Below, piece after piece: positions 1 to 64,000 of a stretch of DNA of 64,000 bases (position 1 is the first letter of the stretch; each line of letters opens with the position of its first letter). Origin of the DNA: Candidatus Sulfomarinibacteraceae bacterium. GTDB lineage: Bacteria > Acidobacteriota > Thermoanaerobaculia > Thermoanaerobaculales > Sulfomarinibacteraceae. The translations under genes and the position numbers were made by a program. Under the pieces are notes generated by a model. It was not told the origin of the DNA. It saw nothing but the letters and a program-made list of their open reading frames with translations, and ran no database searches. Location: the NCBI GenBank assembly GCA_963796455.1, contig CAWCLO010000001.1:800001-864000 (forward strand), read 5' to 3'.

Positions 1-482
1 GTCGGGCAACCTCGTGAAACCAGTCTTGATCAACATAGTTTCGGCCCGAAAGCTCGAAGGGGCCCGAGTAGCATGGCTGTTCTCCTCGGTCGTCGATCAA
101 CCCGAGGTCGACGAAAGCCCCCACCTCCAGCGAACGATTGAGGTTGGAAATCATCCGCATGAGGGTTTTTTCGTCACACAGATCGGAATATGGGCGTTCG
201 TGAACCAGAAAAGTCAGGGCCGATCGTCTTTCGGACAAAAAAGAGCTCGAGCGATCTTTTGGTGTTGAGGGTCAGACGTGCCATAGGCTGCACCGCTTCG
301 GCCTGCAGCGCGTCGCGGTACTGTACATAATTCATGAATGTCGTGATGAAGAGCGGAACGAGAGCCACCGTGGCCGTCGCAGCAACGACCAATCGTCGGA
401 GTGTCCGATATGCCCTTTTTGGCACCCGTCCTTCCAACTCGGCGCGTTCTGCCGTGGCCTTGTCGGCAGGGCGGGCGCTCAT
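1..482 (-). pseudogene. Sensor histidine kinase N-terminus (TM helix + Cache-like domain), frameshifted and running off the window
   Basis: ATG at 482 follows an AAGGAG SD, then a TM helix (LVVAATATVALVPLFITTF). Removing one base from the A6 run at 237-242 restores an open frame to position 1 (LFLSERRSAL...FVDLGLIDDRG...YSGPFELSGRNYVDQDWFHEV). It lies directly downstream of a response regulator. Could be a sequencing error. Confidence 0.65.
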
Positions 483-490
483 GGACTCCT

Positions 491-1716
491 TCAATCTCCA
501 GCTCGACCCGTGCGGGATTCTTCAAGCCGACGGTAGGCCGCTTTCATAGTTTCTGTGAGCTCCTCGATATCGACAGGTTTCTGGAGGTAAGCAAAGGCGC
601 CGAGCTCTTTCGCCAGTCTTTTTTCTTTGTCAGATCCGTGCCCAGTGAGGATAATCACTTCGGTCAATGGATGAGTTCGCTTGACTCGGCGTAAAACTTC
701 CAATCCATCAATACCCGGCATCTTCAGATCGAGAACCATGACCTCGGGTTCATCGCTCTCAATCATCGCCAGCGCCTGTTCACCGTCGTAGGCGATCCAG
801 GTGTCATGCGCCGGGTCTGAAGGCGTTCGGAAAGGGCGTTGACGAATTCGTTCTCGTCATCGACAAGCAATATCTTGGACGGCACGTCGATGTCGATGTC
901 GAATGAGATACCGGGTTCACGATACTGAGGTCCCGGTCGCGCGGTGGCCGATCGGACACCTGGCACTGTGCTTGCCGTTTCGGTGAGTTCCCGTTCGTAA
1001 CGCTCAAGAAATATTGAATGCTTTTTGATGAGAATCGTGATTCTGCCGTCACTGCAGATGACGTCAACGTCAGCGCCTGCCTCTGCCAGGGTTACCCCGA
1101 CTGCAGCGGCCAATCGGAAATCCTGCATCGCTTGCTCGACCGATGGGGTGACCACGACAGCGGGTAGCAAGGCATGGTTGGAGACCATCTCCACTGCATC
1201 GTCCACGGACATTTCCTGCATGGCGAGGAATATGTCGTACAAGTCCCGATCCCACGGACTGCGGTCGAAGAGCACACCGGTCCACTCCGCCCTTTGCTCA
1301 TCGTCCGCTCTGATCTGGCGTTGGGCTTCGCGGTTTGAGAATCCTTCGGACATCGCCTGCCTTTTCCGGGACTCGGGGGTGCCGGCGAGACAGACCTTCA
1401 GCACATGGGTCAGGGAGGGTGGCAAGAGATGCCCTGCCCGTCCCAGGTAAACTCGAGATTCGGCACCGAAAGTTTCGGCTGCCGCAGCCCGTAGGTGTGC
1501 GATAAGGCGGACCTGATCTTTGCGAAAACCATCGAGCAGTGAGCGAGGCCCATACATCAATTTTTTGAAACGGCTGGATTCGATACCCGACCGCTCCGCA
1601 GCAAGGTCAAACAGTTCTTCGTCGCTCAGCTTTCCTGCGCCGAGGCGCTCTTGTACCCCGTCAGCGACCTCTCGACCTCGGCAGAAGACACCGGCGTCAA
1701 TTGCAACTAATGCCAT
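491..1716 (-). pseudogene. Cytidylate-kinase-like domain + receiver (REC) fusion response regulator, split by a frameshift near 798
   Basis: ORF 763-1716 ends in the REC start (KILLVDDENEFVNALSERLQTR). ORF 491-766 carries the rest (VMVLDLKMPGIDG...IILTGHG...YLQKP). The alternative frame reads IAYDGEQALAMIES, so a one-base indel joins them. Confidence 0.75.
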
Positions 1717-2002
1717 GCCGTACGCTCCCTCCGGTTCTACGGGCTCGCCCTGAGCATTCCGCTCCGTTGCATAAGGTTTTACCCCGCGGCAACCTCCAGA
1801 GTCTAGCACCGAAATGAGACAACTCACGCCTGCTCGTGTGGCCTATTCAAGACTTTCTTGGCGCGAAGCCGAAGAGTTCTTGCCTCGAGATGAAAGCGAA
1901 TACTCATTGCAGAAAAAGGGCAAGCTGATTCGGGAAACGACGAACTCAGAAACAGCAACATCGAAGTGCAGACGGAGAAGCATACTGGCTGGGTCACGGG
2001 TT

Positions 2003-2075
2003 CGTTGATCGTCGAAACCAGTGGGCCGGAGGCCACCGCCGGATCAATACCGACGGTGCCGAGGATCATCGGCAT
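2003..2075 (-). pseudogene. Remnant resembling the C-terminal part of an MgtE magnesium transporter
   Basis: Translates MPMILGTVGIDPAVASGPLVSTIN, matching the MgtE DPAxxSGP motif. No remainder of the gene is present. Confidence 0.55.
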
Positions 2076-2116
2076 CGCTGTGCAAGGCCGGCTAGCCTCA
2101 CCAAGTTTGATTTCAA

Positions 2117-2191
2117 TGGAGCCAACGGTCGGATTTGAACCGACGACCTGCTCATTACGAGTGAGCTGCTCTACCCCTGAGCTACGTTGGC
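2117..2191 (-). tRNA. tRNA-Thr(CGU)
   Basis: GCCAACG/CGTTGGC acceptor stem, GCTC/GAGC D-stem, GCTCA-CT CGT AA-TGAGC anticodon arm, GTCGG-TTCAAAT-CCGAC T-arm, encoded CCA. Upstream tgcTAGAGT -10-like box. Confidence 0.97.
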
Positions 2192-2237
2192 GCGGAGGGA
2201 ACTCTAGCATCGGTCAGCACGAGTGGCAATACCAATG

Positions 2238-2362
2238 GAAAGGGGGAGAGGGAGAAAGGGGGAAAGGGAGAAGGAGATACCGATCAATCCACCCGCCAGC
2301 CGCAGAGCGATATCACCCTTTCTTCCCTGCTCCCTTTCTCCCTTTCTCCCTTTCTCACTCTT
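2238..2362. repeat. Inverted 8-mer microsatellite palindrome (GAAAGGGA)n...(TCCCTTTC)n
   Basis: A purine-rich arm at ~2238-2277 faces a complementary pyrimidine-rich arm at ~2318-2360. Confidence 0.75.
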
Positions 2363-2387
2363 CGGAACACGCAGCCTCCAGTCACTA

Positions 2388-3521
2388 TCAGTGGTTCACG
2401 GCGGGAGAACGGAGCGTGATGCGATAAATCTCCGAGGGAGCAAACAGCCTCATCGGCGGTCCCCACTGGCCGGCCCCGCGGCAGACGACCTGCGTCATGT
2501 TGCCAACCCGGCGGACTCCCGACAGATGGGGAAAGACGCGCTGCACCAGATAGTGAGCGGGCCAGATTTGAGCCCCGTGGGTATGGCCGTCAAGCATCAA
2601 CCCGACCCCGGCTGCGGCAATTGCCTGCTCGTTGCCCGGTGCATGCTGGAGGTAGATCACCGCGGCATCAGGCTCCACCTGCGACATGGCTCGTTCGAAG
2701 AGCTGAAGTGGGCCTTCAGCCCCCCAACCTCGTGCGCCATCGGGAATCCCCGCCACCCACAGACCGGGGTTGATCTCTGCAGCCGACCCGTCAAGGACGT
2801 GAAACCCGGCACGCCGCATGAAGCCGATGGATCCCTCGGCGCCGGCATAGATGTCGTGATTGCCGAGGATGGAATAGACACCCAGAGGGGCCGTCAACCG
2901 GCCCATCAGAGGGACCAGCGGCTCCACCGACTCGGCATCGGAATCGATCAGATCTCCGGTGATGACCACCACATCCGGTCGCATGCCCTCGATCCGGGAA
3001 ATGACCGATGCCAATCGCCGAAACCCGATGAGGGACCCGAGATGAAGATCGGAGAGCTGGACGACCACCAACCCATCGGCCGCAGCAGGCAGATTCGCCA
3101 TCTCGACCTCGATATCGACCGTTCTGGGTGCAACCACACCACCGAGCCATGCCAATCCGGCCAGGACCAGGGCCACCGCCAACGCGCCGAAGCGGAGAGG
3201 GATCACCCACGCCTTCAGGACCAGGCCGAAGAGGGTCACGGTATCGATCACGGCCAACGCCGGGACCAAAAGCATCAGGGACCCCATCCAAACGGCGCCG
3301 AGATACTCAAGCAACCAACCGAGGGTGGTCCAACCGTTGTGCCCCAGGATGCGCCCTGCCGGATAAAGCACGAACCCCAGAGCAAGAACAAGCAGCAATA
3401 TCCGGTGTCCACTGTTGCCGTGGATCAAGGGCCACAACCGCCACCCAACGTAGAGGTGGAAGAGCAGCCAGACGGTCAGCACAAAGGAGAAAAAGCTCAC
3501 GATTTGCAGTGATCGACCCAT
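2388..3521 (-). CDS. Membrane-anchored metallophosphoesterase (YkuE/YaeI-like)
   Basis: N-terminal TM helices followed by SDLH, TGDLID, LGNHD and GHTHG motifs. Confidence 0.9.
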   Translation of the reverse strand: MGRSLQIVSFFSFVLTVWLLFHLYVGWRLWPLIHGNSGHRILLLVLALGFVLYPAGRILGHNGWTTLGWLLEYLGAVWMGSLMLLVPALAVIDTVTLFGLVLKAWVIPLRFGALAVALVLAGLAWLGGVVAPRTVDIEVEMANLPAAADGLVVVQLSDLHLGSLIGFRRLASVISRIEGMRPDVVVITGDLIDSDAESVEPLVPLMGRLTAPLGVYSILGNHDIYAGAEGSIGFMRRAGFHVLDGSAAEINPGLWVAGIPDGARGWGAEGPLQLFERAMSQVEPDAAVIYLQHAPGNEQAIAAAGVGLMLDGHTHGAQIWPAHYLVQRVFPHLSGVRRVGNMTQVVCRGAGQWGPPMRLFAPSEIYRITLRSPAVNH

Positions 3522-3597
3522 CGCCTCTTGCAACCAGGGGGGGTCTTCGAAATATTGCCGGTCGGCCCCAGAGTGCGGCCCCTCGGGGGCCGGACTC

Positions 3598-4209
3598 TCA
3601 GTTGCACCACCCGTGCTCCTCGGCGTGGAGGGCGGTGACGACGCGATAGGCGGGGAAATAGGTCATCTGGTAGCTCTGACTGTGATGGATCGCCGGAAAA
3701 CCCGTCTTTGCCATTTTCGTGCGCAGCCGGCCGAGCCCGTCCGCCTTGTCGACTTCGCCGATTGATTGCAGCCAGGTCTCCGTGATCTCCAGAGCCTGCT
3801 CCATTTCGGCCGGTGTCCCGTGAACCTCGTCGGCAGAAGCGACAAATGCCGCCAGCAAGGCCGCGAGATCATGGCCGCGGGCGACGAAGGGCCGAAGGTT
3901 GACGCGAACGATCTTCGGTTCCCCACCCATGGCCAGGCACGGGCGTTCCCCCACCATCTGCGGACCGAGCCCGCTCACCTCCTCCATGAGGTATTGCTCG
4001 GCGGCCTCCGGATCGGGAATCGCGTGACCGGGACCGAAGATGGCCTGATAGAGACCCTTGTAGATATCCTCCGCCTGACTGGCCGGGTGCGATCCGAAAT
4101 TGAAGGCCAGGGCCTGGAGGGCGGAGGTCACCCCGGTGTCCTGAGCCGATACCAGCGAGCAGCTCAACATCAGCAGACCGAAAACGACCGAGCGGGTCCG
4201 ATGGTTCAC
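3598..4209 (-). CDS. Exported hypothetical protein
   Basis: Signal peptide; 4-nt overlap with the upstream HD gene; conserved-looking DIYK..YQ..FGPGH and HHS..Y...Y.PAYRV segments. Confidence 0.75.
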   Translation of the reverse strand: MNHRTRSVVFGLLMLSCSLVSAQDTGVTSALQALAFNFGSHPASQAEDIYKGLYQAIFGPGHAIPDPEAAEQYLMEEVSGLGPQMVGERPCLAMGGEPKIVRVNLRPFVARGHDLAALLAAFVASADEVHGTPAEMEQALEITETWLQSIGEVDKADGLGRLRTKMAKTGFPAIHHSQSYQMTYFPAYRVVTALHAEEHGWCN

Positions 4210-4757
4210 AATTCGAGACGCTCGACGAAGGGTTCGTAGGTCATGAAGTCCGCGTGGTGCACGAGCCAGGCCTCGGTCGTGCGCGCAACCATATTGCCCT
4301 CACCGGCGTGGGTGGCAATGATGTGGCAGACCGCATCGGGCAGCCCACACTCCATCGCCACCGAGACTCCAGTGAAAGGATGGCGGAGGTATTTTCCGCG
4401 CGCACTCGCACGGCTGCCGCCTTCGCCATCGTCCTCGTACTCGAGGAGCTTGCCAACATCTGCCAGGATGGCTCCGGAAATCACCACATCCAGATCCACC
4501 GGCAGCGCCTCATCAAAGAACTTGTCCACCGTGAGGGCGGCGTCTCGCGCGACGTGAACCACCGCTCTCTTGTGGGCCATAAAGGTCACCGGACAGTTCG
4601 GGACCTTGAGGGTGAAGGGAATGCGCTCGAGATCCGCCGGCTCGAGCGGCGATTTTTCGAAGGCCAGAACCCAACAATCGGCAGTCTTTTCGCGCAGGGT
4701 TTCGTCGCCGATCCATTCGAGTTCGGGCCAGATTCGTTTGACTTCGTCTCGCAGCAT
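4206..4757 (-). CDS. HD-domain phosphohydrolase-like protein
   Basis: GAILADVGKLLEY, YLRHPFTG, HIIATH, VHHAD. The HD dyad reads AD. GGAGG SD. Confidence 0.85.
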   Translation of the reverse strand: MLRDEVKRIWPELEWIGDETLREKTADCWVLAFEKSPLEPADLERIPFTLKVPNCPVTFMAHKRAVVHVARDAALTVDKFFDEALPVDLDVVISGAILADVGKLLEYEDDGEGGSRASARGKYLRHPFTGVSVAMECGLPDAVCHIIATHAGEGNMVARTTEAWLVHHADFMTYEPFVERLEL

Positions 4758-4784
4758 GGCAGCCTCCGCCGCGAGAATACCCTG

Positions 4785-4822
4785 GGAGTTCGGAATTCGG
4801 AATTCGGAATTCGGAATTTTTT
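4785..4822. repeat. 7-mer tandem repeat (TTCGGAA)n
   Basis: gagttcggaattcggaattcggaattcggaatt. Confidence 0.85.
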
Positions 4823-4894
4823 TGAGTCACCCTTCTTCGATTCCAAACTTTGATCGAGAAAGTGGATGCAGACGACGAGGAATCAGGTCGTTGT

Positions 4895-4927
4895 ATCTGC
4901 GCTCATCTGCGTGATCTGCGGTTTCTC
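4895..4927. repeat. 33-bp dispersed ATCTGCG-triplet repeat, copy 1 (others at 51711-51743 and, inverted, 53491-53523)
   Basis: atctgcgctcatctgcgtgatctgcggtttctc. Confidence 0.8.
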
Positions 4928-4958
4928 CGCGTCGCGAATTTTGCATCCAATCGAAGGT

Positions 4959-6218
4959 TCACTCCACCAAAGCGTAGGTGTCCGAAAAGGGAAGATCCTT
5001 GCCACAGGGGCGTTGCACGGCACCCCCGGTTTTTTCGATCAACTGCAGCAACCAGGATTGCTGGAGCGAACGCCACCCGAGTTCGTCCCACCCGGATCGC
5101 GGTGCCGCGATGCAGAACAACACCTGCTCCCGCTCCTTCGAGGTATAAAAACCGCCGAGAACCGCAACCCCGCCATCGGTGGTGGTCAGAGTGCCCGTCT
5201 TGACGACCACGCTCCCCTGGCGCTTGGAAACCGCCAACTTCGGAAACTTCCGATCCGTCGATCCGGGATCACAGCCGATCACCGGCAGCAGTTCAGACGG
5301 CGCCAAGCCCATCCCGGCGACCGTCTCGAGGAAGGCCCTCAGGAGACGAACCCCGTTTCGAGCCGTGAGACGGTTTCTCCCCTCACCCGAGGCGGAGCTC
5401 AGTTCGATCAAAGCGGTCGGCTGACCGAGGCGTTCTTCAAGAAAGTCTTCCAGATCCGCGACACCGCCGAGGCCCTCGGCAATTCGAATGATGTCGTTGT
5501 TGGAATAGACATTGAATCGTCTGAGAAGCACATGGAGAGGATTGGACAGGTGGGTCACGACCGGTTCCCACTCAGCCGGAGCGCCCGGCCGAACGGATCC
5601 GACGATATCGATTTTTGGTGGTTTAAAGGGATCCCAACCCCGCCGCTCACATACCGCTGTCCACGCCGCGATGGTGGTGTTATCCCAACGCCGGGGATCG
5701 AGGGCCATCCGCAGCCGCCTGCCCATCAACTCGACCCGGTCGCGTGGGTCGGAAACCGCCTTGGCGACTCCGTTTTCCCAACCCATCCAGAAATCACCAT
5801 CGATGCGGATCCAACCCTCGACTCTCGTGAGACCGAGATCATTGAGACGGCGGGCCACCAGAAAGAGATTCTCGGCCTGGAAATCGGGGTCACCAAGGCC
5901 CTGTACTACCAGCGACCCAACGAGGCGTCCGGTCTCTTTTTCCCAATCTCCTGCGATCCCGAAGACGGTGCGGTATCGATATTCCTTGCCGAGACTTTCA
6001 AGGGCCCACAACGAGGTTCCAACCTTGACCAGGGATGCCGGATTGAAGGGAATATCCGCCGCTCGGCTGTCAATCACCTCGCCGCCCAAAGTTTCGGCAT
6101 GAAAACGCAGTCGATCACGATCAGCAGCCGAGACGACTCCGGCGAACGCCAGGACAAGCACCACCAGGCCTTGAATCGACCGTGACACGGCCCGGGAGCC
6201 CTTGACGTCACTCGTCAT
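4959..6218 (-). CDS. dacB: D-alanyl-D-alanine carboxypeptidase/endopeptidase (peptidase S13, PBP4-like)
   Basis: Signal peptide, PASLVK (SxxK), GLGDP, SNN (SxN) and KTGT motifs. Start chosen at ATG 6218. Confidence 0.85.
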   Translation of the reverse strand: MTSDVKGSRAVSRSIQGLVVLVLAFAGVVSAADRDRLRFHAETLGGEVIDSRAADIPFNPASLVKVGTSLWALESLGKEYRYRTVFGIAGDWEKETGRLVGSLVVQGLGDPDFQAENLFLVARRLNDLGLTRVEGWIRIDGDFWMGWENGVAKAVSDPRDRVELMGRRLRMALDPRRWDNTTIAAWTAVCERRGWDPFKPPKIDIVGSVRPGAPAEWEPVVTHLSNPLHVLLRRFNVYSNNDIIRIAEGLGGVADLEDFLEERLGQPTALIELSSASGEGRNRLTARNGVRLLRAFLETVAGMGLAPSELLPVIGCDPGSTDRKFPKLAVSKRQGSVVVKTGTLTTTDGGVAVLGGFYTSKEREQVLFCIAAPRSGWDELGWRSLQQSWLLQLIEKTGGAVQRPCGKDLPFSDTYALVE

Positions 6219-7623
6219 AAAGCAGGCGATCGGCGAGAGCCGACCGCAACAGATGATCACCATCGAGCCGGCCCTTGATCTCGGCAAATCGTTCGAGTTG
6301 GCCGTCGCGGAAGGTGTCCCGGTACATCCGAGCGGGCAGGGCGGCGTCTTTGGCGGGGTAGAAACGACCTCCGGCGGCGACCACCGGTCCCGCCATTTCG
6401 CGGACCATGGCCCACAGTTTTTCCCTACCTCCGGCAGGAACCGGGAAATCCATCGCGAGCGAGAATCCGTCGACCGCGTGGCTGAGCAAGAAATCATCGG
6501 GCCGGTGCCGTTTGAGAACCACGAGGAAGGAGGGCATGCCGCACTCGTGGCATACCTCGAGCTGGTTGCGAAAGACGTCCAGGGCCTTGTCCTTGGGAAC
6601 AAAACTCTGGTGTTGGATGAGACCGCCCGGTTTGTAAACGAGCTTCCAGTCGGGGACGTAATCAAGAAGGAATGAGAACCCGGCGAGTGATTGCCGATAG
6701 GTCGAGTTGTTGCCGATGGTGTTGCCGGCAAAATTCTTCGCAGAATTGATCAACTGCATGCCGGGGCGGTTGGTGAAGGGTTTGAGGAAGCGCCACATCA
6801 TGGACTTCGGCACCACCCCGAACATTTTTGACGGAAGATCCTGCCCTGCCGTGCTGAGGCTGGTGGCGGGATCGGGATCCTCATCGGCCCGAATGTGACG
6901 TGCAAAGTGGAGCAGGCCGCGACCGAGTTTCGAGCCTTTGGCAAAGGCGTCGATCCACCCGACCACGTACTCCCATTCATCTTTGGCCTCGTCCGTCAAT
7001 CGAAGCATGGCTTCCAGATCGGGCGCCGCCACCGCCTTGACCTCGACCAGCCCCGAGTGGACCTTTTTCAATTGCAGACGAGCACGAGTGATGATCCCCA
7101 ACTGTCCAAAGGAGCCCAGCACCGCGTGAAAAAGCTCGTTGTCGCTGCCGGGCGAGATGGTCACGGCCTCGCCGTTCGGCATGACCAGATCGAATTCGAG
7201 GCAGTGTTCACCGATGGTGCCGCGTTGCCAGTTGTTTTTGCCGTGGACATTCATCGCCAGGGCGCCACCGATGGTGGGCTCCATGGTTCCGGTGACCACC
7301 GGCGGCCACCAGCCGTCTGCGATGGTCATCCGCCACAACGCGCGCAGGCTGACCCCCGGTTCGACATCCACGATGCCGGTCTCGGGTTCCCAATCGAGAA
7401 CCCTGCCCAATTGCGAACAATCAAGCACCACCGATTCTGCGCGGAGGGCCGCGTCGCCATAGGAACAACCGGAGCCCCGCAGCACGACCGAAGTGCCGGA
7501 TGTTCGAGCGGCCTCGAGCGCCTCGGCCACCCCGGCCGCATCCTGCGGTCGGTAAACATAGCCGGCTGCTCCGACAGCCATGCCCCATCCTTCGACCCAT
7601 TCGACACGTTCTGCGCTCAACAT
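6208..7623 (-). CDS. FAD-binding oxidoreductase, DprE1-like
   Basis: RGSGCSYGDAA, PVVTGT, TIGGALAMNVHGKN, SFLVVLK, GFSLAMDF, GGRFYPAKD. Adjacent to a DprE2-like SDR. Confidence 0.85.
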   Translation of the reverse strand: MLSAERVEWVEGWGMAVGAAGYVYRPQDAAGVAEALEAARTSGTSVVLRGSGCSYGDAALRAESVVLDCSQLGRVLDWEPETGIVDVEPGVSLRALWRMTIADGWWPPVVTGTMEPTIGGALAMNVHGKNNWQRGTIGEHCLEFDLVMPNGEAVTISPGSDNELFHAVLGSFGQLGIITRARLQLKKVHSGLVEVKAVAAPDLEAMLRLTDEAKDEWEYVVGWIDAFAKGSKLGRGLLHFARHIRADEDPDPATSLSTAGQDLPSKMFGVVPKSMMWRFLKPFTNRPGMQLINSAKNFAGNTIGNNSTYRQSLAGFSFLLDYVPDWKLVYKPGGLIQHQSFVPKDKALDVFRNQLEVCHECGMPSFLVVLKRHRPDDFLLSHAVDGFSLAMDFPVPAGGREKLWAMVREMAGPVVAAGGRFYPAKDAALPARMYRDTFRDGQLERFAEIKGRLDGDHLLRSALADRLLYDE

Positions 7624-7625
7624 CT

Positions 7626-8381
7626 TCAAATCCCCAACCGGGTGAAGATGAACGAAGGAATCGATCGGATAATGGTCATCACCACCCGCCAGCGGGCCGG
7701 AACATAGGCCGTCACCACACCTCGTCGCGCCTTTGTCAGGATGATCTCGGCGGCGCGATCGGCCGAAATCAGCCAGAAAAGGCCTTCCTTGCCCCGGGTC
7801 ATGGGGGTGTCGACAAACCCGGGTTTGATCGTCACCACCCGGACTCCCAACCGCGTGACCCGATTCCGGAGCGCCTCCAAATAGGCGTGGAATCCGGCTT
7901 TTGACGCGCAGTAGACCGGGTTGGGCGCCCGTCCGCGATCTCCAGCCACCGAGCCGATCCCGACGACCGTTCCCTGGCCGAGGCGCGCAAAACGATCGGC
8001 GGCTGGGTTGAGCCATGCAACAGCGCCCAAGAAATTGACGTCAATCATCTGTTGATCTTTGTTTGTATCGAACTCATCCGGCGCCACCTCCGGCATCGCG
8101 CCGGCAGCGTAGATCACCAGATCGAGACCGCCGATCGCGCGCGCGATTTCCTGAAAAAGCTCCGGGATCTCTTGCCTTGAAATGACATCGTGGGTGATCG
8201 CCACCGCGCGATCCTCACCGGCGGCAGAGTTGATGTCATCCATGATGGTGCGCAGCTCGTTTTCCCGGCGCGCCACCATCGCCACGCGAGTGCCACCAAC
8301 TGCGAGCCGGCGCGCCAGCGCCTCGCCAATCCCCGACGAAGCTCCCACCACCAGGGCATGTTGGAATCCGAACTCAGCCAC
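7626..8381 (-). CDS. Short-chain dehydrogenase, DprE2-like
   Basis: GASSGIG, SVAGDRGR, YCASK, KPGFVDTPMT. GGAGG SD. Confidence 0.85.
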   Translation of the reverse strand: MAEFGFQHALVVGASSGIGEALARRLAVGGTRVAMVARRENELRTIMDDINSAAGEDRAVAITHDVISRQEIPELFQEIARAIGGLDLVIYAAGAMPEVAPDEFDTNKDQQMIDVNFLGAVAWLNPAADRFARLGQGTVVGIGSVAGDRGRAPNPVYCASKAGFHAYLEALRNRVTRLGVRVVTIKPGFVDTPMTRGKEGLFWLISADRAAEIILTKARRGVVTAYVPARWRVVMTIIRSIPSFIFTRLGI

Positions 8382-8465
8382 ACGCTCCTCCTTGGGCCAT
8401 CATCATGACGCCTCTAGGATTATCCCACGACCCGAAATCGGCGTTGATCCGGTGATCTGACCAGA

Positions 8466-10319
8466 TCAGGCCTCGGGCTCGTCGACCAGCAGCGTTAAAC
8501 CCGCTTTTTCCTCGGCGACCAGGGCGTCGTAGGCCGCACCGGAGACCCTTTTCTGCAGCTTGTCCGAGACTGCCAGAACCATCGGGAAGCCTTCCCAGCC
8601 GAGTTGCTCACCGCTTTTTTCGATCACCACCCTGCCGTCGGCTATGAGGCTGCTCGCCTCGGCCAGCGGACGCCCGGCAAACAGGGATTCCAGGGTCTGG
8701 ATGACGGCTTCGTGGTCGGGATTGAGAAACTGGACCCGGCGACGGCTCTGGATCGCCACGTGATAGCTGGCCGGGACATAGTAGATCCCGTCGAGTTCGA
8801 GAATTTCGGCCACCGCCACCAGCAGTCCAAAGACGTCTTTGAGCAGCCCCAAGCCGGGGTGATTCTGACCGGGAAGCTGTTGTTGGTAGGGCCCGAAATG
8901 AGCCCGTGGGTTCTGCAGCAACAACCACTCGATCACGAGCATCTCGCACCCGCTGACCACCCGAGCGCTGCGGTTGACTCGAAGCTCCACCAACAGCTCA
9001 CGGTGATCCGGATGCGAGTAGACGCGGAGCGTGTCGCCGATGCTGCCGGTGAGATCGACCTCGACCGAGGGGTGGCGGAAACCCCGCAAACGAAGCTGAT
9101 CGAGCAACCCAAGGCGTTCCAGAAGCAACTCGATTCCGTGCTGCGAAAAGTGCCCGAGAAACCGCGTTCTGCGCGGCGCTTCCGGAAGCACCCCCACCAG
9201 ATCCTCCTCGGTCAATTGCCATGCAAAGCCCGACGGCTCCGACGTCAGATCCGAAGGATTGATCGAACTGCGAATCCGTCTGAAACGGCGAAGAATCATC
9301 TCGGCATTGTCGGGTGTCCTGGCCACCGTTCCGGAAATCAGCCAGGAAAAGAACCTCGCACTGTAGCGCCAACTGCCGCCCCCATAACCACCTGCGAGAA
9401 CGATGACCAGGGGAACCCGCCGACGCGCCCGCCGCAGGAGCTCGACCACCAACCGGTCGCGACGGAACATCCCGTCAGCAGTGATTTTCCAGTTCCCGAG
9501 TTTGTCGTCGATGGCCGGGTCCGTGCCCGCTACGTAGATGACCAGCCCGGGCCGAACCTTCGAGCCAACATCAGGGAGAGTCTTGAGCAGGGTGCCGAGA
9601 TAGACCTCATCACCGACCTCGTCACCGAGGGCGATCGAGGTCGAGGCCTCGGCCTCTGTTTCGCTCCAGTGATGGTTGTGAACCGAGTAGGTATGAACCG
9701 TTGAGTCGTGAGCAAAAACCTCGCGGGTCCCGTTGCCGTCGTGGATATCGAGATCGACAACCAGGATGGGTTCTTTGAAGCCCTTGGCCCGCAGCCGCGC
9801 GATGGCGATGGCGATATCGTTGAAAATGCAGAAGCCCATGCCCTTGTCGCGCGAGGCGTGGTGGAAGCCGCCACCGAGGTTGATGGCCACCGATCTGCTC
9901 TGAAGGGCCAGACGCGTGGCCAGAATCGTCCCGCCCACTCCCACCCGTTGGTGGTCGATCATTCGCTCGGCATCCGCATCGCTGATCTTCTCCCCGAAAA
10001 TCCTCTCGGTCACCGCAGGGTCTTGACCGATAGCATCCACATATTCGGGGTCGTGGACCCGCAGCAGGCTGCGCACCGCCGGTCGCCGGGGAAGCGAGAT
10101 GTCATCGCGATCGAGCAGCCCCTCGTCGACCAGAAAACCGAGGATCTTCGCCCCCCGCATCGGATCGAGAGGCGCCCCGTCAAGGGTTTGTCCATAGAGA
10201 TCGTGGTAGATGAAACGAACCGACGAGGAGGACCACCGCCGCCTGATTTGCCGCCAGCCCCGCCGGAAGGCGCGACCAAACCGCATGATCGGGTTCACCG
10301 GCGCGGGATGGGTGTCCAT
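8466..10319 (-). CDS. Histone-deacetylase-family (Zn-dependent) protein with a ~280-aa C-terminal extra domain
   Basis: GGGFHHA, GFCIFND, DLDIHDGNGT, AGTD, LAGGY. Confidence 0.9.
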   Translation of the reverse strand: MDTHPAPVNPIMRFGRAFRRGWRQIRRRWSSSSVRFIYHDLYGQTLDGAPLDPMRGAKILGFLVDEGLLDRDDISLPRRPAVRSLLRVHDPEYVDAIGQDPAVTERIFGEKISDADAERMIDHQRVGVGGTILATRLALQSRSVAINLGGGFHHASRDKGMGFCIFNDIAIAIARLRAKGFKEPILVVDLDIHDGNGTREVFAHDSTVHTYSVHNHHWSETEAEASTSIALGDEVGDEVYLGTLLKTLPDVGSKVRPGLVIYVAGTDPAIDDKLGNWKITADGMFRRDRLVVELLRRARRRVPLVIVLAGGYGGGSWRYSARFFSWLISGTVARTPDNAEMILRRFRRIRSSINPSDLTSEPSGFAWQLTEEDLVGVLPEAPRRTRFLGHFSQHGIELLLERLGLLDQLRLRGFRHPSVEVDLTGSIGDTLRVYSHPDHRELLVELRVNRSARVVSGCEMLVIEWLLLQNPRAHFGPYQQQLPGQNHPGLGLLKDVFGLLVAVAEILELDGIYYVPASYHVAIQSRRRVQFLNPDHEAVIQTLESLFAGRPLAEASSLIADGRVVIEKSGEQLGWEGFPMVLAVSDKLQKRVSGAAYDALVAEEKAGLTLLVDEPEA

Positions 10320-10335
10320 GGGGAAAGGATAGTCC

Positions 10336-10406
10336 GAGAATGAAGAATTAGGAATGAGGAATTCGAAGTTCGGAGTTCGGAGTTCGGAATATTGAGGTTT
10401 GAGTTT
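10336..10406. repeat. Run of mixed 7-mer repeats (GAATGAG/GAATTAG, GAGTTCG, GAGTTT variants)
   Basis: gagaatgaagaattaggaatgaggaattcgaagttcggagttcggagttcggaatattgaggtttgagttt. Confidence 0.7.
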
Positions 10407-10425
10407 ATCGAGGGCACCGGTCTGG

Positions 10426-11310
10426 CTAGAGCTGCTCGATCTTGTAGCCTCGCGATTTGAGTTCGCTGATCAGACCCTTTTCTCCGACAAGATGGAGGCC
10501 GCCTACGACCACGAGGGCATCGGTGGTGCCCGCAAGGAGCATTTCGATCGGCACCATCCACTCCTGGTTGCGGTCGCTCACCATTTTCGTGAAAACGGTC
10601 GGAAACTCCTCGAAACCGTCCAACAACAGCTTCTCGACGGGTTCCACCTCCCCCACTCTCCAGTGGGCCGAGAGCTCATCGAGCTCCGCAATCATGGACT
10701 TCAAATCGACCAGGGTGTACTCGAGGAAGGCGAGGCTCTGCTCCGCCGTCAGATCGGCAAAGAGACTGACTTGAAAATCAACGGTTTCAAGGGGCACGCG
10801 GTCTTTTCCGTCCTTGCCCGCGCGTTGCGAGAAATAGGAGTCGAGACCCTTTGCCGGCAGATACCCTGCACCCATCATCTCGAGTACGGTGAGGTTGAGC
10901 GCAGCCATCCACGGCTTCATGACCTGGAACATCTCCGCAGGGAAGCCCTTCGCATCGAGGTGGCTCTTGAAATCCGCCCAGATCACGGGCCCGACCAGCG
11001 TTTCCAGACGTTGCCCGTCTGCGAGGCTTCCGGCCGCCAGCATCTTCGCGGCTGCAGTGTTCATCTCGTCGAGATTGACCTCGAACACGACCGTATTGAC
11101 GGCGTCGTAGGCCTTTTCCATCGCTGCGGGCAACGGATAGGATTCCTCTTTCATCGCGTGAATCGATCCCAACAGATACACCGAAGCAGTTGGACTCGAA
11201 GCACGCCAGAGAAAAGTCTTTTCAGCCGCGGTCGCCGGAGCCGGCGCCACCAGCACCGCTCCCCCGAAACCCAAAACCGCCAGCGACACCATCAACATTC
11301 GATTGCTCAT
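10426..11310 (-). CDS. TraB/GumN family protein
   Basis: Signal peptide, [40 protein letters not shown]. Confidence 0.9.
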
Positions 11311-11482
11311 CAATCCTCCCAAATACCAAAACCAGTGTATCGGCCTCGAGGCCTCGCGCCGCCCATCTGCTGAGGATTTACCGATCTTTGACGTGGCTGG
11401 GACAAGGCGGGGACCGCATTTTCTGCTGCATGATATGGTGTATCAACGACGATCGAAACTGTCCACTACGGGAGAAATACTT

Positions 11483-11998
11483 ATGGCAAACCCCAGTGCG
11501 AAATTTGAAACATCGATGGGAAATTTTACGGTCGAGATCTTTCTTGACGAGATGCCGACGACGGCGGGCAACTTCATCGCCCTCGCCAACGACGGCTTTT
11601 ATGACGGGCTCCATTTTCACCGCGTCATCAAAAAATTCATGATCCAGTTCGGGTGCCCGCACTCGAAGGATCCGGAAAGCTCGCGGGCCGGCACCGGCGG
11701 ACCTCCCCATGGCACCATTGCGGACGAACATCTGGAGAACGCAAAATTCTCGAACGAGCCGGGCACCCTGTCGATGGCGAACACCGGCCGCCCCAACAGC
11801 GGCGGGTCCCAGTTCTTCATCAACACCGCAAAAAACAGCTTCCTCGACTGGTTCAGCGCTGGGCAATCCAAACACCCGGTCTTTGGCAAGGTGACCGAGG
11901 GCATGGATGTGGTGCAGGCTATCGAGGCCACCAAGACCAATGCCCAGGATCGACCTCTGACCCCGGTGAAGGTGGAGAAGATCACCATCAGCACCTAG
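11483..11998 (+). CDS. Cyclophilin-type peptidyl-prolyl isomerase
   Basis: [40 protein letters not shown]. Confidence 0.95.
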
Positions 11999-12083
11999 CG
12001 AGGCAGGATACTGGATGCTGGATCACTGCTGTCCAAAACAGATGGTCATGAAGTTTCCCACCTGACAACACGTGGTTTACGGG

Positions 12084-12455
12084 TTGGTTTTTGGAAAACC
12101 CAGTTCGCGGTTGCCCCGTGCCCGTGTCCGCGTCCGAATTACAGCGGCAGCGACAGTGTCCAGCGTCAGCGACAGGCAACAGCGAACAGGGACAGCGGTC
12201 AGTGTTCAGCGACGGAGAGCAGCCGCAGCGATCAGGTGCAGTGACGGCGTAGCCACCTCCGGGTCGTTCAACAGGAAGGGGTAGCCGGTGGGCGGCCGCT
12301 CGTGACGTGATGAAGGTCTTCAATCAGGTCCGTGCCATGACCCGGCGACTCTTGGGCCCGAAGAAGTGAGTGTTGAACGCGGATCGCTGGCGCTGATCAC
12401 TGTCGCTGCCGCTGATTCCTGTCCGCTGTCGCTGAATTCTGTCGCTGTCCCTGTA
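12084..12455. repeat. Dispersed modular repeat copy: CAGCG arm, conserved core (12228-12291), inverted CGCTG arm
   Basis: The core gcgatcaggtgc..gccacctccgggtcgttcaa..gtagccggtgg is shared with ~44658-44722 (reverse complement), ~53726-53788 and ~61700-61762. Confidence 0.8.
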
Positions 12456-12577
12456 CGCAATCCGAGACTCTGTCTTGGACAAGAGTGATGCTGGATTCAT
12501 TGAGATCGTAGATTCACGTTATAGCTTATCAACGGTCTTGTGCGATGGAATTCAATTCCTAATTCCTAATTCTGAAC

Positions 12578-13474
12578 CTATTCCTCGAGATTGAGAGCAT
12601 CCTTGGCGAGTTGTTTCGCGTACTCCATGGGCTCGGGGAGATCGGTGTTCTCGACCACGTGCCACTCGACGCGGTGGTGCTTCGAAAGCTCGTCGAGGCG
12701 CTGCCACAGATCGCGGTGCGAAACATCCTTGCCATCCCGGGTCTTCCACCCGCGGTCCTTCCAACCCGGCACCCAGGCGGTCGCACCATCTTTGAGGTAA
12801 TCGGAGACCGTATAAAGATGGACCCGGACCTGCCGTTTGAGTTCTTCAAGACCCGCGATCGCTCCCAGCAGGTGCATCCGGTTGGGTGAGGCCCCCGGGG
12901 ATCTCCCGCTGAGACCCTTTTCTTCGTCGCCGAAACGCATGACCAGGCCCCACGTGCCAGTCTTTTTCTTTCCCGAATATGCGACGGCCGTGAAGAGATG
13001 GACCGCTTTGGGGTCTTGGAGCGGCAAGGGCGCCCGGGGTATGGCAGCTGAAGCCAGGCGATCGGCGGCTTCGTTCCACTGGTCGCCGGCATGGCCCTTG
13101 GTCCAGCGCCAGGTCACGTCGTGGATCTCGAGAACCGCCGAAAGCTCCTCCCACAGGTCCCGGTTCTTGACGTCTTTCTTTCCGGCGGTCTTCCACCCTT
13201 TCGCCCGCCACTTGGACATCCACTCGGTAATACCGCTGCGCAAATAGGTGGAATCGGTGAAGAGTTCGACGCGGTGAGGAGTTTCGAGAGCGCGCAGCGC
13301 CTCGATGGCCGCCCGGATCTCCATTCTGTTGTTGGTGGCTTCTTTTTCGCCACCCGAAAGCTCGCGCACCTCCGCGCTGCCATACAGCAACACCGCGCCC
13401 CATCCTCCGGGGCCGGGATTCGGCCGACAACCGCCGTCGGTGTAAATGGTGATCTTGGGAAGGTCAGAAGTCAT
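12578..13474 (-). CDS. rnhA: Ribonuclease HI with a second, degenerate RNase H domain
   Basis: Domain 1: YTDGGC, TNNRME, TDS, WTKGHAG, NEAAD. Domain 2 repeats the fold (GW..RGWKT..K.V..RDLW) without the catalytic acids. Confidence 0.9.
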   Translation of the reverse strand: MTSDLPKITIYTDGGCRPNPGPGGWGAVLLYGSAEVRELSGGEKEATNNRMEIRAAIEALRALETPHRVELFTDSTYLRSGITEWMSKWRAKGWKTAGKKDVKNRDLWEELSAVLEIHDVTWRWTKGHAGDQWNEAADRLASAAIPRAPLPLQDPKAVHLFTAVAYSGKKKTGTWGLVMRFGDEEKGLSGRSPGASPNRMHLLGAIAGLEELKRQVRVHLYTVSDYLKDGATAWVPGWKDRGWKTRDGKDVSHRDLWQRLDELSKHHRVEWHVVENTDLPEPMEYAKQLAKDALNLEE

Positions 13475-13674
13475 GGTCGGAGACGATAGCAGAAGCGATG
13501 CTCGGTTGGTAATTCTGGATGCTAGATGCTACGAAAGCGTAGATTCCCCTCGCGGAGTGTGAAGGGCCGTGTACGACTATTCCTGAATCAGTGGTCTGAA
13601 TCTTGTGCCCGGGCGTGTGGGTTGGCCAAATCCCAAATCCGAAATCCGAAATTGAGCGAAGCGTGCGGCCGGTA

Positions 13675-14490
13675 TCACCCTTCCCGCTCACCCCTTTTGT
13701 CGACCCCGAGCCTCTTGACCAGAAAGGCCGTCAGCCATGGGGCGTGGCGTTCGAGGAATACGAGCGCCTTGCCGTGGCCGGTGATGACGACCACCCTCTT
13801 CCGTTTCAATACACCCTTGACCAGAGCAGCCGCAGCCTTCGTGGTGTCCATGCTGAGCCAGGCGGGAATCGGATCGGCGGCGTCTTTCCGGTATTCGCCA
13901 TCGTTGTCGACCTGGCGTATTTCGGAATCGACAAAGCCGGGCGCCAGCAGGGTCACCGCAACACCGTGCCGATCCATCTCTGCTTCGAGCGATCCGGCGA
14001 GCGCGCGCATGGCGTGTTTGGACATGGAATAGGGCGAACTCACCGGAATCGAAATATAGCTCATGACGCTGCCCATGATCGCCAGACCGCCGCGGCTCGC
14101 GATCAGGGCATCGCGAGTCGCATGTACCGTCCGCAAGACGCCAAAGATATTGGTTTCGAACTGGCGTCGGTAATCGTCCAACTCGAGCTTGTGAACGGCG
14201 CCTGCAACCCCGAAACCGGCATTTGCGATGACCCAGTCAATTCTGCCGAATTTTTCGAGGGCCTTTTCGACCGCAGCTTCCAGGTCGCCGTCCACGGTCA
14301 CATCGCAACGGATGGTCAGAGCGCTTCGACCGCGCGCCCGGACCTCGAGCGCGAGCGCTTCGAGGCGTTCCCAACGCCGGGCGAGCAGCACCACATCGGC
14401 CCCTCGCCGTGCGAACTCTCGACTCATGGCGGCTCCGATTCCGGATGAAGCGCCGGTGATGAACGCGACCTTGCCTTTCAGATTCGCCAT
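13675..14490 (-). CDS. SDR family oxidoreductase
   Basis: TGASSGIG, ANAG, YSMSK, PGFV. Confidence 0.9.
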   Translation of the reverse strand: MANLKGKVAFITGASSGIGAAMSREFARRGADVVLLARRWERLEALALEVRARGRSALTIRCDVTVDGDLEAAVEKALEKFGRIDWVIANAGFGVAGAVHKLELDDYRRQFETNIFGVLRTVHATRDALIASRGGLAIMGSVMSYISIPVSSPYSMSKHAMRALAGSLEAEMDRHGVAVTLLAPGFVDSEIRQVDNDGEYRKDAADPIPAWLSMDTTKAAAALVKGVLKRKRVVVITGHGKALVFLERHAPWLTAFLVKRLGVDKRGEREG

Positions 14491-14552
14491 GTTGACCTCG
14501 TGGAATGATTGTAACGGAGGATGCGGCATGCGGGATCCATGGGTTCACCCAA

Positions 14553-14718
14553 TTCACCACCAAGACACCAAGGGCGCCAAGAGCGCAAAAAAATGAACTC
14601 GCATCGCGTCGCGGACGGGTCCATTTGTCCCCGCGGCCCAGAGGAGAGGAACCGCGAGATCCTTCGATGATTGATGAGCACATCAAAAACTTTGGTGGCC
14701 TCGGTGTCTTGGTGGTTC
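14553..14718. repeat. Inverted ~9-mer repeat palindrome (CACCAAGA... / ...TCTTGGTG)
   Basis: caccaccaagacaccaagggcgccaag faces ctttggtggcctcggtgtcttggtggtt. Confidence 0.7.
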
Positions 14719-14826
14719 CTCCGGTGGGCGGGCCGATATTCCGATATCCAGAATCCGACGTCCCCTCGGTCGGGTGGTCGGGTTCCTGTATTCTCTCTCG
14801 GTACGGAAACCGGAAAAGGAGCGACC

Positions 14827-15990
14827 ATGACCACATCAAGAAGAGACTTTGTTCAGCTTTCCCTGATCGCCGGCGGCGCCGTCGGCCTCGGCCTCGCACG
14901 AAATGCCCGGGCGGCCTCGTCCGACGTCGGCACCGCCGCCAAAAAACTCAAAATCCTCATTCTCGGTGGCACCGGTCTGATCGGACCGCCGATGGTCGAG
15001 TACGCCATCGCCCGCGGACACGAGATCACCCTCTTCAATCGCGGCAAGACCAACTCGCATCTCTTCCCGGACCTGGAAAAGCTCAAGGGCGACCGCAACG
15101 ACGATATCTCGGCCCTCAAGGCCCAGGTCGACGCCGGCCGCAGGTGGGACGTGGTCGTCGACAACACCGCTTCGATCCCGCGTTGGGTCAACGAAAGCGC
15201 CACTCTTCTCGCCGACTCTGCCGATTTTTACCTCTATACATCGTCGGTCTCCGCCTATGCAGATCACTCGGTGGCGGGCGCCGATGAGACCGCGGCACTC
15301 GGCCAGATAACCCCTGAAGACGAGGCCAAGGTCCTGACCACCAAGGACATCACCGGCGACAACTACGGCCCCCTCAAGGCCCGATGCGAAGAAGAGGCCT
15401 GCAAGGCCTTCCCTGAGGCCTGCTGCGTGGTTCGGCCAGGGCTGATCGTCGGTCCCGGCGACTACTCCGACCGCTTTACCTATTGGCCGGTCCGGGTCTA
15501 CCGCGGCGGCGAGGTCATGGCACCCGGCAACCCCACCGACCCCGTCCAGTTCATCGACAGCCGCGACCTCGGCGAATGGTATGTGGAGCTGGTGGAGAAT
15601 CGGACCACCGGACATTTCAACGGTGTCGGTCCGAAATCGCCGATGAGCATCGCCGGCATGCTGCACGGAATCCGGGCCACGGTCTCCAACGACATCTCCT
15701 TTACCTGGGTGCCGGCCGACTTCCTCGAGGAGCACGAGGTCGAGGCGTGGCGTCACATGACGGTCTGGGTGCCGGCCATCGGCGAATTTGCGGGGTACTC
15801 CACGTCCAATATCGATCGCGCAATCGAGGCCGGTCTCACCTTCCGCCCCCTTGCCGATACCGTCGTGGCGACGATGGATTATTGGAACTCCCTGCCCGCA
15901 GACCGTCGGGAGAAACCGCGCGCCGGTTGTCCGCCCGAGCTCGAGGAGAAAACCCTTGCCGCGTGGCATGCCAAGGAAGATTCGGATTGA
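14827..15990 (+). CDS. NAD-dependent epimerase/dehydratase family protein with a Tat signal
   Basis: SRRDF twin-arginine leader, ILGGTGLIG, YGPLK, RPGLIVGP. Confidence 0.88.
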   Translation: MTTSRRDFVQLSLIAGGAVGLGLARNARAASSDVGTAAKKLKILILGGTGLIGPPMVEYAIARGHEITLFNRGKTNSHLFPDLEKLKGDRNDDISALKAQVDAGRRWDVVVDNTASIPRWVNESATLLADSADFYLYTSSVSAYADHSVAGADETAALGQITPEDEAKVLTTKDITGDNYGPLKARCEEEACKAFPEACCVVRPGLIVGPGDYSDRFTYWPVRVYRGGEVMAPGNPTDPVQFIDSRDLGEWYVELVENRTTGHFNGVGPKSPMSIAGMLHGIRATVSNDISFTWVPADFLEEHEVEAWRHMTVWVPAIGEFAGYSTSNIDRAIEAGLTFRPLADTVVATMDYWNSLPADRREKPRAGCPPELEEKTLAAWHAKEDSD

Positions 15991-16021
15991 GGAGCTAGGG
16001 ACCAGGGCCAGGGTCTAGGAT

Positions 16022-17317
16022 ATGGGATTTCTTACCCGTCTTGTTGCCGTCGAGAAGGGCGAAGTCCGGCCCATGTTGTGGGCTGTGGCCTACTATTTTC
16101 TCCTGCTTGCCGCCTATTTCGTAATCCGCCCGATTCGCGACGAAATGGGTGTGGCAGGAGGGGTGGGAAATCTCCAATGGCTCTTCCTGGGTACTCTGAT
16201 CGGGATGCTGCTTTTCCATCCGATTTACACTGCGCTGGTCTCGAAGCTGAGGCGCAGCCTGTTCATCCCGCTCTCCTATACTTTTTTTGCGCTCAACATT
16301 CTCGTTTTCTGGTTTCTCTTTCGGAACATCGACGAGGGCTCCGCGATCTGGGCGGGACGGGTCTTCTTTGTCTGGACGTCGGTCTTCAACCTCTTTGTGG
16401 TTTCGATCTTCTGGTCGCTGATGGCAGATCTCTTTCGACCCGGGCAGGCCGCCCGCCTCTTCGGATTTGTGGCCGTCGGGGGCACAATCGGCGCAGTAAC
16501 CGGTTCCTCGATCACCGCCTTCCTCGCAGAGATACTCACGCCAAACAATCTGCTGTTGGTGTCGGCGACTTTGCTCGGCCTGGCGATACTTGCCGCCCGG
16601 CAATTGATGAAATCGGCACCCCGCAGGAATGACGAAGACATGACAGTTTCGGTGGATGCCGACGCACCGGTCGGCGGCAAAATCCTCGACGGTATTCGGT
16701 TCGTGTTTTCGTCGCCCTATCTCCTCGGAATTGTCGGCTACATGTTTCTGTACACCGTGACAGCGACCTTCCTCTACTTCCAACAGGCCGAAATCGTCGA
16801 AGTGAGTTTTTCGGATCGGACTCTGAGGACGGTGTTTTTTGCCCGAGTCGATCTTGCGGTCAACTCCTTGACGGCCATCATGCAGATCTTTTTGACCGGC
16901 CGGATCGTTCGCCGAATCGGGGTGGCCCTCGCGCTCGCGACCCTGCCGTTGGTCTGCATCCTCGGATTCATCGCGATCGGCGCAACACCAACACTTTTGG
17001 CTATCGCCGTCTTCCAGATTCTGCGCCGAACCAGCAACTACGCGATCGCCAGACCTTGTCGCGAAATGCTCTACACGGTCATCCCGCGAGGCGCGAAGTA
17101 CAAAGCAAAGAACTTCATCGACACCTTTATCTATCGAGTCGGCGACCAGATTGGAGCGTGGTCCTACACCGGCCTCGCCGCCATCGGACTCACGACAGCC
17201 GGCATCTCGATGGTTGCTGCACCGCTGGCCGCGGTGTGGCTGGGGATCGGCCTCTGGCTCGGCCGGCGCCAGAAGGAAATGGCTACAGATTCTGAAATGA
17301 TTTTGCGCTCAGATTGA
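16022..17317 (+). CDS. MFS transporter, NTP/NDP exchange (TLC/NTT-like)
   Basis: Multi-TM protein with IRPIRDEMG, FWSLMADLF...RLFG, ARPCREMLYT and KYKAKNFIDT. Confidence 0.82.
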   Translation: MGFLTRLVAVEKGEVRPMLWAVAYYFLLLAAYFVIRPIRDEMGVAGGVGNLQWLFLGTLIGMLLFHPIYTALVSKLRRSLFIPLSYTFFALNILVFWFLFRNIDEGSAIWAGRVFFVWTSVFNLFVVSIFWSLMADLFRPGQAARLFGFVAVGGTIGAVTGSSITAFLAEILTPNNLLLVSATLLGLAILAARQLMKSAPRRNDEDMTVSVDADAPVGGKILDGIRFVFSSPYLLGIVGYMFLYTVTATFLYFQQAEIVEVSFSDRTLRTVFFARVDLAVNSLTAIMQIFLTGRIVRRIGVALALATLPLVCILGFIAIGATPTLLAIAVFQILRRTSNYAIARPCREMLYTVIPRGAKYKAKNFIDTFIYRVGDQIGAWSYTGLAAIGLTTAGISMVAAPLAAVWLGIGLWLGRRQKEMATDSEMILRSD

Positions 17318-17747
17318 CCGCGCGGGCGAAGCCGCCGACCAGACGACCGCGCTCGAAGCACAATCGGTAGAGGTTGAAATCACCCAGGCTGAAGGTCTGT
17401 TCGGATGTCGGGAAGCGATGGATATAGGCCATTCGCGATGCCGCATACTCGCCGTCCGTCCGGGCTACCAGCTGGACTGTGCCCGAAATGGTCACACGGG
17501 CAACCTGGAGGGCATCCTCTCGCTCACTGACGGCACCGTGGATGAGCGCACTGAACGGCAGACCGGGTTGAAGCCCCCGGCTGTGTCGAGCCAGCTGCGA
17601 AGCATGAACCAGTGCAGAACCGTGGTCCGCAGCAACCACAAAAGGCAACAACCCGACGTGGGGTTCGCCCTCGACCAGAACCCCGAGGGACAAAACTCGG
17701 GTCTCGGTGAGAAGCGCTCTGAGAAGGTCACGATCTTCCATTTTCAT
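17283..17747 (-). CDS. Pyridoxamine 5'-phosphate oxidase-like (HugZ-type) split-barrel protein
   Basis: HASQLARHSRGL, RVTISG, LGDFNLYRL, GRLVGGFARA. Confidence 0.8.
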   Translation of the reverse strand: MKMEDRDLLRALLTETRVLSLGVLVEGEPHVGLLPFVVAADHGSALVHASQLARHSRGLQPGLPFSALIHGAVSEREDALQVARVTISGTVQLVARTDGEYAASRMAYIHRFPTSEQTFSLGDFNLYRLCFERGRLVGGFARAVNLSAKSFQNL

Positions 17748-17849
17748 AACAGCTGTCCGATCTCTATCCTCCGAGTCGACTCATCCACTCGTACATCCCC
17801 AGACCCGCCAGCTCGGGGTAGAGGCTACTTACAAGGTTAGAATCCCATT

Positions 17850-18639
17850 ATGACCAAAAAGTCACATCGCGTCCGCCTTGTCTCGTGGAAGGCTGATCGG
17901 GCAAGTGAGATTGCAGCCGGTCTCGAAACGGCCGGTTTTCAGGTCGATGCTGGAGCCATCGACAACGCCGCCCTGAAGGCCATGGCCAAAGCCCCACCCG
18001 AGGCGGTGGTCATCGATCTCGGCCGCCTGCCGGCACAGGGGCGGGATATCGGCATCGCAGTCCGCACCCGGGCGAGCACTCGAAATGTGCCTCTCGTGTT
18101 CGTCGACGGCGCAGCAGAAAAGGTCGCTAAGAGCCAGGCAACAACTCCCAGATGCGGTCTACACGACTCGCTCGGAGATGGTCACAGAAACTTTCGAAGC
18201 GATCGCGAACCCTCCCGCCAACCCGGTCGTTCCCGCTTCGAATCTGGCCGGGTACTCGGGAACCCCACTGGCGAAGAAGCTCGGCATCAAGACCGATTCG
18301 ACCGTTGCCCTGGTGGATGCTCCGGACAATTTTGCCTCGACCCTGGTTGAGCTGTCGCCGGAAGTGTCCCTGGTTGCCGGCGTCAATACCGATGCGCAGG
18401 TCACCTTTTGGTTCATCCGCTCCCTTGCGGATCTGAAGGACGGAATCAAGAACATGGCGGCAAGCTCCGCGGACGGACGATTGTGGATCTGCTGGCCGAA
18501 AAAGGCTTCCGGCATCGCCACCGACGTGACCCAGAACGAGGTCCGCAACCGCGGGCTCGCGACCGGCATCGTCGATTTCAAGATCTGCGCCATCGACAGC
18601 ACATGGTCGGGTCTGTGCTTCACCCGCCGCAAGAATTGA
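17850..18639 (+). pseudogene. REC-like domain + DUF3052-like domain protein, frameshifted near 18129
   Basis: Frame 1 runs to VPLVFVDGAAEKVA; frame 2 continues RARQQLPDAVYT...AGYSGTPLAKKLGIK...WICWPKKAS...VDFKICAID. One extra A in gctaagagcc separates them. Confidence 0.7.
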
Positions 18640-18690
18640 CCCTTCGATCAAGGCTGAAGACCGATTACAATCTCTGCCGAGGGGGCAGCC

Positions 18691-19449
18691 ATGGATTTCA
18701 GCGGCAAGACAGTGCTCGTCACCGGTGGGGCGCGTGGAATCGGTCGCGCGATCTGCAGAGCTTTTGCTGCGCGTGGCGCGAGAGTTGCTGTGAACTATCG
18801 CGAAAACCGTGAGGCGGCCGAGCAGACGGTTTCGATCCTGCCCGGCGGTCCCCACATCGCCGTCCAGGCGGATGTGACCGATCCTGCCTCGGTGGAGCGA
18901 CTCTTCGAGACCGTCACCGACGCCTTCAGCCGGCTCCATATCGTGGTCAACAACGCGGGCATCTACCAATACCATCGAATTGAAGAGGTGGACTACGAGG
19001 AGTGGCAGCGCTCGTGGCGCGAGGTCCTCGACACCAACCTGGTCGGCCCGTCAAACGTTCTGTACTGCGCCGCCCGCCACATGATCGAACACGGGGGTGG
19101 GAGGATCGTCGCCGTCTCGTCGCGGGGCGCGTTCCGAGGCGAACCCGAGGGGCCGGCATATGGTGCGAGCAAGGCGGGGCTCAACGCCATGTGCCAGTCA
19201 TTCGCCCAACGGTTGGCCCCGCACGCCATTTCGGTTGGGGTTGTGGCCCCGGGTTTTGTCGAGACCGAGATGGCGGCGAGGGTACTCGATGCTCCGGGAG
19301 GTGATGCGGTCCGGGCCCAGAGCCCCTACGGCCGGGTCGCCAAACCCGAGGAGGTCGCCCACGCGGTGCTCTTCCTGGCCTCCGATGGAGCCGAGTTCTC
19401 CACCGGCGCCATCATCGATGTCAATGGAGCGTCGTATCTGCGGACTTAA
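18691..19449 (+). CDS. SDR family oxidoreductase (FabG-like)
   Basis: [32 protein letters not shown]. Confidence 0.92.
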
Positions 19450-19534
19450 CCCGTAAAATCACAGAATCGATTGAGCACGGATGATGTCGGGAAGCGGTGG
19501 CACTGAGTTCACGCCCTCGCCGATCGATTCTTCA

Positions 19535-20360
19535 ACGCGAAGACGCAAAGACGCGAAGCCATCGCGAAGTAGCGCGCTATGCCCACAGATCACACAGATA
19601 GACCCAGATAGCAGCCTGATTGCGGAGGCATCGGCAACATCAGCAGCCAAGCGGTGTCCGCCTGTCTTGTTTTTAACGCAGAGACGCAAAGGCGCAGAGA
19701 CGCAGAGACGCAGAGGACATCCTGGAAGAGCCCTCCATCCGGCGAGGTCCTGGTCGCCATCCGGCGGCCAGGAACCGCTGGGTCAGGAAATCGCCCCGAA
19801 AACCAGCTCTCGTCGCGATTTACTGACCCAGCGGCCCTGCGCGACCGCGCAGGCCTCGCCTCCTTCCTCCCCTTTCCTTCAATCAAGGAAGGGGGTCTCC
19901 GATGCAAGGCAGATCCGGCATGCAGTAGGCGCGCCGGTCCGGTGGGGAGCGGGTTGACTCCGAGCGCTGGCGATCGGAGCCAACCCGCTTCTCACCGGTG
20001 ACGGACGATCGGAGATCGTCTGTCGATCTGCCGACTCTGGTGGCTACACCGCCCAAGTTCGCCGACCAGACCTTGGCGTCTTTGCGTCTTTGCGTTCTTT
20101 GCGGTTCAACCATGTGCACGCGAGACGCGTGCACCACCATGGCGGTGCAGCCGTCTCGGCTGCACTCCGGTCGTGCCTTTGCGATGGCTTCTGTGTTTTT
20201 CTGTGTGTTCTGCGGGCCTTTGCGCCAGCCCTCTGTGTTCCCTCTCTGTGTCTTCGTGCCTCTGTGGTTTTCTGGGTGTGACTTCTTCGTGCCTTGGTGT
20301 CTTCGTGTTTGCGACGAGGGCGAGCGCGGCGGGTCTGCGTCCATCTGCGGGATCTGCGGG
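19535..20360. repeat. Non-coding cluster of short tandem repeats and hairpins between convergent genes
   Basis: A-rich 8/9-mer runs on the left, T-rich complements on the right, a long hairpin at 19939-19998 and paired REP-like hairpins at 20114-20165. Confidence 0.75.
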
Positions 20361-20397
20361 CGTTCTCTCTCTGTACCTCCGGGCCACCGCGGTTTTC

Positions 20398-21675
20398 CTA
20401 GCCGGGCTCCTCGAGCAGGGTGACGATCTTTTCCTCCATCTCGGCTACCAGCTCTTCGTGGTGGTTGCCGGTACCCGGGCCGGCAAAGCCCGAGTGAATC
20501 CACCGCACCCGGCCATCCCGACCGATGAAAATCGTCGTCGGATACGAGAGCACGGCACTGATATCGGGCACCGCAAGGGCGGCCTCCGCTTTGTCAGAGA
20601 TTCCCGCGAGCAGCAGCGGGTACTCGATGTCGTATCGTTGCCTGAATCGATCCAGGACCCTACGATCCCGTTCGGGGTCTCCCGAAAACTCGAACGCGAG
20701 TCCCACGATCTCGAGCCCTTCGGCCGACCACCGACGGTGCCAACCGGCAAGAATCGGCGCCTCGTCATTGCAGTTTGGGCACCACGAACCGAAGAGATTG
20801 ACGAGCACCACCTTGTTCTCGAACACAGGTTCGTCAGAGGCCAGGACCGACCCGCTCCGATCAGCAAAGCTGAAGCGAAAGCGCCGGTCATCGGAGGTCA
20901 CCTTGACCTCGTTCCACGGGTCCGGCAATACCGGGTCCTCCGCTCCTGCGCGCTCCGCCGTCCACTTCGTATGTGAGCTGTCACGCGACCAGAAATCGCC
21001 GTCCAGGGTCCCGTCGGCAAGTTCGACAGCGTGAAAGAGAAAGGCATGGGCGCCATCGAAGGTCGACAGCCGCAAGACTCCCTTCTCGTAGGAGCCCTCG
21101 AGATATCGATAGTCTCCGGTCGAGGTCAGAATGGTGCCGCTCACCCGCTCGCCGTCCTGCTCGAACTCGCCGCGAGCGTCTTCGTCGCCTGAATCATCTG
21201 TGAAGGTGATCCGCCAGGCGCCGGCAACGTCGGTCACGGCAGCGAGACCGGTGGTCTGAATGCCGCTCGATTCGATCGCCTGAAACCTTCTCAATACAGA
21301 CTTTTCCGCCATCCATGGCAGTTCGGACACACCCCCAGGTACGATTTTTCTCCAGGTGCCCTCGATGTTCAAACCATCACCGGAAATCCGACCGTCGAGC
21401 TTCGAGTCGTACCAGTCCATTTCGATGCTGACGCGGTCACCGTCGACAACAACCGCAGAGGTCGGGACCTCCTCTTGACCGTTGCGAATGACGGCCTGCA
21501 GCCTGCCCTCTGAGAACGTGATCGCGAGACCAAAGGGAAGCTCGCCACCCGGCGAGATCAGAACCGAGCGCCACTCGCCCCTGAGCGCGTCAGCGGCGAG
21601 GATCCGGTCGACCTCCGGGCTCGCACCACAAGAAACAGTCGCTGCAACCGCCAGTATGAATGTGATCCATCTCAT
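20398..21675 (-). CDS. TlpA-like thiol-disulfide oxidoreductase, probable lipoprotein
   Basis: Lipobox-like ATVSC, GDYRYLEG, FDGAHAFLF, GSWCPNC, YPTTIFIGRDG. Confidence 0.88.
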   Translation of the reverse strand: MRWITFILAVAATVSCGASPEVDRILAADALRGEWRSVLISPGGELPFGLAITFSEGRLQAVIRNGQEEVPTSAVVVDGDRVSIEMDWYDSKLDGRISGDGLNIEGTWRKIVPGGVSELPWMAEKSVLRRFQAIESSGIQTTGLAAVTDVAGAWRITFTDDSGDEDARGEFEQDGERVSGTILTSTGDYRYLEGSYEKGVLRLSTFDGAHAFLFHAVELADGTLDGDFWSRDSSHTKWTAERAGAEDPVLPDPWNEVKVTSDDRRFRFSFADRSGSVLASDEPVFENKVVLVNLFGSWCPNCNDEAPILAGWHRRWSAEGLEIVGLAFEFSGDPERDRRVLDRFRQRYDIEYPLLLAGISDKAEAALAVPDISAVLSYPTTIFIGRDGRVRWIHSGFAGPGTGNHHEELVAEMEEKIVTLLEEPG

Positions 21676-21857
21676 AGCCAGAGCCTACACGAGCGCGGAT
21701 GATCTCGGGGGCAGGATGCAGGCGAGATGATCGACCGGCAGTTTTCGGAGTCAAGGACAATCTGAAGTCGCCTGGAGTCCCGTAGCTGGAATCCGGGTGG
21801 AGGGTACCGAGAAGCATTTCGTGCCAATGCGTGTTCTCTATCAAGAGGGAAAAAAAT

Positions 21858-22712
21858 TTGAAGAACCAAGTCAGATCCGTGGCATTGTTACTGGCCGGCA
21901 AACCGACCGTCGAAGGGGCCGGAGTCCGTCTCCTCCGCGTCTTCGGATTGCCAGAATTGCCGCGCTTCGACCCTTTTTTGCTCTTCGACGATTTCGGATC
22001 AGACAACCCCGACGACTATCTGTCGGGTTTCCCCTGGCATCCCCATCGCGGCATCGAGACCGTGACCTACATGTTCTCGGGCTCGGTCGAGCATGGCGAC
22101 AGCCTCGGCAACAAGGGAGTGATAGCGACCGGCGACATCCAGTGGATGACGGCGGGAAGCGGCATCATCCATCAGGAGATGCCACAACGGGTTGACGAAC
22201 GTCTTCGTGGCTTTCAGCTGTGGGTCAACCTGCCGGCACGATCAAAGATGATGGCGCCTCGGTATCAAGACATCAAGGCGGACTCGATTCCCGAGGTTTC
22301 TCCCCATGACGGGTTGCGGATCAAGGTCATCGCGGGTGAGATCGTCGGTGTGCGCGGTCCGGTAAGGAACGTCATCGCCGAACCCGAGTACCTGGATATC
22401 ACCCTCGAGCCCGGTGCGGACCTCGAACACCCCACGACACCCGGCCACACAGTCTTCGCCTATGCCGTCAACGGCCGTGGCAAGATCGGACCGGGAGGCG
22501 CCTACGAACTCGAAAGGGGACAACTGGCACTCTTCACCGACGGAGACTCGGTGATCGTCCGCGCCGAAGACGTCCCTTTCCGCTTTCTACTTGTTTCGGG
22601 AAAACCCCTCGGTGAGCCGGTGGCATGGTCGGGACCGATCGTCATGAACACCCAAGAAGAACTGGCCGTAGCGTTCCAGGAGTATCGGACAGACACCTTT
22701 ATCAAGTCGTGA
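21858..22712 (+). CDS. Pirin family protein
   Basis: DPFLLFD, GFPWHPHRGIETVTY, QWMTAGSGIIHQE, GPIVMNT. TTG start after GAGGG. Confidence 0.93.
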   Translation: MKNQVRSVALLLAGKPTVEGAGVRLLRVFGLPELPRFDPFLLFDDFGSDNPDDYLSGFPWHPHRGIETVTYMFSGSVEHGDSLGNKGVIATGDIQWMTAGSGIIHQEMPQRVDERLRGFQLWVNLPARSKMMAPRYQDIKADSIPEVSPHDGLRIKVIAGEIVGVRGPVRNVIAEPEYLDITLEPGADLEHPTTPGHTVFAYAVNGRGKIGPGGAYELERGQLALFTDGDSVIVRAEDVPFRFLLVSGKPLGEPVAWSGPIVMNTQEELAVAFQEYRTDTFIKS

Positions 22713-23066
22713 TCACCCCTTGACCTGCCACCCCTTGGCCTTGAGTAACTCGCGCAGTTTGTCGCGGTGATCGCCCTGGATCTCGATATGGGTGTCGCCC
22801 GCCTTGCCGCCGCTTCCGCAGCCACGTTTAAGTTCCTTTACGAGATTCTTGAGGAACTCCTTGTTGCGCGGCAAACTCTCGACCACCGTCACCGTCTTTC
22901 CCTTGCGCCCGGCCTTTTCGATCCGCAAGCGAGCGATGACCCGGTCCGGCACTTTTTCTTCGGCCGTCGTGGAGCAACGGCATGTCTTCACCGGCCAACC
23001 GCATTTGGGACACACGCGGCCCTTTTCGGTCGTAAAGACCGTTCTTCCCGGAGCCCGGCCCTTCAT
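22713..23066 (-). CDS. yciH: SUI1/eIF1-like translation factor
   Basis: GRKGKTVT, LKRGCGSGG, IEIQGDHR. Confidence 0.9.
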   Translation of the reverse strand: MKGRAPGRTVFTTEKGRVCPKCGWPVKTCRCSTTAEEKVPDRVIARLRIEKAGRKGKTVTVVESLPRNKEFLKNLVKELKRGCGSGGKAGDTHIEIQGDHRDKLRELLKAKGWQVKG

Positions 23067-23545
23067 TACTTATTCATCGGTTTGACCAACGTCTCAGGTT
23101 TCGGCTTCGTCACCCACAACACATTGATGATCTTCCATTCACCATTGACCTTGCCGATGTGGAGATAGTCGACCCAGTCGCGAGCCTCGGCCCTGACGGT
23201 GGCTGCGTTGCCGTAGATATCCAGAATTTTCACATCCGCCTGACGTTCGGCGACCGGCACCTTTTTGCCATAACCCTTGCGGGTGTATTGGATCAGGGTC
23301 AAGGCCGACATATTCTCCACCCGGTCCCACTTCCCCTTGGGATCGACCCGAACGATGCGCTTGGCGAGATCCGGATGCAGCGCGCGCTCCATGCGATCCG
23401 CGTCGCCCGTGTACCAACCCTCGAGATAGTCGAGGGCGGCGCCTCGGATTCCCGCTTCGTCTGCCGAGTCACCGGCAACACACGGAACAGCGAGGGCCAG
23501 AAAAATAACGAAAACGAACACGCCGGTGGTTTTCTTGAGCATCAT
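23066..23545 (-). CDS. Exported NTF2-like (lumazine-binding-2-type) protein
   Basis: Signal peptide, DYLEGWYTGD.RM..ALHP.L.KR, DYLHIGKVNGEWKIINVLW. Confidence 0.82.
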   Translation of the reverse strand: MMLKKTTGVFVFVIFLALAVPCVAGDSADEAGIRGAALDYLEGWYTGDADRMERALHPDLAKRIVRVDPKGKWDRVENMSALTLIQYTRKGYGKKVPVAERQADVKILDIYGNAATVRAEARDWVDYLHIGKVNGEWKIINVLWVTKPKPETLVKPMNK

Positions 23546-23640
23546 CAATCTCCCTTCGGTTGCAGGAATGATACGTGAACCGGCGACAGGGGTTGCTGAG
23601 ATCACAACAGTCCAATCAATCGGACCGGAGCAACACCCGA

Positions 23641-23734
23641 TTCGCAATCGCTATCGCTATCGGTATCGCTATCGAGACGACAGGAAACCACCGTGGTCGC
23701 CGAGAGCGATTGCGATAGCGATTGCGATAGCGAA
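23641..23734. repeat. Inverted 6-mer microsatellite palindrome (ATCGCT)n...(AGCGAT)n
   Basis: ttcgcaatcgctatcgctatcggtatcgctatcg ... agcgattgcgatagcgattgcgatagcgaa. Confidence 0.85.
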
Positions 23735-23856
23735 AGAGCGGTCAGTCGAGGAACAACAAAGGGTCTTTGGAACATCTAGTTGTATTTACACCTTATTTAT
23801 GCCATACTGTATACCCGGACGAGGTCCACGGGTCCGGGCGGAAACGGAGCAGCGAC

Positions 23857-24060
23857 ATGGAATCCATCAGCCGCCACAACCCACCCCAGAGTATTCACCC
23901 GATCGAGGTGCTTCCGGACGACCGCGGCAACTGGCCTCATGATGCGGAACAGAGTTATTCGCAGGTGCTCAAAGAGTTGGACCGCTGGAGCCGAGAACAC
24001 GGCTTTTCGACCGTCACCAACTCATGTATCGCCGAAGAGGCCATTCGTCAAAGTTGGTAA
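23857..24060 (+). CDS. Small hypothetical protein (67 aa)
   Basis: GGAG SD and an upstream TTGTAT-N17-CATACT promoter-like site (23780-23808). No recognisable family. Confidence 0.45.
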   Translation: MESISRHNPPQSIHPIEVLPDDRGNWPHDAEQSYSQVLKELDRWSREHGFSTVTNSCIAEEAIRQSW

Positions 24061-24103
24061 ATCACAGGGCCTGGATTCTGCGGGCGGGAAAATTTCCGAC
24101 GTA

Positions 24104-25159
24104 TTATTCGGCCGGATATCGATCGAGGTCGAAGGCCTTCTGGCCACTTGATAAGGCATCGTGAAGATCGCAGGCAACTCGGTCGATCACATCACGAAGC
24201 TCGAGCTTTTTGAGCCATTTCGCAGGAATTACATCGACTCCGTGGAGCGTCCCCATGATTTGACCGGTGATGGATCCTGTCGAATCCGAGTCTCCCGAAT
24301 GGGTCACGGCGAGCCGCACGGCCGACTCGAAGTCCGATGAAATCATGGAGCAGAAAACGCCGATCGCCAGTGCTTCTTCTGCGACCCAACCACCACCGAG
24401 GCATTCCACTTCTTCGGCATTGCCGAGACCGAGGGCCTCGAAAGCAAGGGCATGGTCGAGGGCGTTCAGGGTCTCCTCGTGCTCGGGATAACCCGCCAGT
24501 TCGCTCATGGCCCGCTCGATCGCCGGTTCGAGATCGAGGCCGGTCATCAAGCCGGCGATGATCTGAGCCATGGTCCCCGATGCGAGCCAACCCGTGGTGT
24601 GGCCGTGGGTAAGAGCCGCCACTTCACACCCGCACAGAAAAGGATCGCCCGGCCATCCGAGACCGACGGGAGCAACCCGCATGACGCCGCCACAGCCCTT
24701 CGAGTCGTTGAGAGAATTTGCCAGGGTGCCGAGATCGCCGCCCTCGAGAGCTGTGATGCAGGTATTGCCGGGGGCTCTCTGATCATTGAGGGCCTTCGTT
24801 TCGGTCAACCAACTCGTGAGCGCACGGCGGTCGCCCCGACCGAGCGGATACCGCCCCTGGGTCGTCAACCATCGCCAGTGGGCGTCGAGCAGAATTTCGA
24901 TCGGGGGCACATCATCATGAACGGCGGCATAGTTGAGTGATCGAATCACTCCTTCGGCGACAAAGAGCGTCATCTGCGTATCGTCGGTAATGGATCCCGC
25001 CGGAAAAGCGCCATCCACCAAATCAGCCGGTCCGTCAGAACCGTAGATCTGTTCGATTTCTTCGAGTGGCATGAACTCCAAAGGCGCGCCGAGTGCGTCA
25101 CCAACAGCGCCTCCAAGGAGGCAGCCTCTGATCCGGTCACGAGGTGTCAGCCGGCTCAT
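24104..25159 (-). CDS. ADP-ribosylglycohydrolase family protein
   Basis: GGAVGDALG, TDDTQMT, RAPGNTC, SKGCGGVMR, THGH, HSGDSDSTG. Confidence 0.93.
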   Translation of the reverse strand: MSRLTPRDRIRGCLLGGAVGDALGAPLEFMPLEEIEQIYGSDGPADLVDGAFPAGSITDDTQMTLFVAEGVIRSLNYAAVHDDVPPIEILLDAHWRWLTTQGRYPLGRGDRRALTSWLTETKALNDQRAPGNTCITALEGGDLGTLANSLNDSKGCGGVMRVAPVGLGWPGDPFLCGCEVAALTHGHTTGWLASGTMAQIIAGLMTGLDLEPAIERAMSELAGYPEHEETLNALDHALAFEALGLGNAEEVECLGGGWVAEEALAIGVFCSMISSDFESAVRLAVTHSGDSDSTGSITGQIMGTLHGVDVIPAKWLKKLELRDVIDRVACDLHDALSSGQKAFDLDRYPAE

Positions 25160-25211
25160 CGTCCGCCTCCCCTATCCTCGATTTCCGAGCCCCCGTTTCG
25201 GGCAGGCCGTT

Positions 25212-25466
25212 TCACAACCGATTACCGTCCGCGATGGATTCATCCTTTGACGGCAGCGGTTCTGCCAGGTTCTCCGACCCTTCGAGTAGCGACAATTGCT
25301 GAAGCTTCTTCTGCATTGCGATCCAGTCAGTCTCGGACACCAGCACCGCATTGCCGCGAAGCCCGGTGATCAGAACCGGTCCGAGACCTGAGAGAACCTG
25401 GTCCATGACGAACTGAAACTCGTTCTGGGCATCATTGGTCGGGACTTTTTGAATCGACACTGTCAA
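25212..25466 (-). CDS. Phd/YefM-like antitoxin (no adjacent cognate toxin)
   Basis: PVLITGLRGNAVLVSETDWIAMQ resembles the YefM PVxIT..RGNAVLxSxxDW core. Confidence 0.7.
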   Translation of the reverse strand: MTVSIQKVPTNDAQNEFQFVMDQVLSGLGPVLITGLRGNAVLVSETDWIAMQKKLQQLSLLEGSENLAEPLPSKDESIADGNRL

Positions 25467-25487
25467 ACCCCCGCTATCTTCGGTCCC

Positions 25488-25868
25488 TCACAGATCGGCA
25501 TCGACCCGATGTTCTAAATTCAACTGCACCCTCATCGCCTGACGGATTGCGGATCTCAGATCCGGATCGTCGATAGTCGCCAGGGGTGCCTCGAGCCGTT
25601 TTTTCGAAATGGTCCTTGTCTGGTGGGCCATCGCAACCGCGTCGTTGTTGAGTCCAATAACAAGCGACGGAAGCAAAACCTCGTTCGGGTAGATCCTGCG
25701 GCCGGGCGTGTGCGGGGTCAGAGGAAGCACCGTGACGATCGGCAGCGCCAAATTCGCGGTTTCGCGCGATACCACGAGCACCGGTCTCCTGGCCGCTCGA
25801 TCCGAGCCGATCAGTGGCTCGAGATCGACCTCGAAGATCGACCATTGAAGCGATGATTCGTCCATCAA
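25488..25868 (-). CDS. mazF: PemK/MazF family toxin
   Basis: VDLEPLIGS...RRPVLVVS, VTVLPLT, HQTRTISKKRL. Confidence 0.9.
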   Translation of the reverse strand: MMDESSLQWSIFEVDLEPLIGSDRAARRPVLVVSRETANLALPIVTVLPLTPHTPGRRIYPNEVLLPSLVIGLNNDAVAMAHQTRTISKKRLEAPLATIDDPDLRSAIRQAMRVQLNLEHRVDADL

Positions 25869-26143
25869 CCGGTTGGTTCCAATCCTTCATTGCCATTGCC
25901 AAAATCACGCAATACCTGTTCGACATCGGACAGAAACTCGGGGTCCGATGCCGCCGAATGAAAGGCCTCTGCAAGCTGGCTTTCACGCGCCCTGAGGACA
26001 CCATCTAAGAGAGCCCGCTCCACAAACGCGCTGTATGACGGCGCCGCACCATCGCGGACCACCTCTCGAACGTCTTCGACCAGATCGGTCGGCAACGAGT
26101 AAGTGACCTTCTGCAGTCTCTTGGTTGGCGCGTTTGGTCCCAC
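25865..26143 (-). CDS. Ribbon-helix-helix-like antitoxin
   Basis: KVTYSLP...SYSAFVERAL; 4-nt overlap with the toxin gene. Confidence 0.75.
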   Translation of the reverse strand: MGPNAPTKRLQKVTYSLPTDLVEDVREVVRDGAAPSYSAFVERALLDGVLRARESQLAEAFHSAASDPEFLSDVEQVLRDFGNGNEGLEPTG

Positions 26144-26149
26144 TGTTTT

Positions 26150-26182
26150 ATGGTAGAACAGTATTCCCTAAATGGCAATACT
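26150..26182 (-). promoter_or_regulatory. Sigma70-type promoter of the TA operon with a candidate operator inverted repeat
   Basis: TTGCCA (26173-26178)-N17-TACCAT (26150-26155), 6 nt before the GTG start. AGTATT (26160-26165)/AATACT (26177-26182) inverted repeat overlaps it. Confidence 0.65.
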
Positions 26183-26259
26183 TTCGTTACGGCGTACACA
26201 ACCCGCACCTGACCTGGAAAACCAGGGAATTCTGGCCTATGTGCTGAAATACCGACTGT

Positions 26260-27339
26260 TTACGGGCTTGAGGTAGAAGGATCGTCCGCCCGGGCGGTCG
26301 CCACCAACTCTCCATCAGCTGCGGCGTTGTCCTGAGCCTGAATCGATCGCCCACCACATCCGAATCCCGTCGGATATGGAAGCCACATCGTCGCCACCTC
26401 CGGCGCAGGTTTCGGGTATTTCTTCCACAGCACCCATCCAATCAACAGCACGAAAAATGCCGTCGACAAAATGCTGCCCTCCAACCCGAACTCGCCGCCG
26501 GTGACCAGGTCGGCATCGGATGGAGTCATCACGAAAAGCTGGTCCGTGATCTTGATTCCACTCACATCAAAGCCCCACAACCAACTCTGCGCGAGGTTCC
26601 AGGAGACGTGAAAACCGATCGGCAGCCACAGCCGTTGTGTCCGAAAATAGAGCACCGCCAGGATCACACCGGCGAGGAAGATGTTGCTGACACCGACGAA
26701 GGTGACATCGGGGTTATCGACGTGGGCCCAGGTGAATACGAGGGAGGTCACGAGGCCCGCAATCCACCGTCGGCTGCCTTCCGAGAGGGCCTGCATCAGA
26801 TAGCCCCGAAACAGAAGTTCTTCGAGCGTACCCGCAACGAGGAAGATCCAGGCGAGGAGGGGCAGCGCGGAAAAGCTCGCCGCAGGGTCGGCCGCAAGTT
26901 CCAGCTTGACCGATCCGGTCGCGATCAGGACCAACACCAGAAACCCGGTGATACCGACCCCCGCGAGGAGACCCGCGGCCAACTCGCGGAGCCAGCCGCG
27001 AGTGAATCCGAGACCAAGCATGGCCACCGGCCTCCGGTCGAAAAAACGGAGCACGAGCACTGCCGCCAGGATCAGGGCAAGATCGCCCGCGAGCCAGGTC
27101 ACAGATCTGGTCCACGATATGAAACCGGCACCGGGATAAGAACGGGCGACTCCGGCGGCAAGGAAACCAAACGGCACGATGAGCGCCGCTGTCAGAATCC
27201 CATAGACCACGATTCTCCATCCTGCGCGCCACTGCCCGAAACGATTCCGGAAGACACGAGACAGTGTGGATGATTTTGCCGGTGGCTGCGGTTCGGTTTC
27301 TTCCGAGACCGGGACCTCGTTGTGATTTTCGTGAGTCAC
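26260..27339 (-). CDS. CPBP/CAAX (Abi) intramembrane metalloprotease
   Basis: EELLFRGY, FTWAH, FHVSWN, GGEFGLEG. Confidence 0.92.
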   Translation of the reverse strand: MTHENHNEVPVSEETEPQPPAKSSTLSRVFRNRFGQWRAGWRIVVYGILTAALIVPFGFLAAGVARSYPGAGFISWTRSVTWLAGDLALILAAVLVLRFFDRRPVAMLGLGFTRGWLRELAAGLLAGVGITGFLVLVLIATGSVKLELAADPAASFSALPLLAWIFLVAGTLEELLFRGYLMQALSEGSRRWIAGLVTSLVFTWAHVDNPDVTFVGVSNIFLAGVILAVLYFRTQRLWLPIGFHVSWNLAQSWLWGFDVSGIKITDQLFVMTPSDADLVTGGEFGLEGSILSTAFFVLLIGWVLWKKYPKPAPEVATMWLPYPTGFGCGGRSIQAQDNAAADGELVATARADDPSTSSP

Positions 27340-27477
27340 TCCTGATACCTCCGTATGATCTACGTTGTCGTCAGGGCTCGGTTTTGCGGGCGAATCTCGA
27401 GTTCTCGACCGCGACTGACAATTGGTTCATAATCGATGCTGCCGGACGCCCGCGGTCTTGCGATGATGGAGGCCGAT

Positions 27478-28710
27478 GTGACTCAAAATATCACTCCCGC
27501 TGATCGTACTCGGATCAGAGATCAATTCCCGACCCTGAGCGGTGACACCATTTTTCTCGAAAATGCCGGCGGGTCGCAGGTACCGGCGGTGGTGGCGGAT
27601 GCAATCCGAGACTACATGCTCGGTTCATACGTCCAGATCGGGGCCGGCTACACCCTGTCGCAACGCTGTACCGAGCTGATCGATGAGGCCCATGATTTCG
27701 TGCGTCTCATGATGAACGGCGGCGACGGCGAAGTCATCCTGGGATCCTCCACCTCGGCCCTTCTCTCCATGCTTTCCAAGTGTTACGCAAACCAACTTTC
27801 ACCGGGAAGCGAGATCATCGTCGCTCAGACCGGACACGAGGCCAACGTCGGACCATGGAAGCACTTGCAGGAACAGGGCTTTGAATTGCGGTGGTGGGAA
27901 ATGGACCCGCACAGCTTCGAGTGTCCCCTCGATGCACTCGAAGAACTGCTCTGTGAGCGCACCGCGCTGGTCGCCTTTCCCCACGTTTCCAATTTGCTCG
28001 GCGGGATCGTCGATGTCCGGGCCATCTCCGATCTTGCCCACTCGGCGGGTGCCCGGGTCGTTGTCGATGGTGTCGCCTATGCCCCCCACCGCGCGATGGA
28101 TGTCAGTGCCTGGAACGTCGACTGGTACGGTTACTCCACCTACAAGGTCTACGGCCCTCACATGGCCGCGCTCTGGGGACGGCGTGATGCCATCGAGGAA
28201 CTGCATGGACCGAACCACTTTTTCGTCCCCGATGACGACCTCCCCTACAAATTCGAGGTCGGTGGACCGAGCCACGAAGGCTGCGCCGGTATTCTCGGAC
28301 TGCGCAATTATCTGGCCTACCTGGTCGATGTGCCACCGGAAAGTTTCGACCGGGCGGCGGTCGAAAAGGCCTTTGCGATCATGACCGCCTGTGAGCTGCC
28401 ACTCCAGGCTCAGCTCCTGGATTATCTCCGCAGACGTTCCGACGTGAAGATCATCGGACCCGCAACCGCGGGGCCCGAGCGAGTGGGAACCGTGAGTTTT
28501 GTCCACGAAAGCAAAAGCTCAGCCGAGATCACCGCTACTGTCGATCAATCCGGCGTCGGTATCCGCCATGGTCATATGTACGCCTATCACCTCTGCGAGG
28601 CGGCGGGGCTTGTCCCGGACGACGGCGTGGTTCGAAGCAGCCTCGTCCACTACAACACCCCGGCTGAAATGGAACGGTTAATCGAGGTCTTCGAGCAAGC
28701 GCTGGCCTGA
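27478..28710 (+). CDS. Cysteine-desulfurase-like class V aminotransferase
   Basis: ENAGGSQ, HEAN, DGVAYAPH, STYKVYGPH. RHGHMYA lacks the catalytic Cys of SufS. Confidence 0.88.
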   Translation: MTQNITPADRTRIRDQFPTLSGDTIFLENAGGSQVPAVVADAIRDYMLGSYVQIGAGYTLSQRCTELIDEAHDFVRLMMNGGDGEVILGSSTSALLSMLSKCYANQLSPGSEIIVAQTGHEANVGPWKHLQEQGFELRWWEMDPHSFECPLDALEELLCERTALVAFPHVSNLLGGIVDVRAISDLAHSAGARVVVDGVAYAPHRAMDVSAWNVDWYGYSTYKVYGPHMAALWGRRDAIEELHGPNHFFVPDDDLPYKFEVGGPSHEGCAGILGLRNYLAYLVDVPPESFDRAAVEKAFAIMTACELPLQAQLLDYLRRRSDVKIIGPATAGPERVGTVSFVHESKSSAEITATVDQSGVGIRHGHMYAYHLCEAAGLVPDDGVVRSSLVHYNTPAEMERLIEVFEQALA

Positions 28711-28747
28711 TCCGAATCGACAACCGCCTACGGGAAGGCACGCAAGA

Positions 28748-29602
28748 ATGAAACACAGCGAGGGCTGGACCGAGAGCCGGGACGACAACCGGCTGTATTG
28801 GCAACGATGGCAGCCGAAGGGAGAGGCCCGAGCCGTGATCATCTATGTTCATGGCCTGTCGGAGCACTCCGGGCGTTATACCCACGTCATGCGCCACTTC
28901 GCCGAACGGGGCTTCGATGGCTGGGCGGTCGACTACCGGGGCCACGGACAAAGCCCGGGTCGCCGCGTCCACGTCCGTCGCTTCGATGACTACCTGCTCG
29001 ACCTCGAGGCCGTGTATCGACGGATGCGCCGCGAGCAAACATGGCTGCCGTGCTTCTTTGTCGGTCACTCCCAAGGCGGTCTGCTCACTCTACGCTATGC
29101 GTTGTCCCGACCGGAAGGTCTCAGCGGAATCGTGGTCTCGTCCCCATTCCTCAAGCTCCATCCCGACTCGGCCCCGCCGGCCCCCCTCCACATGATCGCA
29201 AATATCCTTTCGACCTTTTCGCCGACGATGATGTTTTCCAAGGTCGCAAAACCGGAACTGCTCAGCCGCGATCCAAAGGTCGGTCAGGCCTATGTCGATG
29301 ATCCGCTGGTCAGCGATACCGTGTCGGCGCGTTGGTTTGCATCGATTCTCGGGGCTCAGGCAGACACCCGGCGGCGTCCATCGGAACTTTCACTTCAGGC
29401 ATTGATCATGCAGTCGGGTGATGACCGGCTGGTGGATCCGGCTGCCACCCTTGAATGGGCTGAAGCGGCGCCGACGGAACTGGTGGAATACGAGGAGTGG
29501 GAAGGTTTCTACCACGAAATGTTCAATGAAAACGGCAAGGAAATGGTCTTCGATCGGATGGAGGCCTGGTTCGAGGCGCGACTCGAGGAGATTGGGAGCT
29601 AG
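28748..29602 (+). CDS. Alpha/beta hydrolase (lysophospholipase-like)
   Basis: HGLSEHSGRY, DYRGHG, GHSQGG, YHE. Confidence 0.92.
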   Translation: MKHSEGWTESRDDNRLYWQRWQPKGEARAVIIYVHGLSEHSGRYTHVMRHFAERGFDGWAVDYRGHGQSPGRRVHVRRFDDYLLDLEAVYRRMRREQTWLPCFFVGHSQGGLLTLRYALSRPEGLSGIVVSSPFLKLHPDSAPPAPLHMIANILSTFSPTMMFSKVAKPELLSRDPKVGQAYVDDPLVSDTVSARWFASILGAQADTRRRPSELSLQALIMQSGDDRLVDPAATLEWAEAAPTELVEYEEWEGFYHEMFNENGKEMVFDRMEAWFEARLEEIGS

Positions 29603-29829
29603 CCCGGCTGTTCGCCACTCGATACTCGATACTCGATGCTGGATGCTGTATCCCGAGCCCGTTGCCGTTATCGAAAGGGAGAAAGGGAGATCGCCAGTCC
29701 ACCCTCTCCGATCTCGAAAGGAAGAATCGCCCATCACGGGTATCCCATGTATGTGAACTCCGCCCCCCGATGTCATCCTCAGCGGAACACGCGACCCCGG
29801 TGTCTCCTGTCTGCGCACAGCGCCAAATG

Positions 29830-29950
29830 ATGTCATCCTGAGCGCAGCCCGCCCTGGGGCGGAGTCGAAGGATCTATGAGATGGACTGAAACGCCCGTGA
29901 ACCGCAGATCCTTCGACTCGGCCGTCGGACGGCCTCCCTCAGGATGACAT
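29830..29950. repeat. REP-like palindrome ATGTCATCCTGAG...GTCGAAGGATCT / AGATCCTTCGAC...CTCAGGATGACAT
   Basis: Complete two-arm palindrome; single arms recur at ~44551-44632 and ~53812-53896. Confidence 0.85.
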
Positions 29951-30042
29951 ATTGAACGATTGTGCCGTTCCCGATCCCGATCCCGTTCCCGAAAGAAATA
30001 AACGGGCCCTACCGGCTCGTCGTTCGTGAAAAGGGCCGAGTC

Positions 30043-30114
30043 TCCTCTGCTCCTCTGCTCCTCTGCTCCTCTGCTCCTCTGCTCCTCTGCTCCTCTGCTC
30101 CTCTGCTCCTCTGC
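30043..30114. repeat. Perfect 8-mer tandem repeat (TCCTCTGC)x9
   Basis: Nine exact units abutting the yidD stop codon. Confidence 0.95.
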
Positions 30115-30363
30115 TCAATCTGAATCGTCGGATCCCGGCGACTCCCGCGGCGGCACCGGATCGTATCCTCCCGGGTGGAAGGGGTGGCATTTTCCGATGC
30201 GCTTGATGGCCATCCAGACGCCGAGTAGACCGTGGGTCTCGATCGCCTCGGCCGCATAGACCGAACAGGTCGGTTCGAAACGGCACGCCGGCGGCATGAA
30301 CGGCGAAATAAACCGTTTGTAGAAACGGGCCGGAGAAGCGACAACGCGCCACAGCAGACTCAT
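30115..30363 (-). CDS. yidD: Membrane protein insertion efficiency factor
   Basis: [40 protein letters not shown]. Confidence 0.93.
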
Positions 30364-30403
30364 CGGAAGGGTTATTCTACCGAAGTCGAAAAGGAGGCGA
30401 ACA

Positions 30404-30793
30404 ATGAGCGAAAATCGAAACATCATCTCAACCAACGAGGCCCCGGGAGCGGTCGGTCCTTACTCCCAGGCCGTCGCATCCGGCAACTTCGTTTTCACCG
30501 CCGGTCAGATCCCCATCAACCCCGCCAGCGGCCAGATCGAGGCCGAGACCATCGAAGACCAGACCCGGCAGGTGCTGCGCAACGTGGACGGCGTCCTCCG
30601 TGCCGCCGGCAGTGGGCTCAACCGGATCGTCAAGATGACGGTCTTCATGACCGACCTCGGTGATTTTCAGAGGATGAACGGCGTCTATGCGGAGTTTTTT
30701 CCATTCGAACCGCCGGCTCGCTCGGCCGTCCAGGTGGTCGCGTTGCCGCTCGGCGTACAGATCGAGATGGAAGCGGTCGCACTCGCTCCCTGA
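30404..30793 (+). CDS. ridA: RidA/YjgF family enamine/imine deaminase
   Basis: [35 protein letters not shown]. Confidence 0.93.
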
Positions 30794-30798
30794 GCGAA

Positions 30799-30892
30799 CG
30801 AGAGTTCGGAGTTCGGAGTTCAGCGTACCGCTCCGCCGCCACTTGACGGACGGAGAGGTTTTGATCTCCGAACTCCGAACTCCGAACTCTCG
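30799..30892. repeat. Inverted 7-mer palindrome (GAGTTCG)3...(CGAACTC)3
   Basis: Perfect 23-bp arms at 30799-30821 and 30870-30892. A TATGAT -10-like box follows at 30899. Confidence 0.9.
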
Positions 30893-30934
30893 CCCTGTTA
30901 TGATCAGCCGGTTTCGCGCCCTGGAGGGAATCGC

Positions 30935-32917
30935 GTGCAGCAGAGCATCAACTACGAAGAGGTCGGGCTGCGAGTCGGACTCGAAGTCCACCAACAATTG
31001 TTGACCGAAAAAAAGATGTTCTGCCACTGTCCTGCCGGGCTTTACACCCGGGATCACGACGGTTCGGTCCTGCGCCACATGCGACCCACTTTGTCCGAAC
31101 TCGGCGAATACGATGGCACGGCCTTGATGGAGTTCAAGACTCGTAAAAACATCGTGTACCTCCTCCACACCAGCAATGTCTGCACCTATGAAATGGACGA
31201 TACGCCGCCCTTTCTGGTCAATGAACAGGCCATCGACATCGCCATCGAGCAGTGTTTGATGCTCGGCTGCGACATCGTCGACGAGCTGCATATCGCCCGC
31301 AAGCAGTATCTGGATGGGTCCATTCCCACCGGTTTTCAACGCACCGCCATCGTCGGTGTCGAGGGCCGCCTGCCCTTTCGCGGACGCGAGCTGAGCATCA
31401 CCCAGGTCAGTGTCGAGGAAGACTCGTGCCGCGAAGTCTCCGACCGCGGCCACCTCATCGTCTGGCGTACCGATCGGCTCGGAATGCCTTTGATCGAGAC
31501 CGTCACAGGCCCCGAACTCCAGACTCCCGAAGAAGTCGAAGAGGCCATCCTGCTGGTCGGCCGGGTCTGCCGTTCCACCGGTCACGTTCGAGTCGGGATG
31601 GGTGCGAGCCGCCAAGATGTCAACGTGTCCGTCAGAGGCGGTCAGAGGGTCGAGATCAAGGGTGTGCCAAAGGCAGGATGGGCCCCGGGTCTAGTCCACG
31701 GCGAGGCGATCCGTCAGGTCAATCTCCTGGCCCTACGGGATGAACTGCACAATCGGGGATTCAAGATCGCCGATCACATCGTCATCGATCACGCCGAGGT
31801 CACGAACATGGTTTCCGACGCAGCGATCGAACTTTTCAAAGCAACGAACTGGGAGCGGTTCCTCGCCGCGGACGACCGCCGTGCCACCTTCGAACGTGGT
31901 GCGGGGCCGTTCTGCGTCCGCGCCGTGCGTCTGCGAGGCCTCGACGGAACTCTCGGGTGGCCGACGCAGCCGGACCGTGTTTTCGCCGACGAGCTCCGGG
32001 GCCGTGTGAGAGTCATCGCCGGTCTCGATCAGCATCCCGTGATTCTCGACTCGGAAGCATGGCCCGGCGAGAAAGATGCCGGGAGGCTTCTTGCCTCTCT
32101 CCGCTCCCAGATGAATTGCACACCCGATGACGGTCTTGTTGTGGTCTGGGGCCCCGAAAGGGACACCCTGACCGCCGCCGATGAAATCCGTCTCCGCTAT
32201 GTCGATGCCGTTGCAGGCGTACCGCTCGAGACCCGGCAGCCCTTTGTGGACGGCAGCACCGATTTCGAGCGAATCCTCCCCGGTCCGGATCGCATGTACC
32301 CCGATACCGACAGCCCGCCGTTGCGGCTCACTCGCGAGAGAGTCGGAAGACTTTCCGAAACACTTCCGGAAGCACCGTGGTCACGGGAGGCGCGCTACGC
32401 GGCGGCCGGTGTTCCGCGTCATCTCATCCACTACCTGATTCGCCGGGGCGGAGCTCGAATCGTCGACCTGGTCGTCAACGAATCCGACGCCGATCTCCGA
32501 CGTGCCTGCTTTTTCTTTGGCGAGCGGATCAAAGGCCTGCGCCGCAGGGGGCTCCCGGTTGACGAGGTACCCGACCGGGCGTGGTGCGAGTTCTTCACAC
32601 TGGTGACCCGGCAACCGGTGATCTGGGAGGCGTGGCGCGATCTCGTCGAATGGGTCCTGATCCACCCTGACCAAAGCCTCATCGAAGACGCCGCGACCGC
32701 CGGTTTCGGGGCCCCCGACGGGGACTGGCGTGAAACGGTCATCGGTCTGACCGAAGGACGGAGCCCGGACCACGACGACGGCAGCCTCGATCAGCGTCAC
32801 CGATTTCTGATGGGTCTGGTCATGGACGAGCTTCGCGGTCGTGTGAAGGCAACCGAGATCGCACCGATTCTCCGTGAGTTCGAGCCCGAGAACGAAATGA
32901 GTGGGAGGAGACCATGA
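30935..32917 (+). CDS. gatE: Glu-tRNA(Gln) amidotransferase subunit E (archaeal-type)
   Basis: GLEVHQQL, RPTLSELGE.D, DDTPP, DGS..TGFQRT, EEDSCR, DRLGMPLIE, RQDVNVS...G.RVEIKGV, a long internal insertion, ETR...DGST...R.LPG..RMYPDTD. Confidence 0.9.
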   Translation: MQQSINYEEVGLRVGLEVHQQLLTEKKMFCHCPAGLYTRDHDGSVLRHMRPTLSELGEYDGTALMEFKTRKNIVYLLHTSNVCTYEMDDTPPFLVNEQAIDIAIEQCLMLGCDIVDELHIARKQYLDGSIPTGFQRTAIVGVEGRLPFRGRELSITQVSVEEDSCREVSDRGHLIVWRTDRLGMPLIETVTGPELQTPEEVEEAILLVGRVCRSTGHVRVGMGASRQDVNVSVRGGQRVEIKGVPKAGWAPGLVHGEAIRQVNLLALRDELHNRGFKIADHIVIDHAEVTNMVSDAAIELFKATNWERFLAADDRRATFERGAGPFCVRAVRLRGLDGTLGWPTQPDRVFADELRGRVRVIAGLDQHPVILDSEAWPGEKDAGRLLASLRSQMNCTPDDGLVVVWGPERDTLTAADEIRLRYVDAVAGVPLETRQPFVDGSTDFERILPGPDRMYPDTDSPPLRLTRERVGRLSETLPEAPWSREARYAAAGVPRHLIHYLIRRGGARIVDLVVNESDADLRRACFFFGERIKGLRRRGLPVDEVPDRAWCEFFTLVTRQPVIWEAWRDLVEWVLIHPDQSLIEDAATAGFGAPDGDWRETVIGLTEGRSPDHDDGSLDQRHRFLMGLVMDELRGRVKATEIAPILREFEPENEMSGRRP

Positions 32918-34311
32918 GCGAAACAGAACGAGATCCACTCAAAGGGTATCGGGGACGGGCCAGAGAACTGCTCGGCCGCCTCGGGGTCGAGGTCTGGTCT
33001 GACGTCCGCCTCGAGAATTCCGCCGGCAGCGTTTTCGAGGGCGTTATCCTCCCCAGGTCGGGGAATTTCGACGATCTCCACATCGTGCTCAAACTCAAGA
33101 CCGGCTACAACGTCGGCGTCCACGTCGACCGGGTCAGGTCGATCCAATCGCTCGGATACAAGGAAGCAATCTACAAGATCCCCGAACAGGAATTCCCCAG
33201 CCGCCCCGATCTTCCAAAGGTCACACTCCTCGGCACCGGCGGGACGATCGCGTCGAGGCTGGACTACCGAACCGGTGCGGTGATTCCGGCCTTCACCCCG
33301 GGCGAGCTTTACGGCGCCGTTCCCGAGCTTGCCGACATCTGCAACCTGACCACAAAAAAGATCTTTGGCGTCTTTTCCGAGAACATGGGGTGGTCGGAAT
33401 ATGTTGCCCTCGCCGAAAACATCGGCAGCGAGGTCGAAGCCGGAGCGGATGGCATCGTCATAGGTCACGGCACCGACACAATGGGTCACACGGCTGCAGT
33501 CCTGAGCTTCATGGTTCAACAGTCCCCGGTGCCGATCGTTCTGGTCGGAAGCCAACGATCCTCGGATCGACCTTCTTCGGATGCCGCACTCAATCTCATC
33601 CACGCAGTACGGTTTGCCGCCCTGGGCGACATTGCCGAAGTCCAGATCTGCATGTTCGGTCCGACCTCGGATCGCTACGGACTACTCCATCGCGGCACCC
33701 GATGCCGCAAAATGCATTCCTCCTATCGCAGCACCTTCCGAACCATCGGCGACATCCCCTTGTGCCGGGTCAGCAGCGACGATTTCACGATGCTGACTGA
33801 TGATTATCTTCGCCGGGACCCGACTCGGAAGATCCAAATCGACACCGCCTACGACGACCGGGTGACGATTCTCTACTACTACCCCGGCATGAAACCCGAT
33901 CTTGTCGATGCACTGGTCGAGAAGGGGTACCGGGGAATCGTCATCGCCGGCACCGGCCTCGGGCACGTCAACGGGCCGCTTTACCCCGCTCTCGAACGAG
34001 CCGTTGCGGCAGGAGTCCACATTGTCATGACGGTCCAGACCCTGTGGGGTTTCGCGCAGATGTACGTCTATGAGACCGGACGCGACCTGCTCGATATCGG
34101 CGTTGTTCCGCTCGAGAACATGCTGCCGGAAACAGCTCTCATGAAGCTCGGCTGGGTATTGGGACACACCGACGACCACGACCGGGTCCTCGAGATGATG
34201 CGCGAAGCCATCAGCCACGAGATCACCGAGCGGGAGCCCCACAACGGATACCTGATTCTCCAGGGCGGCCTTCCAGAGACCGAGGAGTTCACCTCGTCTC
34301 ACTGGAAATGA
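32914..34311 (+). CDS. gatD: Glu-tRNA(Gln) amidotransferase subunit D (archaeal-type)
   Basis: N-terminal VLKLKTGYNVG domain, TGGTIASRLDYRTGAV, HGTDTM, GSQRSSDRPSSDA, RKMH, GTGLGH, VYETGRDL, MLPETA. ATGA overlap with gatE. Confidence 0.93.
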   Translation: MSETERDPLKGYRGRARELLGRLGVEVWSDVRLENSAGSVFEGVILPRSGNFDDLHIVLKLKTGYNVGVHVDRVRSIQSLGYKEAIYKIPEQEFPSRPDLPKVTLLGTGGTIASRLDYRTGAVIPAFTPGELYGAVPELADICNLTTKKIFGVFSENMGWSEYVALAENIGSEVEAGADGIVIGHGTDTMGHTAAVLSFMVQQSPVPIVLVGSQRSSDRPSSDAALNLIHAVRFAALGDIAEVQICMFGPTSDRYGLLHRGTRCRKMHSSYRSTFRTIGDIPLCRVSSDDFTMLTDDYLRRDPTRKIQIDTAYDDRVTILYYYPGMKPDLVDALVEKGYRGIVIAGTGLGHVNGPLYPALERAVAAGVHIVMTVQTLWGFAQMYVYETGRDLLDIGVVPLENMLPETALMKLGWVLGHTDDHDRVLEMMREAISHEITEREPHNGYLILQGGLPETEEFTSSHWK

Positions 34312-34321
34312 TCTTGACCAA

Positions 34322-35803
34322 TCAGTGCCGGAGGCGGACGTTCTGCGGGCTGGCTATAGAACAATTCGACCGCTCGAGGACATACTCTTCCCGAGCCAGA
34401 GCGAGATTCGAGGGCTCATAGAGCGGAAGATACACCCGTTCCTCATCAAGCTCCCGCAGAGCCTGCTGGAGTAGATCGAGCCGCAGCGCGTAGTGTGATT
34501 CGTGGGCGGCAGCTTCAATCAGCCCGTCCAATTTCGAATTCGAAAGCACCGCACCGTTAAACGCGCCCAATCCGCGTTCGGAATCGCGGCTGTGGACGAT
34601 GGTGTCGAGAAATGGTGAGGCATCGGCGACGCGAAAGGTCCACGAGAAGATCGAGAGTTGATTCGCAGATTCTCCGAGGCGGCGGTAAAAATCATCATAG
34701 GCAAGGGTTCGAGTCTCGATCGTGAATCCAAGATCTTCCAGTACATCGGCGAGAACCAGTGCCACATCCGAATATGCGGCATGGAACACGATCTCGAGCA
34801 CCGTGCCCGCCGGCAGTTGAGCCTCTTGAAGCAGCGCCCGCGCCTCTTCGATGTCGGAGCCCCGGTGCCTTAGTTCGGGACTGAATCCGAAAATTTCCGG
34901 TGGGATCACCGACCAGGCGGCCCGCGCCGTACCTTCGGGAAAAACTTCGGCCACAAGCGACGAACGGTCGATTGCGAGATCGATGGCGCGGCGAACTCTT
35001 TGATTGGCAAGTGGTCCGCTGGAGACATTCAGCGCGAGGAAGGTGGTCGTGACAGCCGGACTGGCAACGAGTTGCCACCCTTCCTTGAGCGGGTGTTCTC
35101 TGACGTGACCCACCGTCACCGAGGTGGCGACGTCGATACCATCTTCTTGCAGAAGGCGGACCAACTCTTCTGAGCTCGTTGCGAACTGCAGACTGACCTC
35201 CTCGAAATCCGGTCGTGTGTTCCAATAGCGCGCCCAACTGCGGAGGGTGATCGGTCCGCTGAGCGACCCAATCTCCCACCGATAGGGCCCGGTACCAACT
35301 GGTCGTCCGGGATCAAAATCCCGGGGAACGATCGCCACCGCTTCGAGCTGAGTCAACAACAGTGGCGAAGGACGAATGGTGGCGATTTCAATCATTCCAT
35401 CGTCGAACTCATCCACCCGCACATGCTCGATGTCGGCCAATTGGTGGCCAACGAACTGACTCTGGCAAGCCCGTTTGATGGACGCGACCACGTCCTCCGC
35501 CATCAGCTCCCGACCATCGTGAAAGAAAACCCCGCTCCGAATGTGAAGCCTCCAGGTGAGGTGGTCGGGATTGTCCCAACGGTCGGCCAGCCACGGCCGG
35601 ATCGGACGCCCGGGATCAAAGCGCACCAGCCCTTCATAAACGGACGAAAGAACTGCTCGGGAGACGCTGTCGGAGTGGGCATGGGGATCCATCGTCACGA
35701 TCTCATAAGGAAACGCCATTCGAAGCCGTGTCGGGCTTTCGGTCTCTTGTGGACAACCGTAGGCGGCCACAAGAGCCATGGTAAGAAGGATCCGCATTCT
35801 CAT
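34322..35803 (-). CDS. ABC transporter substrate-binding protein, family 5 (lipoprotein)
   Basis: Lipobox AYGC, MDPH, YEGLV, FHDG..L.AEDV..S, GTGPY, RVRRAI..AIDR. Confidence 0.88.
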   Translation of the reverse strand: MRMRILLTMALVAAYGCPQETESPTRLRMAFPYEIVTMDPHAHSDSVSRAVLSSVYEGLVRFDPGRPIRPWLADRWDNPDHLTWRLHIRSGVFFHDGRELMAEDVVASIKRACQSQFVGHQLADIEHVRVDEFDDGMIEIATIRPSPLLLTQLEAVAIVPRDFDPGRPVGTGPYRWEIGSLSGPITLRSWARYWNTRPDFEEVSLQFATSSEELVRLLQEDGIDVATSVTVGHVREHPLKEGWQLVASPAVTTTFLALNVSSGPLANQRVRRAIDLAIDRSSLVAEVFPEGTARAAWSVIPPEIFGFSPELRHRGSDIEEARALLQEAQLPAGTVLEIVFHAAYSDVALVLADVLEDLGFTIETRTLAYDDFYRRLGESANQLSIFSWTFRVADASPFLDTIVHSRDSERGLGAFNGAVLSNSKLDGLIEAAAHESHYALRLDLLQQALRELDEERVYLPLYEPSNLALAREEYVLERSNCSIASPQNVRLRH

Positions 35804-35896
35804 GTGACCGGCATTTTAACCCGGTCTTCTCATCGATGTCAGTGATTCTGATCTCGATCGCATTGAAGCGTCCGATGGACCCGCCGCGGCTCGATC

Positions 35897-36679
35897 TCAG
35901 AGTTGAGAAATCTCGTCACGTACCGGATTCGTCAACGAGCCAAGACCGTCGATTTCGACGGTGACCTCGTTGCCCGGCAACAAGGGACCAACCCCCGACG
36001 GGGTTCCAGTCATGACCACGTCTCCGGGCTCGAGAGTCATCACTTGGGTGATGTAACTGATGATAAACGAGGGGCTGAAGACCATCTGATCGGTACAGCC
36101 GTTCTGCCGAAGGCGGCCATCGACCAGGCAGCGCACACCCAGCGAAGCAACCTCTTCCTCGCCGAGACCACAGGTGATCCACGGACCGAGGGGACAGAAT
36201 GTGTCAAAGCCCTTGCCGCGGGTGAATTGGTGGTCGCTTCGCTGCAGGTCACGAGCCGAGACGTCGTTGCCGCAGGTGACCCCGAGGACATTTTCCCAGG
36301 CCCCGGCCTCGCTCACATTGTGGCATCTGCGGCCGATCACCAGCGCCAATTCCGCCTCGTGATCCACGTGCTCGGAAAGCCGCGGCAGCACGATCGTTGC
36401 ACCCGGCGCTAGGAGCGAAGATGGTGGTTTGAAAAAGAGCAGAGGCTCGCTCGGAACCTCCTCCCCTCTTTCGGCAGCGTGGGCGACATAGTTGCGACCC
36501 ACGCAGATGATCTTGCTGGGTCGAATCGGTACATCGAGTACAAGTTCGTCGAGTCTGCCAAGAGACTCGCCGCAATCATGTGGCGATGAAAACGGCCCAT
36601 CTCGCAACAAGAGCACTTCACCGTCAAGGATCGATCCCCATTTCGGTCCCTCACCGGTCACAACGCGCACGATTCGCAT
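35897..36679 (-). CDS. Fumarylacetoacetate hydrolase family protein
   Basis: KIICVGRNY, HEAEL, NDVSARD, GKGFDTFCP.GP, TGTPSGVG. Confidence 0.95.
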   Translation of the reverse strand: MRIVRVVTGEGPKWGSILDGEVLLLRDGPFSSPHDCGESLGRLDELVLDVPIRPSKIICVGRNYVAHAAERGEEVPSEPLLFFKPPSSLLAPGATIVLPRLSEHVDHEAELALVIGRRCHNVSEAGAWENVLGVTCGNDVSARDLQRSDHQFTRGKGFDTFCPLGPWITCGLGEEEVASLGVRCLVDGRLRQNGCTDQMVFSPSFIISYITQVMTLEPGDVVMTGTPSGVGPLLPGNEVTVEIDGLGSLTNPVRDEISQL

Positions 36680-36778
36680 CGAGATATTCCTCCTCAGGTG
36701 ATTCTGCTACGAATTCAGATTTTGAGGGTGGACACGGCCTTGCTGGATAGGACAACGCAGCCTGATTCTCGATTCGCT

Positions 36779-39700
36779 TTATCCGAAGACCTGGTTTGCT
36801 TTTCCGATCCTCAACATCTCCTTCGTTCTCTCCGCAACGTCAACGACCTCCGGATCACTGTCCTCGAGCGCATCATTCAGGACATCTCGGGCAGGCCCCT
36901 TGTTTTCGAAGAGTATCAGCGCGCGAACCGCATTGCGCCGTACTCTCGGATCGATGTTACGGCTGAATTGCTCAATAAGTTCGAAGGCCTCGCCCTCGGC
37001 GATTTTGCCGCTGCTGATCAATTCGATCAGCACAGAGCTGGCTGCCTCCACATTCCTCCCCTCGCCGCTCTCGAGAGCGGCGATCAGAAGATCCTTGCCG
37101 GTCTTTTCCACACCATAAAAAAGCGCAAGGGCAGTGATGTGACGCACCGTTTCCGAATTGTCGTTGAGCGCATCCGCAAAACGAGGATCGGTGTCCGCGC
37201 CGATTCGAACCAGGATCCCCAGAAGATCCTCGAGGCGTTTGCTGTGGAGCCCCTGCTTCGCCCGCTGCAGAATCCGATCATTGAGAGCGACGGTGCCGAA
37301 GGTCCCAACACAATTCACCGCGTTCGCGTAGCGCGAACTGAAGCCCTCACTGGCCGCCTTGCCCGGCTCGTACTCGGGCGGCGCAATGCGCTCGGTGTCC
37401 ACCGCTAGATCGACGAAGTCCGGGAAATGACCCTCGCCGCATTCGGCCAGACCGACCGACGGTCTGTTCTGGTAGGCGTGGGCGGTGCCCCGGGTGAGCA
37501 TCATCCCCCTGCCCTGGACCTTGATCGCCAGTTCTTTCTGGTGTCTGTTGAATTCGGGACCACCACCCGGTGAGCGGAGACTCATCATCGCGAGGAGGAT
37601 CACGATGACGGCTGCAGCCGCCCCAGCCGCTTTCAACCCGATATTTCGGGTCGCGCTCTCGATGATCTGTTTGGCCGGCGCCACCCTCTCTTCGCGCTGC
37701 CTTTTCTCCGCCAACTGTTGGGTTCGTTCGCGCTCCTCGGTGCGGCTCTCGGCTCGGAATCGAACCAGCTTCTCGAGTTCCCGTTCGACCCGATCCGGAG
37801 CGAGCCAGCCATAACCTCGCCTCTCGAGATCGGTCAACAGTGCCTTGAGCTGATCTTCGGTCCATTTCGGAACCGGGGCGTTCGTGTTTTCACCTTCGCG
37901 TTGGCGAATAAAGACTTTCAGAAAGGGCAGAACTCGGTCGTCCCACGATCCGCGTTCGGGCAACTCCGGCTCCCAATCCAGGAACCACAGCCGCAGGCTC
38001 GAGTCGCTGCCGGCGGACAAGGCACCACCGCCGTCTCGGGCGATCGAAATATCCGCAATCGGACCTGCATGGCCTTCAACCACCCACACCGCGGAACCGG
38101 TCCTGGCATCCCACAGACGGATCGTGGAGTCCTTTCCCGCGGACAAGAGGAAGCGCGCGTCGGGACTGAAGGCAATCGCAAGCACGGGGCCATCATGCCC
38201 CGTCAGAACCCTCCAACACCGACCACCCTCGAGATCCCACAGGCGAACTGTTCCATCCTCTCCAGAGGATGCCGTGAGGCGACAATCCGGACTGACGGCC
38301 ACCGCATGGACCGAACCTTCGTGGCCCTCCATTCGGCGGAGCTCGGCACGCCTGCGAAGACTCCATACGGTCACCAGGCTGTTCCATCCACCACGAACGA
38401 GGTATTGCCCGTCCGCACTCGCCGCGATCGCAGACACTCCCTCCTGGCTGCTGCCCAAAAGCTCGGGCAGCAAAGAATCATCGAGTGGCCAAAGGCGCAC
38501 GGTTCCATCGTCGCCGGCCGAGATCACCGCACGTCCGTCCGGCGTGAAAACGACCGCCTGTACCGTTCCTTCGTGGCCATCAAAGCTATGGGTCTTCTTG
38601 CCGTCGGACAACTGGCCTACTCGAACCGTGTGATCGCGGCCCGCCGAGGCAAAATGCTGTCCGTCCGCACTGACTGCGACAGAAGTGACGCCCTGTTTGT
38701 GGGCATCCACGACGATCCTCTCGGCCCCGGACACGGCGTCAAAGATCCGGATGGTGCCATCACCACAACCGGCGACGCAGCCGGCGCCATCGACCGTCAA
38801 CGCACAGGCGGTCATGGGAACTTGACCGCTGCCAAAACGACGAAGCTCGACCACCGATCGCGGCGCCTCTTTCGGAAAGAAAGCCAGCACCCTGTTCCAC
38901 AGCTTGAGAGCCTCCTCGTGAAGCTCGTAGCCTCGCACTTCACGCGCCCTACGCAACGGCACGATCGCACTTTCGGCACGGCCGTTTTCGATCAGACCGC
39001 GGGCTTCTTCGAGGAAAGCCTGAAATTCCGTTTCGCGACCTGCGAGCTCTCCCGACGCGGCGGTGTCCGCAAGCACCAGCGGCAATCTGGAGGCACGTGG
39101 CTCTGGCATAGCGATCCGGCAAACTGATGATCCAAAGGCGGCCAGCAGCTCGTTCCCATCAGCGTCGGCAACTAGATCCTGAATCGGATTTGCAAGCCGG
39201 ATGACTCTCTGGGCCTCACCGCTTTCAAAGTCCCAGATTCGAATCGTGCCATCTTCGCCACCGGATGCGATCGATGAACCGATCATCGTCACGGCGGTCA
39301 CTGCTCCGCGCAGACCCCGCAGATAGCGGATATTCTCACCGGTCTTCAGGTCCCAGATCCCGACAGCTCCATCCTGGCCGCCGGAGACCGCCCAGTCACC
39401 AGTGGGATGCAATGCCAGGGCGCGTACCGGTCCTCGATGACCCTCGAGAACATGGACGCACCGACCCTGATCGAGGTTCCACACTCTGATTGAGCCGTCA
39501 GCACTGGCGGTACAGATCGATGCTTCGTTCGGATGAAAGGCAATGGCGCTGACGAATGCCTCGTGTCCTTCCAGCGTGCGTTCACACTCACCGCTCTCCA
39601 GATTCCACAGCCGGAGGCAACGGTCGGAGCCTCCACTCGCGATGACTTTGCCATCGGGTGAGGCTTCGACGCAGGTCGCGACTCCAGGGTGGGTCCTGAG

Positions 39701-41989
39701 GTTTCTCAGACGTTGCCCGTTGCCGAGATCAAAAAGCGTCAACGGGCCGTCTTCGATACAGGCGATCAAGGTGTCGTCCACCACGGTCATCGACCGACCC
39801 GGACGGGCCGACCCGCCGAGCTTGATTCGGTGGACCGCTTCATCGCTGGAGCGGTCCCAGACCACGGCATTCGAGTCGGCGCTTCGAACGACCGTCCAGC
39901 CTCCAGCCAGAGTCCGGATGGCCTGCACCGGAGCGGAGTGATTCATGACCTGTTCGATCCGGTGGCCCGGGAGATGGGCGGCCGCCGCGTCGTTCAAATC
40001 ATCGGGAAGATCCCGATCGATCGACTGCGCCGCCTCGAAGGCCTTTGATGCCACCTCTTCATCGCCGAGCCGCGAACAGCACTCGGCAAAACCAAGCAGA
40101 GCGGGCAGGTCCGACGGGCTTTCAACAACGACTGTCCGGATCAGTTCGCGGGCCTGGCTCAACTCTTTGCGCGAGCTGGTCGTTCGAGCAGAAGCGAGGA
40201 GGGCGAAACCCTTTTCCCTCCGTCCTGCAAGGGATTTGACCTCGGCCCGGCTCAGAGAGTCGACTGCGGCAAGCGCTCCCGACGGATCATCCAACAGCAA
40301 CCGGAGCCGAGCACGAAGGAGACCGGCCCGGGTCGCTCCGCCGGATGCTCGTTCTGCCTCGGACAGGCGCCGCTCGAGCTCGGCATCGGTGAGACCTTCC
40401 CGGCGCCATTCGAGGAGCCCGCTGTTAAAGGTGGCCTCGATGTGCCTGGGGTCGATTTCGAGCGCCTCGTGGAAACTCGCTTCAGCTCTTTCGGCGAGAC
40501 CCAGGGTGACGTATGAAGCGCCCCGGTTGTTGAGCGAATCGGCAAGGAGCTGCGTCCGCTTCGGCTCCGGTCGGGGATAGGGACGATCGGTCGCCTGTTC
40601 GTAGATCTCCACCAACCATCCCCGCAACAGGGCGAAGGAATGGGGTCTCCGACCGACATCTTTTGCGATACACGAACGAAGGAGCGCGGCCAACCGGGGC
40701 TCCAGGGAATCGTTGAAGGTTCGCGGATCAGGTGGATCTTCTCGCAGGTGCATCCTCATCCAGCCGCTGAGATGGGCCTCTCGGGTCCGCGAGACCGAAC
40801 TCGAACCCATCACGAAGGGCCGCCGACCGCAGAAGATCTCGTACAGCATGCAGCCATACGCATAGATATCAGTGGCGGTCGTGCCGCGCAGAGCCTGACG
40901 CCACAACTCGGGTGCCATATACGGAGGCGTGCCCACGAGACCACCCTCGATGGTCACGGTCTGCCAAGAACCGCTGACCACGCTGTCGCCGCTTCGACCT
41001 CCAAGAACGGGAGGAGACTTCATCTGCGACCGGAGACCACCCTCGCCCTCGTTTTCGATCCCCTCTGCGCGCACCAGACCAAAGTCGGTGACCCGCGCGA
41101 TTCCTTCCCTCGTGACCAGAACATTTGCCGGTTTGATGTCTCGGTGGACCAGACCCTGGTGTTCATTTCCGTCAGAATCGGTCCACGGAAAACTGTGGGT
41201 GTAGTCGAGACCGCTCGCAATCTGGATCGCAATATCAAGACGTTTCGGAAGATCGATTTCGGTTTCCCGTTTCAACCACTCGTTGAGGTCACCACCGTCG
41301 ACGTATTCGATAAACAACCTCGGCATACCGCCGATGTTCTGCAGGTAATAGGCGCAACATATGTTCGGATGGACACCGAGAGCGATCCACGATTCCGCCT
41401 CGCGTTGGAATCGTGCGCTGCCGTCGGCGGAAGCGAGGACCGAAGGAAGTGGGGTCTTGACCGCAACCATCCGTCTGAGCTCGCGGTCAAAGGCAATGGC
41501 CACCACCGCCATCCCACCACGTGCCAGGGCGCGAACCTCGTATCGCCCGTCGACAACGGTCCCTTCCTGCCAGCCCCGCCGCGCTTCGGGAATTCCCATC
41601 GTCCCGTAGCTGGCAGCCGATCCTTCAGCGGACTCGACGCGTTGGGTCACGCCCGACACGGCGGCTCGCGCGATTTCCGTGGCTACCGGTGAGGGGGACA
41701 ATTCGTGGGAGACCGTGTGGGCTTTGTCGAGTTCATCCAGGGTCCGCTGACGCCAGCCCTGAGCGGTCGTCGAAGAAGGATCCAATTTGAGGCAGGTGTC
41801 GAAGGCGCTGACCGCTTCGTCATATCGACCGAGATGAAAGAGGCAATAGCCCTGATTGAGCCATGAACGGCTGTGTTCCGGGAAGCGGTCACACCAGATC
41901 TCCAGCTTGGCCAGTGCTTCTTGCCAGCGCTCCGCGGAGAGCGCGGCGACGATCCCGCGCTTCAGCTCGTCGTTCCCGTGTTCATTCAC
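36779..41989 (-). CDS. Large Hanks-type Ser/Thr kinase with TPR, two WD40 blocks, a TM helix and C-terminal HEAT-like repeats
   Basis: VAVK, HRDIKPAN, DFG, GTPPYMAPE; many GH...D.T.R.W repeats; AAAAVIVILLAMM TM; DPRVRRNAVRAL. Confidence 0.88.
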   Translation of the reverse strand: MNEHGNDELKRGIVAALSAERWQEALAKLEIWCDRFPEHSRSWLNQGYCLFHLGRYDEAVSAFDTCLKLDPSSTTAQGWRQRTLDELDKAHTVSHELSPSPVATEIARAAVSGVTQRVESAEGSAASYGTMGIPEARRGWQEGTVVDGRYEVRALARGGMAVVAIAFDRELRRMVAVKTPLPSVLASADGSARFQREAESWIALGVHPNICCAYYLQNIGGMPRLFIEYVDGGDLNEWLKRETEIDLPKRLDIAIQIASGLDYTHSFPWTDSDGNEHQGLVHRDIKPANVLVTREGIARVTDFGLVRAEGIENEGEGGLRSQMKSPPVLGGRSGDSVVSGSWQTVTIEGGLVGTPPYMAPELWRQALRGTTATDIYAYGCMLYEIFCGRRPFVMGSSSVSRTREAHLSGWMRMHLREDPPDPRTFNDSLEPRLAALLRSCIAKDVGRRPHSFALLRGWLVEIYEQATDRPYPRPEPKRTQLLADSLNNRGASYVTLGLAERAEASFHEALEIDPRHIEATFNSGLLEWRREGLTDAELERRLSEAERASGGATRAGLLRARLRLLLDDPSGALAAVDSLSRAEVKSLAGRREKGFALLASARTTSSRKELSQARELIRTVVVESPSDLPALLGFAECCSRLGDEEVASKAFEAAQSIDRDLPDDLNDAAAAHLPGHRIEQVMNHSAPVQAIRTLAGGWTVVRSADSNAVVWDRSSDEAVHRIKLGGSARPGRSMTVVDDTLIACIEDGPLTLFDLGNGQRLRNLRTHPGVATCVEASPDGKVIASGGSDRCLRLWNLESGECERTLEGHEAFVSAIAFHPNEASICTASADGSIRVWNLDQGRCVHVLEGHRGPVRALALHPTGDWAVSGGQDGAVGIWDLKTGENIRYLRGLRGAVTAVTMIGSSIASGGEDGTIRIWDFESGEAQRVIRLANPIQDLVADADGNELLAAFGSSVCRIAMPEPRASRLPLVLADTAASGELAGRETEFQAFLEEARGLIENGRAESAIVPLRRAREVRGYELHEEALKLWNRVLAFFPKEAPRSVVELRRFGSGQVPMTACALTVDGAGCVAGCGDGTIRIFDAVSGAERIVVDAHKQGVTSVAVSADGQHFASAGRDHTVRVGQLSDGKKTHSFDGHEGTVQAVVFTPDGRAVISAGDDGTVRLWPLDDSLLPELLGSSQEGVSAIAASADGQYLVRGGWNSLVTVWSLRRRAELRRMEGHEGSVHAVAVSPDCRLTASSGEDGTVRLWDLEGGRCWRVLTGHDGPVLAIAFSPDARFLLSAGKDSTIRLWDARTGSAVWVVEGHAGPIADISIARDGGGALSAGSDSSLRLWFLDWEPELPERGSWDDRVLPFLKVFIRQREGENTNAPVPKWTEDQLKALLTDLERRGYGWLAPDRVERELEKLVRFRAESRTEERERTQQLAEKRQREERVAPAKQIIESATRNIGLKAAGAAAAVIVILLAMMSLRSPGGGPEFNRHQKELAIKVQGRGMMLTRGTAHAYQNRPSVGLAECGEGHFPDFVDLAVDTERIAPPEYEPGKAASEGFSSRYANAVNCVGTFGTVALNDRILQRAKQGLHSKRLEDLLGILVRIGADTDPRFADALNDNSETVRHITALALFYGVEKTGKDLLIAALESGEGRNVEAASSVLIELISSGKIAEGEAFELIEQFSRNIDPRVRRNAVRALILFENKGPARDVLNDALEDSDPEVVDVAERTKEMLRIGKANQVFG

Positions 41990-42152
41990 CCTTCAAGGAT
42001 AACCCGACAATTGCGGGTGTGACTCCATCGGACCGGGTATCTGTACCGGTCCGGATCCGGTCGCGGCAGATCCGGGACCGAGTCGGTCGACCGGGCATCA
42101 CGCCGAACAGCTGGTATTCTCCGTTCAGAATCTCGTCGGAGGGCCTGGAGAC

Positions 42153-44363
42153 ATGCGTTTCACGAGCAAACCACGATCAGTCGAGATCGACGGCACAGCG
42201 ATCCGATTCGCGCGCACCGAGGAGGGGGTCCTCCGCCTGTGGGCCGACAACGATGTCGGTCTTGCGACAGGTCTCGGTTTTGCCCATGCCCACGACCGGC
42301 TGGTTCAGATGGCCCTGGTCCGTCTCGTCGCACAGGGACGACTGAGCGAGTGTCTGAAGAGCAGCGACGAAACAGTGGCGATCGACACCTTCATGCGCGA
42401 GTTGGGTCTCGCCAACACCGCCGAGGCCGAGGCGCAAAGGATGGGGCCGCTCGGAAAAGAAATCGCCGATGCCTATGCCCTCGGAGTGAATCGTTACCTC
42501 GACGATCACAGGCGGCCACTCGAAATGGTAATGGCCGGCTACCGGCCCGAGCCGTGGGAAGCGCGCGACAGTCTTGCAACCATCAAATTGATGTCCTATG
42601 TCGGCCTCGCCCAGTCACAGCAGGATATGGAGAAGTTCGTCATCGAGTCCCTGCGGGGCGGCGTCGACATCACGCTGCTTCAGAAACTGTTGTCACCCCA
42701 TCTCGATGGGATCGATGCCGGTATCGTGGACCTGCTTCAGCAGTTGCGCCATGTCAGCTCCCTGGTCCCGGATGCCGTGCGATGGTTCCGAAGTCTCCCG
42801 ACGCTCATGGCGAGCAACAACTGGGTGGTCTCGGGTGAACGCACCGCCAGCGGAGCGCCCATCGCCTGCTGTGATCCCCACCTCGAATGCAACCGCCTAC
42901 CCGCGATCTGGTACGAAGCCGTCATGCACACCAGCGACGACTACCGAATCGGCATCACGATGCCGGGCCTGCCCGGTCTGGTCATGGGCCGAACCAGGCA
43001 ACTCAGTTTTGGTTTCACGTACGGGTTCATGGATCTCATCGACTATTTCGTTGAAGATTGCCGCGACGGCGCCTCTCGTCGCGGCCACGATTTCCGTCCT
43101 TTCGATGTTCGACAAGAAACGATCCTTCGCAAGGACGAAGATCCGATCGTCCTGACGATCAGGGAATCCGACCTCGGGGTCCTCGAGGCCGATCCCCACA
43201 CTGCGGAACTCGAAGACGGCTATTACCTCACCCGAGCCTGGTCTTCCCACCGCGACGGTAGTGCCGCATCTCTGGAAGCTCTGGCCGCCCTGCCTCACGC
43301 CGAGGACGTTCAGCGGGCCCAGGAAGTGGTTCGCGAAGTCGCGATCTCTGCCAACTGGCTACTCGCCGATCGAAGCGGCAACATCGGATACCAACAATCG
43401 GGGCTTCTCCCGAATCGTTGCCATTCCGGTCTCTTCCCGATTCCGGCGTGGGACGCCGCAAATCGCTGGCGCGGCACCGTGGCAGCCGATCGCCTGAACT
43501 CGAAGATCAATCCGCCCGAGGGCTATCTCTTCACCGCCAACAACGATCTGAATCCCGATCACGGGCCGCTGACCATCAACCTTTGCATGGGGCCTTATCG
43601 CGCCGACCGAATCCGCGACATGCTCGAGGCAAGCGATGTGTGCACCGTCGACAGGATGCAAGCCATGCAGGGAGATCTCTACTCGCTCCAGGCCGAACGT
43701 TTCATGGAGATGTTCCGGCCCTACCTGCCCGAGACCTTTGCCGGCCGCGTGCTCGCCCGCTGGGATTGCCGATACGACATCGGGTCCCGCGCTGCAACTC
43801 TCTTTGAAAAGATCTATGAAAGCTTGTTGACCGAGGTTTTCGCAAAGGTATTCGGTGACGAGGTGTGGCAGAGGCTGATGTCATCGACCGCCCTCGTTGC
43901 CGACTATTACGACCTCTTCGACACCGTCCTTTTCGGTAACGACGAGTCGTGGTTTCCAATGGAGAGCAAGGACGAAGTTCTACGGAGGGTAGTTACTGAA
44001 GTCTTGACCGAGGTCGACCCCGTTGCCATCCTGCCGTGGGGCGTGCGCCAACAGGTCATCATGGAAAACGTCTTTTTCAAAGGTCGGCTGCCGATGTTTC
44101 TCGGTTTCGATCACGGACCGATCCAACTACCCGGCAACCGAGCCACCATCACCCAGGGCGGCGTTTTCGAGTCCCATGACCGACTGACCACCTTTACTCC
44201 GTCGTGGCGCTTTGTCACCGATCTCGGTGGGGACCGGGCATGGACTGCCCTCGCCGGAGGCCCGTCCGGACGGCGCTTCTCGAAGTGGTACACCACCGAT
44301 GTGGAACGCTGGTTGAGGTGTGAGTACAAGGTGCTCAAGGCGGAACCGGAATCGAAAGCGTGA
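42153..44363 (+). CDS. Penicillin acylase family (Ntn hydrolase)
   Basis: GFAHAHDRL.QM, ASNNWVVSG.RT.SG.PI...DPHL, TANN, GGPSG. Confidence 0.92.
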   Translation: MRFTSKPRSVEIDGTAIRFARTEEGVLRLWADNDVGLATGLGFAHAHDRLVQMALVRLVAQGRLSECLKSSDETVAIDTFMRELGLANTAEAEAQRMGPLGKEIADAYALGVNRYLDDHRRPLEMVMAGYRPEPWEARDSLATIKLMSYVGLAQSQQDMEKFVIESLRGGVDITLLQKLLSPHLDGIDAGIVDLLQQLRHVSSLVPDAVRWFRSLPTLMASNNWVVSGERTASGAPIACCDPHLECNRLPAIWYEAVMHTSDDYRIGITMPGLPGLVMGRTRQLSFGFTYGFMDLIDYFVEDCRDGASRRGHDFRPFDVRQETILRKDEDPIVLTIRESDLGVLEADPHTAELEDGYYLTRAWSSHRDGSAASLEALAALPHAEDVQRAQEVVREVAISANWLLADRSGNIGYQQSGLLPNRCHSGLFPIPAWDAANRWRGTVAADRLNSKINPPEGYLFTANNDLNPDHGPLTINLCMGPYRADRIRDMLEASDVCTVDRMQAMQGDLYSLQAERFMEMFRPYLPETFAGRVLARWDCRYDIGSRAATLFEKIYESLLTEVFAKVFGDEVWQRLMSSTALVADYYDLFDTVLFGNDESWFPMESKDEVLRRVVTEVLTEVDPVAILPWGVRQQVIMENVFFKGRLPMFLGFDHGPIQLPGNRATITQGGVFESHDRLTTFTPSWRFVTDLGGDRAWTALAGGPSGRRFSKWYTTDVERWLRCEYKVLKAEPESKA

Positions 44364-44850
44364 TCCATCCCCGACATGGCGGAGGGGCAGAGGGGCAAGG
44401 GGGCGGAGGGACAGAGGACCCGCTCGGCATCCTCGCTATCGCTATCGAACGGCTGCGGTGGAAACCATTCCAGAAAGGGAGAAAGGGAGAAGGGGGGAAA
44501 GGGACAACCACCCGGCCCTGATTTCATGCGTGCGCGAATGTCGCCTCCCGATGTCATCCTGAGCGGAGCCCCGCCTTGTCACGGCGTAGCCTGAAAGGCG
44601 AAGCCGGAAGGGGCGTAGTCGAAGGATCTATGAGATGAAACGAATTGACTTCGGTCGTCCACCGGCTACTCGTGCCTTTGAACAACCCCGGGATGGCCCC
44701 ACCGTCACGGCACCTGATCGCTGCCGCTGATCGCTGTCCCCCGTCGCTGCTCCCTGCCCCTGTCGCTGTCGCTGGACACTGTCGCTGCCGCTGACGCTGT
44801 ATTACGGACTCGGACACGGGGCAGCCGCGAACCGGAAATTCTAAGAACCA
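44362..44850. repeat. Composite modular repeat; inverted partner of 53685-54077
   Basis: About 400 bp collinear similarity to the reverse complement of 53685-54077. The right part also matches 12084-12295. Confidence 0.9.
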
Positions 44851-44878
44851 GTCCCAAAAACTCCTGTTGTTGAATCGG

Positions 44879-47800
44879 CTAATTCACCAACTCGGCGGAA
44901 TTTCCGTTTGGCGGTTGTGTCGGAGGCGGGCTGGTTTTTGCGGTGCCATTGCGGGTTGCGGTGTCGAATTCGTATTCGCACCAACCACGACCGAGCAGTT
45001 TCTTCAATCCGTCGCGAGCCGCCGTTCCCGGGTCGACGGTCAAGGCAGGAGGCGGAACCAGCCGCGCCCGGAAGCGACCGCGGCGAATCAGCTCGAAGCG
45101 CACCGGCAGTTCGCCGGGATGCTCCAGCAGGTACTCACGGATCTCACCCACACGAGCCTCATCGATTTCATCCAGATCGAGCGCAACTCTCAGCGCGGCG
45201 GCTCGCCGTGAATCGATGCCCTCCAGGTTCACGACTTCCTCCGCCATCAGCTCCACATGGTCTCCGTCGCCCTTGAGCGAAGCCACCACCATGACCGGCG
45301 CGCCATCATCGAGCAGGCGCTCATAGGTTTCAAAAACATCGGGGAAGGCCACTACCCGCACCGTGTCAGCCGGGTCTTCCAACTGAAACACCGCCATCCG
45401 GCGACCCTGATTCCGACCCTCCTTGCGGATCGGCACGACTTTGAGCGCCGTCACGAGACCGCCGATAGTCACCCGTTCGGCACCGGCTGCGAAGCGATCG
45501 CCGAGTTCCTCCATCGTGCAGTCTGCATATCGCCCGAGTTGATCCGCGTAGGCCGCCAAAGGATGTCCGGTGAGGTAAAAACCGAGCACATCACGCTCCC
45601 ACGAAAGGCGCTCGGATTGTTCCGCGGCCCCGGCTCCGCGCAGTTCTTCTTCCAGGCTCTCCGAAGGCATGTCGTCAAAAAGAAACCCCTGGCCCAGCTC
45701 TCGCTGTTCGCGCTCACGGGAGGTCATGTCGAGCATTTGACTGAGATGGTCGAGAATACCCTTGCGGCTGATGCCGAATTGGTCGAAGGTACCTGCCTTC
45801 GTGAGGCCCTCGAGCGCCTTTTGATTCATCGAACGAGGCGGCACCGAACGCAGGCAATGGGCCAGGGAATCGAATCTCCCCTCCTGTTCGCGCGCCCCGA
45901 GCAACGGCTCGACCGCCGCCAGACCGACGCCCTTGATCGCCGCCAGGCCAAATCGAATCCCCGTCCCCTCGACGGCAAAGAACGGCATCGAGGCATTGAT
46001 GTCCGGCGGCAGGATCTCGATCCCCATCTGCCGTGACCGCACCAGGTATTGACGGAGCTTGTCCGTATTTGCAACCTCCGATGTGAGCATCGCGGCCATG
46101 AAGTGCGCCGGATAATGAGTCTTCAAATAGGCCGTCAGATATGCAACATGGGCGTAGGCCACGGAATGCGATTTATTGAAGCCATATTTCGCAAAAGGAA
46201 CAATCTGTTCCCACAGCTTGCGCGCCTTGTCCTTCGGGTGTCCGTTGGCCACCGCGCCATTGATGAAATTTTCACCTTCGCGATCAATGATCTCCTGTTT
46301 CTTTTTACCCATCGCCTTACGGAGGGTGTCTGCCTTGGCAAGAGAGAAACCGGCGATCTCCACCGCGATCCGCATCACCTGTTCCTGGTAAACGATGATT
46401 CCGTGGGTCTCACCCAGAATGTCCTCGAGTTCGGGGAAAATATAGTTGAAGGTCTTGCGTCCTTGTTTGCGATCCGCATAGTCGTCGATGAATTGCATCG
46501 GTCCGGGCCGGTACAAGGCATTGAGGGCCGCAATATCCAGAAACACCCGCGGCTGTACCTTGCGCAGAACATCCTTCATTCCGGAGGACTCGAACTGGAA
46601 AATCCCATCGGTGTTGCCATCCGAGAAGAGCTCATAGACACCGGGATCATCAAAGGGAATCTCCGTCAGGTCGAGATCCGGGTTCTCCGTGCTCCGGATC
46701 GATTTGACCGCGTCATCGATGACGGTCAGGGTTCTCAGACCGAGAAAATCCATTTTGAGGAGGCCGAGGGTCTCCACGTCGTCCTTGTCGAACTGCGTCG
46801 TCACCTCGCCGTGGGACGAACGAACCAGCGGCATCAGTTCAACGAGCGGCTTCGGGGCAATCACAACCCCCGCCGCGTGCACGCCACAGTGCCGCGCCAA
46901 TCCCTCGAGACGGCCGGCCGTTTCGATCAACAGGGCCACGTCCTCGTCGGTTTTGACCAGTTCGTTCAGTTCCTGAGAGTCTTCCAGGGCTCGCGCGATG
47001 GTGATTCCGAGCTCGTCAGGAATGAGTTTTGCGATCCGATCCACATCACCGAAGGGCATCCCCATGACGCGCCCCACATCGCGAACCGCAGATTTCGCTT
47101 TGAGGATATTGAAGGTCGCGATCTGTGAAACCGAGTCCTCGCCATAGAGAACCCGCACATATTCGATGACTTCATCACGCCGCCGTTGACAGAAATCAAT
47201 ATCGATATCCGGCATTGAAATCCGCTCGGGGTTAAGAAATCTCTCGAAGAGGAGATCGAATTCCAAAGGGTCAATATCTGTAATTCCGAGAGAGTAGGAC
47301 ACGAGAGACCCGGCGGCGGAACCGCGACCGGGACCAACCGGTATACCCTCATCTCTTGCGTGTCGGATGAAATCCCAAACAATCAAGAAATAACCTGGGA
47401 ATCCCATCTTCCGAATAATGTCGAGTTCCACTTCGAGTCGCTGTTCATACTCATCAATCGAATGTCTTCGTTCCACGGCCGTAGACAATCGATTCTTGAG
47501 CCCATTCTGCGATTGTTCAGCGAGAAACGCCTCTAAATTCGAACCATCTGGAACCGCAAATTGTGGAAGATGGAGAGTGTCCGTATCGAATCGAACATGA
47601 CACCGGGCGGCGATCTCTGCCGTTCGCTCGCAGGCGCCGGGAAAGTCGGCAAAGAGCTCGTACATCTCCTCCGGAGACTTGACATAAAACTCAGCATTGT
47701 AGGGAGAACTCTGTTGCAGTTCCTCGAGATCCCGGTTGAGTCCGATGCCAAGCAACACGCGGTGGGCAAAAAGATCTTCCTTCTTGTGGAAGTGACAGTC

Positions 47801-48439
47801 ATTGGTCGCCACCAACGGAATTCCGCTTTGATCCGAGAGCTCTTTCATGCCTTCGCGCACGAATTCTTCATCGGCGAGGCCGTGATTCTGGATCTCGAGA
47901 AAAAAGTTTCCGTCGCCCAGGATTTCGCGATAGGTCTCAGCGGCATTTCTTGCCCCGTCAGCATCGCGGCTCAACAGAAGGCGCGAGACTTCACCTGACA
48001 GACAGGCTGACAAACCGATGAGACCCTCGGCGTTTTCTGCAAGGATGGCTTTTGATATCCGCGGCTTGTGGTAAAAACCCTCGAGATAACCTTCGCTCAC
48101 AAGACGCACAAGGTTGCGGTATCCACGGTCGTTCTCCGCCAGCAGAACCAGATGATCGTAGGGCCTGCGCCGCCCAGGCACCGGAGACTTTTCACGGTGA
48201 TCCTCCGGCGCGACATAAACCTCGCATCCGATCACCGGACGGACACCCGCTTTGATGGCCGCACGGTGAAACTGAAAGGCGCCAAAAAGATTGCCGTGAT
48301 CGGTGACCGCAACGGCCGGCATTCCGAGCTGAGCAACCTGCTCCGCGAGGTCTGGAATTCGGATCGCAGCATCAAGCAGGGAGTAGTGGCTGTGCAGATG
48401 CAAATGGACAAAAGGAGGCGGATCAGGACGTCGGGTCAT
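44879..48439 (-). CDS. dnaE: DNA polymerase III subunit alpha
   Basis: PHP domain HLHLHSHYSLLD, GRGSAAGS, MPDIDIDF, KMDFLGL, YGFNKSH, C-terminal OB fold. Confidence 0.98.
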   Translation of the reverse strand: MTRRPDPPPFVHLHLHSHYSLLDAAIRIPDLAEQVAQLGMPAVAVTDHGNLFGAFQFHRAAIKAGVRPVIGCEVYVAPEDHREKSPVPGRRRPYDHLVLLAENDRGYRNLVRLVSEGYLEGFYHKPRISKAILAENAEGLIGLSACLSGEVSRLLLSRDADGARNAAETYREILGDGNFFLEIQNHGLADEEFVREGMKELSDQSGIPLVATNDCHFHKKEDLFAHRVLLGIGLNRDLEELQQSSPYNAEFYVKSPEEMYELFADFPGACERTAEIAARCHVRFDTDTLHLPQFAVPDGSNLEAFLAEQSQNGLKNRLSTAVERRHSIDEYEQRLEVELDIIRKMGFPGYFLIVWDFIRHARDEGIPVGPGRGSAAGSLVSYSLGITDIDPLEFDLLFERFLNPERISMPDIDIDFCQRRRDEVIEYVRVLYGEDSVSQIATFNILKAKSAVRDVGRVMGMPFGDVDRIAKLIPDELGITIARALEDSQELNELVKTDEDVALLIETAGRLEGLARHCGVHAAGVVIAPKPLVELMPLVRSSHGEVTTQFDKDDVETLGLLKMDFLGLRTLTVIDDAVKSIRSTENPDLDLTEIPFDDPGVYELFSDGNTDGIFQFESSGMKDVLRKVQPRVFLDIAALNALYRPGPMQFIDDYADRKQGRKTFNYIFPELEDILGETHGIIVYQEQVMRIAVEIAGFSLAKADTLRKAMGKKKQEIIDREGENFINGAVANGHPKDKARKLWEQIVPFAKYGFNKSHSVAYAHVAYLTAYLKTHYPAHFMAAMLTSEVANTDKLRQYLVRSRQMGIEILPPDINASMPFFAVEGTGIRFGLAAIKGVGLAAVEPLLGAREQEGRFDSLAHCLRSVPPRSMNQKALEGLTKAGTFDQFGISRKGILDHLSQMLDMTSREREQRELGQGFLFDDMPSESLEEELRGAGAAEQSERLSWERDVLGFYLTGHPLAAYADQLGRYADCTMEELGDRFAAGAERVTIGGLVTALKVVPIRKEGRNQGRRMAVFQLEDPADTVRVVAFPDVFETYERLLDDGAPVMVVASLKGDGDHVELMAEEVVNLEGIDSRRAAALRVALDLDEIDEARVGEIREYLLEHPGELPVRFELIRRGRFRARLVPPPALTVDPGTAARDGLKKLLGRGWCEYEFDTATRNGTAKTSPPPTQPPNGNSAELVN

Positions 48440-48748
48440 GCCGCCATCATACCCTTATCACCACCGGGTTCCAGATGCGATCTTCGCCTGCTCGCGGCCT
48501 CAATCGACGGGCTGCTCGCGGGCGCCGATTTTTGTTGCATCTGTGGTTCAAAACTCTGCGAATGATCTCGGAACATCCGGTTGTGCAAATACTTCCACAG
48601 AAAAACTCTGAGCCATTTCTGTCAAAAACTTTGATTCATCCCAACCAAATTACCAATAGATGAACTCAAGTTTCGAATATTCCAAAACCAAAACAAAGCA
48701 AAATTCTTGACAAAAATCACACAATAACGCAACCTGAGAAAGATAGAA

Positions 48749-49084
48749 ATGAAGTCACTTGGTCTATTTCGTCGCGAATCTACTTTTCTTCCGCGGGATG
48801 AAGAATCTCAAATTCGTGTCTACAGATCGCACGCCGCACGCGCAATTTCTGAGGAAAGATGGGAAGTTGCAGAGATCTTTCTTGATCGCATTCTCAATGT
48901 AGATCCAAGGCATACTGAGGCGTGGCTGATGAAGGGACATCTCAGGCAACATTGTCGAGAAGATGAGCGAACTGCTGTCGACTGTTACCGAAAAGTGATC
49001 AACCTTTGTGGCCCGGAAGCCACTCACCCCCACGCAAAAAGAGCACGAACTTCACTGAGTCGTCTATTGTCCATTTGGGGCTGA
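48749..49084 (+). CDS. Small TPR-like protein
   Basis: ILNVDPRHTEAWLMKG...AVDCYRKVI; AT-rich upstream region with TTGACA at 48707. Confidence 0.7.
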   Translation: MKSLGLFRRESTFLPRDEESQIRVYRSHAARAISEERWEVAEIFLDRILNVDPRHTEAWLMKGHLRQHCREDERTAVDCYRKVINLCGPEATHPHAKRARTSLSRLLSIWG

Positions 49085-49202
49085 AAAATCGATCCTTGGC
49101 CTGTGCTCCCCTTCCAGGCCCTCCAAACCAGCCTGACACGAGATCCCGCAGAGACGGGCGGAGCCCGGGCGGAACTCGTCATCGCCGTGTTATCCTGCGC
49201 CG

Positions 49203-50210
49203 ATGAAAGCGACGGTGAGCTCCCTACGCCAAGCTCGTCAGATCCGGCAGGTCTTCGGCCCTGTTCTCGAGCGTCTCCAAGACGTCGAACTGTTCTTCCA
49301 ACGCGAATTCGATCGAGCCGAACCGATGGTACGGGACGTCGCCACATATGTTTTGGGAAGCGGGGGCAAACGTCTCCGGCCGGCCCTGGTCCTCCTGGTC
49401 AGCCGAATGCTTGGATACAACGGCGAACGCGACGTCCGTTACGGCGCCGTCCTCGAGATGATTCACACCGCGACCTTGATTCACGACGACATCATCGATG
49501 AGAGTGATTTGCGCCGCGGTCGACCAACCGCCAACAGCTCCTGGGGCAACCAGTCCACCGTTTTGGTCGGCGACTGGCTTTACACGAGAACGATGGATCT
49601 GTGCCTCGAACTGGGAGATGTGGACGTGATGCGCGTGTTGACCTCCGCCACTCTTCGTATGACCGAGGGCGAAATCCTCGCGGACCAGAGTCGGGGCCGA
49701 CTCGATATCGACGAACCGACCTATATGGACATCACGCAACGAAAAACGGCGGAGTTGTTTGCGGCGGCTTGCGCCATCCCGGCCCTTTTTCAGCCTTCGA
49801 CCCTGCACCTGACCGAGCCACTGCAGGAATTCGGCCGCAACCTCGGCATCTCGTTCCAACTCGTGGATGACCTCCTGGATTTCACCGCAGCCAGAGCAGA
49901 TCTCGGTAAACCGGTCATGGCGGATCTTCGAGAGGGTCGCGCGACCCTGCCAATCATTCTCCTTCTGCCTCGGCTCGACAGCGAGAGACGGCGGTGTCTC
50001 GAGCAGGTGGTCGCGAGCGGCCGTTTTGACGCGATCTCTGAGACCGAGGTCCTGGAGATGGTTCGCACCTCTGGAGCCCTCGATGAGGTCCGGACTCGTG
50101 CCCACGCCTATGCAGACAGAGCCGTCCAACAGGCGTTGAGGTTTCCCGACGGCGTCGAGAAGGACGCCCTTGTTCGGGCCAGCCAGATGCTGATCGACCG
50201 CGGCGTCTGA
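49203..50210 (+). CDS. Polyprenyl diphosphate synthase (IspB/HepT-like)
   Basis: GGKRLRP, LIHDDIID...RRG, KTA, FQLVDDLLD. Confidence 0.95.
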   Translation: MKATVSSLRQARQIRQVFGPVLERLQDVELFFQREFDRAEPMVRDVATYVLGSGGKRLRPALVLLVSRMLGYNGERDVRYGAVLEMIHTATLIHDDIIDESDLRRGRPTANSSWGNQSTVLVGDWLYTRTMDLCLELGDVDVMRVLTSATLRMTEGEILADQSRGRLDIDEPTYMDITQRKTAELFAAACAIPALFQPSTLHLTEPLQEFGRNLGISFQLVDDLLDFTAARADLGKPVMADLREGRATLPIILLLPRLDSERRRCLEQVVASGRFDAISETEVLEMVRTSGALDEVRTRAHAYADRAVQQALRFPDGVEKDALVRASQMLIDRGV

Positions 50211-50437
50211 ACTCCCAGCCCAAGCCCCGGATGCGCTCGTCGCTAGCGGGATACCGAGTCCAGGGCATCAACGTCGAGAGCGATTTCCTGCCTCCACATT
50301 CGTTGTGAAAAACGAACGGTCTCGTCTGGTTTTTGCGGATCTCCGAAATCGGAAATAAACCGACGAAACTTGTATCTGAGTTTGCGCCGGGCTAGCATGA
50401 TCAAAGCAAAATGGCAGCGGACGACACGGAGGGGCAA

Positions 50438-50842
50438 ATGGCGGAGCCAATACGACACGAAGTGGTGCTCCGCTATCGCGATGGTCATCTCACCAGATGC
50501 TGTCTCACTCGCGAGTTCACCCCGCTCGATTTTGCGGTCGAGGCCGAAACGGCGGATGGTGATCCTATTCAGGTCAACATTTCCGATCTCAAAGCTGTCT
50601 TCTTCCTCAAGGAACCCGGACGCCGCGAAGCCGACCTTCAATTCGCCAACAAAACCACCGAATTGCCGCCCGGTGCGCCGGCCCGCGTCGAATTTTTCGA
50701 CGGCGAAATCGTCCACGGCCATGTCCAGGAGTACAAGATGGAAGACAGCGGTTTCTTCCTTTTCCCAACCTCCCCTGAGAGCAACAACGAGATGGTCTTC
50801 GTGGTTGCCCGAGCGATGAACACCCTCAGCCTCGAAGGCTGA
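50438..50842 (+). CDS. Conserved hypothetical protein (DUF6982-like)
   Basis: VVLRYRDG, LKAVFF, VEFFDGE, GFFLFP...NNE.VFV. GGAGG SD. Confidence 0.7.
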   Translation: MAEPIRHEVVLRYRDGHLTRCCLTREFTPLDFAVEAETADGDPIQVNISDLKAVFFLKEPGRREADLQFANKTTELPPGAPARVEFFDGEIVHGHVQEYKMEDSGFFLFPTSPESNNEMVFVVARAMNTLSLEG

Positions 50843-50851
50843 GTCGCCACC

Positions 50852-51487
50852 ATGAATCTGTCCTCGAAAATAGCCGTTGCTGGGATTCTGGTTGTATCGA
50901 CCGTCTTCGGCGTGGCCGCGCAAGAATCCGCGATGGAGTCGCTCACTCTACTCGGCACCGCCCTGCAAAGCTCGAGGGCCTGGCAGGCCGACTACAGCCA
51001 GGAGTACATCGCCGCCGGCATGGATTTTGGTGAAGAGGAGAGTGGCAGGGTGACCGCTGCCTGGCCGGATCGCGCCCTCTTTCGAACCGGCCAACCGGTG
51101 CGCCAATTGATGGGGCTCAACGGTCGCCTGGTGCGCCTGGTCGATCTCGAGGTCCGGAGCTGTGATCAACACCATTTGAGTGACGACGAGTGGGCGCGGA
51201 TTCCTCTTGCGGCAATACTCGACCCCGGTGTCGCGATCGAGCACTTTTCGGTCTTGGAACACGGCGAGCATGGTTTTGCGCTCGTTCCCCGCGAACAGGG
51301 TGGTGTCCAGAGAGTCGAAGTGACCCTCGGATCCAATGACCTGCCGATCGAGGTGGTGGTCATCGATCCACAGGGCGCGATCAACCGCCTTCGGTTTGCC
51401 ACATGGCAGCCGGCAGATCCTCCGACCGACGACCAGTGGCTTCCCGAAGCACCCAAGGACGTCGAGTGCGTGACCGATAACGAGTAG
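50852..51487 (+). CDS. LolA-like periplasmic protein
   Basis: Signal peptide; ADYSQEY...EESGRV...PDRALF; V.DPQGAINRLRF pattern. Confidence 0.65.
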   Translation: MNLSSKIAVAGILVVSTVFGVAAQESAMESLTLLGTALQSSRAWQADYSQEYIAAGMDFGEEESGRVTAAWPDRALFRTGQPVRQLMGLNGRLVRLVDLEVRSCDQHHLSDDEWARIPLAAILDPGVAIEHFSVLEHGEHGFALVPREQGGVQRVEVTLGSNDLPIEVVVIDPQGAINRLRFATWQPADPPTDDQWLPEAPKDVECVTDNE

Positions 51488-51766
51488 GTAAGAAAGAGAT
51501 TTGGAATTTCGGATTTCGAATTTCGAATTTTCTGGCCGCCAACTCGACACCACACTTCAAAAACAGCGCCGAGAGACGCAGATCGATGACAGGACATGAT
51601 CAGGGTTGCGGTATGCCTATTTACGCCTGCCTCGACCACGATCAGAACAGAAGAAGCTGACGGACGGCGCGACTATCGACAGGAATCCCGATAGCTATTG
51701 CGATGCTCTTGTCTGCGTTTATCTGCGTGATCTGCGGTTTCTCAGGCCGCGACTTGCCGGGATGAC

Positions 51767-53305
51767 TCAGTGCCTGAAATGCCTGCGGCGGGTCAGGACC
51801 ATGGCGACGCCGAGTCGGTTGCACGCCTCGATGACCTCACCATCACGAATCGAACCACCCGGTTGAATCACAGCGGTCACACCGGCTTCGTTGAGCGCCT
51901 CGACACCATCGGGAAAGGGGAAAAAGGCGTCCGAAGCAGCCACGCTCCCTGCAAGGTCGTGGCCCATTTCTGCCGCCTTCGCAACCGCGATCTTGGCCGC
52001 ATCGACACGGCTCATCTGACCTGCGCCGATCCCGAGAATCCGGTCCTTGGCACCGACAACGATGGCGTTCGAGCCCACGTGTTTGACCACCCGCCAGGCC
52101 AACTCGAGTGCGGCGATCTCATCGCCCGATGGCTTGCGATCGGTGAGATGCTCGCGTTTTTCGCCTTCCCAGAGCGAATCAGCAGCTTGCACGAGATAAC
52201 CCCCGTCGATGTCGCGTGCCACCAGGGAGCCCATCGACGGTGCTTCGGCTTCGAGAACCCGCAGATTCTTCTTTTTCGAGAAAATCCGCTTCGCAGCCTC
52301 GTCAAAACCGGGAGCGATCACCACTTCTGCAAACTGTTCCACCACGGCCTCGGCAAAGGGGCCGTTGACCTCACGATTGGCGGCAATGACGCCGCCAAAG
52401 GCGGAGACCGGATCGGTGGCCCTGGCCTTCCCGAAGGCCTCGGCCATGTCGTCGGAGAGACCGACGCCGCACGGATTCGCGTGCTTGATCACGACCACCC
52501 CGCCGGCCGGCAGATCCCAGACCAGCCGCCAGGCACCGGTCGCGTCGCCCAGGTTGTTGTACGAGAGCGCCTTTCCCTGGATCTGTCGAGCACCCGCCAG
52601 GCCCTCGGCGGGTTGACGCCGCGCCAAGACGCCCCACTGGTGTGGATTTTCGCCGTAGCGCAGCTCCACTTCTTCGCACTGCAGCAGGTCACCCGCGACG
52701 ACCGCGGCTGCTGCCGGCCGCTCTTCGCCCATCAGACGCGGAAGCTGGGCCGCAATCGAGGCGTCGTAGGCTGCGGTATGGCGGAAAGCCTTGACCGCGA
52801 GCTCGCGTCGCCGGTCCTCGTCGAGCAATCCCTTTGCCAGTCCGGCGAGGATTTCGGGATAGTCCGCCGGCTCGACCACCACCACGACCCGCGCGTGGTT
52901 CTTTGCGGCTGCACGGATCAGGCTTGGTCCGCCGATATCGATCTGTTCCACCGCCTCGTCGAGTTCCACGCCGACCCGCTCCGCGGTCTCGCGGAAGGGA
53001 TAGAGATTGACCACGACAAGGTCCACCGACGGTATCTCGAGATCTGCGAGTTGTGCCGAATGTTCGGCGGTCGGCGCGGCCAGAATACCGGCAAAAATTT
53101 TCGGGTGGAGGGTCTTGACCCGGCCGCCGAGAATTTCCGGAAACCCGGTGTACTCGGCTGCCTCCAGCACCTCGCAACCGGCATCCTTCAATGCGCGGGC
53201 GGTGCCACCGGTGGAGATGAGTTTCCACCCGAGATCCTGCAGGCCCCGACCGAACTCGTCGAGCCCCGTTTTATCCGAAACCGAGATCAGCGCGACTCCC
53301 GCCAT
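51767..53305 (-). CDS. purH: Bifunctional AICAR transformylase/IMP cyclohydrolase
   Basis: [51 protein letters not shown]. Confidence 0.97.
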
Positions 53306-53540
53306 ATCCACCCTCCTTCGGAGAGTGGGATTGTACTCCGTCCCCCTGGTTCGTGTCGGAGTCGTGATCATCGCAATCGAAATCACTCTCGACGGTGAGA
53401 TCGTTCCACCGCATGGCAGAGGGGCAGAGGGGCGGAGGAGAAAGGGCGAAAGGGAGAAAGGGAGGCCGTCCAGGATCATCCAAAAAAAATGAGAAACCGC
53501 AGATCACGCAGATGAACGCAGATCACCCTCACTTTCAGGA

Positions 53541-53640
53541 TCGATGGCAGCAACTGACAAAAGGTGAAAAATATATGTCAAAGTCATTATTTTTAATTAT
53601 TTAAATTTGACAGTGATAACTCTCGATCGGCAACTGTCAA
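53541..53640. promoter_or_regulatory. AT-rich divergent-promoter-like segment with TGTCAA/TTGACA repeats
   Basis: TGTCAAA (53576)...TTTGACA (53606) and TTGACAGT (53607)...ACTGTCAA (53633) around an AT-rich core. Confidence 0.45.
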
Positions 53641-53684
53641 CTTCCAAGGCGCTTCGGAACCAATAGCCGGCGGAAGCCCGTATT

Positions 53685-54150
53685 GCAGCGGCAGCGACAG
53701 TGTCCAGGAGACAGCGTCAGCGTCAGCGATCAGGTGCCGCGACGGCGTGGCCACCTCCGGGTCGTTCAAAGGCACGAGTAGCCGGTGGACGACCGATGTC
53801 GATTCGTTTCGTCTCATAGATCCTTCGACTGCGCCCCTTCCGGCTTCGCCTTTCAGGCTACGCCGTGACAAGGCGGGGCTCCGCTCAGGATGACATCGGG
53901 AGGCGACATTCGCCCGCGAATGAAATCAGGACCGCGTGATTGTCCCTCTCCCGCCCTCTTCCTTTCTCCCCTTCCCACCTTCAGGAAGGGTATCAATGGC
54001 AGCCGTTCGATAGCGATAGCGAGGGAGCCGCGCGGGTCCTCTGCCCCTCTGCCCCTCCGCCATGTCGGGGATGGATCTCTCTGCCCCCCTTCTCCCTTTC
54101 TCCCCTTCTCCCTTTCTCCCTTTCGCCCTTTCGCCCTTTCTCCTCTCCCC
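53685..54150. repeat. Composite modular repeat (inverted copy of 44362-44793) followed by a (TCCCTTTC)n arm
   Basis: Direct alignment to the 44.4-kb copy. The pyrimidine arm (54035-54150) complements the purine arm at 53415-53465. Confidence 0.88.
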
Positions 54151-54165
54151 TGCTACGATACCGCC

Positions 54166-55758
54166 ATGAAAATTTCCAAATGGACCGCGGTCATCGGGTT
54201 GTTGTTCAGCGCTGCCTGCGCGCCAGACGGAGCGGACCCGACCGCGCGCCCGGACACCCTGGTGATCGGTATCCAGGCCGATGTGCAAAGCTGGAATCCA
54301 TACCTTGCGGAAGACGCGAATAACGAGGAGATTCTGAGTCTGATCTATCCGTCGCTGGTCATCGAACAGGTTGACTATCAACAGCATCCCCCGACCTTTT
54401 CGCCATCCCTCGCCGAAAGCTGGGAGTGGTCGGACGACGGACTGAGCCTGACCTTCCACATCCGCGAGGACGCCGAATGGAGCGATGGCGTGCCCGTGAC
54501 GACCGCCGATCTCCTCTTCAGCTGGCAGGTCCAGACATCGGAGGAACTTGGGTGGATCTGGGGGGGCATCGCGGACTCGATCACGGCGGTCGAGGCACTC
54601 GATTCCCATACGATTCGTTATGATTTCAGCCGCCGATATCCTTACCAGCTCATGGATCTCAACGATGGTCCAATCGTTCCGGCCCACGCCTGGAAAGACA
54701 TCCCTCTCTCCGATTGGCCCAACACCGATTGGCGCGAGCTCTCCATTTCAGCGGGTCCCTATATGCTGGCCGACGTGACCCCTCAACAGCAGTTTGTCCT
54801 CGAAAAAAACCCCAGCTACTTCGTACCGGATCAACCACGCATCGACCGCCTGGTATTCAGAATCGTGCCTTCCAAGACCAGTCTCTACACCCAGCTTCTT
54901 TCGGGTGACATCGATCTCGTCAACAGCATCCCGCCCACCGAGGCCGCACGGGTCGCCGCCAATCCCGATCTGAAACTCACGATCTTTGCCGACCGTTCCT
55001 ACACCCACGTGATCTGGAATCTCCAACGCCCGGTATTTGCCGATCCACGGGTCAGACGGGCCCTGGCCATGGCCATCGACCGTGAGACCCTGATCGACGT
55101 CGTCTACGACGGATACGCGACACCCTCGGTAGGCCCGGTGCTGTCCAAAATGTGGGCCTTTCATCACGATCTCGAAAAGATCCCTTACGATCCGGACGGC
55201 GCTCTGAAGTTACTGGCTGAAGCCGGTTGGACAGAATCAACCGACGGCGCTCGTTTGGAAAGCAACGGCGAGCCCCTCACCTTCGAGATCCTGGCGCCCT
55301 CGGAAAGCGAGGTCCGTCAGGACGTGGCGCTGATGATCGAACGCGACCTCGGCCGAATCGGGATCAAAGTGACCCCGAGATTCGTCGAGTGGGGCGCGGT
55401 GCAGGCAGCGCTGGACGGCGGCCAATTCGATGCATTCATCAATCGCTGGCTCGAACCGACCCAGGTCGATCTCGAGGAGATCTGGCACAGCGTGCCGCCC
55501 GATGTTCCGACTTTCAACTATGGCCACTACGCCAACCCGGAAGTTGATCGACTGCTCGAAGAGGCCGCCGCGGCGCCCGACTTCGAGACTCAGAAGCCGC
55601 TCCTCGACCGCATTCAGGAGCTGATCGTGGCCGACCAGCCCTACGCCTTCCTGGTCGAGAACACCCGACTCACCGCACTCAACTCCCGAGTCAAGAACGC
55701 CGACATCAATGATGCGACCCTCTTTTTCAATATCGGAGAGTGGGAGATCACTCCCTGA
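54166..55758 (+). CDS. Peptide ABC transporter substrate-binding lipoprotein
   Basis: Lipobox SAAC, LAESWEWS.DG, WSDG.PVT..D, RVRRAL..AIDRE. Confidence 0.92.
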   Translation: MKISKWTAVIGLLFSAACAPDGADPTARPDTLVIGIQADVQSWNPYLAEDANNEEILSLIYPSLVIEQVDYQQHPPTFSPSLAESWEWSDDGLSLTFHIREDAEWSDGVPVTTADLLFSWQVQTSEELGWIWGGIADSITAVEALDSHTIRYDFSRRYPYQLMDLNDGPIVPAHAWKDIPLSDWPNTDWRELSISAGPYMLADVTPQQQFVLEKNPSYFVPDQPRIDRLVFRIVPSKTSLYTQLLSGDIDLVNSIPPTEAARVAANPDLKLTIFADRSYTHVIWNLQRPVFADPRVRRALAMAIDRETLIDVVYDGYATPSVGPVLSKMWAFHHDLEKIPYDPDGALKLLAEAGWTESTDGARLESNGEPLTFEILAPSESEVRQDVALMIERDLGRIGIKVTPRFVEWGAVQAALDGGQFDAFINRWLEPTQVDLEEIWHSVPPDVPTFNYGHYANPEVDRLLEEAAAAPDFETQKPLLDRIQELIVADQPYAFLVENTRLTALNSRVKNADINDATLFFNIGEWEITP

Positions 55759-55785
55759 TCAGGTTGTTGGCGGAGACATCCCCTG

Positions 55786-55886
55786 GAGGTTTGAGTTCTA
55801 AGGTTTGAGTTTTGAGTTGATCTCCCTGAACCCCAAGGATGATTTCGGGGCAGTAACTCATAACTCCAAACTCAAAACTCAACACT
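55786..55886. repeat. Inverted 7-mer palindrome (TTTGAGT)n...(ACTCAAA)n
   Basis: Same unit family as 60562-60662. Confidence 0.85.
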
Positions 55887-55950
55887 GTCCGCTTCTTCTC
55901 CCGCCACCCTATAATCTTCCTGTGACCTCAATCCTGCTCCGGACTTCACA

Positions 55951-56919
55951 GTGAGGCGCCTGGTTTTCCGCCGGCTCCTCACCCTCGTGCCGCTCGTCTG
56001 GCTCGTGCTCACGGCGACCTTCATCGTCGTCCATGCAGCACCCGGCTCCTATACGGACGCCATCGACAACCCCCGCCTCACGCCTGAAGATCGACAGGCC
56101 ATCCGCGTTCAATACGGCCTCGACAAACCGCTCCTGTCGCAATACACGAGCTGGATCGGCGCGGCCCTGACCGGCGACCTCGGCACCTCATTCATGTACA
56201 AGGAGCCCGTTTCCCGGGTCATCGCCAGGGCCTTGCCGCCGACGCTTTTGCTGACCGGCACCTCGCTGGTGATGATGCTGGTTCTCGGTCTGACCATTGC
56301 ACTGGCGGCGGTCCGGCGGCCCCATGGCTGGGCCGATCACCTCACTTCCGTTCTCAGCCTCGGCATCTATGGGATGCCTTCGTTCTGGCTGGCCGGATTG
56401 CTCATCCTCGTCTTCAGTCTATGGCTCGGATGGTTCCCTGCATCGCACATGCGATCAGTCGGTGCCGCCGATATGGATGGATTCTCCCGCGCCCTCGATC
56501 TCATCCGCCACCTGGTGTTGCCCGCGACCTGCCTCGGTCTGGTTGGCGCAGCCGGGACCGCACGCTACCTTCGCGCGTCGCTGCTCGACGTGCGCTCGGC
56601 CCGCTTCATGATGGCGGCCCGGGCGCGGGGTATTCCAAAACGTCGCCTCCTTCTGATCCATGCCCTCCGTCCGGCGCTCTTGCCGGTGGTCACCCTCTTT
56701 GGTCTGGCCCTGCCCGTTCTGGTATCGGGCTCGGTTGTCATCGAGACCATATTTTCGTGGCCTGGGATGGGTCAGGTCCTCTTCAATGCCGCCCGCGCAC
56801 GGGACATTCCGTTGATTCTCGGCGCGACCCTCCTCGGGACGGGGGCGGTAATTCTGGGAAATCTGGTGGCCGATCTTCTGTACGCCGTCGTCGATCCGCG
56901 GGCGCGAGGAGCATCCTGA
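55951..56919 (+). CDS. Peptide ABC permease (DppB/OppB-like)
   Basis: YGLDKP, GDLGTS, MPSFW, ARARG, IETIFSWPGMG. Confidence 0.93.
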   Translation: MRRLVFRRLLTLVPLVWLVLTATFIVVHAAPGSYTDAIDNPRLTPEDRQAIRVQYGLDKPLLSQYTSWIGAALTGDLGTSFMYKEPVSRVIARALPPTLLLTGTSLVMMLVLGLTIALAAVRRPHGWADHLTSVLSLGIYGMPSFWLAGLLILVFSLWLGWFPASHMRSVGAADMDGFSRALDLIRHLVLPATCLGLVGAAGTARYLRASLLDVRSARFMMAARARGIPKRRLLLIHALRPALLPVVTLFGLALPVLVSGSVVIETIFSWPGMGQVLFNAARARDIPLILGATLLGTGAVILGNLVADLLYAVVDPRARGAS

Positions 56920-57860
56920 TGGTCTCCCGCCGTCTTGTGCTTGGCGCCGCCGGGGCCGCGATCATCGTTCTGATGTGCACCATTGGCCCTGCTCTCTTGC
57001 CCTCCACCGGCGACGGCGACCCGATCCACGCGGCCCTGCTCCCACCCGGCACGAGGGTGACGGTCCTCGACCTCGTCGACGGCCGCACACTGATGACACC
57101 TGAGCTCACCAAACTCCAGGATGGACTGAGGCTCGTTGGAGCACATCGTTCCACTGATCTGAACGACGAAGAGATCGTCGCTGTTCGCAACACGACCTTG
57201 TGGTTGGGAAGTGATCGCTTTGGTCGAGATCTTCTCCCGCGACTGCTCCGCGGAGGGCGTATCTCCATCGTCATCGCCGCCTTCGGGGTTTTGATTTCCC
57301 TTGTCGTCGGTCTCGTCGTCGGTTTCAGCGCTGCAACCGGCGGGCGGACGACGGACAGCATCCTGATGCGTCTGGTCGATGCCCTCCTCGCCTTTCCGAT
57401 GCTCTTGCTCCTGATCCTCCTTTCAGCACTTTTCCGGCCGGGGCCTGTTTTTTTGATCGCCGTCCTCGGTCTGACGTCGTGGATGGGTCTTGCGCGTCTG
57501 GTCCGGGGACAGGTGTTGACATTGCGCACACGAACGTTCATCCAGGCCGCTCGTGTCGCGGGCACCCGCGAGCACCGGATCTGGTTCATCCACTACCTGC
57601 CCAATATCAAGGCGCCTCTGGCCCAGGACACCGCGCTCCAGATGGGCAACCTGGTTCTCGCCGAAGCGACCCTTTCCTTCCTCGGTCTCGGGATCCCGGC
57701 CAACCTGCCGAGTTGGGGAGCAATGGTGGCAGATGGCCAAAGGGTGATGCTCGACGGCTGGTGGTTGTCCCTCTTTCCCGGTCTCGCCATCACGACCCTC
57801 GTCATCTGCCTCGCTCTGATCGGCGACGGTATTCAGGAGACCGGCCCGGCCAGCGCCTAG
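56919..57860 (+). CDS. Peptide ABC permease (DppC/OppC-like)
   Basis: LGSDRFGRD, ARLVRG, EATLSFLGLG, SWGAM. Confidence 0.93.
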   Translation: MVSRRLVLGAAGAAIIVLMCTIGPALLPSTGDGDPIHAALLPPGTRVTVLDLVDGRTLMTPELTKLQDGLRLVGAHRSTDLNDEEIVAVRNTTLWLGSDRFGRDLLPRLLRGGRISIVIAAFGVLISLVVGLVVGFSAATGGRTTDSILMRLVDALLAFPMLLLLILLSALFRPGPVFLIAVLGLTSWMGLARLVRGQVLTLRTRTFIQAARVAGTREHRIWFIHYLPNIKAPLAQDTALQMGNLVLAEATLSFLGLGIPANLPSWGAMVADGQRVMLDGWWLSLFPGLAITTLVICLALIGDGIQETGPASA

Positions 57861-57898
57861 CCTTCATTCCGGCGGGCCCGCTCTGCTAACCTGCGACC

Positions 57899-59191
57899 AT
57901 GAACAGCAAACGCTCCGTTTCATTGATGGCCTTCGTGCTGATCATCACCGCCGTATGCGCTGTCGCCGAGGAGAATCTCATGCAGGATATCGAAAGCGCG
58001 GCGACCGAGCTCGAAGAAAAATTGATCGAGGCCCGGCGCTGGTTTCACCAACACCCGGAGCTTTCCAATCGGGAGACCGGAACCGCAGCGGAGATTGCCC
58101 GACGACTCCAGGAAATGGGTTACGAGGTTCAGACCGGAGTCGCTCACAACGGCGTTGTGGCGGTCCTCGAGGGTGCCCTTCCGGGGCCCGTGGTGGCATG
58201 GCGGTCGGACATCGATGCGCTGCCTATCGAAGAACAGGTCGATGTCGCCTACCGCTCCACCAATCCCGGGGTCATGCATGCCTGTGGTCATGACATCCAC
58301 ACCACCGTGGGACTCGGTGCGGCCGAGGTTCTGATGCGACTGAAAGACCGCCTCCACGGCACCGTCAAGTTCATTTTTCAACCCGCAGAGGAAGGTCCTC
58401 CGGCCGGCGAGGACGGCGGCGCACCCATGATGATCGCAGAAGGCGTGCTCGAAGAACCAACGGCGTCGGCGATTTTCGGCCTCCACGTCATGCCTTTCGC
58501 AGAGGCGGGTGAAGTCGGGCTTCGGCCAGGTGGCATCATGGCCGCAGCCGACACCTTCAGGCTCACGATCAGCGGCAGAATGACCCATGGATCAGCGCCC
58601 CACGATGGAATCGACGCCATCTTCGTGGCCTCACAGATCGTCACCGCCCTGCAGGCCATCCCGTCGCGTGAAGTCGACGCACGAAAGTCTCTGGTGATCT
58701 CGGTGGGAACCTTCAACGCCGGCGATCGCTGGAACATCATCGCCGACGAGGCTCTCCTCACCGGGACGGTTCGATCGCTCGACATGGAGACATGGTCCGA
58801 TTTGCCGGAACGTTTCGAGCGGATTGTCGCCGGGATCTGTGAAGCCAACCGTGCGAGCTATGAACTCGACTACCAACGCATCGCTCCGGTCGTCGACAAC
58901 GACCCCCGGCTCGCTGCTTTCGCCACCCGATCTTTCGCCCGCAGCCTTGGCGCCGACAAGGTGCTCGAGGTCGAAGCGATCACGGCATCGGAAGACTTCG
59001 CATTTTTCCAACGTGAAGTCCCCGGGGTCTACTTCTTCCTGGGCGTGGCCAATACCGCGGAGGGCTGGACCGACTATGTCCACACACCGACATTCCGCCC
59101 CGATGAGCGCTCCATCGTCACCGGAGTGACGGCGGTGGCGACGCTGCTGGCGGACTTCACGGCAGACAACCCTCTCGAGACGACGGATTGA
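57899..59191 (+). CDS. M20 family amidohydrolase with a signal peptide
   Basis: HQHPELS, DIDALP, MHACGHD, FQPAEEG, SEDF. Confidence 0.93.
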   Translation: MNSKRSVSLMAFVLIITAVCAVAEENLMQDIESAATELEEKLIEARRWFHQHPELSNRETGTAAEIARRLQEMGYEVQTGVAHNGVVAVLEGALPGPVVAWRSDIDALPIEEQVDVAYRSTNPGVMHACGHDIHTTVGLGAAEVLMRLKDRLHGTVKFIFQPAEEGPPAGEDGGAPMMIAEGVLEEPTASAIFGLHVMPFAEAGEVGLRPGGIMAAADTFRLTISGRMTHGSAPHDGIDAIFVASQIVTALQAIPSREVDARKSLVISVGTFNAGDRWNIIADEALLTGTVRSLDMETWSDLPERFERIVAGICEANRASYELDYQRIAPVVDNDPRLAAFATRSFARSLGADKVLEVEAITASEDFAFFQREVPGVYFFLGVANTAEGWTDYVHTPTFRPDERSIVTGVTAVATLLADFTADNPLETTD

Positions 59192-60564
59192 AGAACCGTA
59201 CGGCGATCGTCGGCGGCGGCATTACCGGTCTCGCCGCGGCGGCCTGGCTCCGGCACGACCACGGAATCAAGGATTGCATCGTGCTCGAGTCAAGCGCCAG
59301 GGCCGGGGGGAAGATCCGGTCGGAGGTCGAAGACGGCTATACCGTCGAGTGGGGGCCCCAGGGGTTTCTCGACAACGCGCCGGACACTCTCGAACTCGCT
59401 CGCCTTCTCGGCTTGGAGGACTCCCTCGTGCAGGCCCGAGAGAGCTCGGCCGACCGCTTTATCCTTCGCAACGGCCGTCTGCGGCGCGTCGTGCCGTCTC
59501 CGATCGGATTCATGCTGTCGTCGATCCTGCCGCTTTCGGGCCGCCTGAGGCTCCTCGGCGAACCCTTTGCCCGGAAGCGCCCGAACCACGACGAAACCAT
59601 CTTCGATTTTGCGTCCCGACGGATCGGCCGGCAGGCGGCTGAGGTTCTCGTGGACGCCATGGTCACCGGTGTATTCGCCGGAGACTCAAGGAAGCTGTCC
59701 CTCGCCGCCACCTTTCCCAGGATGGCCGCGATGGAGACCGAACACGGTTCGCTGACCGGGGCCCTGATATCAAAGATGCGGCAGGCCAAACGCTCCGGGA
59801 AAACCTCGGGAGGGCCATCCGGTCCCGGCGGCACCTTGACCTCGTTCGATGGGGGCATGGAACGCCTCCCCCTCCGCCTGGCCGAGAGCCTCGGTCATCG
59901 CCTCCATCTCGAGCAACCGGTCCACGCCCTCGTTCCGTCGGGCGCGGGATATTGCCTGACCACCGGAGATGACGAGATCGAGGCCGACACCGTGCTCCTG
60001 GCCCTACCTGCGGAGCACAGCGCCGCTTTGATCACCGAGGCGGCCCCGGCCGCCGTTGCACCGCTGTTGGAGATTCCGACCGCCCCGATCGCGGTGGTGA
60101 TGCTCGCCTATACCGATGCCGATGCATTTGGCCGAAAGATCGGCGGTTTCGGTTTTCTGGTGCCGCGGGGCGAAGAGCAGATTCTGGGGACTCTCTATTG
60201 CCACGATATTTTTCCCGGCCAGGCGCCGGACGGCTCTTTGTTCCTGCGGGTCATGATCGGGGGATCGCGCTCCCCCGATCAAGCGGCCCTTGATGACGAC
60301 GCGACCGTGGTCCTGGTCCGGTCGGCCCTCGGTCGCGTCTTCGGCAAGGACCCACAACCGGATCGGGTGTGGATCGCGCGCTGGGAACGGGGCATTTCGC
60401 AGTACACCGTCGGCCACCTCGAACGAGTCGAAGCGGCCGAAAACGCCGTCCGCGCGGTCGGACTCGACCTGGCAGGGTCGCCCTATCGGGGCGTGTCGGT
60501 GAATGATTGCATCAAGCAGGCGAGAGCCGCGGCGGCGCGAATCGCCGAACGGCTCCGCCGCTGA
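59188..60564 (+). CDS. hemY: Protoporphyrinogen/coproporphyrinogen oxidase (HemY-type)
   Basis: GGGITGL, GGKIRS, EWGP, GVFAGD, GFGFLVP, QYTVGH, GVSVNDC. Confidence 0.9.
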   Translation: MKNRTAIVGGGITGLAAAAWLRHDHGIKDCIVLESSARAGGKIRSEVEDGYTVEWGPQGFLDNAPDTLELARLLGLEDSLVQARESSADRFILRNGRLRRVVPSPIGFMLSSILPLSGRLRLLGEPFARKRPNHDETIFDFASRRIGRQAAEVLVDAMVTGVFAGDSRKLSLAATFPRMAAMETEHGSLTGALISKMRQAKRSGKTSGGPSGPGGTLTSFDGGMERLPLRLAESLGHRLHLEQPVHALVPSGAGYCLTTGDDEIEADTVLLALPAEHSAALITEAAPAAVAPLLEIPTAPIAVVMLAYTDADAFGRKIGGFGFLVPRGEEQILGTLYCHDIFPGQAPDGSLFLRVMIGGSRSPDQAALDDDATVVLVRSALGRVFGKDPQPDRVWIARWERGISQYTVGHLERVEAAENAVRAVGLDLAGSPYRGVSVNDCIKQARAAAARIAERLRR

Positions 60565-60662
60565 GTTTTGAGGTTTGAGTTATGAGGTTTGAGTTTCGGC
60601 ATCTCCAAAGAGTCGGGGTATCCGGGAGCCAACTCATAACTCATAACTCAAAACTCAAAACT
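60562..60662. repeat. Inverted 7-mer palindrome between convergent genes
   Basis: tgagttttgaggtttgagttatgag ... aactcataactcataactcaaaactcaaaact. Confidence 0.85.
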
Positions 60663-60665
60663 TTT

Positions 60666-61550
60666 TCAGCGTGCGCCGCCGATGACCAGGGCAGAGACGA
60701 TGATCCAGACCACGACACAAAAAAGCAGCGGCCGGTCGGTGATCAGGACCTTGGTCGGGCTGCCGCCCAGCTCGTGCCGGTGGAGCAGATAGAGATAGCG
60801 GAAAAGACCATAGAGAACGATCGGCACCGTGACCAACAGACCCTCTGAGCCCACCTTGGCCACCGTTTCCGGAGCCATCGTGTAAAGGGCATAGGTGACC
60901 AGGGTCGCGCCGAGCACGACCGTGATCGCGTGATCCACCATCGGCATCGTGTAGTGCCCGAGCACCACCCGGTGGGTCCCTGCCGACTCGCCGAGCGTGA
61001 CCAGCTCGGCCCGCCGTTTTCCAAGCGCCAGATAGAGGGCGAGCAGATAGGCGACCAGGAGGATCCACCGCGAGATCGGCAGATCGATGGCGATGATTCC
61101 GCCAAGAACACGGAGCACAAATCCTGCAGCCACGATCAGGACATCGAGAAAGACCGCTCTCTTGAGCACCAGCGAATACAAAACCACCAAAACCACGTAG
61201 CAGGCGACCACCGCCGGAAACCAACCGCCGATGACGGCAGCCAGCGTCATGGAGAAGATGAACAGCGCGATCGAGGTCACGATCGCGAGAGTCGGTGAGA
61301 TCTCTCCCGCGGCAATCGGCCGTTTGCATTTTTCCGGGTGCGACCGGTCCGCCTCCCGGTCGAGCAGATCATTGATCAGGTAGGTCGCTGAGGAGGCGGC
61401 ACAAAAGGCGACCGTGGCAATCAGACCGCGGGTCCAGGCCTCGGGGTCCGTGATCCGTCCCGAAAAGACGATCGGAGCCAGCACAAAACCGTTTTTGAGC
61501 CACTGCACCGGTCGCAGGCTGCGAATCAGGGCTTTCAACGTGGATGTCAC
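60666..61550 (-). CDS. Decaprenyl-phosphate phosphoribosyltransferase (UbiA family, Rv3806c-like)
   Basis: RPVQWLKN, YLINDLLDREADRSHPEKCKRPIAAG, GFVLR, KRRAE, YGLFRY, GGSPT. Confidence 0.9.
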   Translation of the reverse strand: MTSTLKALIRSLRPVQWLKNGFVLAPIVFSGRITDPEAWTRGLIATVAFCAASSATYLINDLLDREADRSHPEKCKRPIAAGEISPTLAIVTSIALFIFSMTLAAVIGGWFPAVVACYVVLVVLYSLVLKRAVFLDVLIVAAGFVLRVLGGIIAIDLPISRWILLVAYLLALYLALGKRRAELVTLGESAGTHRVVLGHYTMPMVDHAITVVLGATLVTYALYTMAPETVAKVGSEGLLVTVPIVLYGLFRYLYLLHRHELGGSPTKVLITDRPLLFCVVVWIIVSALVIGGAR

Positions 61551-61599
61551 CGGATCATTCTACCCGTTCCTGTTCCCGTGCTCGTTCCCGATCCCGGAT

Positions 61600-61846
61600 A
61601 ACAGCGGCAGCGACAGAAATCAGAGAACAGGGACAGTGTTCAGTGTTCAGCGGCAGGGGCCAGCGATCAGTAGTCAGTGGACAGTGATCAGCGGCAGCGG
61701 TCAGGAGTCCAGGCGAGGACGTGGTCGCCCCCGGGTCGTTCAACAAAAGGAGTAGCCGGCGGTTAGCCGCAGATGACTGAAACCCGATGCCGACAACTGT
61801 TCGCTGACACTGACTTCTGATCGCTGGCGCTGTCCCTGATCGCTGC
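61600..61846. repeat. Dispersed modular repeat copy (CAGCG arm, core, inverted arm)
   Basis: ccgggtcgttcaacaaaaggagtagccggcgg core, homologous to the 12.2-kb copy. Confidence 0.75.
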
Positions 61847-61858
61847 TAACATGACCAC

Positions 61859-63016
61859 ATGCAGCCATTGACGAGCGTTTTGCGGTGGGCAGTTCTGGTG
61901 GTCATATGCCTCCCCCTCTTCGCCTGTTTCGAGGACCCGATTCAAGAGCATGTCCACCTCAGTCTTCGCGGAACGGGGCCGGTGATCGTAACCGTGGTTC
62001 AGACGGTCGCCCCATCGGAGCGAGCACAGTCCAACGACGCGCTTGCAGATCGTCTCCAAGAATCACGGGACACGGTTGGAAGCGGTCTCGACCCGTGGAG
62101 CCGGCGTCTCGCGCTCGAACAGCCCCTGGCTGAACGTCAAACATCCGAGACGGTCGACGGAGAGCTGCGGCGGGTCCTGCACAGCGCGGTGCTCGAAACA
62201 TTTGACGAGGTCCTTCGCCTGCTCGAGGCCGATGGGCTCACCGGAAGCCTCGTCGTCGCAGACAGGATCGCCGATCTCCAGCTCTACCCGACCGGAGGTT
62301 CGCGGGCCACGGCGATGCAACAGCAGGAGGCCGACAGGCGGCTGCGAGAGTGGGCGGCCCAGATCGCGTATTACCTGGCGGCGATTTCCGATCTGTATTC
62401 GTACCTCGACAGCCGCCCCGACCGAGCCGCCGCGTGCTTCGCCCACCTCTTCGACATGCACGACGGTACCGAAGCAGCAGAACCCCTCACCAGCGAAGAA
62501 GAAGACCTCGCCGGTCGAGCGAAGGAAGAGATGGAGCTGGTGGCGGATGCTCTCCTGGTGCCGAACGACGTGGCCTTTTCCCTCAATGAACTGACCCGCC
62601 TCGTTTTCGATCCGTTTCCTGCTCGTCTGACCATCGCGGTGGACGGTCTGGTCCAGGAGAACATTGGTTTTGTTGATGGCGGAGGTTTCTTCGAACGTCC
62701 GTCGGTGGATGCGTGGAGTGCGCTCACTTCTCTCGAAGGTCGCTGGGTGTCGCCCGATCCGGTGACTGCAGCCGTTTCTCCCGCCCCTGACGACCGACAA
62801 CCACAACCGGATCCATCAGCTTTTGCAGCGCTGAACCGGAGCTGGTCTGAAGCGCCGACTGCCGCAGAAGTCGAGCAGGCGCTGCTCGATCTCCTGACTC
62901 CGGAGGAAATGCTCGCCCTGCGCTGGCGGGCAACTTCCGCTGCGGATGTGTCCGACGCATCGGGTACACCCTGGATGGCAATCATGGCCGCCGCCGAGGC
63001 GGCTCTTCCCGACTGA
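61859..63016 (+). CDS. Hypothetical lipoprotein
   Basis: Lipobox-like LFAC; 385-aa ORF; TAACAT box 6 nt before the ATG. Confidence 0.75.
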   Translation: MQPLTSVLRWAVLVVICLPLFACFEDPIQEHVHLSLRGTGPVIVTVVQTVAPSERAQSNDALADRLQESRDTVGSGLDPWSRRLALEQPLAERQTSETVDGELRRVLHSAVLETFDEVLRLLEADGLTGSLVVADRIADLQLYPTGGSRATAMQQQEADRRLREWAAQIAYYLAAISDLYSYLDSRPDRAAACFAHLFDMHDGTEAAEPLTSEEEDLAGRAKEEMELVADALLVPNDVAFSLNELTRLVFDPFPARLTIAVDGLVQENIGFVDGGGFFERPSVDAWSALTSLEGRWVSPDPVTAAVSPAPDDRQPQPDPSAFAALNRSWSEAPTAAEVEQALLDLLTPEEMLALRWRATSAADVSDASGTPWMAIMAAAEAALPD

Positions 63017-63074
63017 CCGGGAGTCTTTGCTAAAGTTCTCTACAGCGAGATCCGGTTTCAAAGGGAGAAGATCA

Positions 63075-64000
63075 ATGGCCGACCCCAGCGCCACTATTCC
63101 GCCCAAAGAACACATCGCCGCAAAGGCGCACATCGCCTCGATCGAGGAGTACGAGCGTCTCTATCGGATGTCCCTGGATGAACCCGAGGCGTTCTGGAGC
63201 CAGCAGGCCGAGCGGCTGACATGGTTCCACCGCTGGAACGCGGTCTTCGATCACGATTACGAAAACGTCGATTTCGGTTGGTATCTGGGTGGCCGGCTCA
63301 ACGCCTGCTTCAACTGCGTCGACCGCCATCTCCACGAACGCGGCGACCAGGACGCGATCATCTGGGTCAAGGACGAGCCCGGCGAATACGAACACATCAC
63401 CTACCGGCAGCTCAAACACGAGGTGAGCCGGGTCGCCAATGTTCTCCGCTTTCACGGTGTGCGGCGCGGTGACCGCGTTTGTCTCTACATGCCGATGATT
63501 CCGGAACTCGCCTACACCATGCTCGCCTGCGCCCGCATCGGCGCCGTCCACTCCATCGTCTTCGGAGGTTTCAGCGCCGAGTCGATCCGCGATCGCATCA
63601 AAGACGCCGGGGCGAAGATGATTGTGACGGCCAACTACGGACTGCGCGGCGGCCGGACCCTTCGTCTCAAGGAGACGGTGGATCGGGCGGTTGAGGGTCT
63701 CGATATGGTCAAGACCGTTCTGGTTGCCCGCCGCGTTGAAACCGATGTCGAGATGAAACCCGGCCGCGACTTCTGGCTCGATGAGGAGTGCCGCCGCCAA
63801 CGCTCGACCTGCACCTACGAGTGGATGGGTTCCGAGGACCCCCTTTTCATTCTCTATACATCCGGTTCGACGGGCAAACCGAAGGGCGTTCTCCATACCA
63901 CCGGCGGTTATATGGTCTATGCAGCGATGACCCACGAACTGGTCTTTGACTACCAACCCGGTGAGATCTACTTCTGCGCGGCCGACATCGGGTGGATCAC
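63075..64000 (+). CDS. acs: Acetyl-CoA synthetase (5' part, runs off the window)
   Basis: Hand translation gives NCVDRH, MLACARIGAVHSIVFGGFS, YTSGSTGKPKGVLHTTGGY and ADIGWIT. Confidence 0.95.
   Translation, partial: MADPSATIPPKEHIAAKAHIASIEEYERLYRMSLDEPEAFWSQQAERLTWFHRWNAVFDHDYENVDFGWYLGGRLNACFNCVDRHLHERGDQDAIIWVKDEPGEYEHITYRQLKHEVSRVANVLRFHGVRRGDRVCLYMPMIPELAYTMLACARIGAVHSIVFGGFSAESIRDRIKDAGAKMIVTANYGLRGGRTLRLKETVDRAVEGLDMVKTVLVARRVETDVEMKPGRDFWLDEECRRQRSTCTYEWMGSEDPLFILYTSGSTGKPKGVLHTTGGYMVYAAMTHELVFDYQPGEIYFCAADIGWI

Follow-up and report, generated by a model that had tools for sequence, protein, structure and literature searches.

What does a gene pair of the archaeal GatDE type do in the chromosome of a Candidatus Sulfomarinibacteraceae bacterium? 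In passages of published reviews, GatDE is treated as a signature of the archaea that makes only Gln-tRNA(Gln), a view on which models of genetic-code evolution rely (PMC9499178, PMC2943598). The pair lies in a stretch of 64,000 nucleotides, referred to here as the window, and the original prediction had offered two roles for it: making Gln-tRNA(Gln) by a third bacterial pathway, or acting as a repurposed tRNA-dependent amidotransferase.

An intact gatE-gatD operon in a bacterial chromosome

As predicted, both open reading frames are full length, and they are joined by an ATGA overlap (Table 1). Their identity as GatE and GatD, and not as GatB and asparaginase I, is borne out by profile HMMs and by structural relatives. 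The gatE product scores 389 bits against TIGR00134 (gatE; cut-off, 319.6) and 436 bits against PRK04028, slightly below the cut-off of 456, whereas the two best GatB models give it just 110 to 121 bits. The gatD product scores 495 bits against TIGR02153 (gatD; cut-off, 324) and 490 against PRK04183 (cut-off, 310), clearly higher than the 356 of the type I asparaginase model, and it also matches the GatD_N domain (PF18195). The top PDB relatives, alike in sequence and in fold, are the archaeal GatDE structures 1ZQ1 and 2D6F.

Table 1. Features of the gatE-gatD locus, in positions of the window
Feature	Position	Strand	Remarks
yidD	30115..30360	-	Bacterial neighbor; conserved next to ridA
ridA (Rid family)	30404..30793	+	Left border of the slot, which holds asnA in G073, G117, and G129
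Long inverted-repeat hairpin	30799..30892	.	Between ridA and gatE; z-score, -8.1
Putative extended -10-like element, TG-n-TATGAT	30896..30904	+	Read by eye
Shine-Dalgarno-like GGAGG	30923..30927	+	7 nt ahead of the gatE GTG; read by eye
gatE	30935..32917	+	GTG start; 660 aa; kinase/amidotransferase subunit; cradle, insertion (about 280-425), helical, and tail domains
gatD	32914..34311	+	465 aa; GatD_N domain and type I asparaginase-like amidase
Family 5 solute-binding protein (SBP)	34322..35803	-	Right border of the slot within the host's genus

Residues H19, E161, and E188 of the host GatE align with H15, E157, and E184, the Mg ligands reported for Methanothermobacter thermautotrophicus GatE (PMC2330236). 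The two glutamates are kept in 101/101 sequences and the histidine in 97, the remaining four having gaps at this position. T111, T187, D188, and K266 of GatD, which provide the Thr nucleophile and the Thr-Lys-Asp triad, are invariant in all 87 bacterial sequences. The pair is thus an intact operon that carries the active-site residues of both the GatD amidase and the GatE kinase. The GatE insertion, which is absent from GatB, aligns over residues 280 to 425 with 1ZQ1 and 2D6F and is folded in the predicted model; the Pfam GAD model has no match in the host GatE. Neither the helical domain nor the tail domain is truncated, and residues 480 to 650 of the predicted structure have a pLDDT of mostly 74 to 96. 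The motifs KQYLDGSIPTG and KMHSSYRSTF, noted earlier as departures from the archaeal consensus, are present in the host proteins and turn out to be shared signatures of a bacterial-type clade (described below).

The surroundings of the pair are bacterial. Confirmed genes in the window are yidD, dnaE, purH, and rnhA; dacB and a LolA-like gene, which had also been named, were not confirmed at a strict threshold. Of the claimed private expression signals, the GGAGG and the -10-like element can be read by eye, but a consensus promoter scan found 0 sites and no full promoter. The hairpin ahead of gatE has partial copies at four further places in the genome (blastn). The composition of the two genes is host-like, as expected of the proposed amelioration, with GC3 percentiles of 47 and 72 and codon-distance percentiles of 45 and 49 among host ORFs of similar length.

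A chimeric assembly that includes archaeal DNA, or a recent acquisition that is not in use, is extremely improbable, and its sole argument is the textbook view of GatDE as archaeal. The host contig spans 1.33 Mb in a genome with 0.87% contamination, and contigs from another study (P3) span the upstream intergenic-gatE and gatD-downstream junctions with no differences. Relatives show the same synteny, codon use is that of the host, the frames are intact, and the active sites are invariant across about 100 loci.

Distribution of bacterial-type GatDE and the glutamine side

The host pair is not a lone transfer, and the genes are widespread. They belong to a large separate clade, here called bacterial-type, that covers many bacterial phyla as well as Thermoplasmatota archaea. 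Its members are already annotated as GatE in bacterial metagenome-assembled genomes, as the original prediction had guessed. Sixteen GatE columns are diagnostic of the clade, its GatD is extended at the C terminus, and its gene order is mostly gatE-gatD. GatE position 245 is Gln in 37/37 archaeal sequences, Asn in 12/12 GatB sequences, and mostly Pro in the clade. Y125 and P131 of the clade GatE are like GatB and unlike archaeal GatE, and A121 and I130 are so by residue type. Mean identity of the GatE tail is 0.205 in bacteria, against 0.64 for the core (archaea, 0.37 against 0.57), and the GxxAxG tail motif occurs in 0/94 bacterial versus 16/55 archaeal sequences.

In both trees the clade is the unnested sister of the sampled archaeal GatE, with a long outgroup branch and a biased archaeal sample, and an AU test did not reject two nested placements (p = 0.09 and 0.13, from LG+G4 fast searches). 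Because the root is unreliable, the trees speak neither for nor against a transfer from archaea. What stands of the proposed old inter-domain transfer is the amelioration of the genes, with the archaeal origin unproven.

A third bacterial pathway, with GatDE as the main route to Gln-tRNA(Gln), is very unlikely. The host has a GlnRS gene, adjoining that of GluRS, and GlnRS is found in 73 of the 82 GatE carriers (31 of the 32 within the host's class), so GatDE is not the main source of Gln-tRNA. In the host's order, 20/36 relatives manage without GatE. The inventory of the host gave U1-A72 for both tRNA-Gln genes and no GatB: the family search of the genome (G000) returned a single PF02934 match, gatE itself, and PF02637 had no match. 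A GatE query likewise found no GatB in the 36 order relatives. The four amidase genes of the host all lie away from the locus. No archaeal GluRS (TIGR00463) scored above the cut-off in 80 carriers, and no tRNA-Gln with U72 was seen among the 150 of 190 entries listed for 80 carriers; co-acquisition of an archaeal-type tRNA-Gln or GluRS was therefore rejected.

The one genome that speaks for such a main route is G184, which has GatE and GluRS and in which neither GlnRS nor GatB was found. Among 41 genomes around it, however, 18 have GatE and 14 of these also have GatB, while a second gene of the GluRS/GlnRS family is present in three of the other four. That GatDE is the only Gln route of a whole lineage is thus unsupported, G184 being the sole case left; G137 and G186 are taken to have assembly gaps because even GluRS is missing there. 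Replacement of glutamine synthetase (GS) was also rejected, as GS is present in the host and in 5/5 cases overall.

Exchange with asnA and the asparagine side

AsnA (TIGR00669) was not found in five of five GatE carriers (G000, G077, G125, G011, and G081) and was detected in five of five non-carriers (G073, G117, G129, G085, and G029), in three above the cut-off and in two slightly below it (289 and 291 versus 292.8 bits). In these 10 genomes, from three genera of the host's order, asnA and gatE-gatD are mutually exclusive (10/10); five of the ten were picked once the other five had shown the pattern, and the Fisher p value of 0.008 is inflated by the kinship of the genomes. The exclusion has a positional counterpart. 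In G073 and G117, asnA has ridA on one side and the SBP gene on the other, and in G129 its neighbors are ridA and an FAA-hydrolase gene; gatE-gatD fills the same slot in G000, G125, and G011. This reciprocal exchange of asnA and gatE-gatD at one chromosomal slot is a new observation.

Farther afield, asnA adjoins the pair, directly upstream, in 3/118 loci, where both genes thus co-occur; aspS is directly upstream in 1/118, as is tRNA-Asn in two loci of one genus. On the glutamine side, 4/118 loci have an adjacent GS-family gene of the same strand, and in G235 and G212 gltX or glnS is about 5 kb or less from gatE. Next to gatE, G152 and G162 have a second full tRNA-Gln(CUG) copy, and G163 has a third copy with an altered anticodon. 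In 5/104 loci, a tRNA-Gln or tRNA-Asn gene precedes gatE by no more than 150 nt; the output of a relaxed ARAGORN search for tRNAs was mostly noise. Besides these cases, no neighbors are conserved past the genus level.

Since asnA occupies the gatE-gatD slot in close relatives, the pair likely makes asparagine in the host. GatDE has probably been re-specialized for asparagine supply of some kind. Between the roles first proposed, the exchange with asnA thus favors a repurposed amidotransferase, directed to asparagine, over a main Gln-tRNA route. Our preferred reading, with a probability of roughly 0.48, is that GatDE makes asparagine in place of AsnA by amidating Asp-tRNA(Asn). The single bacterial AspRS would mischarge tRNA(Asn), which is a U1-A72 tRNA in the host. 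GatE would then bind Asp-tRNA(Asn) and phosphorylate its side-chain carboxyl with ATP, and ammonia freed from glutamine by GatD would be channeled to it through a tunnel. The resulting Asn-tRNA(Asn) would enter translation, with AsnRS retained for external asparagine that is taken up. The enzyme may accept Glu-tRNA(Gln) too, like bacterial GatCAB.

Amidation of Asp-tRNA(Asn) is consistent with the slot exchange and the exclusion, with the supply of Gln-tRNA by GlnRS and the lack of a detected GatB in G000, with the adjacency of asnA, aspS, or tRNA-Asn in some loci, and with the GatB-like residues Y125, P131, A121, and I130. It also fits the absence of GxxAxG from the 94 bacterial sequences, a motif tied to tRNA(Asn) rejection in the published account (PMC2811023), although this loss is weak evidence because so few archaeal sequences have the motif themselves. 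A precedent is described for Bdellovibrio, whose GatCAB makes Asn on tRNA in the presence of AsnRS and GlnRS and the absence of AsnA and AsnB (PMC4206432).

Several observations count against this reading. GatB, which would already do the job, is present in 33/82 carriers; asnA and gatE occur together in the three loci above; and the GS genes and additional copies of tRNA-Gln found next to gatE hint at a glutamine-side role. AsnB-family genes are above the cut-off in 48/50 genomes, with three such genes in G000 and no pattern that tracks GatE; the argument from need is therefore weakened, as another source of asparagine may exist. The host AspRS has Gly at the equivalent of what we take to be position 83 and Leu at that of position 31, where His is presumably the residue linked to non-discrimination. 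At the latter site two carriers have Leu and Leu and two non-carriers Phe and Leu, and no motif difference was informative in this comparison of 2 versus 2, which did not include the G011 aspS. Finally, the GatE insertion, predicted to block the binding of non-discriminating AspRS (PMC2943598), is retained.

AsnRS is matched in 79/82 carriers, 74 of them above the cut-off, and in 148/151 genomes of the host's class, and the idea that GatDE replaces a missing AsnRS was rejected. AsnRS was not found in G000, which lacks orthologues of the whole 17-kb block around asnS whose synteny two congeners share; this is most likely an assembly gap, the genome being 90.5% complete.

A different path to asparagine would dispense with tRNA: GatE would phosphorylate free aspartate to beta-aspartyl phosphate, which ammonia from GatD would convert to free Asn for AsnRS, making the pair a third type of asparagine synthetase, dependent on glutamine. 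This is conceivable but rather improbable. The asnA exchange fits it, as the product of AsnA is free Asn, and so does the wide occurrence of AsnRS, which is described as accompanying AsnA (PMC4206432). The tRNA-binding tail, much less conserved than the core, and the replacement of the amide residue at GatE 245 agree with it, and it would account for the coexistence with GatB and for use in Thermoplasmatota. Yet in the sources consulted both GatB and GatE enzymes use aminoacyl-tRNA, the helical and tail domains are complete and confidently folded, tRNA genes do precede gatE in some loci, and AsnRS is near-universal in the class regardless of GatE. It is doubtful that such a synthetase, having given up tRNA, swaps with AsnA across bacteria and has reached Thermoplasmatota, with a GatE split that may be as old as the domains.

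It is also unlikely that the pair is an auxiliary Glu-tRNA(Gln) amidotransferase suited to U1-A72 tRNA, either rescuing Glu-tRNA(Gln) from a leaky GluRS or sparing glutamine with asparagine as amide donor; the AsnA pattern would in that case be incidental to the sharing of a gene cluster. This would keep the sole activity that the sources consulted give for the GatDE family, the GluRS-docking insertion is retained, and the tRNA-Gln copies, GS-family genes, and gltX/glnS near gatE are in line with it. It leaves the either-or pattern of asnA and gatE-gatD unexplained, however, in a host that has both GlnRS and GS, and the archaeal GluRS partner is missing in the 80 carriers.

Significance and comparison with known systems

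A widespread clade standing in for asparagine synthetase would upset the accepted distribution and specificity of GatDE. It would offer a natural system for the choice of amidotransferases between Glu and Asp and between A1-U72 and U1-A72, and could show whether the insertion domain truly blocks the asparagine route. Annotations and auxotrophy predictions for many uncultured sediment bacteria would need correcting.

Archaeal GatDE (M. thermautotrophicus, 2D6F; Pyrococcus abyssi, 1ZQ1) is the top match at the level of HMMs, sequence, and fold alike, and shares both subunits, the domain layout with the insertion and the GatD N-terminal domain, the Mg ligands of GatE, and the Thr-Lys-Asp residues of the amidase. 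The host clade differs from it in its separate phylogenetic position, its 16 GatE columns, its GatD extension, its mostly gatE-gatD order, its diverged tail, and its loss of the invariant archaeal Gln 245. Its hosts have U1-A72 tRNA-Gln, GlnRS, and AsnRS, and the pair exchanges with asnA. The canonical archaeal traits, namely a range confined to archaea, service as sole route to Gln-tRNA(Gln), an A1-U72 tRNA(Gln), and an archaeal-type non-discriminating GluRS, are thus lacking.

GatCAB acting on Asp-tRNA(Asn), as described for Bdellovibrio, Thermus, and Deinococcus, resembles the proposed role where asparagine synthetase is missing (PMC4206432). The clade GatE has the insertion and is without the 3-10 turn region by which GatB is reported to read U1-A72 (PMC2811023). 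It shares Y125 and P131 of the kinase core with GatB, but the amidase subunit of the host is an asparaginase-type GatD rather than GatA, and there is no GatC.

AsnA (TIGR00669) shares the slot in relatives and adjoins gatE or gatD in three other loci, but is an unrelated protein. AsnA takes its nitrogen from free ammonia and activates aspartate as an aspartyl-adenylate; for GatDE, the nitrogen source would be an amide donor and the activated intermediate an acyl-phosphate.

Integrity and context of the operon

The operon of the window is real and intact, and both sequence and fold place it in the GatDE family. The GatE reading frame passes the curated model TIGR00134 with 389 bits (cut-off, 319.6) and falls slightly below PRK04028 (436 against 456), GatD scores 495 and 490 bits on its two models and passes each of them, and both proteins score much more weakly on the GatB and asparaginase models. 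Among solved structures, archaeal GatDE (1ZQ1 and 2D6F) is the nearest in both sequence and fold, and the AlphaFold model of GatE has a mean pLDDT of 91 and a pTM of 0.87. The curated models and the fold thus agree with the original prediction of GatE-GatD rather than GatB plus an asparaginase. The amidase and kinase active sites are intact: GatE keeps its three Mg ligands and GatD its Thr-Thr-Asp-Lys set, and gaps apart these residues are invariant among about 100 and 87 bacterial homologues, respectively.

The host genome, G000, comprises 5.02 Mb in 10 contigs (90.5% complete, 0.87% contaminated), and the contig under the window measures 1.33 Mb. Codon use is host-like and the surrounding genes (yidD, ridA, dnaE, purH, and rnhA) are bacterial. 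Contigs from another study, P3, span the junctions of gatE with the upstream intergenic region and of gatD with the downstream sequence with zero differences, which argues against a chimera. G000 also contains a tRNA-Sec gene and, on several contigs, about eight related 90- to 95-nt repeats that ARAGORN calls tRNA-Asp and that resemble a dispersed structured repeat.

Coordinates of the operon and of further features in the window, the host genome, and loci of other genomes (L)
Feature	Location	Description
gatE	window 30935-32917	660 aa; ATGA overlap with gatD
gatD	window 32914-34311	465 aa; ATGA overlap with gatE
Large protein	window 36779-41989	1736 aa; TPR-like, Ser/Thr kinase, and WD40-like regions; kept in congeners
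Small toxin-antitoxin-like genes	window 25212-26143	Phd-like, PemK/MazF-like, judged by eye
ADP-ribosylglycohydrolase-like gene	window 24104-25159	adjoins putative toxin-antitoxin genes
EpmA-like gene (PF00152)	G000:C3:90037-91027	broken across two frames; frameshift or assembly error
Natrinema gatE (CP031304.1)	L136:5989-7860	frameshifted past ~residue 323 and listed without a CDS; the gene is essential and the shift probably a sequencing error
Divergent glutamine-synthetase-family gene	L074:4361-5908	far below GlnA cut-off; adjoins gatE or gatD
Divergent glutamine-synthetase-family gene	L082:2539-3957	as above
Divergent glutamine-synthetase-family gene	L097:3572-5059	as above
aspS (G181)	L107:2589-4430	His in RDHG motif; immediately 5' of gatE; no adjacent gatD
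tRNA-Gln-derived gene (G163)	L087:4188-4263 (also L237)	69 nt upstream of gatE; CUA (amber) anticodon; positions 32 and 37 altered

Bacterial and archaeal relatives

The best 119 protein relatives are 67 to 78% identical, and those with names are bacterial MAG proteins labelled GatE. A scan of species genomes retrieved at least 79 gatE loci, every title bacterial, from Acidobacteriota, Myxococcota, Planctomycetota, Bacteroidota, Ignavibacteria, Calditrichota, Zixibacteria, Cloacimonetes, Eisenbacteria, and others; the nearest titled loci among those listed belong to Thermoanaerobaculia and Ca. Sulfomarinibacteraceae (Acidobacteriota). At most loci covering both genes, gatD directly follows gatE. 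Of 151 genomes sampled from the host's class, among which the unpublished G004, G103, and G134 count solely as non-carriers, 32 carry GatE, and in the host's order 16 of 36 other genomes do so. The existence of bacterial GatDE is already visible in databases. Papers up to 2022 term GatDE archaeal only or archaea-specific (PMC2811023, PMC2330236, PMC9499178, PMC2943598), and among the papers listed by full-text searches of largely open-access literature none was on bacterial GatDE or a link to AsnA. Among relatives of a Zixibacteria record, G229 has a gatE-gatD pair (L257) 66% and 83% identical to that of the window, and the GatE copies of its relatives are only 41 to 49% identical to the window's; on these identities, transfer between phyla is likely.

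Among the best 80 of 562 metagenome hits, ranked by likeness to a haloarchaeal GatE and mostly without names, 75 are canonical and five have the bacterial-type motif. Four of these five loci form one clade, with relatives named Thermoplasmatales, Thermoplasmata, or Euryarchaeota archaea, and archaeal bacterial-type gatD and gatE stand head to head wherever both are covered. At group level, related Thermoplasmatales have canonical GatE too. Contigs L182, L187, L192, and L213 carry bacterial-type gatD and gatE, again head to head where the contig covers both, with protein relatives named Thermoplasmatales or Thermoplasmata archaea. At five loci (L199, L204, L205, L214, and L216), an archaeal-type GatE of only 475 to 486 aa apparently lacks the insertion domain, with gatD alongside in several cases.

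In the full-length GatE tree (83 rows, identity-thinned from 181; LG+G4), the bacterial-type clade has an SH-aLRT support of 99 and canonical archaeal GatE one of 94. When the tree is restricted to the core and built under a mixture model, with 61 rows left after removal of 22 that were near-relatives or long GatB sequences, the two are sisters, both with a support of 94. The GatB outgroup branch is so long, at about five changes per column, that the root may merely be pulled to the longest inner branch. In AU tests, two nested placements of the bacterial type are not rejected, one with the group that includes canonical GatE of Thermoplasmatales (p = 0.09) and one with the short archaeal GatE group (p = 0.13); two further placements are marginally rejected (p = 0.047 and 0.037), and archaeal bacterial-type copies as sisters of their own canonical copies are firmly rejected. 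Given the limits of root, AU tests, and archaeal sample, the inter-domain transfer first proposed, with an archaeal donor, is neither shown nor excluded.

Exchange with asnA and gene neighbours

The strongest result, and the new one, is an exchange of gatE-gatD with asnA at the window locus. AsnA was not found in the carriers G000, G077, and G011 and was found in the non-carriers G073 and G129; five further genomes, selected afterwards with the same pattern expected, lack it in carriers (G125 and G081) and have it in non-carriers (G117, G085, and G029). AsnA and GatE are thus mutually exclusive in 10 of 10 genomes. These come from three genera, and their kinship overstates the significance (Fisher p = 0.008). 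The order is ridA, asnA, solute-binding-protein gene in G073 and G117 and ridA, asnA, FAA-hydrolase gene in G129; gatE-gatD, in the opposite orientation to asnA, occupies the corresponding slots in G000, G125, and G011. AsnA of G073 has zero matches anywhere in G000, and since the flanks of the slot are intact there, the missing asnA is not an assembly gap. G073 AsnA is 73% identical to the AsnA adjoining gatD-gatE in G204, so the slot may once have held both, one or the other being lost later. Under either history, one of the two suffices and one is retained. With this exchange, the unexplained presence of an extra enzyme becomes a claim that can be tested.

Direct neighbours of gatE or gatD at 118 loci are repeatedly amide-nitrogen metabolism genes: a same-strand glutamine-synthetase-family gene (four loci), asnA upstream (three), an ammonium transporter nearby (two), a type I asparaginase (one), and aspS directly upstream (one, in G181, which also has GatB and AsnRS). 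Nearly all of 129 other flanking ORFs scanned fall outside this theme. Of 104 loci, 5 have a tRNA-Gln or tRNA-Asn 69 to 132 nt upstream of gatE; these amount to about three independent events, where rough arithmetic expects well under one, and tRNAs of any other type are absent within 150 nt across the set. In G152 and G162 the adjacent gene duplicates tRNA-Gln(CUG) in full. G163 also has normal tRNA-Gln(CUG) and (UUG), and candidate readings of its amber gene are a decaying copy, a suppressor, or a non-ribosomal substrate. Such extra tRNA-Gln copies and glutamine-synthetase-family neighbours are consistent with an auxiliary Glu-tRNA(Gln) role, which is unlikely and may coexist with an asparagine role.

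Proposed role and comparison with known systems

The operon lies outside the canonical archaeal Glu-tRNA(Gln) system. A third bacterial route to Gln-tRNA(Gln), one of the two options first proposed, is not supported as the main job: GlnRS occurs in G000, immediately behind GluRS, and in 31 of 32 class carriers and 42 of 50 carriers picked for breadth across phyla from the 79 loci (40 over cut-off). A lineage with GatDE as its sole glutamine route is not supported, a single incomplete genome being left among the 41 searched. Glutamine synthetase is present in G000. For AsnRS the counts are 31 of 32 class and 48 of 50 cross-phylum carriers (43 over cut-off); GatB was matched in 8 of the 32 and 25 of the 50 (23 over cut-off), and archaeal GluRS exceeds its cut-off in none of 80 carriers. 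The tRNAs are bacterial: all tRNA-Gln and tRNA-Asn of the host are U1-A72, and none of the 150 tRNA rows listed, of 190 for the 80 carriers, has U72. Replacement of AsnRS by GatDE, suggested by the lack of AsnRS in G000, was rejected because the entire asnS block is missing from that assembly.

We infer that GatDE serves asparagine supply, in a tRNA-dependent form at slightly below even odds (about 0.48). AspRS would mischarge tRNA(Asn), GatE would then phosphorylate Asp-tRNA(Asn), and GatD would supply ammonia from glutamine. The chief caveat is that AsnB-family genes score over cut-off in 48 of 50 genomes, carriers and non-carriers alike, with three in G000. The AsnB family includes amidotransferases acting on other substrates. 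A tRNA-free form of the same supply is rather unlikely; consistent with it are the relaxed GatE tail (identity 0.205, against 0.37 for archaeal GatE; core, 0.64 against 0.57), loss of the amide at GatE 245, which we take to be a tRNA contact, the retained GatE insertion with a predicted AspRS clash, and coexistence of GatDE with GatB.

At A121, Y125, I130, and P131, bacterial-type GatE resembles GatB and differs from archaeal GatE, whereas at positions 84 and 457 archaeal GatE is the one resembling GatB; these may be tunnel or interface rather than specificity residues. The tRNA-dependent form is favoured because no GatB was found in the host's order and because GatCAB offers a precedent in Bdellovibrio, where, according to PMC4206432, it takes the tRNA-dependent asparagine role beside AsnRS and GlnRS and without an asparagine synthetase.
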